From the human T2T-CHM13v2.0 reference genome, Homo sapiens: DNA of 64,000 nucleotides. The position numbers and the translations under genes are program-made. The notes beneath the pieces were generated by a model that was not told the DNA's origin, did not search any database, and worked only from the letters and a program-made list of their open reading frames with translations. Location of the stretch: NCBI RefSeq assembly GCF_009914755.1, contig NC_060944.1. One strand, 5' to 3'. Positions 1-64,000 of this stretch are shown piece by piece; the stretch's first letter is position 1, and every line of letters starts with the position of its first letter.

Positions 1-400
<400 letters not shown>

Positions 401-957
401 AAGACCCCATCACTTCAAAAAAAAAAGTGACCAGGATGATGGCTGTTACTGCTGCTGCTTCCACCACCCTGGCACTGGGGCCCTGCTTCCTCTCTGAAGC
501 TGGAGAAGGCTGGGCAGCCCTCAGAGGCTCCCTCTGCTCTGCAGCAGGAAATCTCAGGAAGACGCTGTCACCCAAGGGGAAAGCAAGGAGGATTAACCCC
601 TGAGGCTGCAGGCATCCTTGAACAAGCCCAGCTTTACCAGCCACCTGGGCAGGTCCTCCCCAAGCCTGAGGCCCTGTCTTCTGCCTGCCTCCACCTGAGG
701 GCTCTGATGGCAGAGGCTGGGGGCAGTGGACCTTGGTCCCAGCCACTGTGTGACTTCAGCCCAGCCACTTCATCTCTCTGAATCTTCGTGGTTTCAGCTG
801 TAAGATGGAATGAACAGTCCCATCCTTGTCACGAGGATTTGGTGAGATAAATCCTGGTGTCTGGCACACAGGAAGCGCTCAACAGATGCTCATCCCCTTC
901 TCCTGTGTGGGGTCCATGGAGATACTAGGCCCAGGCCTCCCTTAGAGGCATCTAGCT

Positions 958-1284
958 CTGTGCTGTCCGCTATGGTAGTCATGAGCCACACGGACCATTG
1001 AGCACTGAAAATGTGGCTGTCCAAAATTGAGATGTGCTTTAAGTATAAAATGCACACACCAGATTCTGGTGGCTTGGTATGGAAAAAGGAACGTAAAATA
1101 TCTCAGTAATAATGCTTTATATTGATTATGTGTTGAAATGATAATATTTTTGATATATTGGGTGACATAAAACAGATTATGAAAGTTAATTTCACCTGAT
1201 TGCTTTTACTTTTTTAAAATGTGGCTACTAGAAAATTTAAAATTACACAGGTGGCTCGCATTTTACTTCTGTTGGACAGCATCG
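958..1284. mobile_element. MER33-like hAT-Charlie DNA transposon
   Basis: TIRs ctgtgctgtcc / ggacagcat; internal consensus match; imperfect 8-bp TSD atctagct/gcctagct. Confidence 0.8.
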
Positions 1285-1610
1285 GCCTAGCTAATTACTC
1301 ACAACCATGGAATATTTAGACTGGCATTAACCACGCCATTAAAGTCAGTTCAGGATTTTAAAAACACTCCTACAAGCAGGGCCTTGTAATTGGCAGAGAC
1401 CCTGCTGTCCCGCGGTGTTTAATAAGCACTTGGTTTGCAGGGTGAAGGGCCCTAGGAACCCCTCCCTGATGCAATTAATTGCCTTTGATGGGGATTGTCA
1501 TTAGGCTTCTTGCTGGGACAACACAGATACGAGCCACATGTACTTACTGGCCTTGGTAGAGTGCAATTTGTGGGTTTAGGTTCAAATCTGAGGGCCAAAG
1601 CCTGGAGGGA

Positions 1611-2363
<753 letters not shown>

Positions 2364-2671
2364 AAAAGGTTCTTTGGGCCTCGGAGAAGTTCCCTCTTTG
2401 GGAAGCCACAGAGCTGGATGTTTTTTGAGGAGCTGCTTGGCTGCACAGGTGATGATGGATCCTGTCTGACCTCCTCAGGCAAGTGGCATGTGGAAGAAGG
2501 ACCCCGGCCTAGAGTCAGGAGACCTGGGTCTTTGGCCTCGTTCTGCCATTCCCTCACTGTGAGATCCTAGGCTTCTCTCCATGTCTTTCTAGACCTCAGT
2601 TCCTCTGTCTGCACAAAAGGGACATGAGGATTGATCTTTGATGGCCTTCTCCGTTAAAAATTAGAGATGCT

Positions 2672-2960
2672 GGCTGGGCATGGTGGTTCTCGTCTGTAAT
2701 TCCATTCGCCACAGTGGGAGGATCGCTTGAGGCCAGGAGTTGAAGACCAGCCTGGGCAATATGGTTAGACTCCTATCTCTACAAAATATTTTTAAAATTA
2801 TCTGGGTGTGGTGGTGCATGCCTGTAGTCCCAGCTACTCGGGGGCTGAGGCGGGAGAATTGCTTGAGCCCAGGAGTTTGAGGCTGTAGTGAACTGTGATA
2901 GTGCCTGCCACTTTACTCCAGCCCGGGCAGTAGAGTGAGACCCTGTCTTAAATAAATAAA
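2672..2960 (+). mobile_element. AluJ-like
   Basis: Alu dimer with A-rich tail. Confidence 0.88.
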
Positions 2961-3730
2961 TTAAAAAGATGCTTTAAATTTAAGTTTTAGGTTTTAGATT
3001 ATGTCTTCACTCTGTGTGGTCCACTTAGACCGGAATCCAGAAGAAAAATGTCAGGGACACTCCCTAGGACTTCTGGCAAAGGCAGGAGCCAGAATGAATG
3101 AATTTCCTGTGCCCAGGCCCCCCTGCTGTCCCTGGCTCCTAGCCCTTGGCCCAAGCATGGCTCTCAGCCTAGACAAGGCCTTCCTAGGAGGCCTAGGAGC
3201 CCTGCGGGAGGCAGAGTGCAGATAAAGGCTCGGAGTCCGTCCATGTGGAAAACCTGGGTCTGCGGCGATCGTGAACCACATGGGCAGAGGGGCCAGACCT
3301 GGGGTTCCTATGATGGGAACATGATGTGACTGTGGAGGCCAGTCAAGGCTCCTGCCAGCGGTGAGTGGAACAGATAAAGAAATCAGTCATCAGAGGAGAG
3401 AAGTACCCCAGACCGGAGTGGGAGGTCACATATCGGCTCCCTGTGCTGCCCTCCAGAGGGGAACTGGGGCAGAGGGGCCTCCTCATTCCACGAGGCTGGC
3501 TGGGCTCAATTCAAGGAACCCTTGTCCTCCCACCTCTGTTGGAATCCTCACTGCAGCCCACTGGATCCCTGCACGAGACACACCTGGGGTGCTTAGTGAG
3601 CAGGCAGATTCCCAGATACCCACCCCGAAAAGCCAGTCTGAAAGAGAACACCCAGGGGTGGGGCCTGGCCACAGCCAGCCTCTCCAGAGAGTCTCAAGTC
3701 CAGTAATATCTAATAACTCTGTGTTTAGGC

Positions 3731-3900
3731 CAATGGTGTTCAATCCTAGCTGTGGACTGTGATCACCTGGGGAATTTTTTTTAAACCCTGATACCCAGAT
3801 CTCACCTAAGACCAATTATGTCAGAATCTCTGGGGTGTGCCCTGGGCACCCATATATTCTTAAAGCTCCCCAGTCGTCCCAGTGTGGGTCCAAGGACTGC
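3731..3900. mobile_element. MER5-like hAT element
   Basis: atcacctgggga...tcagaatctctgggg...aagctccccag motifs. Confidence 0.6.
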
Positions 3901-5499
3901 CCCAGCTCCAGATCAATTCTAAGAGCCTCAAGATGAACATCTGGGGAAAAGGAGAAGTCATGAGTCTCAGATAAGAGAAATAACTTGCCCAAGGTCACAC
4001 AAGGTGGTGATGGCAAAGCCCGTCCTGAAACCCAGGCCTCTTTCCTGACCGTGGGCCAATTTCTTCCTGATGCTGCATCTCTTTTTAAAAACCAGAGCCC
4101 AGGCAGGCAATGCCCACAGTATTTCACTTTAATAATATTGGAAACCGGTACAGTCAGGGCCACCACAGTGGTGGGGCGGGAGCCTCGATGGCGATTAGGG
4201 GAGCTGTAAGTCTTTCGCTTTATCCAAATCTTGGGCAGTAATTTAGAAAATTTAATTAAAGGGGGAGAAATGGGGACACCTCGCGCTCCCTGCCTCCTGT
4301 TATAATGAGTGAAATACACCGGGCTGTAAAAGGAAATGCTGTCTGAGACGCAGCTCCGATGTTTTATTGCCAAGTTTTATTCACTGATGTAAACGTAATC
4401 GCTGGAAACCGGAGCTCTTATTAACACACATATTTTCACACATCCGGGGCCCCTCCTGCTCCCCCCTCTCCCTCTGGGCTTGTTCACCCACCTCCTAGGG
4501 TCAGCCCTGCTGCTTTCTGGGCATGTCTATGCCAAGCCTGGAGTTCCGCACCGGTTTCATACCCTCCCATGGCAGATAAGACTTTAATAGAATTCCATTG
4601 CTCCTCAGAGCTCAGTAATGCATTCTGGAAATTAGGCGGCTACATACTAAAGCCATTGTTCCCCCTTATAAATGGGCTCTCTCAAAGCCAGTGACCATGG
4701 GGGCTCTGATAAGCTCTCATGAAGCCTCACTCCACATGTTATTGGTGTGCTAAAAGGTGCAACTCCAGGCTTACATTGCTCATTGTTAGGGGCTGATACA
4801 TTTAAGTAGTTTCTCCATGAATCAGGCAGCCTAGGTATTTCCCCCACTCTTGGCATTGATAGATGAGCAAAAGGAAGCCATTTAGATGGTGCTATATAGG
4901 GCTCCAGCCCACGTGGTGAATGATTTCCAATGCCTGGTTTAATTTATTTTTAAATGAAATTTGTTATTGATTCTGGATTAAAAGGACAAATCTTACAGCT
5001 GTTACCACTGACAGAGCCACAGTGCTCAAGTGACACCTCTCAAGGAGGGGAGGGAGGGTGGCCTGTCTGAGTCAAGGGGAGGGTATGGAGACTCTCCAGG
5101 GAGCTTGGCTCAGCAGTAAGGGGCAGTGCAAGATCCCATGCTTAGAGGGAAGTTTAAAAATATCATCTTTCCCAATTGAAATACTTGACGTGATGCTCAC
5201 CTCTGAGCCTCATTTATATAATGGAAATAGCAGTGATATTTGCCTCATGGCATCCACACGACCACTAGAGGCATGTTAGTTGCCTCCAGGGATGGGAGGC
5301 TTTCCATCTCCTGCAGCATTCCCAGAATGAAATGAGTGACAGGCGTCACCCACTCTAGTGAATTCCTAGAGACTGTTTCCTGGGCTAGTCTTTGCTTACC
5401 TTCTGCCTCCACTAGGCTCTCGGCTTCCACGGTGCCCAGAGATTACACTTGCATTGGGAAGCAGACAAGAGGCACAATTACACAGGGGAGGAGGATGGG

Positions 5500-6300
5500 C
5501 TGGGATGTGTCCGTTCACATTCAGCCTCTGCCCTACCTCACTGTGCAACTTTGTGCAGGTTACATCATCTTTCTGAGCTTTGTTTCTCCATCTGTAAAAG
5601 AAGGAAGGGTATAATAGCAGCCTCAGGGGTTGTTGTATGAATTATAGGAGATCATGGGTGTGAATGTGATTTGTAAACTGTAAAGTGTAGTTTAGGTGCT
5701 GCAGGAAATACAAGTGGGACAGTACAGTATAGTGGGAGGTCTCTGAGTTGGGAGACAAAGGACCTGGATCCAGTTCTGTCATGAGTGGCTGTGTGGCTCT
5801 GAGAAAGTGAATTACTTTCTCTGGGTCTTAGTTTCTTAAGGTGCCAAGAGGGTAGGTTGGAATCAAACATATGAAATGTTTGATTGGCTCTGGAATCAAA
5901 CACATCATGGCCTTGCTATGTCGCTTTAGGCAAAATACCTAACCTTTCTGAACCTATGTCCTCATCTGTAGATATCAAGAACACTAGTCAACATGTATCA
6001 TGTATTTGCCATGTGCCTGGCATTGTTCTAAGTGCTTTCCATGTAACAACTCATTTAATCCCCACCACCCTGCTGTGAAGGAGGTATTATTACCCTTGTT
6101 TTACAGACGAGAAAATTGAGGCACAGGGAGGCTAAGCAACTTGTCTAAGTTTACACAGCTACCAAATGGCAGGATTCAAAACAGAGAATATGGCTCTAGA
6201 GCCCACACTTCTAACCACACCATCCTACCCTACCTGGCCTGGTGGTTCTGAGGATTAAGGGGAATAATGAAAGTTCTTAGGGCCATGCTGGGCATACAGT
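5500..6300. mobile_element. Cluster of MIR SINE fragments
   Basis: MIR core motifs (ttttacagacgagaaaattgaggcacag; tttctccatctgtaaaa). Confidence 0.65.
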
Positions 6301-6574
6301 GATGAGCCAACAGAGGCTTGGGGACTGGGAGAAGGCAGCAGGCATTTCTTCCCATGGGGACTCAGGCTGGACCTCGCCCAACTGGGGACTCAGCTAGACA
6401 GAGGGGAAGGCATACAAGCACAGGGGAAGCACTGGGAAGGTTGAAGATGTAATGAGGCCAAGGCATGCCCAAGAGAGCACAGGATATGTGCAGGAGGTGA
6501 GTCTGGGACCCTGAATGCAAACTAGAGAAGTCAGGATTTCTCACATAAACAGGCCATCAGAGGGTTTTTTTTAG

Positions 6575-6902
<328 letters not shown>

Positions 6903-7527
6903 GATCACGAGCATTTTCAAAGGCATACAATCCCTGGATGTCTGTCCTTGAAGGAACCTTGACCTTGTTCCAGGCTTCAAAGAGAAAAGATTTCTGAAGG
7001 TCAGCCGGTGGGCTAGGGGCACAGCAGCAATGTGCTGCCATCCCGCCAGACCCCCTTCCTCTGCAGGCCTGAGCAATCTCTTGTTTACTCCTCTTTAATC
7101 TCCTCTCCCTCCCTGTCCCCTTGCCTGTGTCTGCTCCCTCCAATCTGTGGTTTAAGAGGAGAAAGCCCGGGTTTGAGTCCCAGTTCTGTCACCACAGTCT
7201 CCTGGTGAGGCCTCAGGCTGGGGTTGAAGGAGTCCTGGGTTTTAGTCTGGCTAACATGGTGGCTGCTATGTGATCTGGAGGATTCTCAGTTTCCATATCT
7301 TTATGATGGAAGCAGTAGTTCATTTCGCTGGGAGCGGGGTTCAGGGTAGTTAATGAATGAGAAAACACGTGCATAGAGTCCAAGACGCCTGGCCAGCCCA
7401 GGATAACCTAAACACCACCTCTGTGTGGGAAGAAAGTGAGAAGTGAGAGAATCAGGCAAACACGGCCCCTTCCTCCAAGGCATGTGGTCCAGAAGGTTCG
7501 GGGGGTGGGGGAAGCGGTCGACGCTTG

Positions 7528-8015
7528 GGACCTGTCCTCGGTACTGAAGGGAGCGCGGGGGCTGTGGACGGTGCTAGAACACAGTGCTTGTAAGTGCGGG
7601 ACATCGTGGAGGAGGTGTCCTTAGTTTGGAAGGAGCTGGATTGTTGCTGGCTACCACGGGCCCCATCCGGTGTGCTACCCCCCCCCCATAATACTGGAAG
7701 GGGGGCGCTAAGACAGAGGGAAGACGGCGAGGGGCTATGTTCCTTGGTCTCTAACCTTGTTCTCAAACTTGGGCGCTGTACACACGGCTGGACGCGGGAT
7801 CCACCTGTGTTCTGGAGTGGGGAGTGGGCTGTCGGAGGGGTTGACCCTGTTCGACGGGGACGGGGAAGAAAGTCTGAGGGTCTGTCCACGGTGTGAACCC
7901 TAGCATCAAAGGGCCAGTTGAGACGCTGTCCACGGTGCCCAAAGGATGGGCCCGGGTGGGGCGGGGGGCGGGGGGCGGGGGGGGGGCTGGCGCTGTCCTC
8001 CTCCGTGGTGCTGAA
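7528..8015 (-). promoter_or_regulatory. Cluster of REST/NRSF RE1-like elements
   Basis: Perfect half-sites GGCGCTGTCC (7989-7998) and GGTGCTGAA (8007-8015); canonically spaced 16/19 matches at 7528-7548 and 7922-7942; further degenerate copies. Confidence 0.75.
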
Positions 8016-8299
8016 ACCGGGAGGACCAGGCTGTGTGAGCAGGGAGGCCTGGGGAAGGGCAAGGGATGAGAGCAGGAGGGACCCCGCCCAGGAGTCAGGG
8101 GCCTCGCCCGACTCGCCGTGGGACCTCAGAGAAGCTAATTACCTGATTTCAGGCGCTTCCTTATCTTTTAAATGGGACCACAGTTCCGCCCTCCTGTCTG
8201 TCCCATCAGCCCCAGTAACACGGCTTGGGAAGGAACTGGAGGACTTTGTTGGATTCTTGCTCTTGGGAATGGGAATGGTGCCCTATCCCCCTCCCCTGC

Positions 8300-8375
8300 C
8301 ACACTCACACACACATACACCCACGCATACGCGCGCGCACACGCACACGCACACACACACTCATGCACACACACA
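8300..8375. repeat. (CA)n/(CG)n alternating purine-pyrimidine tract
   Basis: acgcgcgcgcacacgcacacgcacacacac. Confidence 0.9.
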
Positions 8376-9388
8376 CCATCAAGGCTCATTGGTCTAGGGA
8401 AGGAGCCTACAGTCCAGAAGGGGGCGATCCCATCCACCACATAAGGTCCAGTATCTTCAAGAGCCAGGAGCCGCAACAACTAACTGGCCTGTCTCTCTCC
8501 CATTACAAAGACTCGAAAACTGAGTCCCAGAAAGGGGAACACCGACAATAATAACTACTGAGCTCCTACCACGTAGGCAGCATTATGCTAAGCGCTTTGC
8601 ATGCACGATTTCGCAAATCCTCACCAGGACCCCCGCAGACAGCTATTACCCCTATTTCTCAGATGAAGACTTCGAGGTTCAGAGAGGGGTAGACACCCGG
8701 ACGCGATCACACAGCGAGCCGAGGTCGGCGGCAGAGCTATCACCAGGTCCCCTGGGTCTCAGCCCAGGCTCCCACCCTACCTCGCCCTCACCCCCAGCCC
8801 CACTGGCCCCTGACCCCGGCCCCGCCCTGCCGGTAAAGTTAGGAGCCTCTGAGTGCGCTGGCCTGGCGGCGGGTGCCCTGGCTTTTCTCCCTCTCCCCGC
8901 TGGACGGCATTTCTGTGGCTGAAGCCCGTTGGGTCGTGCTTTGCGGGAACCGCGTCCCTGGGGTGGCTCTCTCCGCCCCATCCCGGCCCCGCCTCCGCAC
9001 TCGGGCGGGGGAAAGTTGCGGGTACCGCTTTAAAAATCCCAGCCTGGGCAAAACTTTGATGATAAATCAAGCGGCAGATCCCTCCGCCGCCTGCTCCGAG
9101 CGGGAGGAGGGAGGGGAGGAGGGAGGGGAGGAGGGAGGCGGGAGGAGGGAGGAGGGTGCGGCGGCGGCGCGGCGTGGCCTTCCGCGGAAGGGAAGAGTCC
9201 CGCAGTCGGAGGCGGCCGGCTGGGCGTGCGCTCGCTCCCCGAAGCCGGGGCTGGGCCGGAGCCGGGCGAGGGCTGGGAGCTGGGCCGGGTCCGGGGACAG
9301 CGGGCGAGGGGCAGCTGCCGGAGCCGGGCAGCCAGGCCGCTCAGGGCAGGGGACAGCTGGCGCCGGTTCTGCGGTCTCCGGGGCCCAG

Positions 9389-9394
9389 ATGTGA
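9389..9394 (+). promoter_or_regulatory. Start-stop uORF (ATG TGA) in the presumed 5' UTR
   Basis: cagATGTGAgg; its ATG is 37 nt upstream of the main ATG and out of frame. Confidence 0.6.
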
Positions 9395-9425
9395 GGCGGC
9401 GGCGCCCCCGGCCCGAGAGCGCACG

Positions 9426-9546
9426 ATGGGGGCCCCGCTCGCCGTAGCGCTGGGCGCCCTCCACTACCTGGCACTTTTCCTGCAACTCGGCGGCGCCACG
9501 CGGCCCGCCGGCCACGCGCCCTGGGACAACCACGTCTCCGGCCACG
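9426..9546 (+). CDS. VSTM2L: VSTM2L coding exon 1: signal peptide, MGAPLAVALGALHYLALFLQLGGATRPAGHAPWDNHVSGH + 1 nt
   Basis: ATG in strong Kozak context (acgATGg); hydrophobic N-terminus; ends at donor G|gtgagt (phase 1); protein recognised as VSTM2L. Confidence 0.96.
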
Positions 9547-10015
9547 GTGAGTTCGGTCGCCGCCCCCGCGGACTTCCCCACCAAACCCCAACCCGGGCCG
9601 CGCCACTCCAACTTGGCCGCCCCGGGGCTCGAACCGGCGCCAGTCGTGGCGGGCATCCCGGGGCGCCCCCTGCCGGCGCGGTGGACCCGCCCTGGCACCC
9701 TGGCCCTGCAGAGAAGGGGGCACCCGGGGCGCACCCCCGAACCTCCTCCCCACACACTCGCGCGGATACGCACACCTGCATGGCCACACCGATATGCACA
9801 GCCGCGGACACACTCAGAGCCACAGTCGCTGCTTTCTCACACTCACAACTCCTACCCTGCACATCTCCACACACCTCAGGTCCCCCTCCTCACTGCAAGC
9901 CTTTACACTTATGCCCACTACACACGCACATCAGGCACTGCGCCGGTGGGCTCACTCTGCCAGCTGGCGCACACGCTTCGCCACAACTCTTGCCTGCCCA
10001 CCTGCAGACACACTG

Positions 10016-10062
10016 GTGCGCGCGCGCGCACACACACACAGGCACACACATACACACACATG
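10016..10062. repeat. (GC)n(CA)n tract
   Basis: gtgcgcgcgcgcgcacacacacaca. Confidence 0.9.
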
Positions 10063-13000
10063 AACACAATTTGCTCACCCACTCCTCTCTGCCCATCTGC
10101 CTTTACTCTTCTGGGTTTAACCGCACAGAGGCCCTTGTCCTCTTCCTCTCCACACCCAGCCCTATACCACTGGAAAGGTCCTTGGGGGCAGAAGACCTTG
10201 TTTCTTGAGAACTGGTCGCCTGGGGCTGCAGCCTCCCAGTTGGGCGGGTGGCACCTGGTGGAAGCCCCTCAGAGCCACCGGAGTAGTTGGGGTTGCTGCT
10301 TGCAGCCAGAGGCATGGGAGTGGGAGTGGAAGTGGAATGCCGGGTGCTTTTGTCTGCCTCTGGGGATGGGCAGGAAGCCGTGCCATCCTTCCATAGGGTA
10401 CCCCCATCCTCATCCTCGGCCCTAGAGGACTGAAATGTGGGAAATCTCAACTCCAGCCGCTGTGGAAGCCGGGGAGCAGACAAGCATTCCCAGCACTGGC
10501 TGGCTGAGTGTCAGAAGCTCCTGCTAGCCCCGAAGGAGCCCAAGTTGGCAGCAGAGTTGGACTGTATGAGCCCGGCAGCTGTGGGGGCTCCCCCTGACCC
10601 CTGTGAGCCTGGCTCTGGGATGGAGGCTCGAGCATAGATGAAACCAAAGGAGACCTTTCTTCCATGCAGCCCTTCACTAGACAGGCTGACAGCCTTGTTG
10701 GGGAGGCTGCAGCCCCAGTGCTGGGCACTGTGGGCCCAGGGCTGTGGGGAGGTTTGCACAAAGGCCAGATAATTGGATGATTTATTCTGATGGGAGTGAG
10801 TGGGGGTAAGGCAGGGTAGATAATCAGGGAAGGTTTTGCTGGGGTATGACACATGAGTGGGATTGCTCCAGTGGAGAGGGGGGCTTCGAAGCCATCCTCA
10901 GGGTCTCTGCTTTTTGGGAACCATGACTCCCCGCCCCCTTCTGCCTCACCATGTTTGGTAGTAACTGCTGTGTGCATCATTTACATACCCTTCATGCCCC
11001 TCACCTCATTTCTACCGACCTGGCTAGAGCGGTGGTAAATAAGGAAAGGGTTCTTTTGATCCTCAACTTACAGATAGGGAAACCAAGGCTCAGAGAGGTG
11101 AAGGAAGTTGCCCAAGGTCACACAGTAAGAGAGTGACTGAGCCAGGACAGGCCCCAGGGTCTGTCAGGCAAAGACAGCGCTTTTTTCCAGGACATTCATC
11201 TCCCTGTCAGATTCCCTCCCATTCTAGGGAAACTGGGAATTCCTCCCTCTCCACCCCTCCTCTCCTCGCTCCGCTCAGTCCCTTGGCACAGTTGGAACTT
11301 ACACTAGGAGGGGTTTCCATGGAGGGCCTTCCCTGAGTTTGCAGTCCCGAGGGGTATGAGGAATGGGACTCTGAGGCTTATGGTCGTTCTGTCCCTAGAG
11401 CACCAGACCCCAGGGACTTGGGTGCCAGTCTGTTATTCCCAAGGCCCCAAGGTGGCTCCCCCCCATAGAAAAGCAGGGTCTGTCTGCCCTTTGTGTGACA
11501 GTCTCTACCTGTCCCCTGGTGCCAGGTAAGCTGAGGGGGCACAGCTCTGCCCAACCAGCTGTAATCTCCCCTCTGCACCCTGGAAGGTCAAGCTAAGGCC
11601 CAGGACAGGGGCTAGATGAGAAGGAGGCACCCCTAGTTGCTGGGGAACCTGGCTTCTCTCCTGAAACCCCCGTGTGGCTCTGGGCAAGTGAGCCACCCCT
11701 CTGGGTCTCCCTGTGTCCCTAAAGAAACAAAGAAGCCAGGCTGCTCTGCAGGGGCCAGGCTGCCTTCCCCCGACATTGCCAGGTTCAAAGTCACCAAGTA
11801 GTGACTGCCGAGGAGCCCCCACAGCTGCCCCTCTGCCGTGCCAAGCACCCGCCACCACAGGAAGGGTTTGGAGCCACTCACTTAATCACAAAAAGAAACT
11901 GTTATTAATGATAGTGAGACGCGGCGAATAAGTGGGTCATGTCTAATAAGCTATTTGTGTTCAGGAGGAGAATACCAATTTGATAAAAGCTGTGTGTGCT
12001 GAAAAAGCTCAGAAATTGCTGTTTAGCAGATTGGGGCCTGATCATTTCATTATTCCTGGGCTCCGTGTGTCCTCAGCTGATTCAGGAAATGTGGCCCAGT
12101 CGGGAAGGTGTCTCTGTGTCTGGGGGTGGGGGGTGGGGGCTGGAAGCAGGGGCTCCTGGGGAGGGGCACATTGACCCCAAGTGCTTGGTGGCTGCTCACC
12201 CCTCCAACTCCATCTGAGCCCAGCCCGGCCGCCGGGCTCCTGCCTTCCACCTGCCTGCCCTGGAGCTTGTCACAGGGAAAGCCTGCGGTCAGATGGGTCA
12301 GAAAGGACATCTGTTTTGCTTCCCATCTCCCTCCCACCTCCACTCAAGGTACTTGGAAGAGGGCTTTTTCGAGGTGTGAGGAATGAATGGGGAGCATGTA
12401 TCTCAAGGAGGCATCAGGCACTGGGAGGTGGGGTGGTGATGGTCCGTGTCTGCACCTAGTAGGTGCTCAATAAACAGGAGTGATTTTGATTTTTTCTTAT
12501 CAGAAAATGTTAACTCATTGCCCATGGGCACAGCAGGGATGGGAGGAAAAGGTGCAAGCATTGATGAAATGCCTACTGTGTGCCCCGTGCTGCCAAGCCC
12601 TTGCCAGTGTTAACTCACTCAGGCTGACCATTCATGCAAGGTTGGTGTTGGAGATAGGAGGAAACTGAGGCTCAGAGAGGGCCAGTGACTTACCCAAGGG
12701 TGCTGAGTCTGTACAGAGAGCTGGAAAGCTGTGTTTAAGATGAAGATGCATCTGGCAGCTCTGGGACTGCCTCCTCCAGAACAGCCTTGAGGCAGGCTTG
12801 GCCATGGCGTCTTCCTTCTTGTAGCCGTAACCCAAGCTTTCTCCCTTCTAGCTCCTCAGGGAACCAGTAAAGCAGTGGGTTCCACCAAGAGGAACCAGCC
12901 ACTCAGAAAGGTGGCAAGATCTTGCTGAGGATACCTGTAGGTTAGAAACAGGCAGCTGGACTGGACCCCAGGATCTTTCCAGATCTTGTCCAGGGGAGGG

Positions 13001-13084
13001 ATCCAGAGGGCAGGGTCTTTGTGAAGATCTCTGTAGACCCCTACAGCTTGCAGAGGACCCCTACAGCTTGCAAGAAGCCTCACA

Positions 13085-13545
13085 TGGCAGAGTCCCCCAG
13101 GGAATTTTTTACAATGCAGATCCCCCAAACCCGCTGCCAGAATGGTTATTTGATGGGACCCTGGAATGTACATTTTATTATTATTTTTTAATTTCTCTTG
13201 AGACAAGATCTTGCTCTATTGACCAGGCTCGAGTGCAGTGGCACAATCTCAGCTTACTGCAACCTCTGCCTCCTGGGTTCAAATGATCCTTTTACCTCAG
13301 CCTCCGAGTAGCTGGGAGTGACAGGCATGTGCTACCACCCTCAGCTAATTTTTAAATTTTTTGTAGAGATGAGAGCTCATTATATTGCCTAGGCTGGTCT
13401 TGAACTCCTGGGCTCAAGCCATCCTCCCTCCTCGGCCTTCCAAAGTGCTGGGATTACAGGCATGAGCCACCGCATCTAGTGGAATCTGCATTTTAATAAG
13501 TTCCCCAGAGGATTCTCATGCAGCCTGGGATTTGGAAGCCACTGC
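13085..13545. mobile_element. MER5-like element interrupted by an antisense AluJ (~13180-13478)
   Basis: TSD-like tggaatgtacatttta / tggaatctgcatttta flanks the Alu. Confidence 0.7.
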
Positions 13546-14605
13546 CTAAGTATTTACCCATACCTGGTGGGAGATGTAGGGACAGGAAATGTCTGACGCT
13601 ATGGACTGGCTTGGTTTGGTTTCACAGGGGAGGGAGAGGTCCAGACAGGGGCAGGTGGATGGTCCCTGAGAGGAGCTCCAAGAAGCCTCACACTGCAGCA
13701 GACAACTCCCCTCCCACCCCCACCCTGCCACACACACACACCCCTACACACACACACACCCACACCCACCCCTAGGCCAGCACCTTCAATTATTCATATA
13801 CCCCAGTGCAGACAAAGATCCTGGCTTGGCCGGGGGCTTTGTCCATTGAGTGATTCACTGTCCTGAGATTCTCTCTGTTGCCAGGAGGGACCAGCAGGGT
13901 GCTGGGGGAGGGAGGGGGCACCGGGCCATTTGGCAAGCAGCCTGTGCACTGAAAAATGACTCTGGCTTCCTCGCATTCCTTACTGAACTGTTGGTATCTC
14001 ACCATCAATAAGCTGGCTAGTTTGGTGGCTGGAAGATGAAGAAAATTGAGTCCTGTCTTCCAAAGGTTATGATGTTAAAAATGTGTTCGTCTTTGTCTCG
14101 GGCGTTGGTGATTATTCTATCAATTACGCCTGTAAACACTCTGCCTTGGGCTGAGGGTTTCCCGGCCTCCTGTGGGGAATTGGCCCTCACAAGCGGTTTT
14201 CCCCAAGTCCTTCACACCAATTGGTTTTGACACCTTGCCCATCAGCAGCTCCTGCAGCCTTTTCCCCAAACAAGAGAAGCCGCAGGCGGCCAGCAGGACG
14301 CAGGGAATTTGGCTCCTTGCCATGGTGACAGCAAGGATGGTGGGCAAAGTCGCCTGCGGCAAACAAGTGGGCAGGGTGAGGGGAGTCGGGTAAGTGACCC
14401 CTTCTGATCCACCGGCTGTGGGGGCAGGAGATGGAGCTTTTGGAATGAATCATGGAGGCCCCTTGGGACCATCGTCCCAAGCCTCTCTCTTACAGATGAG
14501 AAGACAGAGACCCAGGGGCAAGGGAGAATTTGCCCAGAATTGCCCTGGAGGGTACTTCTTGGCTTTTGGGATTACCTCATCCAACTCTGTACAAATGGAG
14601 AGATT

Positions 14606-14969
<364 letters not shown>

Positions 14970-16706
14970 TCATCTCATTCAATTCTAACGAGAACTCCAA
15001 GAGGAAAGACTGTTTCGGGCCCACTGTTTAGATGAAGAAAATGAGACTCGGGGAGGTTAAGTGGCTTACCCAAGGTCACACACCTACCAAGTGTCAGAGG
15101 CTGGACTTGAACTGAAGAATCTGGCTTCAGGGCTGGGAGTCCAAGGAAAGAGGAGGAAGAGGCCCACGTCACACAGAGGGGAAGAGCAGGGCTGGGACTT
15201 GAGGCTTGGCTCTGGGGTGGAAGGAGTGCAATGGCCTCCGCATTCCACACCCAGGAGGGCGAGCAGCAGTGGGAACAGAATGCTATCCCAGCGACCCTCC
15301 AACTTCCCTCGATTTTCGAAAGCATGGGGAGAGTGTGTAGTGTGAACAGCGGCACAGGTGCCCACGTGAGAGTGTTTGGCCATCACCTTGGACTTTGGGG
15401 ACCAAACCAGCTGCTGATGGTGTTGTGGGAAGACTCTCTCAGTCCTGAAAGGAGTTTGGGGCCCGCTGGGCACACTGGGGTCAGATTCCCTTGTGTCCTG
15501 GGACCCAGGACAATGCCCGGCCCAGGGAGGTGGCAGGGAATGAATGAATGGATGACGAGGAGGACGAAGCAGGGGATGAGGTCTGAATTCTTAAAGCTTT
15601 GCTCATTCCAAGTCAATATATTTTTAAACATTCAAATGATTTTAATTTCTTAAGGAATCTATGTTTATAGGGGGAAAAAATCACAAAATTGGAGCCCCCT
15701 CCTTATCCCTGCTGAGCAGAGCAAGGACATCCTGGAGTGGGCAAGGCTGATGGCACCTTGCAGTGGGTGGGCCCAGGCTCTGGCCTTGGGGTGCATATGT
15801 GATGCTGCAGCCATGAGGATGGGGGAGTCCAAGGGTCGCGCCCTCCTCCCCTGACCCTGATGAGGCACTTGCATCAGAAAAAGCAGCAGTGGTCCAGCTG
15901 GGGAAGAAATCTGCTCCTCTCCTAGCTGCTGGTCCTGGGGTCCAGAGCCCACCCAGCTGGCTCCCCCTGGTTCCCACTGCTCCAGAGAAGTGAGGTGGCA
16001 GTGGGGAGGCAGAGAGGGGCTGCTGCTCCTCCAGGTTCCCTTCTCACAGCCAGGCCTCCCTTCCCTTCCTTGAAGCCATCAGGGCGTCCCTGGGACTCAG
16101 CTCCACTTCACCCCCAGTTTCAACCCTCTTCAAAACCCCCCAGGGCCCGCAACAAGATTGGGTCCTACCGGAGAGATGATTTTAGGCAGAACCTAGAGAA
16201 ACCTCTTACATTTTAATAGTTAAGCATTTATTTTAATGTGTACTGAAAAAATATAACTAGCACATCAAAACTGTGATTTCACACATATGATTGCTTAGGA
16301 TGAGACTAATGGGGGTATTAAAAAATGGTGGGTTAGTTTATAGAAAAACATTAAGGACATAATAGCGCAGGCGGTGCGTGGGCATGTCCGTGGGGATCCA
16401 CAGTGTGGACATGACTTGGAGACCCGGGGGCATCCAACAGGCTGCCCTGTCACACTGCATGCTCCATACTCTTCATACTGGGAGCTACTGGCCTAATGAG
16501 GCTGCTGCCATGTTTGGGAAGCTTGGTCATTCATTCATTCTTTTATTCATTCAACAAATATCAATTGGGCACCTGTCATGTGCCAGGCTCTTTTAGCCAC
16601 TGGGAACTTATCAGTGAAGAAGACAGCTAAGGTTCTTGCTCTCTTAGAGTTCTCAGTCTAGTAGGGGAGACAGAAAACTGAACCCATAAAGAATATGTAA
16701 GTATAG

Positions 16707-17333
<627 letters not shown>

Positions 17334-17953
17334 AGCTGGGATGATATTAAACACAGAAACACAGAGAAGGACACTCACCTGTGGGGCAGGGAGGGTACCC
17401 AGTAGTGAGCTCCCTGTCACAGGAGGTGTGCAAGCTGAGCCCTACCCGTTATTAGCTGGGGATATTAGTGAGGAGATTTCTGCCTTATTTCCCAAAGGAG
17501 CAAAGACTGTTGAAGTAGGCAGAGCAGCCAGAACACAGCGGGCGGCTAATAAAGATCCGTCACACGGCAATTTAGTGTGTGCTGGCACAAGGGCCCAGGT
17601 GGGTGGAGCCCCCAACGCCGAGGATGCCCTGGCCCTACCCAGGGGTCATGGCAGGGATGGGGCCTTCTCTGTCCCCTGTGTTGAGGCGTGGGGGACAGTG
17701 GCTCCTCGGTGACTTCACTTCAGCTCTTAAAGTGCCAGGATGGGGAGAGGGGCTGGGGTAATGCTGTTTTTTGTCTACTATACTCCCCTCTCCCCCACCC
17801 TGTGCCTGCCTTGCTGGGTGACTTGGCATGTCCCTGCCCCTCTCTGGGCCTCAGTTTCCCCACTGAACAATGGTGAGTTTGCTTGAGCTCCAAGCCTGTA
17901 GAATTCTTCCATCTGTATACTTAGAAACCACATCTTTTGTCCTGCAGCCAGCA

Positions 17954-18000
17954 TGTATGTGCGTGTATGTGTGTGTGTGTGTGCATGTGTGTATGTGTGC
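17954..18000. repeat. (TG)n microsatellite
   Basis: Interrupted TG run. Confidence 0.9.
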
Positions 18001-20187
18001 GGGTGAGGATGGAGCTGGTGGGAGTGGTAGGATTCCATCAGCACCTTAACTCTCAGTGGCCTGCAGGCATCTGCGGACCAAACAGCAGCCAGCGTTCATC
18101 AAGAACTCTGTGTTTTCATCACTTCCCCTGCCTCCTCCCATTTACTCCCCACCATGCTAGGAGGCGGGCCCTCCCATTTTACAGAGGAGGACACTAAGGG
18201 GCGTGGTGCGACTTGCCTGAGGACACACAGATGCTGAACAGCAAAGCCGGGCTTGAGCCCAGCTTGTGGGACGACAGAGCCAGAGTTCGTAGCCTGCGCA
18301 TCTGTCTGCTCCTGGCTGCCAAGCTGTGTGTGTGGGCAGGTGCTTTGTTCTGGAGCAGCGCTCCTGGCTTGGTCAGATTCTCACAGGGGTCAGTGATGCC
18401 AAAATGCTGAGAATGCCCTGTTCTGGCTACAAGCACATGGCTCCAAAAGTCTAGGCTCTGCGTCTGGGTCCAGCACTGTTAGTGGGAAGCAGTGGGGCTC
18501 TGGGGGCATGTGTGAGACCCTGTGTGTTCCTGCCTGGGGGTTCTGGTGGATGGAGCGGTGTTTCTGTCTGACTGTGTGGGTGCGGGCTGTGTCTGGGGGG
18601 TGACTGTGTGTGGTTGAAGGGGCAGTGCAGGCTGAGAGGGAGCCTGGGGGCAGGTCAGGGCTGGGCTGGTGCCCTCTGCCCTGTGCCTGTTTGCCTCAAT
18701 ACCAGCCTTCCCTGCCACCTGCACACTGGTGCCCTTGGAGGTGAGGCTATGGGAGCATCTGGAAGGTTAGAGCAGGAGTCAGAGCCGGGAGAGGGGGCCT
18801 TTCTCCAGCAAGCTACCAGCGAGCAGGGCAGCAGTGCCCACCCGTACCTGGGAAGTGCCCTCCACCGGCCCCTTACTCTCTGGATCTCTCTCTCTCCCTG
18901 CCCTACTGCTCTCTGGGTCTCTCTCTTTCTCTCTCCCCCTCTCTCTCTGGGTCTCTCTGATCTTTATCTCTTTTCCTCTCTATCTCTGTCTTTCGATCTC
19001 TTTCCTCTTTCTTTGCTCCTTTGTGTCTGTTGGATCCATCTTCCCCTCTCTTCTCACCGCCCCCACCCATTCCTTCCTTTCTCTCGGGTATGCACACAGC
19101 TCTCTTCGATGACATCTCAGGATTACACATACATATATTCCGTATATCATGGTGACACCCACACAGAGCAGGCACTCAGTAAATGTCAGGTGAATGAATG
19201 AGTGAGTGACCAAATGGCAAAGCTGGAGGGGACACTGACGCTTGTCTACACTGGTGGTTACTAATTTTTTTGGAAGTCACACTCCTCTTAAGAAGCTTAT
19301 GGAAACTATGGATTGTTTCCTCAAAAAAATGCCACAGAGTTTTGCCCACAAGCTTCAAAGGGTTTTTTGAGGCCCCCAAAGCCTGTCTCTGGCCCCAGGC
19401 AGAAGTAGCCTTTGTTTCACGGGTGAGGAAACTGAGGCCCAGAGAGCAGTCAGGGCTGGCCTTGGGACATGGGACAAGTCTGTGGCAGGGACAGGCTTGG
19501 ATCCTGGAGTCCTTTCTCTCTCCCTGCAGCCCTCTCATGCGAGCTGGGTGGGAACGAACTTCATTCACTTTTCCTAAGTCCTTGGTAAGCATACTCAGAG
19601 AGCTGGGGTCAGGAAGAGATAATGGGGGACTCTTCAGGATCCCAGGGAACAGTGCATAGGCAGGTGGGCCAAGAGAGGGAGGTCTCTAGAGGGAGCTCAC
19701 TGTGTCCTAGAGCAGTCAGGGGAGACTTCCTGGGGGAGGCAGGTTCCTTCTGGGCCTGTATCCAGGGACTGCTGGGGCTGAGAGGGGACTCCAGAGGCCA
19801 GAGTGGAGCTGCGCCTGGCTGCCTGGGTCTGGCAGAGGCCTCGTGGAGAACCATGTGCATGTATTTAGAAAAGCAGGCTGCAGCTGGAACCTCCAAGAAT
19901 CGGCTCTGGAGTTTGGTCTTACCCCTGGAGAAGGGGGCAGCCCTGGAAGCCTTCTGAGTGGGGAGGGCGCACGGCCAGGTTGGCGTCGGAGTGGGTTGGC
20001 CGTGGTGAGTGGAGATGGGGAGCTGAAGCAGGACTTGGGGCTGGATGCGGGCGTGCACGGACAGGAGAGGCTGCTCCCGGGAAGGCGCTGAGTTTGGTGT
20101 GAGCCTTGCTGAGTTTGTGGTTCATGGGATGCTGGGGCTGGCCGGTATCCAGGGAGGGTGGGAACGTGGGATCAGAAAAAGAGGGAA

Positions 20188-20837
20188 TTGTGTGTGTGTG
20201 TGCGCGCACGAATGTGTGTGTGCGTGTGTGTATGTGTGTGGTGTGTGTGCATATGTGTGTATGTGTGGTGTGTGCATGTATGTGTGTGTATATTGTGTGG
20301 TGTGCATGTATATGTCTATGTGTGTGTATATCTGTGTATGTGTGGTGTCTGTGTGTATATGTGTGGGTGTGTGGGTGTGTGCATCTGTGTGTATGTGTGT
20401 GGGGTATGGGTGTATGTGTGCATGTGTGTGGGGTGTTTATATATGTGTGTGGGTGTATGTGTGGGTGTGTGTATGTATGTGTGGGGGGAGTGTGTGTATA
20501 TATATATGTGTGTGTATGTAAGTATATGTGTATGTGTGTTTATGTGTATGTGGGTGTATCTGTGTATGTGTGTATATATGTGTGTAGGGGTGTAGGTGTG
20601 TGTACGTGTGTGGGGGGAGTATTTGGGTGTGTATGTGTGTGTATGTGGTGTGTATATGTGGGGGGAGTGGGTGTGTGTGCGTATGTGTGCGTATGTGTAT
20701 GTACGTGTGTGCATGTCTGTGGGTATGTCTGTATATGTGTGTATTGTGTGTATGTGTATGTGTGTGTGTATTGTGTGTATGTGTGTATTTTGTGTGTGTG
20801 TATTGTGTGTATGCGTGTGTGTTGTGTGTGTGTGTAC
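20188..20837. repeat. ~650 bp imperfect (TG/TA)n low-complexity repeat
   Basis: Continuous gtgtgtatgtgt-type sequence. Confidence 0.95.
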
Positions 20838-23049
20838 ACTGGCCTCCTTTCTAGTCCTTGCACACACCAAGTTCCTTCCAGACCTTTTCTCTCCCTGGCT
20901 GTTCCCTCTGCCCCTCGTGCTCTCTTCCCGTCTCCCGGCTCCTGGCTCCCCTGTGCTCCACGGACCCCTTAGAGAAGCCAGAAGCACATGACCTGTCAGA
21001 GCCGCATCGCACGGCCCGCAGCAGGCATCGGGCTCCCATTCAACACGCCCACCTTGCAGAGGGGAAAACTGAGGCTTAGAGAGGCGTGGTGAGCTGGGGC
21101 CCCACACCTAGTTCAAAGCAAGGGTGCAGAGCCCAACCCTATGTTCCCCCAGCCCGGCATTTTAAGGGTGTCTCTTGGGATGGGGGTGGGGTCTTGACTG
21201 ACCCCTCCTTCCTCAGAGCCCCCAGGCTGGGGCCCGAGGTGGGGAAGGCGGAGAGCTGACGGCGGGGTGTCTGTTTTGCTTTGTGAGGTTTTAAAAAAAT
21301 CATTTCCGGCGTTGAAGGCGGCGGCAATTAGGGCCTGCTCGCTGGGGAGCTGTTTGCCGCCTGTCGTCGGTCCGGGAAAGGGTCCCTAATGGAGGCCCGG
21401 CGGCCAGAGCGCAGGATAGTGGAAATAGTGCTCAAAACAAAGCTTCACTAATGGTCTCCCGGCAGGCAGCGGAGGAGAGGGAGGGGCGGTCGGACAGCGG
21501 CTGAGGGCCCCTGGGACAGGGCCCAGATCCACCAGCTCCTCTCTCCATGGCCCTCAGACACCCTCCAGCTAGTGCGGGAAGCCCCGGGCCCCACCCGCGC
21601 TGCTGCCTTCTTGCTCTGTGCTCTTGGCCTGTGAAATTCCCTCCCAGGCTCTGGGAACACTAAGCGCCAAGGTCCTGGGGTGGGGCCCAACCCCTTCAGC
21701 CATGAATTCTCTGGTTCTAGAATAGCCCTAGGGTTTAATAAGTCCAAGGGGCCCGGAGCCTTGAAGAAGGAGGAGCTTCTTCAAGTAGAGCCAGGCTACG
21801 TGAGGAGGTGACAGGAGAGCAGCCTGATCCTGTCCGGGAGCCCACTGTGTGCCTGCGTGATGTCACTGCAGCACCGCTCACAGCACCCATTTTACAGATG
21901 AGGAAACCGGGCTAGAAGCTCAGAGATTCACCTACCTTGAGGAGGTGCAGTTGGGTTGAAATCCAGGTCAGCCTGACTCCGGAGCCCACATATTTACTGT
22001 TGCTTCCTTGAATTTCGCAGACACGATTGGGCAGGGGTGGCAGGGGCTGGGGCTGGGGCATGTACTAGGTCCTGGGTGGGGGGTCAGGTTTGACCGAGGC
22101 CAGGTTCTGGTCAGGGTGGGGCCACCACCACCCTACCCACTGGGCACCCTCAGAGCCTCTGTTCTGGAACATCCCAAGTGCCTGCCTCCATCTGTCCCTG
22201 TCCGTTGGTCTCTGCCTCCCCTTTTGCCCCGTCCTTCATGTCCCTGGCCCTCCTGCCTCCACCCTCAGCGCCCCTTACAGCCCTCACTGTTCTTTCTCCT
22301 CAGTGGCTCTGAGGCTGCTCCTTTCTGGCGTGCTGGAGCAAATCCATCCCTGTGATTGATGCAGCCTCCTTTGCTTCCCCCACTTCTTCCCTCTTAGCCC
22401 CTCCCGGCAGCAGGGGATGGCTATGCGCCTCGGCTTTGGGATCTGACACTAAGGCTCAAATCCTGCCCCGCTCCAGCCTCTCTGAGCCTCGTTATGCATC
22501 CGTGCAATGGGCTCACCCCACTAGCTTTGCAGGATGTACTGGGGAGAATGAAAATAAATGGTATCGGTAGAGACGTCGGGACGCCTGTGTGCCTGCTCCC
22601 GGCTCCTGGCTCCCTGCCCCCGCCCCTGCCCTATCTCTGGCTCCCTGAACACTCCCGCGCTTGCCTCCCTCCCTCCCACCTGCTCTCACTCCTTGTGGCC
22701 CAGACATGTGGGAAGAGGAGGCGGGAATTCCACTGGGGAAACCTGCTCAACTCCCACAATCCTGCAAGTGCCAGAATATTTTAGTTCTCCTTAAATCTCC
22801 CTAGATTTGTAATTCTACTGCTGTCTACCTCAATATGTGCTGGTGGCCTTGGGAGGCGCCCTGCTTCCAGCTTGCCGGCTCCAGCACTTCCTGCTCAGCT
22901 ATGTCGGGGTGTCTGGCAGGGAACCTGGGCAAGTCCCCACCCACTCCGTGCCTCAGTTTCCCCATCTGTAAGAAGAGGACAATGATAGTGGCCACTTCCC
23001 AGGTTGTTTTGGGGATTAGGTAGGATATTTTATTGTATTAAAGAAACAC

Positions 23050-23656
23050 CTCTATGAAAAGTAATGAATTACTGATGTGTGCGACAATGGTAGATGAACC
23101 TCAAAAACTCTATGCTAGATGAAGGAAGCCAGTCACAAAAGACCACATATTATATGATGCAGATGATATGAAATATCCGGAGTAGGCAAATGTGAGAATG
23201 CAGATTTGAGGTTGCCAGGGGTTAGGGGAGAGTGGGGAGTGAGGAGTTTCCTTCTGGGGGGAAGACAGCATGTTGGGACTAGTTGCATCACATTGTGAAT
23301 GCACTAGATGCGACTCAATTGTCCACTTTAAAGTGGTTAATTTTGGCCAGGTGCGGTGGCTCACACCTGTAATCCCAGCACTTCTGGAGGCCAAGACGGG
23401 CGGATCACGAGGTCAGGAGTTCAAGACCAGCCTGGCTAATGTAGTGAAAGCTTGTCTCTAGTAAAAATACAAAAAAATTAGTCAGGCGTGGTGGAGGCCG
23501 CCTGTAATCCCAGCTTCTTGGGAGGCTGAGGCAAGGAGAATTGCTTGAACCTGGGAGGCGGAGGTTGCAGTGAGCAAAGATCATGCCACTGCACTCCAAC
23601 CTGGGCGACGGTGTGAGACTCTGTCTCAAAAAAGAAAGAAAAAAAGAAAAAAAAAA
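23050..23656 (+). mobile_element. Old L1M 3' fragment (~23050-23345) followed by an AluS (23345-23656)
   Basis: gaaggaagccagtcacaaaagaccacatattatatgat L1M motif; full Alu. Confidence 0.8.
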
Positions 23657-24646
23657 TGTTAGCTATTTAAATTTTTACTAGGCAGGGCGGCCCCTCCTCC
23701 ATCGGCCAGAGACAGGCAAGGACCCACCTGGGTGAATGTGCTTGTGTCTAAGGCTCAGCAAGGAGTGGGTTCCACCAGGGAACAGCGGTTGTTGTGGACC
23801 TTCTGGGTGCTACACACTGAAACAGGCTCTTCACTTGCATTTGCCCATTTAATCCTCAAAATAAGCCTGTAATCAATGACACAGTGGGAAACCAGAGCTC
23901 AGAGTAGTGAAGCAGCTTGCACAATGCCACCCAGCACGCCAGGGAGAGCTGTGGCTTGCATCCTCACCGTAAATCCTGGGCTCCCCCTCGCCCTAGTGCC
24001 CGACCGTCCCCCTGGCCCCTTCCCCTGTTAGCCACCACACCAGCACTTCCTGTGGGTAGAGCACAGTCTGAGCTCTGCGGAGCCTGGGGTTGCGGAGAAG
24101 GAGGCTTTGGACTGGATGGGACAAGAGGCCGTTGATGGCGTGCGGCCCACGCAGGAGAGTAAACAGCTCTCACCAGGGGCAACATTTCTTTGATGTCTCC
24201 TATTTCATTCAAAATTTATGACTTCTATATTCTATCCCATAATATATTCATGTTTGTTTTAATACAAAAATAACGTTCTTGTCCCATGTTTCTGGAGTGA
24301 AGTCAATGCCTCAGGAAGTTGCTTTCCTGGTTTGAGCAGCACAGACCATAAAGGGGTCATCCATTCATTTCTTTGTTCATTCATTCTCCAAGTATGCAAT
24401 TCAGGTATTTTCATTCCTTAAGTGGGTGTTAGTTCTCACTACGGGCAAGGATGCTGTCCCAAGAGCCACACTGGAAGAATCGGCAAGATTGGGATAGGGA
24501 AGTGGCAGGGAAGCTTTCCAGGTATGTGGCCCAGCAGGAGCAAGGCTTGGAGGTGGGAACTAGTGATGGGTTGTGAGATTGGGCCATGGCCATCGGAAGC
24601 CAGGGCTGGTGCTGGGTGCCCGCTGGTGTCCACACTTGAGCAGGAC

Positions 24647-25035
24647 CTGCGTCCCAAGCCCCTTGTGATTAAGAAGAAAGTCTCTGCTGGTGCTTCTCTG
24701 ACTTTAACACCTAACCTTCGCCAGTCTCCCTTGTTAATGAGAAAAAAACGGAGATTGAGGCTCATAGCCTTCAGCAGGCAAGCTTCTTTGGCTAGAATTT
24801 ACGAATGCTGTTTGGTTTTCATAGCGTTTATTTTTACAGTTACCCTCTATTTATGGCAAGTGATGCTGATTTTTCATTTATGGCGGTAATAAAAGTCTTC
24901 TTTTAACCTGAATTTATTTAAGTAAAAGGGGAAAGATGCTTTGAAAATAAATATTAAGTAAATAATGGTGCATGTGGTACAGGGACCCTGTGGAAATGGT
25001 GATGGCAGCTAAAAGGCTGGGCTTGGGAGACCCCT
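24647..25035. mobile_element. Probable hAT-Charlie-type MITE
   Basis: Inverted termini tcccaagcc / ggcttggga around an AT-rich body; a related fragment lies at ~16195-16385. Confidence 0.45.
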
Positions 25036-27355
25036 CTCTGGTATGCCCTTTTCTGTTCTGAGTCCCCTCTGACTGTGCAAACCTCAGTCAGCCTTCAGGT
25101 CCAAGCAAGTCCCCTTCTCCTGGTAACCTCCCCTGACTCTCCAGGCAGACACGAGCCTATCTTTCTCCTAGGATCTTCTAGAACCTGCACCTCCTTCCAT
25201 AGCTCCAACATGCAGTTTGCCCTGCATAACCCTGGGCAGCACTATGATTCATGGCCATATGAACAGTGCACATTCTGAACAACTGTACATGGCAGTCCAG
25301 GTTCAATCCCAGCCATTGTTCCTATAGCAGTCTCTGGCATGTGTGTCTCTCCTGGGGACTGCAGGCTCCCTGAGGGCAGGGGCCTGATCTGTGGCATCCT
25401 GGGAAGCCTGGCACGGGGCCTGGCTTAGGGTAGGGGGTCCATCAGAGCTGATCTCTTCCATTCCTTTTGAGGGAGGACTTAAGCTCCTACTGCACGCTGA
25501 GGCAGACACCTCCCACCAAGGCATGCTGCAGTTCCCTAAGCTTTCTTACAAAATGCCTTCTTCTTGGCTTCTTAGGAAGAAAGCCCATCTGCGTTTGTTT
25601 GCCTGTCCCAAGGTGAAGCAACCTTCATGAACTCACACCTCCATTCCTCCTGCCGCAGGCACCTGTCAGGGGCCAAGGGCTACCCAGAAAGAAACAAAGA
25701 GAACCCTCGGGTGCCTCCCTGGGGAGGAGAGGGCCCTGGACACAGCCAGGCTTCTCTGTTTCTGGAGGGCTTTTCCATCCTGATTATCTGGGTTTTCTTC
25801 TTATGGGGATTTTATGTCTCCTGATTTTAGAAGCCAGCTGAGATTTACAGGCGGTTGGGCTGGGACCTCATTAAATCCTCCCTCTCCAGCCCTTTCCCCG
25901 GGAGAGCTCTTACTCTGCTTCCCAGCTGGGAGGCAAGGTGGCCACAGGCCTTCCTGAACCTGGAGCACACACACCCTTGTGGCCTTGCCACCCAGCTGAG
26001 CTGGGCATAGAGCAGGCTTCCTGGAAATGGCCCCAGAGAATCACACTTTTTCTAGCTGAAAAGGATGGGGCTTAGATAAGATTTAGGCTTCAGTGGGGGA
26101 AATTTTGCAGCCAGCTTGAAGTCAGGCTGAACTCTAACTTGTCCCTTGATGCTGTGTGATCTCAGGCACCGACTCTCCCTCTCTGAGCCTTGGCACTTCC
26201 TCTGTGAAATGGGGCTGATAATAGTACCATCTCATCAAGTCTGAGAGGATGAAAGGGGTCCTGTGTACAGTGTCTGGCATAGAGGAGGGGCTTCCTTCCT
26301 TCAACCCCGGGGCAGGAGACTGGCTCCAATGGCCCCCAGGTTCTCTGAGCTTTGGTTTTCTCACGCTGCTGGAAAAGGGCCAGGTATGGAAGTGGGCAGT
26401 GGCTGCAGAGGCTGTCGATGCCCCCTTACTCTGTCTTCATCACTGCAACAACGGAGCCAGCAGAAACAGGGAAGTGTTTGAATTCTAGAGTCCCAAGGTC
26501 TGGGTTTGAATCCCAGCTCCTGCTCCTGACTTGCAGTGTGACCTTGTGACACATGTCCCTGAGCCTCAGTTTCCCTGCCTGGAATAAAGGGACAATGATC
26601 CCTGCCCAGCAGGATCACTGTGAGCATCATATGGGATCAGGCACATCACCTTCCTGTTGCATCGTGGGCTCCAATCAGAAAGATGATGCCACGGGGCTGC
26701 TGGGCTGGCCCGTAGCCAACAAGGGTTGGGGAGCTACTGGCGAAGCAGCCACCCACTCCTGGCACTGTCAGCCTTTATTTATTGCCCTGTTTCATTCTTG
26801 GTTGCGTTTCACAAGATGACTTTATGGGCCATCTCAGGGGGAGCCTCCAGCCTGCCTGTCAGTCTGGCTGGGTGGCCCCTCAGCTGGGCCAGGTGGGCCA
26901 GGCTGGCCTTGGGCAGCCAGTGGCCACAAGGGCCAGGAGGAGAGGGACAGTGGGGAGGAGGCCGGCCTGCCAAGCCTCACTTAGGACCTCCCTGCTTATG
27001 CATGTCCATAGTGTCCACATGTCTGTCCCTATCCCTGCTCCTGTGGGCACAGTCCCCCCAGGAAACTCCAATCTGGCACATAGTAGGCATCCAATAAATG
27101 TTGAGTGAATGAATGAACTGGATGAATGAATGAATGATTTCTATGCCTATTGGTTTTTTCCTTAGAACTTCAATCCTCTGGGCTTTTGTCTGACCTTCCT
27201 TTCTCCCTTGATTGATTGATTGATTGATTCATTCATTCATTCATTCACTCATGTGTTTAGTACATGCCTAGCCACCTCCTGTGTGCCTGATCTGGGCTGG
27301 GCAATGCAGGGTCCCTGACCTGGGAGAGTTCCCAGCTTGCAGGAGACCCAGACAC

Positions 27356-27434
27356 CTGTCATATAACATCTGTCATATAACACACTCCAGATGTCATATA
27401 ACACACTCAGCATCTGTCATGTAACACACTCCAG
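27356..27434. repeat. Short minisatellite, ~4 copies of tgtcatataaca(cactc)
   Basis: Direct inspection. Confidence 0.85.
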
Positions 27435-28109
27435 GGCAGGGAGAGGCAGCCTCGGAGACCTCTGGGGGCACCAAGCAGGGCTTCCACCCTAGCCTGAGGA
27501 GGGAGAGTACCTTTAGGCAGAGGACTACCTGTGAGTCAGGATTCCAGGGACAGTGTGCAGGCTGTGTCCTTAGGGGGACACATGTAAGTGGCCAGGAGGG
27601 GCTGCAGTTGGGGTCTGGGCAGAACCAGAGCCTGCAGACTTTGGATGCCGAGCCTGGGAGCCTGATTTTGACCCTGAGGGCTGGTAGTTTCCCAATGAGG
27701 CCCAAGTACGGGAGCTTCCTGAAGGCCCCAGGCAGCCCGGAGTAGGGAAAATGGGATCCTTCCCCTGCCTGCCACCAGAGCTGCTAGAGCAGAGTGTTCC
27801 CTGAGCATCTACTATGTGCATGGTGTTGCTCTAGCTGCCGGGACATGGCAGTGAACAGACTAGAATCTCCTGCCTTTAACTAGAATCTCCATCTTCAATT
27901 CTAGTTGGAGTACAGATGATACACAGAAATAAAATGAGCAAACATGTAATAGGGGAGTGATGAGTGGTAAGGAGAAATATGAGGTAGAGAAAAGGGAACT
28001 GAGAGAGGGTGGGGGAGAAGGGAGGGCCTCACTGAGGAGGTGACATTGGAGCCGAGGTTTGAAGGAGTTGAAGATGCGGGGAGGGATATTCTGGGAACAA
28101 GTTCAGGGG

Positions 28110-28720
28110 ATTTTTGTTTTCTTTCTCTCTTTCTTTCTTTCTTTTCCTTTTTTTTTTTTTTTTTTTTTTGAGATGGAGTCTTGCTCTGTCACCCAGGCTG
28201 GAGTGCAGTGGCGTGATCATAGCCCACTGCAGCCTTGAACTCCTGGGCCCCAGCGATCTTCCCACTCTAGGAGATTTTTATTGTAAATCCACTGCTGCAG
28301 TGAGCCCAGGGAAGCCAGTAGAGGCTTTAATAAAATTCTGGTAAAATATACATAACAGAAAGTTTCCCATTTTCCCCATTTGTAAGTATATGGTTCAGCC
28401 GCATCAAGAACATTCAGGCTGCTGTGCAGCCATCACCACCATCCAGTCCAGAAATTGTTCATCATCTGAAACAGAAACTGTGCCTGTTCAATAGCAACTC
28501 CCTTCCCCTGCCCCCAGCCCCTGGCAACCCCCATTCTGCTTTCTGTCTCTGTGAGTTTGAATCACACCATATTTGTCTTTCTGTGACTGGCCTGTTTCAT
28601 TCAGCATAATGTCCTCAAGGTTCATCTATTTGCGGCGTGTGTCAGAATTTCCCTCCTTTTTAAGGCTGAATACTACTCCATTGCACAGATGGACTAGATT
28701 TTGTTACTCCATTCATCACT
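28110..28720 (-). mobile_element. Partial antisense Alu monomer (~28110-28265) and antisense L1M fragment (~28340-28720)
   Basis: Alu right-arm motifs; cagcataatgtcctcaaggttcatc L1 motif. Confidence 0.75.
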
Positions 28721-30264
28721 GGAGGTTTCTGAGTAGGGAGCATCACAGTGTGATCTAGTGAGAGGTGGGGCCGGGCTGAGGGGTGACCAAGGGTTCAGTG
28801 GGGCCACGTTGGTTCTCACTGTGCCTCCCTCTAGCCTCAGCTCTGCCTTGGTTTTCCTGAATAGAGCTGCCCCTGCCACCAGTCCCCAAGGGGAGTCCTG
28901 CTTTCACTCTGATGGGTATGCTGAGGACCAATCTCTGCAGGCATCCTGGAGGAGGCAGCCTCCCACCAGAGATTTGAAGGTTGGAAGGGCAGGGAGGGCT
29001 GTGCAGAGGGAGACAGGAGATTCAGGGCTGGACCAGGGGGTCTGGGATGGGGAATCTGGGCTCAGAGATGGAGGGAGCTGGGGGCTGCCTGTGCTGGATG
29101 AGCCCCTGTGGCTTGCCTGAGTCCCACTGGCTCCCAGGAGCCATGGGAGCACCAGAGGAAATGAGCACAGAGAAGAGCTAGAGGACCGGTGGGTGAGGGG
29201 CTGCAGGGCCCACGCGTGAGTAAAATACAGATGCGCCCAATGCATAATCTGATGAGGCGACAAGGAAGCAACTTTAGCCATCTTTCTGGAGATGATAGGG
29301 TGTTTGAGCTAGGAGGTGAGAGAAAGGAGTGCTGTTTATTGAGCACCTACTATGTGCCGTGAGGCGTGAGGCACATGTTGTCTTGTGTCATCCTCTCATC
29401 AGCCCTCTCATTCTCCCCTTTTTCCAGATAAAGGAACCGAGGCTCTGAGAAGCAAAGTGGTTTGCCCAGGTCACACAGCTAGGGAGTAGGGGAAATAGAG
29501 TTTGAACCCAGGCCTGAAGGCAAAACTCTAAGAGGTTCATGCTGAACCAGGGTCTGGGAGGTTAGGGAGGTCAGGTCCCTGGTCTCAAACGGCAGGCCAG
29601 GTCCTCCAGGTCATCTCCTGCCTTTCCCAGAAGCCAAACCCAGTGGCTCCGGCCAGAGCCACAGAGCCATTTCCTGCAGCTGATGCACCGATAATCAGGC
29701 CTGGGGTTAATTAATACATCGCACCCCCAATTAAAAGCAGAAAGAAAGAAGATGTTGCATTCAATCAAGTCCCATTCTCCTTCTCCTGCAGAATCCTAAT
29801 TTGTGGACACCAGTTTTAATTGTCTTCCCAGCGAGCCCAGCCCAGCTCAGGCCCTGAGGCTGGAGAAGACAATTGCATCCTTCTCAAAAATCTGTAACTA
29901 TACCAGCCTCCCTGGGGACTGGCTGCAAGGAGTTACCTGAGCAGGGAGGGGGGCTCAGGGGCCGGGTAAGTCAAAGAGGAGAGATGGATTCTATGTCCCA
30001 GACTCAGCAGTGATGCTCACATGGGGATTAGGGTCTGGGTAGCTGGAGGGAAAGAGTATGGGTAGGGGGCCGGGTTACAGGCTTCCACTTAGAGCCCTCT
30101 AGAACTGGGTTCAGTTTCACCATTTACTCAGTCTGTGGCCTTGGGCAAGTCACTGACCCTCTCTGAGCTTCAGCCTCCCTATCTGAAAAGGGGGATAATA
30201 ATGATCACACCCACTCCATAGCATCATGGTGGGAACACGAGAAAATGTATGTAAAGAGCTTGCA

Positions 30265-30912
<648 letters not shown>

Positions 30913-32369
30913 AGAGCTAGGCACGGTGCCTGGCACAAAACAAATAGTCTTTATTTCTTAGAGATTATCAGTACATCATCATAATCAGCAGCAGCAGCAG
31001 CAGCATCAAAATACACATCAATCTGTGTATTTTCCAGTTTCTGGTGCTGGTGCAGTATCCTCACTCAGAGTTAGGAGAGGGAGGAAGACCCTGTTGCTGA
31101 TTGAGCTGCCTGCTTTCAGTGGGGGTGAGAGGAACTGAGCTCCCCATCTCTGGAGGTGTGCAAGTGGGATGCGGAAGTGTGGAGCCTAGCAGCTGAATTT
31201 TACCTGATAACTCAGACCAAATCCTGGTAGGGGCTGGCAGACCCGTGGATCTTGGTCACAACTGCCAGTCAGACCAATGTTTAAAATCCATCTCTGTGTG
31301 AATCTTGGGCAAGTCATTTTACTTTCCGAGCCTCAATTTCCTCATCTGTCAAGTGGGAGTGGGTGAGAGTGTTAGAGACAATGTCTGCATGGTGTTGGGC
31401 ACACAATAGATGCTCAGGAAAGGAAATGGATTTTTTTTTTAAACGAAGCTTTCTTTCCTGCCTCCCTACCTTTGCTCACAGGGTTCCTGCTTCCTGACAT
31501 TTTCAGGCCTGCCTCTGCTTGTCAATATCCACCCATCCTTCAAGGCCCCTCCTCTCCCATGTGGAAGTGACCCTTTCCCTTCCCAATGCCCAAGGCTCTG
31601 CCCTTAGGACATCTATCACTTTCTCCTTCTGATGATCTGAGCTGGTGGGGCTCTCAGGACCATCAGGACTAACCCGAACTGTACAGAGGAGCAGAGGCTC
31701 AGAGAGGGGAGAGAGTCTCTGGAAGTCACACAGCAAGTCTGTCGGCAGAAACAGGCTCCGTCCTCCATCCTTGGCTCCCAGTCCAATGCTCCCGGCACTT
31801 ACCTACGTCCACAGCGGGCTTCTCCCTCCGGGGCAGCTTGGGGTGGAGGTCGGGACAGGCCTTGGTGCTGCTGACTGTGAACAGGGAGGCCCAGATTTGT
31901 CGTCAGATGCCCAGAGCCTTGAGTTTCCCACTTGTCCTGTGGACACACTGCCTCCTTCACTACCGAGGTCAGAGTCAAAAGGTCCCTGAGGGTGCCTCCC
32001 CTAACCCACCGCCCGTAGGCAGCTCCTGGCCAGCTCTGGGGATCAGAGAAGCCCTGGGACCACAGCCCCTCTATGGAGTGGGAGAGCTGGTGGCCACACC
32101 CACAGCTAACTCGCTTGGCTCCCATGAGGCCTTGAACCTGCTTCTCTCCCTGTCCTCCTACCTGAAGCCCCTCCCTGCTCCCGGCTCTACTACCTAGCCT
32201 ACTGGGGCTAAGGCGAGGGCAACACCTCCTCCAGGAAGCCTTTCCCGATTGCCTCCAGCTGGGTGAAATGCCTCTGCTGTGCCTGCCCAGGCCTTTGCAC
32301 TCAGAATGAAACAGACTCCCTACCCTGCCCCACAGGACTCTGCAAGGTTGGCCATTTGAGATTGAGCCC

Positions 32370-32671
<302 letters not shown>

Positions 32672-32701
32672 CGGGACTGAGCCTTTTTAAGAAATATTTA
32701 G

Positions 32702-32866
32702 GGCCAGGCGCGGTGGCTCACACCTGTAATCCCAGCACTGTAATCCCAGCTACTTGGGAGGCTGAGGCTTGAACCCGGGAGGCAGAGGTTGCAGTGAGCC
32801 GAGATCATGCCAGCACTCTAGCCTGGCGAAAGAGCAAGACTCCATCTAAAAAAAGAAAGAAAAAAG
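32702..32866 (+). mobile_element. Internally deleted Alu
   Basis: Left-arm ctgtaatcccagca joined directly to right-arm ctgtaatcccagcta; TSD agaaatatttagg. Confidence 0.85.
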
Positions 32867-32874
32867 AGAAATAT

Positions 32875-32953
32875 TTAGGTTGGCGCAAAAGTAATTGCGG
32901 TTTTGACCATTACTTTTCATGGCAAACCTGCAATTACTTTTGCACTAACCTAT
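32875..32953. mobile_element. MADE1 mariner MITE
   Basis: ~80 bp near-palindrome ttaggttggcgcaaaagtaattgc...gcaattacttttgcactaaccta. Confidence 0.92.
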
Positions 32954-33149
32954 AGCTCTACCAGCACAAGGCATTTGGACACTCTGGGAAGAGCATGGAC
33001 TTGGGCGTCACAGAGGGCTGGTTTCAAATCCAGACTCTACTATGTGGCCGTGGAAGGGTTACTCCCTGGCACTGGGCCTTGGCTGCCTGGTCTGAGCCAT
33101 GCGGACATGTGATGGGGGGACCTGAAGCTGGCAGAGCTCACTCACCACC

Positions 33150-33760
33150 TGCTAAGATGTCAAACACATGTGGCCACTGAGCCCTGGGAATGGCAGGACT
33201 GAAAGGTGCCATGAACATGTAAAATGCACTCCAGTTTTCCATGACTTAACACAAAAAAGAGTGGAACATGTCTCATTAGTAATTTCTTTTTTCCAAGACG
33301 GAGTCTTGCTGTTGCCCAGGCTGGAGTGCAGTGACACAATCTCGGCTCACTGCGCCTCCTCCTCCCGGGTTCAAGTGGCTCTCCTGCCTTAGCCTCCCAA
33401 GTAGCTGGGACTACAGGCACATGCCACCACACCCAGCTAATTTTTGTATTTTTAGTAGAGATGAGGTTTTGCCATGTTGGCCAGGCTGGTCTTGAACTCC
33501 TGACCTTAGGTGATCTGCCTGCCTCGGTCCCCCAAAATGCTGGGATTACAGGCATGAGCCACCGTGCCCGGCCTCATTAATAATTTTCATTACATGTTCA
33601 AATAATTTTTTGATATCTTGGCTTAAATAAAATACATTATTAAAATTAATTAATTTCACGTGTTTTTTTTTACTTTCCTTTCATGTGGCTCCCAGGAGAT
33701 GGAATATTCCATGCGCGCCTTGCAGTGTGGCTTGCATTCTGTTTCTGTTGGACAGCGAGG
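33150..33760. mobile_element. MER33-like hAT element interrupted by an antisense Alu (~33282-33573)
   Basis: Similar to 958-1284; Alu TSD ctcattagtaattt / ctcattaataattt. Confidence 0.7.
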
Positions 33761-34776
33761 CCCTAGATGGCCACTTCTGGTGTCCCGGTGGAGAAGTGGC
33801 CGTGTGGCGGGGTCCTCCCCTGTGCTCCTGCCCACCCCAGGCTGCCATGCCATGCCAGGGCCCAGAAGGTGTCTGGGGATAAGAGGGTCTCTCCTGGCTG
33901 AACCCGGGCTGCTGAGTTACCCTATACTAGCCCCTGCCCTCTCTGAGCCTTGCCTTCTGCATGAGTAGGAAGAGCTGGTGGGCCAGAGTCAGGGTTTTCT
34001 GTCGGTTGGCAGGGGCGGGGGGGCCGTGGGCAGGAGGAGACTGAGTGGGGATGAATTGGAGGCCTGGCCCTTTCCGAGGAGACCCCAGCGGAGCCTCCAC
34101 CCAAGGGCGGCCCTCTCTGTTCTCCTCCCACTCATGAGACGCACACACATTGTCTCCCGTGCCCCCGCCCACCACACATGGTTCCCACCTCACCCGTGTC
34201 TGGGAGAAGGAGGCATGCAGTGGCTGAGTCACACTGGCTGGGTCCGAGGGCTGGCTTCAGCCTTTCTTGCTCTGTGTTCTGCATTGAGCAAGTTCCCTGA
34301 TAGTTCTGCAGCCATTTCCCCACTGGAAGAGGGGAAGTGGAGGCACTCTCTGATTTCCGTGGCTCAGGCAATGGCACCTGGAGAGGCCACAGCCGTGTCC
34401 CTCCACTGTCTTTTGACCAGCCAGGGTCACACTGGTGGTCATACCAGATCCAACCAGGGTCCTCACCCCTCTCCTCATGTTTGCAAATGCCCCTGGTGCC
34501 CTGGTGCCCTGCTGCTGGGCAGGAGGGATGTGAATCAAGGCAGAATCCGCCATCCTGGGGGAGGGACAAGCAACCCACTAGAATCACCTCTTCGGCTCTT
34601 CCCGTGCAGGCTCCTCACTATCTCCTTGTGTTCCGCTCAAGGTGGCAAGTGGGTGTCAGGGAAGACTCCAAGGGCGAGACCTGCCCAGGACTCTCAGGCA
34701 GGGTCCCCCTAGCTCTGGACCCTGCTCCACCACTGCCCAGCCAAGGTGTTTATTCATCATTCAAAAAGCACTTATT

Positions 34777-35072
34777 GGCTGGGCGTGGTGGCTTATACCT
34801 TACCTGTAATCTCAGCACTTTGGGAGGCCAAGGCGGGGAGATTGCTTAAGCCCAGGAGTTCAAGTCCAGCCTGGGCAAAAAGCAAGACCGTGTCTCTACA
34901 AAAAATTTGAAAAACTAGTTGGGCATGGTGGCTCGTGCCTGTAGTTCCAGCTACTCGGGGGGCTGAGGTGAGAGGATTGCTTGTGCCCCGGAGGTCAAGG
35001 CTGCCGCAAGCCTTGAATGCACCACTGCACTCCAGCCTAGACAACAGAGCGAGACCCTGTCTCAAAAATAAA
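34777..35072 (+). mobile_element. AluJ-like, inserted in an L2 region
   Basis: Alu dimer; flanking tttattgagcacctgctatgtgccagg L2 end motif. Confidence 0.88.
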
Positions 35073-35166
35073 ATGTATTTATTGAGCACCTGCTATGTGC
35101 CAGGTACTGCTGCAGGAGCTGGGAGGGAAGGCTGACAATAAACATACATAAAATAGGCATATTAGC

Positions 35167-35368
35167 TGTGCTGTCCAATACAATAGCCATTACCTGCAAG
35201 TGGCTATTAACATTTATGTTTACATGAATTAAAATTAAATAAAATTTAAAATTCAGGTCCTCAGTCACATTTCAAGTGCTCAGCAGACACAGGTGACTGC
35301 TAGCTACTGTACTAGCTCAGTTACAGGACACCCTCCTCATGGCAGAAAGTCCTGTTGGCCAGTGCTGA
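35167..35368. mobile_element. MER3-like hAT element
   Basis: ctgtgctgtccaata ... ttggccagtgctg termini, AT-rich core. Confidence 0.7.
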
Positions 35369-35399
35369 TGATGGCGTTGGAGGGAAGGGTGGTTTGAAG

Positions 35400-36180
35400 T
35401 GCCGGGTTTAAATGAGGTGGTCAGGGCAGGCCTCCCTAAGGAAGCGGACTTTGAGCAGGGTCCTGTGGCAGGAGAGGGAGGGAGCCATGTGAGGGAAGGC
35501 AGTTCCAGGGGAGTCTGAGGAAAGGGTGTTCCAGGCAGAGGAATCAGCAGGTGCAAAGGTCTTGAGGTGGAATCTCAACTGGGATGCCTGGGGAAGGAGC
35601 TGAAAGGAGGCCACTGTGGCAGGAGTAGGAGCAGGGAGTCAGGCAGAGGCCAACACTGGAGGGAATGGCCTCCCATGGAAGGCCCTGTCAGCCATCTGGA
35701 GTGCAGTGGTGCGTTCAAGGCTTGCTGCAGCCTTGACCTCCTGGGCACGAGCAATCCTTTTAGCTGGGCATGGTGGCTCATACCTATAATCCCAGCACTT
35801 TGGGAAGCAGAGGCAGTGAGGACTGTGGCTGTTACTGTGGGTAGGAGAACGCCCTGGGAGAGTGGTGAGTAGAGCAGGGACAGGGATGATTTATGTTTTG
35901 TCAAGGTACGTCTGGCTGCTGTGTGAAAATAGCTTGTTGGGGAGGAAGAGTGGAAGCGGGAGGCCAGTGAGGGTTCCCCACTGTTGCAGGTGAGAGAGGA
36001 TGGCAGCTTGGCCCCAGGAAGGCAGTGGAGGTGGGGAGAAGGGGCCAGATTCTGGAGGTGTCGGGAGGCAGGACCCACAGGGTTCCTTGAAGACTGAATG
36101 TGGGAAGGGAGAGTGGAGGGAGGGAGCCCAGGGTGACTAGTTTCTGGGTTGATCCCCTGGAAGGAGGGGGTGGCCCTCAC
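35400..36180 (-). mobile_element. L2 LINE fragment
   Basis: ttccaggcagagg...gtgcaaagg and ctggctgctgtgtg L2 motifs. Confidence 0.7.
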
Positions 36181-37943
36181 GGTGATGTGGGGGAGGGATC
36201 TTCCTTCCAGGTGCCTGCATTGCCTCTTACTTAGTGGGGATAAGAAGGGTCACAGCTTTGAAGTGGGCTATGTGTGATGGCGCCCCACACCATCCCTCGC
36301 AAATGTTCAGGAACTCAGACATTTATTCCTATTAACTAACCAGGCCTTGTTTACAGAACAGCGGCTGGGACTTCCAAGCCTCAGCAAGCGGGGAGCCTCC
36401 ATGAGCTGCTTTCTAAACCCTTGACCTTGAGGATTAGGGACATCTCAAACTTGCTCTCAGCCCAGAAACCCACTGTTCAAGTAGGGCTGCACATGGAAAC
36501 CCCATGAGCAGAGGAGAAACGGCAGAAGTTTCCAGATGGAGTCGTTTGTCAATTCGCATCACCTTCGGTATCCTGGGGACAGGGGGATGAGAGAGGTGGC
36601 CCCAGAGCAGGGGCCTGAATCTAGGATTTCACCTCCTAGCCCAGGACTCCCTCTTCCTCCTTCCCTAAGCTGAGCTGGGGTGGTGAGGACTCCCGGGGCT
36701 GGGAATCTGCCCCTCTGGGCCAGGGGACCCTGTTAGGTTGCAGCAGCCAGGAGGGACAGGGTGGGGGCCAGGGGATTGACAGCCACAATGTTCCTGGGTG
36801 ACCTGCACGTTGCCAGGCGTCTTTCCAGGGCGATAATCTCTCCTGAGAAGAGGAAAGAATTCTAATTACATCTCAGGACAATATTTGTTTGGGGAGACGG
36901 GAGACAGAACATATGGTGGGGAGGGGCGCTGGGCCACATGAAGTGGGGATGTTTTCTCATTTACCTGGTGGGATGGAGGATGACGGATGGGGCAGGGCTC
37001 CTGCTGGGCCAGGGGAACCGTATGCCCTGGGCTGTGGTGGAGAGCTGGGCTCTGCATGGGGCAGGAGGCAGGAGTGGCTCCCACCTCACCCTGGGTGCCC
37101 TGAGATGGTGGAGAATTCCGTACCCATTCCATCCGCCGAGCAGCTACTCTGTGCCCGCAACTGCCAGCGGCAGGAGCTCTGTGTCCCTGTCCTCCTGGAG
37201 CTGCCGCAGGCAACAGGGCAGGGCAGGAGGTGGGGGACCTTCTCGGGATCCTCAAGGAGGACCTTTCGGGTGGTGACATTTGAGCTGATCTTTGCCAGAT
37301 CTGAAGGAGCCAGCCGGGCAAAGAGGGGTGGAGGGAAGGGCATTCCGGAAGGAGAACAGCCAGAGCAAGAGTGAGGCCAGAAAGGGAGGCATGTCCACAG
37401 GACAGGGAGGAAGCCAGGGGAATGGGTGCTGATCCCCATACCTGGGGTCCCAGGGGAGGGTTCTAAGCAGGGGAGAGGCCACATCTGATTTGGTTTTGCA
37501 AAGATGGCGCTGGCCGCTGTACATGGATGCTGGAGTAACTCAGGAGGGGAACTGAGCTGGGTTACTGGAAGAACCTGGAAGAGCTGATGGAAGCGGCAGC
37601 TCCTCCCTGGCCTTCTTGCTGTCCACATCCAGCCCAGGCCTTCTCTGATCCCTGGCATGTTCTCCCACAGCGCCCGGCTGCTGGTGTGGCTCCAGGGCCG
37701 ACACCTACTCCCTCATCGCCATCTCATGTTGGCTGCTGCACACACCCTTGGCCTGCCTTGCTGAGCTTCTTGGGTGCCCAGCTGAAGCCAGACCACTCCC
37801 ACCAGCGGGCTTGCAGGTCACCCCACCCCCTCCACCCATCCCCCGCCGTGCAGGGCCAGCTGTTCCTACGTTCTCCACCTCCTTCACCCACTAGCCCCGT
37901 GGTTTCCTGAGCCCCGCCATTCTTCCCCCTGTTTCTTGCACAG

Positions 37944-38113
37944 CCCTGTTCACAGAGACACCCCATGACATGACAGCACGGACGGGCGAGGACGTGGAGA
38001 TGGCCTGCTCCTTCCGCGGCAGCGGCTCCCCCTCCTACTCGCTGGAGATCCAGTGGTGGTATGTACGGAGCCACCGGGACTGGACCGACAAGCAGGCGTG
38101 GGCCTCGAACCAG
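37944..38113 (+). CDS. VSTM2L: VSTM2L coding exon 2: N-terminal half of IgV domain (ALFTETPHDMTARTGEDVEMACSF...QWWY...WASNQ)
   Basis: Pyrimidine tract + cag acceptor at 37941-37943; CAG|gtaat donor; phase matches exon 1; Ig B-strand Cys and C-strand Trp present. Confidence 0.97.
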
Positions 38114-38699
38114 GTAATGCCCCTGGGGAGATGCCCAAGCTGGGCTGGGGAAGTCCTGGTCCCTGGGGTAGGGGTATTTCTCTGCCCCTCTTCTCCTCTG
38201 AGGGATATGGGCTCCAACGCTGTTCTCCACACCACACAGCTGTCTCCCTCCCTTCTTCCTCCTGGGGTGGGGGTTTTAGGTGATCATGGAGGCTTATTTG
38301 GGGGAACGGGCAGGAGGCAGAGCTAGGCTGAGCACGTGAAATGGCCACAGCAAGGAGGGCCTTCCAGGGCACAGAGGGCCTCCCTTCGGGGTACAGGTGA
38401 GGAAACTGAGGCCAGAGGGACAAGCTGGCTTCAGGTTATGGAGCAAGGTGGGTCTTGTGACTCACTTCCCACCACTTCTCCGGGCCACACGGGCAGCCTT
38501 TTTATAAAGAGCTCTGCAAATGCTGAGTTCACTCACAGGCACACACGCATACGTGCACCAGGCTCCCAGCACACCCTTGGCTGCACATGTGCTCACCCCT
38601 CTACACGTGCATGCTCGTATGTACACACCTGTAGAGCAGATGCTGTGGGGGCTCTGCCCCATGCCTGGTGTGCAGCGTGCTCTGGGACCAGCCAACTGC

Positions 38700-39075
38700 C
38701 AGCTCCTCTGGCTCTGCTTGAGGGTTTTCTCTGGACACAAGAGCCTGCTGGCCATCAAGGCAAGCAGGAGGAGCAGGGGACTCAATAGGCAGGAGCAGCC
38801 CCCACCAATGACCCGCAAAGTTGGAGGATGAATGCCTCAGCTCCCTCGCCCTTAGCTGGGACAACCGAAGCATATTCTTCACTGTTTCACCAAGTGCCCA
38901 GTGGGACGAAGCTCCAATTGCCTACTGTGGTAACTAACCAACAACATACCCCCCATTATTAACTTTCTTCCCTTTTTCGTTTCACTCACCTTCTCCCCTA
39001 CTTGTGTTTCCTGGGATCACCTCCCAAATAAACTACTTGACCTTTGTCTCAAGGTCAGCTCTTGGAGGAACTCCA
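38700..39075 (+). mobile_element. LTR16-like (ERVL) LTR fragment
   Basis: ctgggatcacctcccaaataaactacttg 3' motif. Confidence 0.55.
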
Positions 39076-39847
39076 TCTGAATCATTTGCATCCTTACACA
39101 TAAGTATACACTAATGAACACGCAAACATAGAGATCTGCCCACCCATTCGTATATGAACACATATATCTGCACACATTCACAAACACGCATTGGCACACT
39201 CATACACTCCCCATGTTTATGAAAGAGTGTCTCACATGTGCCCAAGGGCATATCAAACTTTGTCTTGCTCCTGGGGGTGTCAGCTCCCTGACACTTCCAG
39301 CCCTGCCACATGCAGGCTTAGAGGACTTCAGTGGCCAGAGAAAGCCCTTAGGCAAATCGTTGCAGGTATCTGCGGTTGGAAGCTTCCAGGGTCAGTTTGC
39401 AAAGGTGGGGAATGTGGGCAGGGTTCCCACAGCGTCTGCACAGACGTTCACATGGGTGACACACCTGAAGGTACAAACACACTCTCAGAGTGACTCAAGG
39501 GTACAAACATGCTCCTAGCAACATACCAAGCCAATGCTTAGATTTCTGCCTGTTCACACTCCCTCCAATATATACCAAAGCACCCTTGTGTATCTAAATG
39601 CACAAATGTGGTCAGTTTTCTACATACCTCCATTATCTTCTTTTGCTCTGACCTCACCTCCTCCCCTGAGTGGATACAGAAAGGGACCCCAACTCCAGAC
39701 TCCATGGCCCCCGAGCCTCATCTGCTGTCGTGAGAATCTTAGCGGTTGTCCGTATCCCTATAATGTGTCTCCCCACACTGCCACCCCATCCCCACCCTGT
39801 GCTAACACCTTGTCTCTGCTCTCTCCGCCCCTCCCCGATCCCAACAG

Positions 39848-39898
39848 CTAAAAGCATCTCAGCAGGAAGACGCAGGGAAGGAGGCAACCAAAATAAGT
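39848..39898 (+). CDS. VSTM2L: VSTM2L coding exon 3, 51 nt (LKASQQEDAGKEATKIS)
   Basis: Branch-like gctaac at ~39801, pyrimidine tract, aacag acceptor, AGT|gtgagt donor; phase 0-0; brings the total to 204 aa. Confidence 0.93.
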
Positions 39899-42193
39899 GT
39901 GAGTTTTGATAATGACTTCTCGAAAGGGCTCTAATGGAGGGCACAGCTGTGACTTAAAAAAAAATTGGGGTCCAGTTCAGCAGGGAGCTTGGGCAAGAAG
40001 ATGGAAGAGAAGAAAAAGAGAAGGGAAAAAAATGGCCTTGCTCTGTTTTTTAAAAGCCGGAGATTTTTCAAGTTCATTCAATGATGGGCACAAAAAATGA
40101 CAGGGGAGAGAAGATGCATTTTCTCCTGTCAGGGCCAAGGCTGTGTGCATCCTGGTGCCTTCGTGCTTGTCTCAGCAGCATTTTTTATTTGGGGAACCAA
40201 TGAGGTCTGATGAGCCTGAGCCAGCTTTTTTTGGCCTATCATGACTGACTGAGTGTTACGCCATCTCAGGGTCACTTGGTGATCTGGCCCCGGGGACGGG
40301 GTGGGGGCACCCTAGCCAAAGGATTTCAGGACTGGCCAGGCCTTCTTATTTATTGACTCATTTGTTAACAGCCACACTCTGTAAGAAGGGCCAAGCATTC
40401 ACCCATTTTGCAGGTGGGGCAGCTGAGGCTCAGGAGGTCAGGGACTTGCCAGAGGTCACGCCAAGGGTGACTGGTGTTGCTGAGCTACCTGGCTTCAGGG
40501 CTGAAGCTCTTTGTCACCAGGCTGTGCTGCAGGCCAGTGCAGCTGGGGCCCAGGGGAGTTCAGGGAGTGACGGCTTTTGTGAAGGAGGGGGCACCCAAAG
40601 CCAGTCCTGGGAGAGGCAGACAGGAGACAGGAGGTGAACTGGGGAGAGAACATGGAGTGGAGGGGACCTGCCCAGGGACACATGTGGCCATGCAACGAGG
40701 CAAGGTTTGTGCATGGGGCGTGAGGTCAGCTTGGCAGGGGCGTGAGGCAAGCCTGGCAGGAGGCTAGACATCTACCAGCAACACACTCAGAAAAGGCAGG
40801 TGCCCGTGGGGGTATGAATGTGCGTGTGTGCGTGCATGCTTGTGTGTTTGTGTGTCCTCGCATGCGCATGGCGGGGAAACCTTTCTAAATTCACCCTTTT
40901 TTGCTTGATTCTTCCACAACTTTTCAAGGACTTGTAGGGGAGCTCAGGACCCCAAGGCCAATTTGACAGGGATGAGCAGAGGAGCTGCACCCCCAAACCG
41001 AGGTCACCATGTGGAGAATGGGCACAGGGAGTCATTGGGGTGCCATGTCGGGCATCAGAGGTGGCATCATGGAGGCAGAGAGGCCAGGGAGGAGGCTTCT
41101 GCAGCCCCTTCAGGCGGGAGGGGGTGGGCAAGAGAGCAAGGATCTTCAAAGCATTATTTGTGCTGTCTGGCCCAGGGCACAGTTGGGGTCTGAAAATTCA
41201 AGCCATTTTTATCCAGCTCAGGGTGGCTGTGGGTCCACCCCCGACCCTCTGCCAAGGGCGCATCCATATCGAACACCCCGTTTCTGGCCCAAATACCCAT
41301 CCGTTAAGCCCAGGCAGGTAGATCTGTGTGCATATTAATACCCCGTTCATCACAACCCTTTCTCCTATAATTTTGCCTGGGGTTTAAGGAGCGGCTCTGG
41401 CAAAGGAGAGAATAATCTAATTGATTTAGAGGATTAGAATTCCAGGCTGCCGGGTCCCACATGAGGGAAATGCGACAATGCTAATTAGTTAAATAAAATA
41501 AATGTGCTCAGCATGAATGTGCAATTACCCCCAGCCCCCCACCCCCAGCCCCTGCAATTCCTGCAGCAGCTGGGGCTCCGAGGGTCTGGTTAGGAAATGC
41601 ACAGACAGGCATGGGCCAAGCTCCTCGTGCAGACAGCGCCACAAGAAAAACCATTCCTAATACACAGGTACTCCCTGGATTCCTGCAGTCTGAGGAGGTG
41701 GCCCAAACTTTTCTCCATGGCCTTCAGAACTCTGCACAATTGCTCTGGCCACCCTCCAGCCTCACCTCTTGCCTGACCTCACCCCCCTTCCCCTCCCGAC
41801 CCTGGCAGCCTTTCCACCTTCCCATTCCTTCCCACCTCCAGGCCTTTGCACAGGCTGGTCCGCCTGCCTGCAAAGCTGTTCCTCTCTCTCTTCCCACGGA
41901 GCTCAGCTTGGGGAAGCGTCCCTTGAACTTGTGACCCAGCTGGCGCCCCTCCCATTTCCCTGCTGGCTGTATTTCTGGTTGTCGTTATCCGCTTGTGTGA
42001 GTTTTTGCTTCATGACTGTCTCCCCTAGAGATGAGGGGTGCTGGGACTGAGCCTGCCTGACTCACTGTTGCATTTCCAGAGTCTAGCACAGAGCCTGGCA
42101 TGGTGTAGTAGGTACCCAATAAATATTTGTTGAATAATTATCACACACACAGACATACGCCCAGGCCAATGTGTGTGTGAACCCATACACAGA

Positions 42194-42541
<348 letters not shown>

Positions 42542-43249
42542 TGACATGACGTGAACGAGTGAAAGAGCTCCTGCGGGGGCCCGGGAAACCCAGACCCTGT
42601 GTCTACAGGGAACAGCTGAGCCAGGCAGGGACCTAGGCCCCATATTCCCATGACTTCTAAAAATCCCGATTTTAGTGGAATGTCTCCTGAGTCTTAACTG
42701 TTGGGACCTAATTAGATCTTTTGAAAAACACTGTCTAAGCCAAATAGTGCAGTCTACAGGCTGGTGGAATCCCAGAATCTCATAGGGAGATCATTTACGT
42801 CAGAGGACAGGCATATGTGATCAAATAATAATGGTCCAAGGTTGAGGGTAAGAAAGTGCTGTCAGCTTCCAGGGGCTTGGTGCGGGGAGGGCTTCGTGAA
42901 CCTGCCTGGGTGGCCATGTTAGCCTTGTGAAGATTCAGACTCTAAGAGTCGGCTGTGCTGACTGCCAGGCGGGGACCGTGAGGACACAGTGGGGCCAGCA
43001 TTTAGTGTCCCAGGAGCTGAGTCCTGGTTCCAGCTCTGCCACCTCCTCGACTCTCCCTTTTCCTCAGTTAGCTGTTGTTGAAGGCATATATGAAAACGCT
43101 TTGGAAACTGTAAAGTGCCATGGATTAGGCTATGTGAGTGACAGTGGTTCCTAGGGTGGAAACTTGTTAACGTGAATTTGTGACTCGTAAAACTCCTATT
43201 CCTAGCAAGCGAGCAGGATGTGGGCAAGGGAATAAAAAAAAAAAATCAG

Positions 43250-43496
<247 letters not shown>

Positions 43497-45412
43497 TCAT
43501 AAGGAGATCATTTACGTGGGAGGACAGGCATCTGTAATAAAATAATAATGATAATAATAATATAGCAGCTAACATTTATTGAGTGCTTACCATATGTTAG
43601 GAGCCATGACGAGCACTTTATATGAATTATCTCGTTTAACTTGGGCCCAGGGAAGGACCCTGGCCTAAAAATATCTCCCTTGGTAGCTTGCATCTGCTAA
43701 GGATTCCACCATTAGGTGGAATCATTTCCATGGCTCAGGCAAACATTTCTGCTTATTGGCCATTTTCAAGTTCTGGAAGTTTTTCTTTCGATCTGACTAA
43801 AGTCATTTGTGCTAAAATTGAGGTTAATTTTCCCCTTAACCAGTTTTGCAAACCAAGATAGTCCACAACTTCCTAATTTTAAGACAAGGTGAAATTCTCC
43901 ACAAATACCCTCCTTCCTGGGGGACTTCATCACTGTAAATCGCTCGTGGTTGGAAGCTGAGTTAAACCAAGATGACTCTGGAAAGACCATGGTCTCACAC
44001 ATACACACTCCTGCCCTCTGGGTGCTCTCAGTCCACTGTGAGAGACGGGTGTTAATCCAATAATCATGCATGATAAAAAATACAATTACAACTGTGACCA
44101 AAATGAGGAGAGCTGCCATAATGGGGTATCTGATCTAGCCTGGGGGGCCAGGAGGGCTTCCTGGAGGAGGTGCTATTTGAAGTGAGCACTGAGGTGTGGA
44201 GGATTTGACAAAGGGTGGGGAACTTGGCTGGGTGTGTGCACTGGAGGAATTGCTAGTGGCCGATGAGGCTGAGGGGCAGGCCGGGATGAGACCTCAAAGG
44301 GCCTTGTCAGCCACCGTGGGGACCATCGAAGAGTTTAAGTTAGGGACATTTTGAAAAAATTGGTCTGGCTGTTGTGGAAGAAGAGGCTGGAAGGTTGTGT
44401 AGATCTGGGAGGAGGCTGGGGTGATGGCCTGGGTGGGAGAAGCCCTGGACCTTGCTTTTGCCAGTGCTGAGGGATGTGGATTCTGGAGAGAAGGGGAAGG
44501 GGTCCAGTGGTGTTTAGAGGAGGTCAGTGGGTTCAGGGGTGGAGTGTGCGGAGTGCAGAAAGAAAACAGAAATGGTGATTGCAGAGTTTGGCTACAGCAG
44601 TAAGGCCTTCTGGGGCCCAGGTCTGGGGAGAACCTGAGTTGGGTTCTGAACATGCTGAGGGGCCAGCGAAGTGCTGGGTGGAGCTGATAGAGGCTGATTG
44701 CAGGGCCCAGCCTGGGGCAGGAGGCATCTGACCCCTATTCCTCACCCCAGCACCTTCCCTGGGGCCTCCACCTCTGCCAGGAGGCCACGTGAAGGCAAGG
44801 GTTGGCATCACGAGTACAAATCCATTCTTCTGGCGTGGCTGGAAGACGATCCCAGCCTGCCCAATGTGAGCTGGCCTCGGAGTATCCCTGCAGTGCCCGG
44901 AAAAGCCTGAGCTGTGGGGCAAGCAGGGAGGAGGCTGAACTTGGCCCTGGCCAGGGTTCGGCCTTGTCTCTTTTAGCGTAACTAGGTGCTTAATTGCACT
45001 GCTAAGGCCTGTCGATGCCTGTGCGGAGGTGATTATGATTTACAGCTGGGTCGCCATGCGGGGGTCCCTTTCTTCGTGGGCTCTCCAGTCGCCCTGGAGG
45101 GCTGGGCTGAAGGGCTTTCTGCATAATGTGTGGTGGATGAAATCCAACGGGCTGCTCCTGGAGTGGGATATTGGGCCCCCTCCCGTGGGAGAGGCCTCTG
45201 ATGAGGTTTGGGGCTGGGTTTTCCCAAGACATGGAGGATTGGGGGCCTCGGAAAGACATGAGAAGACCGATCTGTAGTTTATTGTTCAGAAGGCTCCCAG
45301 AGGGGTGGGTAAGGTGTGGCCTCTGTCACCAGCTGGGTGACCTTGAGAAAATCGCTTCACCTCTCTGAGTCTCAGTTTCTTCACCTGCATCATAGGGTTA
45401 TTGTGAGGTTTA

Positions 45413-45770
<358 letters not shown>

Positions 45771-46968
45771 ATTGATGAAACTTATCACATCATCTCACAG
45801 TGATCAGGCACTTCATAAACATTAGCCACTGGCACTACTGTTGCTGTTATTATTTTTATTAAAAATATCGTATTTGCCTTCTCCAGATTGTGCTTAGAGG
45901 CACGGACCACAGGGACTGGGAGGGAGTCGTGTCTGACATGTGTCCTTGCCCTTCATCCTGTTGGAAGTTCACTCGCTGAGTTGCTTGATTATGGGTTAGG
46001 GGTCTAGGTTCTCCGTTAGACTGTCAGCTCGTGCCAGCATTACCAGGATCTGGCTGGCCCATTGTGGTAGGCACTCGCTAAGTGCTTGTTGAATGAACGG
46101 ACAAATTTAGCCCAAGAAAACCGAGGCCAGAGTACTGGTGACTTGTCACGGTCAGCGCCTGGCCTCCCATCCCTCCCTGCGGTGCTCCCTGCCCTCCTCC
46201 TCTCTGAGAGAGGAAGAGCTTGTGTTCCTGAAGGCCACATCTGTCTCTTGGCAGAGGGGGTGACAGGGAGGAGGGAGCTGGCTGCCTGGGGAGCCGTCCA
46301 GGCCTTCGTGGCCCCATCTAGGGGATGGGAGTGGGTGGGCCGAGGGCTGGGCCTCGCTTGGTGCTCCCTCCCTAGGAGCGAGTGCTCCCAGCACTTTGGA
46401 TTATTACTCCATTAGCGCCTTGTAGGGTTGACAAATGAAGGATAATTAATATCCGTGAGGGAAGCAGATGTTGAGGTAATTCGCTCCCGCTGCGCATTTG
46501 CAACAGCATCTCCTAACTCGCCAGAGAGAGCACACAGGACCACAGGGTGGAGGTGATGGAGTCAGAGGGACAGGGTGGGCTCCAGCAGGGCCTGGCACTA
46601 GGGAGGGGGCACCCCCACAGCCAGAGGGGCAGCTGGGAGGGTTTCCCACTGCTTGCCATGGGGAAGTCCTGCCTGGGTCCCACCTCCGTGCCTCTGCTGA
46701 AGGCTTTCCCTCCACGTAGGGGACGATGGGCAGCAGGGAAGGCTCAGCATGAGGGAGGAAGATCAGGCTCCCTGCTGCTGGACACTCTCTTCTTCCCTTC
46801 CCTGTGGCCCTGCCAGCACTGGTGGCCCTCGGTGAGCCTGTCACACCACTGGAAGGGTGAGAGCGCATGGAGCCTGTTCCCAGTTCCGCCACTCACTGAC
46901 TCCATGCCTCTGGGCGAGTCACTTCTTTTGGAGCTTCAGTTTCACCATCTGCAAAGTGGATATCGTTA

Positions 46969-47323
46969 TGTGTATTCACCCTGCTATAAAGAACTACCAG
47001 AGACTAGGTAATTCACAAAGAAAAGAGGTTAAATTGGCTCAACGTTCTGCATGGCTGGGGAGGCCTCAGAAAACTTAGAATTATGGTGTAAGGCTAAAGG
47101 GAAGCAAGGCATGTCTTACGTGTTGGCAGGAGAAGAGTGAACGAAGGGGAAACTGCTACTTTTAAACCATCACATCTTGTGAGAACTCACTCACTATCAC
47201 GAGAACAGCATGGAGAAAACTGTCCCCATGATCCACTCACCTCCCACCAGGCCCCGCCCTCAACATGTGGGGATTACACTTTGAGATGAGATTTGGGTGG
47301 GGACACAGAGCCAAACCATATCA
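46969..47323 (-). mobile_element. THE1/MST-type MaLR solo LTR
   Basis: ctgctataaagaactacc...gagatttgggtggggacacagagccaaaccatatca. Confidence 0.85.
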
Positions 47324-48219
47324 TCATGCGCATGTGACTTACAATTAGAAAGCAAGACATCTGAGTATGACTTCAGTTGGAGAAAGAAGGTCATGGGGTG
47401 GGTCCCTGCATTCAACAAATGTTGATGATTATTTACGGAGTGCTGGGCTCTGTGATAACCACTCACATGGACAAAATAAATATTGTCCCTGCTCTCATGG
47501 AGGGTACGGTTTAGCCAGGGAGAGAACCCAAAATCAAGTCAACAGACAAATACACGGTTCAAAATGAGAAGACTGCTATGCAGGAAATAGGAGGGAGTGG
47601 GGACAGGGGGTCAATTTCTTGGAGGAGGTGACATTTAGGATGAATGGGAACCAGGCAGGTGAAGATGAACAGGGAACCCCACCCAGGCAGAGGGCCCAGC
47701 ACGCGCAAAGGCCGTGAGGTCAGCAAGAGTTTCCCATTGGGGTGTTGACGAAAGAGCCCTCCCCAGGGCAGATTGGTAAGACGATTAGAAGTCACACGTG
47801 TGAGTGCCCAGCACAGGCTCAGAAACATCTGCAGGCTGCATGCAGAGGGCGCACTTTCTCATCCTGGCCCCCTCACTGCAGGGGTGACCAGCAGGGGCAT
47901 CCCACCTGGAGCCAGAAGTTGGGCTTCCTTCTCTAGGAGCTGGGGCTTGGCAGGAACAGGCCAGCTCGTTGTCCCTCCAGAAGAGACAGACCAGTAGTCC
48001 ACAGGTCTGAGGCCCACTCACCTGAGCCTACAAAGCTGTCTGGGAAGGGGGTCAGTGGCTGGCAGCTGAGAACTGATCTCCACTGTTCTGTCCAGGCAGG
48101 ACAGGGGCTGCAGGAAGGTTTTTTTTTTTTTCTAAGAAGAAGGGGCCAGGAAAGGAAAGAAGCCCCCTCCCACCACCACCACCCCTCTCCATAGGCCCAA
48201 CTCCTTTTTTTTTTTTTTT

Positions 48220-49740
<1,521 letters not shown>

Positions 49741-50287
49741 TTTTTTTTTTTTTTTTAGGAAATGTAAACTTTCAGACTAAACGAAGACTTTGCTTTGTAG
49801 CCTACACCAGATCCACTTCCTCCCCTGTGTTCTACCCTAGGGTCTACCACTGCTGTGAGGAGGCCCCGTTGTTCCCTCCTGTCTATTTTAAACTTCCACA
49901 CCCGGAAGACCCCAAAACCAGTATAGAGTAGGTGTCTGTGTTTGTTTACATAAATGGCATCCCCTGGGGGTGGGCAGCAGTGAGAGCTTTCCCTCTGCTG
50001 TTTGCCACTGAGCTCACGTGCCTAGTTCTAGCTCCGTCTTTCGGACCACTCTGCAGTGCTTCATGCAGGGAACCGGCCACTGCTTAGTTATGTGGTCTGT
50101 TGGTGGACATGGCAGTTGCTTTTACTTTTTTGCTATTTAACTCACTCTTGTGCAAACCTCGGTGGGCCCTTGTGGGAGTGTTTCTGGGGCTCCCGTCCTA
50201 GCATGCGATCTTGGGACCCCCCCCCCGACTCTTCTTCTCCCCCACTGTCACTGGATGGACAGGTCACGGTCTCTCTGTCACCCCCAG

Positions 50288-50560
50288 GTGGTCAAGGTGG
50301 TGGGCAGCAACATCTCCCACAAGCTGCGCCTGTCCCGGGTGAAGCCCACGGACGAAGGCACCTACGAGTGCCGCGTCATCGACTTCAGCGACGGCAAGGC
50401 CCGGCACCACAAGGTCAAGGCCTACCTGCGGGTGCAGCCAGGGGAGAACTCCGTCCTGCATCTGCCCGAAGCCCCTCCCGCCGCGCCCGCCCCGCCGCCC
50501 CCCAAGCCAGGCAAGGAGCTGAGGAAGCGCTCGGTGGACCAGGAGGCCTGCAGCCTCTAG
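50288..50560 (+). CDS. VSTM2L: VSTM2L coding exon 4: C-terminal IgV half (DEGTYEC), Pro-rich segment, ...LRKRSVDQEACSL*
   Basis: cccccag acceptor; D-x-G-x-Y-x-C Ig F-strand motif; NIS sequon; TAG at 50558-50560. Confidence 0.97.
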   Translation: MVKVVGSNISHKLRLSRVKPTDEGTYECRVIDFSDGKARHHKVKAYLRVQPGENSVLHLPEAPPAAPAPPPPKPGKELRKRSVDQEACSL

Positions 50561-51660
50561 ACTGATGCCCCTGCCCCCGCCCATCCGCCCCCACGCTGTA
50601 CAGAGTGCATGAGGAGCCGCCGGACCACCGGGGACCGACTGCCTGCGTCCAGCCGCGCCCCATCCCCGAGGCCGCCTGTGGCCACCATGTCGGCCCTCTT
50701 TCCACCACCCCTTGCTCAGCATGTAAGCCCCACCCACCCCTGCCCTTTCAGACCCCTGCGGTGACCTGGCTCGGAGAAGGTGGCCCTGGGCACCAAGGGG
50801 CCAACCGCCCTGAACACTGGGGCAGGGACCATGCTGGGGCCCGGGGCCACCCCCTTCCTGTCACCAGCTTCTGTGGAGTCCAGTGTTTTGCTTTGCTTGC
50901 TTGTCCCCCATCCTGTCCTGAGCCGGGGCCCCCCAGCCTCGCCTCCCTCCTCCTACCATCCCTCACTTGGACCTGGGGGTGTGGACAGTGACCCCTCCCT
51001 GAATATGGACTTGAATCTTCTGAGCAGAACTAGGGCCTCTCCCCTGGTGAAGACCCAGGGAACCCAGGAGGGCCCTTCTGGGGCAGTGGCTCTGCAGGGT
51101 CACTCATGGAGGCCTAGGGGAACAGCGAGATGCCCCACCACCTCCTGGCGAGTCCTTCCTGTTCAGCTCCCTGTGCGACCCTCCAGGGATGCAGGTGATC
51201 CAGGATTCTCTGCCCTGTCACACGGCGAGTCAGAAGGGAGGGGCCTTTCCCTCGGACCCATGGCCCCAGGCAGAGTTTTGCACCAGCAGGACCCCTTTGA
51301 GGGCCTTCAAGGCTCTCCCAGGAGTCCCCCTCTGCCGGCCCCCCAATGCCCCAGCTCCCTCTTGGGTCCTGTGCCAAGTCCGCCCCAGGGCCTGGGGCTG
51401 TTGGGAGCCAAGGGCCCCCTGGTACTCAGTTCCCTCACGATTCCCGATCACGGGCACACCTGCCCCCTGGTTATTTGTAAATATTTCTATTGGACCCAAT
51501 TCTCCTCGGAATTGGCTGGCACCTCTGGCTGCCACAGCTCAGTGATGACGTGGGGGAGGTGGGAGAGGCCGAGGGCTTTGCCTAGGGGTGGGTTGCCCTG
51601 TATACATGATCCAGTCTGTGACTACCAGCCAACCTGAATAAAGCGGTTTTAAAAAAACCT
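50561..51660 (+). other. VSTM2L: VSTM2L 3' UTR (~1.1 kb; 3' end approximate)
   Basis: Repeat-free sequence between the stop codon and the poly(A) signal. Confidence 0.85.
51637..51642 (+). terminator. Polyadenylation signal AATAAA
   Basis: Canonical hexamer, upstream UGUA at 51599, GU-rich tract from ~51668. Confidence 0.88.
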
Positions 51661-52100
51661 CTGGGCAGTGTCTTTCTGGGGCATTTGTGCCTGGGGGGTG
51701 TGTGGGGTGGAGGCAGGAGAGCAGGTGGCTAGCTCACACCCACGCCTCACTCAGCATCTCTCTCCTGCTTTGCACCCCAAGCAGCGCCTGGCTTTGCAGT
51801 GCAGAGCACAGGACCGGTGGGGGCAGAGGGAGAGGGTGGGAGACAACCAGCTTTTGTTCAGCTCCAATCCTGTTACCAGGCACTCAAATTATTCTTTGCT
51901 TCTGAGATAATCACCTACAGAGAAGACTGCATAAAACATGTTTACACAGTTTTGTAAATAATGTAAAGCAAATACTTGTGTAGCCACTACCTACCAAACA
52001 TAGCACCCCAAAAGAGAACCTCCCCAAGCCTGATGTGTCATTTCCATCTATCCCTTCTCCTCCCTCTTAGAGGCAGCCACTGTCCCCACAGTTAAGGTAA

Positions 52101-52589
<489 letters not shown>

Positions 52590-52619
52590 TAGTCTTACTA
52601 CCTATGTGTATGTCCTTGT

Positions 52620-53100
52620 ATTTATTTTTTATTTTAAGTTCCGGGGTGCATGTGCAGGATGTGCAGGTGTGTTATATAGGTGAATGTGTGCCATGGTGGC
52701 TTACTGCACCTATCAACCCATCACCTAGGTATTAAGCTTGGCATGCATGAGCTATTTTCCCACTGTTCTCCCCCTCCCCTGCCCTCCCCTGTGTATGTCA
52801 TTTTAAACAATGTATGTGAGTTTCCTTCATTGTCTGACCTGCATATGCACAGAATCATACTGTATTTCTCATGTCTTATATTTGTGAGATTCATCTGTGT
52901 TGCTGCATGTGTCTGTAATTTGTTCACCTTTATTGCTGTATAATATTTCACTGTATGACTATCTCACCATCTATCAACTTACTTATCCATTGTATTGCTG
53001 ACAAGAATTGGAGTGTGTTCCCGACTGGGTACTATGACTTACCAACAACACTGCTGTGAGCACACTGGTCAGGATCTCCTGGTGCACATGAGCCTGAGAT
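52620..53100 (-). mobile_element. L1PA 3' end (~52625-52760) within an older L1M fragment
   Basis: catgtgcaggatgtgcagg...cacctatcaacccatcacctagg. Confidence 0.75.
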
Positions 53101-54244
53101 TCTCCTAGTGGATTTATCAGGTCAGAGGCTTAGGCACTTTACTTTGGCATCTCATTTTCTCTTATGAAGTATCAACAACCCCTTATTCCAGTTGAGGAAA
53201 CAGGCTCAGAGAGGTTAAGTAGCTTGCCCAAAGTCACAGAGTTGTTGAACTCAGACCTCCCTTAGCCGTAAAGTCTGTTTGTCTTGTTTCTGCCAGGTCT
53301 GGACCACCTCCCCGGTCCCTGCCATCCCATACTACACCCTGGGCTCTTGACTCCCTTTGGCTTATTCTAGCCGAGTGTCCCACCCACTATGGTCCTGCTG
53401 AGAATCTGCCTGAGGATGTGTCCACCTGGGGCTCTCAGGTCAAGCCCTCATAGCCAGAGTAGCCATCTGGTCCTTGCTCTGCAACATGCAGAAACCACAG
53501 GCACCCCTTGGAGATTGGGAACTGTTGAAATGATGATTGACCTTGGCCCTGGGCCCCGTGTCCCGGCCCTGTGCTGATCACCACAGTAGCCCTGAAGCAG
53601 GCCTTGCATCCTCTGTCTTCAGATGAGGACAATGAGGTTCAGAGAAGGGTGGGCTGGAGAATAGATGGATAGATAGATGATGGATGGATGAGGACATGAA
53701 TAATAACCAGGCTATGAAGTAGTCAGGACTCTGCTCCTGCAGCAGAATCCAGGTATGCCAGGGATAGATGGTCTTATGACCTGTGGTCCTCTCAGGCCAC
53801 TGGCTAGCCTGAACTCAATGAATATGGTCTCTTCCAGAAATCTCCACATACAAGGCTGGTTCTGGAAGGCCCAGGTCCCTCTAGGAGGGTGTGGGAGGAT
53901 CTATGTCATGCTAGAGTGATAACAATACTCACCAGCCCTGAGCACCTCCTATGCACCAGGCACTAGTGAAGGGCTTTCCACAGGAAGTTCTGATATTCCA
54001 CAGGGTCTCATCCAACCCTCCCAAGGGTCTTTGTCCCATCCCTGGCCATTTTACTCCCATAGAGGGGTCCCCCCAACCTCCTTAGAGGGATTTTTCTTGT
54101 TCCACTGGGAAGACAGACAAAAGAAGAAGAAGGTGCCTGGGTTAGAATCCTGCTTCTGCCCATCTTTGCCCCATGGCTGCAGGCAGGGCTCTTCACCTCT
54201 CTGAGCCTCAGTTCCCTGTTCTGTACCATGGGGATGCTCCTGGG

Positions 54245-55345
<1,101 letters not shown>

Positions 55346-55539
55346 TTCTAAATGAAACAAGATGCTCCTGACCACAGTGCCCACATCGGACATGGGGAGA
55401 CGCTTAGGGAATTCTGGCTTCTATTAACCTTGCCGTGATCTTTACGTGAAGCCAGAGCGAAGTCTGCCTGTCCTCAAGGCGCAGCTGGTGGGAGTGGAGA
55501 TGGGAGCGGTAGAGAAACATGAGCTGGGGGAGGGAATTC

Positions 55540-55827
55540 CTTTTTTGTTTGGTTTTTGAGATGGAGTCTTGCTGAAACACCCAGGCTGGACTGGGACGGT
55601 GTGATCTTGGCTCACAGCAACCTCCACTTCCCGGGTTCAAGCGATTCTCCTGCCTCAGCCTCCTGAGTAGCTGGGATTACAGGCACAACTGGCTAATTTT
55701 TGTATTTTTAGTAGAGACAGGGTTTCACTCTATTGGCCAGGGTGGTCTCGAACTCCTGACCTCAAGTAATCCACCCACTTTGGCTTCCCAAGTGCTGGGA
55801 TTACAGGTGTAAGCCACCGCACCCGGC
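55540..55827 (-). mobile_element. AluS-like
   Basis: Antisense Alu. Confidence 0.88.
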
Positions 55828-56110
55828 TGGGGGAAGGAATTTCTTAAAGGGAGTCCCCAGGCCCTATTCAGAAGGCTCAGAAAAACCTCAGTGCACCTCC
55901 AGAGTAGCTGTGGGCCGCTTTCCCCTTTGTGCCCAGCATAAGAATAGCATGGGCCGGGGGGTGCTTGTTTTAAGTTCAGATGTCCAGACCCCATCTTGGC
56001 CTTCAGACTCCCACCTGCCAGCACCTATAGTTAACTAGTGGCCCTCAAGATGACAATACATCTTGGTGATGGTTCCACGTGGAATTTTTAATTGCTATAG
56101 AATATTCCAT

Positions 56111-56517
56111 TTTATTAGGCTGTTCTTGCATTGCCATAAAGAAATACTCGAGACTGGATGATTTATAAAAAGAAAAGAGGTTTAACTGGCTCACAGTTTT
56201 GCAGGGCTTATAAGCATAGCACCAACATCATCTTGGTTTCTGGTGAGGGGCTCAGGAAGCTTCCAATCATGGCGGAAGGTGAAGCAGAAGCAGGCACGTC
56301 ATGTGGCAACAGCAGGAGCAAGAGAGCGAGTGGGGAGGTGCCCACATTTTTAAACACCCAGATTTCACAGGAACTCACCCTTGCAAGGACAGCACCAAGC
56401 CATTCATAAGGGATGTGCCCCAATGACCCAAACACCTCCCACCTGGCCCCACCTCCCACACTGGGGATGATATTTCAACATGAGATTTGGAAGGGCCAAA
56501 TGTCCAAACTAATATCA
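56111..56517 (-). mobile_element. MST-like MaLR solo LTR
   Basis: gttcttgcattgccataaagaaatac...tttcaacatgagatttgg. Confidence 0.82.
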
Positions 56518-56519
56518 CC

Positions 56520-59096
<2,577 letters not shown>

Positions 59097-59190
59097 CTAC
59101 CAAATTATTTCAACTTTTATGCATGTTTAAAATTTTTTATAAGATGATGCAGAGGAGAGAGCATTTAGAAGTTTTCTTCCTATCGCCCTT

Positions 59191-60828
<1,638 letters not shown>

Positions 60829-60916
60829 CCCTGCATATTTTTGTTGAATTAATTCCTAAATACTTTTTGTTGTTACTATTATAATTAACTGTTTTCTTCT
60901 ATTATGTCTTCTAACT

Positions 60917-61244
60917 CAGCAGTCCCCAACCATTTTGGCACCAGTGACCGGTTTCTTGGAAAATAATTTTTCCGTGGACCGGGTGGTGGGGCACGGGGTG
61001 GGGTATGGTTTGGGGATAAAACTCTTCCAGCTCAGATCATCAGGCATTCAGTTCTCATAAGGAGCACGCAACCCAGATCTCTTACATGCGCAGTTCACAA
61101 TAGGGTTCACGCTCCTATGAGACTCTAATGCCCCTGCTGATCTGACAGGAGGCGGAGCTCAGGCGATAATGCTCACTTGCCTGCTGCTCACCTCCTGCTA
61201 TATGGCCCGGTTCCTAACAGGTCACAAACTGGTACCGGTCCGTG
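60917..61244. mobile_element. MER1B-like hAT element, right TIR missing
   Basis: cagcagtccccaacc start; flanks ttctaact / gtctaact. Confidence 0.8.
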
Positions 61245-62049
61245 GTCTAACTAATTGTTCTTTGTATAACTGTGAAGGCTATTGGCTTCTGTATTTTAGC
61301 TTATGTATCGGCCACTTTATTGACTCAGTATTGCTTGCACTGGTTTTCACTTGATTCCTCCCTCCCCCACCAGGTACCTGATATCTGCAAGCAAGATGAT
61401 CTCCCTCATTTCTTTCCAAATCTATATACTTTTTATTTCTTTCTTTGGACTAATTGAATTGGCCAGTATCTCCAAGACAATGTTAAATGATAGAACTGCT
61501 TTAGAACATCTTTGTCTTGCTTTTAACTTTAATGAGAATGCTTCTTTTGTTTGTAATGCTGACTTTGAATATACTTCTGGAGTCTCTTGTGAATGTTTTA
61601 GGAGACTCAAACCCGATTGATGAGGCACACAAACACTTCAGTATGAATGTTCATTTCAAGCTGGCACCATTTAAGCCAGGTTCTAGGACTATGTCTGTAC
61701 TCCCCACCTCAACCCCACCCCACCACCACCTTCCAGACAAAAGGAAAACATTTTTGGAATGAAACTCAGTACTTTGCCTTAGTCACCTTCAGGTGTAGCC
61801 CTGGAAGCCAACAGGTATAACATTTAGAGCAGGGGCTTTGGGGTCTGATAGACATGGGTTCGAATCCCAGCTCTGCCACCTTTGAGGTATATGGCATTTG
61901 ATCCACTTCCTCCCATTTGAACTTCGGTTTCCCTGGAGAATTTGAGGGGATACGGAGCTCAGCATCTAGCACAGTGAGGCTGCTCTCATTTACCAGCATG
62001 GGGAGTGGGACGAGCAGGGCCTGGGGGATCTGCATTAATGATAAGTTTC

Positions 62050-62420
<371 letters not shown>

Positions 62421-62966
62421 TAACAAGTGACTGGAAAAGACAGACTCCACGCTGAGCACTGTGGTCATTTCTGAGAAGTGGGATAGAAGAAATACATACA
62501 TCCTAGGAGGCTATTTGTAAAGGGCAAGGATTACATCTGTAACTTGAAACATCTATAAATATTTAAAGAGAACCAATCGGGAAACAAAAGTAAATAAAAT
62601 GGGGGAAATGAAAGAATGCCAGGGTTGGCAGGAATCCTAGTATGTGCACCATCTGGTGTCTGAGTCCCTTTGACAATGTCTCTCCCTTCAGGGATGAGAT
62701 GCATTTTCCTTCTGAAAACAGCCCTTGCTGACCCGACCTAGAGCAGACCCTGGAGCTATGTCCTACTTTGCCTCCAGCCTCTCCCACCCTCTCCCCAATC
62801 CTAATTCTTTTTTTTTCCTTCTCCTCCTCTCCTCCTCTCCTCCTCTTTTTTTTTTTTCTTCTTGATTTAGTCCCATTAGTTTAGGTTTTTTTCACTCTTT
62901 TCAGACCACTTGTCTCAGAAAAGACTTGCCTAGTCTCTCAGCGTGTGTATCTTGATTGGTCTAAGC

Positions 62967-63518
62967 CAGGGGCTCTTAACATGCAGTCCACAGACTACCT
63001 CAACCAAGGAGTCTGTGGATGGAATGCATAGGATTCACAAACTTGGATGGGGGAGAAGGAAAAGAAGCTACACCTTTATTTTCACTAACATTTAACTGAA
63101 ATTTAGCATTTGCTTCTCTTATGAATGTAAGGAACAAATCATAGTTGCATTAGCAGTACTTGTGATTTTGTCACCAAAAGAAGTGAAATATTTTTTCATA
63201 TCACAAAACATTTGTTGCAGGTATCTCACAGTATTGTTTACACTCATTGCTGCTTCAAAATTATAGTTATTAGATCAGCTGCTAGATTTTATTTAACATG
63301 CTAATAAAGAAGCATATTTGTTCCTGTAACATACTTTTAAAAATATATTTTGAAAACTGTATTCAATATAATTAGTTTTCTTTGCAATTCTATCATTTTA
63401 TTTATTTATTTTTCATTTTATTTTATGTAGTTAAAACAGTATTATGAGAAGGCATCCATCCATAGGCTTCACCAGACTGCCAACGGGTCCACTAAACAGA
63501 AGAGGTTGATAAGCCTTG
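62967..63518. mobile_element. hAT-Charlie element (Charlie4-like), probably inserted in an old MLT1 LTR
   Basis: Perfect 8-bp TSD gtctaagc (62959-62966, 63519-63526); empty site would read attggtctaagccaat. Confidence 0.7.
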
Positions 63519-64000
63519 GTCTAAGCCAATCCTACAATTTCATTTTTCTTGCTTTTTTCATCTTTCTTTCATTTTTCTAAGGACTGGCTTACAAGTGTTA
63601 TATGACCTGAGGTGAAATTTGAGGGCACATGTGCTGGAAGGAAAAGGGAGTCCCTCTTGGAAAAGGTTTCTTGTGATCTGAGGGGACATCTGCTGAAGGG
63701 AAGGGGGAGTCCCTCGTGGAAAAAGTTTCTTAACTTTTAAAAGGAGACACAAGGAAGACATGCTTTCCTCCTCTGCTTCTTGGTGTCTGACCATGTTAGG
63801 CTGGGGGTTTCTTCCACTGATAGGCACCCATGAGGAGAGCTGCTGACCTACTGAAGACGGCAGAGATGATTGATGATAAAAGCCTGGGTCTTTGAGGACA
63901 CAGTTGAGTTGGTGGCTTAGCCAGACACAGAACTACTCTACCTTTGGACTCCTGTTGTCAATGGATACATCTCTTACAATGAAGTACAGTTTGGGTCAGT

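What the first reader, a model, noticed from the sequence alone, without database searches (positions are those of the whole stretch)
7528..8015. Same-strand array of about 8 RE1/NRSE-like motifs 1.4-1.9 kb upstream of the VSTM2L ATG
Seen, scored by hand against GGCGCTGTCC-NN-GGTGCTGAA over the 19 non-spacer positions: 7528-7548 16/19; 7558-7578 14/19; 7611-7631 13/19; 7772-7792 14/19; 7825-7845 13/19; 7878-7897 with a 1-nt deletion; 7922-7942 16/19; 7989-8015 both halves perfect. All have the same orientation, and CTGTCCACGGTG occurs identically twice (7882, 7926). The block keeps its CpGs outside the island and is not a recognisable TE. Established: REST silences neuronal genes through RE1, usually via single sites. 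Inference: a decayed tandem or homotypic array giving graded, REST-dose-dependent silencing of VSTM2L. The 13/19 copies are not individually significant in GC-rich DNA.
Basis: partly seen in the sequence, partly recalled or inferred. Interest (0 to 1): 0.8.

Follow-up and report, generated by a model that had tools for sequence, protein, structure and literature searches.

The report
Head-to-tail REST-site cluster upstream of VSTM2L
A 490-base stretch upstream of the human VSTM2L gene holds three good and about six decayed binding motifs for the neuronal-gene repressor REST, all pointing the same way; the cluster is real, but it belongs to a kind described in 2006.

Summary
All hand scores were reproduced exactly. 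The block has 8 same-strand matches of at least 13/19. Dinucleotide shuffles of the block average 0.18, and 0 of 5000 reach 8. No other 488-bp stretch of the window exceeds 2, and 300 local resamples give at most 3.

Only three sites look individually competent: 7528 and 7922 (16/19 each), and 7989-8015, which has perfect halves and an 8-nt spacer, a known non-canonical RE1 form. The others are mostly right-half relics. It is not a detectable tandem repeat, because similarity stops at the motif edges.

A published hESC REST ChIP-seq table lists two adjacent peaks assigned to VSTM2L, both conserved in mouse ESC. The single mouse peak is 535 bp wide. Placing these peaks on the array rests on hg19 coordinates that I recalled.

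"Tandem RE1 clusters" that are head-to-tail, irregularly spaced and hold up to five motifs, with the same dose-sensitivity idea, were described by Johnson et al. 2006. This is a new, large member of a known kind. Graded silencing is untested.

The parts
7528..7548 (+). RE1-like site with canonical 2-nt spacer, 16/19. The canonical TTCAG... orientation is on the - strand. The 14-position core has 1 mismatch (GGTACTGA).
   Evidence: The same CAGTACC variant appears in a predicted conserved NRSE listed in Wu & Xie 2006, Table 1.
7558..7578 (+). Degenerate RE1-like copy, 14/19. The right-half core is CTGTGG and the left half is GGTGCTAG.
   Evidence: It is not among the matches with 3 or fewer core mismatches.
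7611..7631 (+). Degenerate RE1-like copy, 13/19. The right half is 8/10 and the left half is decayed.
7659..7679 (+).
7772..7792 (+). Degenerate copy, 14/19. The right half is 9/10 (GGCGCTGTAC) and the left half is decayed.
7825..7845 (+). Degenerate copy, 13/19, with 3 core mismatches.
7878..7897 (+). RE1-like copy with a perfect CTGTCC core and a 1-nt deletion in the left half (GGTG-TGAA). It shares TGAG..CTGTCCACGGTG with the 7922 copy.
   Evidence: (family D4: 19 nt, 84% identity, spacing 44).
7922..7942 (+). RE1-like site with canonical spacer, 16/19 and 2 core mismatches (GGTGCCCA).
7989..8015 (+). Non-canonical RE1: both half-sites match the consensus perfectly and are separated by 8 nt (TCCTCCGT) instead of 2.
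   Evidence: In one search it is the only exact match in the window of both cores with a 0-12-nt gap (0.02 expected). Altered-gap RE1s are bound in vivo.
7954..7988 (+). G-run, GGGGCGG x4 (GC-box-like), directly 5' of the non-canonical RE1. Whether it belongs to the element is unknown.
   Evidence: (TRF period 7, 4.1 copies).

Best explanation
This is a head-to-tail homotypic cluster of REST (NRSF) binding motifs, a 'tandem RE1 cluster' in the sense of Johnson et al. 2006. It lies 1.2-1.7 kb upstream of the VSTM2L transcription start.

It has two or three competent sites: canonical-spacing sites at 7528 and 7922, and an expanded-spacer site at 7989-8015. About six decayed copies lie among them, mostly retaining the right half (GGnGCTGTCC).

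Shown by sequence: the cluster is far beyond chance, strictly co-oriented, and alike only within the motif. Shown by published ChIP-seq, with a coordinate mapping that rests on recall: REST occupies two adjacent sub-regions in human ES cells and one unusually wide region at the syntenic place in mouse ES cells.

Inferred: REST bound at these sites recruits its co-repressors and keeps VSTM2L silent outside neurons. VSTM2L being neuron-enriched comes from recall. Having several sites raises the chance that at least one is occupied as REST falls. The weak copies are most likely relics of local duplication and turnover, and they add little individually.
For: Cluster statistics:
- 8 same-strand hits of at least 13/19, against a shuffle mean of 0.18; 0 of 5000 shuffles reach 8.
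- In the window-wide scan, 8 hits against at most 3 in 300 resamples and at most 2 elsewhere in the window.
- 5 of the 18 core matches with 3 or fewer mismatches in the whole window fall in the block, including the only 1-mismatch match.
- The expanded-spacer site is the only exact two-core match in the window, with 0.02 expected.
- 6 of the 74 right-half matches in the window (2 or fewer mismatches) lie in the block, all on the + strand.

Similarity among copies is confined to the motif. Across six copies, the mean majority count is 4.5 of 6 inside the motif and 2.9 of 6 in the flanks.

Literature:
- Rockowitz & Zheng 2015, Table S2 (supplement rows read). H1 hESC REST peaks lie at hg19 chr20:36529719-36530011 (score 1394) and 36530116-36530482 (score 624). 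Both are labelled 'conserved' and assigned to VSTM2L. The mouse ESC peak is chr2:157913178-157913712, score 1316 and 535 bp wide; the 13 other complete conserved rows visible in that passage span about 110-250 bp. 'Conserved' means a peak was called at the syntenic place in both species, which holds for only 15.3% of human peaks.
- With hg19 coordinates I recalled, the two human peaks fall at about window 7422-7714 and 7819-8185. The recalled values are the VSTM2L start near 36,531,499 and the CTNNBL1 end near 36,500,520; they agree with the hub's table to about 30 bp. The peak centres then fall near 7568 and 8002, on the 5' and 3' motif groups.
- Altered-gap RE1s are bound in vivo.
- Tandem RE1s are head-to-tail, irregularly spaced and occur in groups of up to five. 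SNAP25 and L1CAM pairs recruit REST better than single sites. Genes with tandem RE1s (Snap25, Celsr3) are among those most de-repressed by dominant-negative REST.
- Genes with several REST peaks are expressed at lower levels, described as an 'additive dosage effect'.
Against: - The mapping of the hg19 peaks onto the window rests on recalled gene coordinates, not on a tool result.
- ChIP-seq resolves two sub-regions, not eight sites, so occupancy of the weak copies is unshown.
- The peak scores (1394 and 624) are well below those of single strong sites in the same table, such as 3027-3410 at SLC32A1 and 7800 near LINC00489. The array therefore does not behave as an exceptionally strong REST trap in hESC.
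- Scoring used a consensus, not a calibrated PWM.
- Five of the nine copies have more than 3 mismatches in the 14-position core.
- No main text in the searchable library links VSTM2L to REST. No de-repression data for VSTM2L were seen.
- In mouse epidermis, Vstm2l was used as a 'non-regulated control' when HDAC1/2 dosage was reduced. This is weak evidence, from a different context.
Confidence: 0.75

Rival explanations
1. The block holds one or two functional sites plus neutral debris. Only 7528 and 7989 (possibly also 7922) bind REST. The other RE1-like copies are non-functional relics of old local duplications, and the 'array' has no collective property.
For: Core mismatch counts: only 7528 (1) and 7922 (2) are good at canonical spacing, and 7989 is perfect with an 8-nt gap. 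There are two hESC peaks, not a plateau. The peak scores are moderate. Weak lead for a duplication origin: 7427-7615 aligns collinearly with 7863-8079 and pairs site 7528 with site 7989 (p about 0.04).
Against: If the relics were neutral, motif and flanks should have decayed alike. Yet the flanks show no similarity, while the motifs keep 12-14 of 19 positions and strict co-orientation. The mouse peak is 535 bp wide, which suggests more than one occupied site there too.
Confidence: 0.35
2. The block is a decayed minisatellite or tandem repeat with a unit of about 53 bp that happened to contain an RE1. The periodic copies reflect replication slippage, not selection.
For: A start-to-start spacing of exactly 53 bp occurs three times (7558-7611, 7772-7825, 7825-7878), with P about 0.01 by simulation. 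The non-informative spacer dinucleotide is AC in 4 of 7 canonical-spacing copies. The pair 7878/7922 shares 4 flanking bases (family D4).
Against: TRF reports no array, even at minimum score 30. The Rayleigh periodicity test is not significant: maximum R 0.70, 39% of random sets do as well. There is no autocorrelation at offset 53 or 106 once the motifs are masked. The three 32-nt spacers are not alike, and only 1 of 36 spacer pairs reaches p<=0.05.
Confidence: 0.1
3. The cluster is a chance accumulation of GC-rich near-matches with no relation to REST.
For: The block is 63% G+C and G-skewed.
Against: 0 of 5000 dinucleotide shuffles reach the observed count. 0 of 300 local resamples reach it. 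The richer CpG island at 8700-9800 has no such cluster. Published REST peaks are assigned to this gene.
Confidence: 0.02

Closest known systems
Tandem RE1 clusters (Johnson et al. 2006, Nucleic Acids Res, PMC1557810; passages read). Examples named there and: SNAP25, L1CAM, KCNN4, Celsr3.
   Same: Several RE1s lie within about 100 bp of each other. All are head-to-tail and the spacing is irregular. Strong sites are accompanied by sub-threshold RE1-like neighbours. The authors proposed that such clusters recruit REST at low concentration or recruit several complexes at once, and that they arise by tandem duplication.
   Different: There are more copies here (9, counting relics) than the 'groups of up to five' reported. 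Most copies fall below any likely PSSM cut-off. One member is an expanded-spacer site. I could not see their supplementary list (closed), so this locus (old name C20orf102, recalled) may already be on it.
Non-canonical (expanded-spacer) RE1, as described in Johnson et al. 2008 PLoS Biol, Rockowitz et al. 2014 and the 2024 BMC Med Genomics analysis.
   Same: Site 7989-8015 has both half-sites in the normal order and orientation with a longer gap. Its 8-nt gap lies within the published ranges: a 1-10-nt insertion and 'expanded by 7-11 base pairs'.
   Different: Nothing in the site itself differs. What is unusual is only that it sits in a co-oriented series with canonical-spacing copies.
Transposon-borne RE1 families (Johnson et al. 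2006).
   Same: Multiple related RE1 copies.
   Different: In those families the similarity extends at least 100 bp into the flanks and the copies are dispersed. Here the copies are local and the flanks are unrelated. The block is not in the hub's repeat-mask list.

Membership tests
RE1/NRSE (REST binding site) | A 21-bp bipartite motif: a 9-nt left half and a 10-nt right half in fixed order and orientation, with a 2-bp gap. | tested here: met
   Sites 7528 and 7922 score 16/19, with 1 and 2 core mismatches. The architecture is as described. Scoring used a consensus, not the JASPAR PWM, which no tool held.
RE1/NRSE (REST binding site) | Non-canonical form: both halves present with an altered gap. 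| tested here: met
   Site 7989-8015 has both halves perfect with an 8-nt gap.
RE1/NRSE (REST binding site) | REST occupancy in vivo. | tested here: inconclusive
   Two hESC peaks and one mouse ESC peak are assigned to VSTM2L in Rockowitz & Zheng 2015, Table S2. Placing them on 7422-7714 and 7819-8185 depends on hg19 gene coordinates I recalled. No liftover tool was available.
RE1/NRSE (REST binding site) | REST-dependent repression of the linked gene. | not testable with these tools
   No expression data on VSTM2L after REST loss were found. Supplements that might hold them were closed.
Tandem RE1 cluster (Johnson et al. 2006) | Two or more RE1s within about 100 bp. | tested here: met
   Sites 7922 and 7989 start 67 bp apart, and 7878 and 7922 start 44 bp apart. 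Their PSSM cut-off (0.91) could not be applied.
Tandem RE1 cluster (Johnson et al. 2006) | Head-to-tail: all copies in one orientation. | tested here: met
   In the block, 10 of 10 hits of at least 12/19 are on the + strand and 0 are on the - strand.
Tandem repeat / minisatellite | Unit-length periodicity, with similarity across the whole unit. | tested here: not met
   TRF finds none. The periodicity is not significant and there is no masked autocorrelation. The spacers are unrelated. The only hint is the 53-bp spacing occurring three times.
Transposon-derived RE1 family | The site is embedded in a recognisable repeat family. | not testable with these tools
   No repeat library was available. 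The block is absent from the hub's list of masked stretches.

The most novel reading that the evidence does not exclude
The array is kept by selection on copy number rather than on any one site. It would be a landing pad of about 500 bp, conserved from mouse to human, in which RE1 copies are born by short local duplication and die by decay. The many weak, co-oriented right-half copies would collectively hold REST, and an unmethylated CpG-retaining state, at VSTM2L down to very low REST levels. VSTM2L would then be one of the last genes released during neuronal differentiation. At 9 copies it would be the largest such cluster described.
Probability: 0.2. Interest if true: 0.6.

Novelty: new member of a known kind. 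Interest (0 to 1): 0.35.

Why it matters
VSTM2L has no described REST control in the main text of any paper I could search. The locus offers a compact natural test bed, with three competent and six decayed co-oriented sites in 490 bp, for an old open question about REST. That question is whether tandem and sub-threshold RE1s add to repression or set its REST-dose threshold, or whether they are only debris from duplication. The general phenomenon and the hypothesis are already in print, so the gain is a good example, not a new principle.

Tried and rejected
- **Tandem-repeat origin.** TRF at minimum score 30, MAFFT alignment of ten units, seed-based repeats, autocorrelation with and without motif masking and a Rayleigh test, and Smith-Waterman comparison of the 36 pairs among the nine inter-motif spacers of at least 20 nt showed no unit-wide similarity. 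The only residue is the 53-bp spacing occurring three times (P about 0.01).
- **Larger duplication.** 7427-7615 against 7863-8079 is marginal (p about 0.04) and is inflated by G-runs. I kept it as a lead only.
- **Structured RNA.** Rfam, at E-value up to 1 on 6900-8700, found nothing.
- **Supplementary list of human tandem RE1s in Johnson et al. 2006.** I asked for no further supplements.
- **Rockowitz et al. 2014 supplements.** The 9 files contain no VSTM2L or C20orf102 entry.
- **Rockowitz & Zheng 2015 supplement.** File 2 has 6 mentions of VSTM2L. I saw 4: two human rows, one conserved mouse row and one weak non-conserved mouse row. The other two were not seen.
- **Papers holding both 'VSTM2L' and 'REST'.** 35 papers hold both words and 30 were listed. 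None has REST the factor in its title. The two I opened were irrelevant: in one Vstm2l is a ChIP control, in the other both terms occur only in the reference list.
- **Not available.** No calibrated REST PWM, no liftover, no mammalian genomes and no repeat library were held by any tool.

Full report
**1. What is in the sequence**

Window 7528-8015 was read directly. I scored it against the consensus given in the finding, GGCGCTGTCC-NN-GGTGCTGAA, which is the reverse complement of the usual TTCAGCACC-NN-GGACAGCGCC form. Every hand score was reproduced:

| Site | Score | Note |
|---|---|---|
| 7528 | 16/19 | canonical spacing |
| 7558 | 14/19 | |
| 7611 | 13/19 | |
| 7772 | 14/19 | |
| 7825 | 13/19 | |
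| 7878 | 13/19 as an ungapped 21-mer | perfect CTGTCC core, 1-nt deletion in the other half |
| 7922 | 16/19 | canonical spacing |
| 7989-8015 | both halves perfect | 8-nt spacer instead of 2 |

All copies are on the + strand as scored, so the canonical RE1 orientation is antisense to VSTM2L.

**2. Is it more than chance?**

Yes, by a wide margin.
- Of 7 hits of at least 14/19 in the whole window, both strands counted, 5 are in this 488-bp block.
- In 5000 dinucleotide-preserving shuffles of the block, the better strand carries on average 0.18 hits of at least 13/19 (maximum 4), against 8 observed. 0 of 5000 shuffles reach the observed count at thresholds 12, 13, 14 or 16.
- To correct for having looked at 64 kb, I scanned all 488-bp stretches. 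The block has 8 hits and the next best place has 2. 300 resamples that keep local composition give at most 3.
- The much G+C-richer CpG island at 8700-9800 has 3 + and 3 - hits of at least 12/19, so base composition is not the cause.
- With the 14 most specific positions only (CTGTCC-NN-GGTGCTGA, 3 or fewer mismatches), 5 of the 18 matches in the window lie in the block, including the single 1-mismatch match.
- The expanded-spacer site is the only exact two-core match in the window with a gap of 0-12 nt, with 0.02 expected.

**3. Anatomy**

The copies are unequal. By the core measure, 7528 (1 mismatch), 7922 (2 mismatches) and 7989 (0 mismatches, 8-nt gap) look individually competent. Sites 7825 and 7878 are marginal at 3 mismatches. 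Sites 7558, 7611, 7659 and 7772 are worse.

The right half (GGnGCTGTCC) is kept best. Six right-half matches with 2 or fewer mismatches lie in the block, all on the + strand, out of 74 in the window. Positions 6-8 (TGT) are invariant among the six ungapped copies.

Similarity ends at the motif edges:
- The mean majority count is 4.5 of 6 inside the motif and 2.9 of 6 in 20-nt flanks.
- No offset stands out in an autocorrelation once the motifs are masked.
- Only 1 of 36 spacer pairs is alike at p<=0.05.
- TRF finds no array.

So this is not a detectable tandem repeat. Three hints of duplication remain:
- A spacing of exactly 53 bp occurs three times (P about 0.01), although the overall periodicity is not significant.
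- The spacer dinucleotide is AC in 4 of 7 copies.
- The pair 7878/7922 shares TGAG..CTGTCCACGGTG.

A collinear alignment of 7427-7615 with 7863-8079 pairs site 7528 with site 7989. On that reading 7989 would be a 7528-type site with six bases inserted in the spacer. The alignment is marginal (p about 0.04).

The block is 63% G+C with CpG observed/expected of 0.61, against 0.19-0.46 just upstream. A GGGGCGG x4 run abuts the last site.

**4. Outside evidence**

I searched the paper library for any link between VSTM2L and REST. No main text makes the link.

The supplementary Table S2 of Rockowitz & Zheng 2015 (PMC4499139; rows read) lists, for H1 human ES cells:
- REST peaks at hg19 chr20:36529719-36530011 (score 1394) and 36530116-36530482 (score 624).
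- Both are assigned to VSTM2L and both are labelled 'conserved'.

For mouse ES cells the same table lists one conserved peak at chr2:157913178-157913712 (score 1316). It is 535 bp wide, while the 13 other complete conserved rows visible in that passage span about 110-250 bp. A weak non-conserved mouse peak (score 71) is also listed further downstream.

'Conserved' means that a peak was called at the syntenic place in both species, which is true of only 15.3% of human peaks. The mouse reads were aligned to GRCm38.

I have no liftover tool. From memory, the hg19 start of VSTM2L is near 36,531,499 and the end of CTNNBL1 is near 36,500,520. These two recalled numbers agree with the hub's gene table to about 30 bp. 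They place the human peaks at about window 7422-7714 and 7819-8185, with centres near 7568 and 8002, which fall on the 5' group of motifs and on the expanded-spacer site. This mapping is recalled, not computed, and is the weakest link in the argument.

The scores are moderate. Single strong sites in the same table reach 3000-7800.

**5. How it most likely works**

REST binds the two or three competent sites. By the established route it recruits the Sin3 and CoREST histone-deacetylase complexes (named, otherwise textbook knowledge). This keeps VSTM2L silent in ES and non-neuronal cells.

More than one site raises the probability that the promoter-proximal region is occupied when REST is scarce. 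That is the explanation given for SNAP25 and L1CAM. It fits the finding that tandem-RE1 genes are among those most strongly de-repressed by dominant-negative REST, and that genes with several peaks are expressed at lower levels.

CpG retention fits long-term occupancy of an unmethylated region; this is inference. Whether the six weak copies contribute is open. I put 0.35 on the rival reading that they are inert relics.

**6. Comparison with what is known**

Johnson et al. 2006 (PMC1557810; passages read) found:
- 27 pairs of RE1s within 100 bp in the human genome.
- Some pairs belong to groups of up to five motifs.
- All are head-to-tail (P = 7e-9), with variable spacing.
- 32 further sub-threshold RE1-like neighbours.

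They proposed both low-concentration recruitment and a tandem-duplication origin.

Expanded-spacer RE1s are also well documented.

The VSTM2L array meets the defining features of a tandem RE1 cluster that I could test: proximity, co-orientation and irregular spacing. It fails those of a minisatellite. It differs in copy number (9 with relics) and in mixing canonical and expanded-spacer forms.

**7. Verdict**

REST binding at two adjacent sub-regions is supported by published data, with a mapping caveat. The 'array' is a homotypic head-to-tail cluster of a kind known since 2006. Graded, dose-dependent silencing is plausible, already proposed in print for this class, and untested here.

I rate it a new member of a known kind, interest 0.35.

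Noticed in passing
window 7954-7988: A 33-nt G-run built of GGGGCGG x4 (GC-box or G-quadruplex-like) directly abuts the expanded-spacer RE1. A C10 run lies at 7679-7688. The two form an imperfect inverted repeat (pair I3).
   Followed up: no
window 7427-7615 versus 7863-8079: A collinear alignment pairs RE1 7528 with the expanded-spacer RE1 7989; both spacers begin with TC. It also pairs the G-runs that precede them. Score 61 against a null of 43.9 +/- 9 (p about 0.04). The offset of about 461 bp is close to the 434-bp centre-to-centre distance of the two published hESC REST peaks.
   Followed up: partly
window 21503, 21867 and 22264 (- strand): Three co-oriented RE1-like matches (13/19, 15/19, 13/19) lie within 760 bp in VSTM2L intron 1, in or next to the RefSeq 'enhancer' at 21374-22221. 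Site 21867 has a perfect CAGCACC left-half core. The seen rows of the hESC table list no peak there.
   Followed up: no
window 8300-8376: An imperfect (CA)n microsatellite with interspersed CG lies between the RE1 cluster and the promoter CpG island.
   Followed up: no
window 7558-7611, 7772-7825 and 7825-7878: An identical 53-bp start-to-start spacing (about five helical turns) occurs three times. It is nominally unlikely (P about 0.01), but the three 32-nt spacers are unrelated in sequence.
   Followed up: partly
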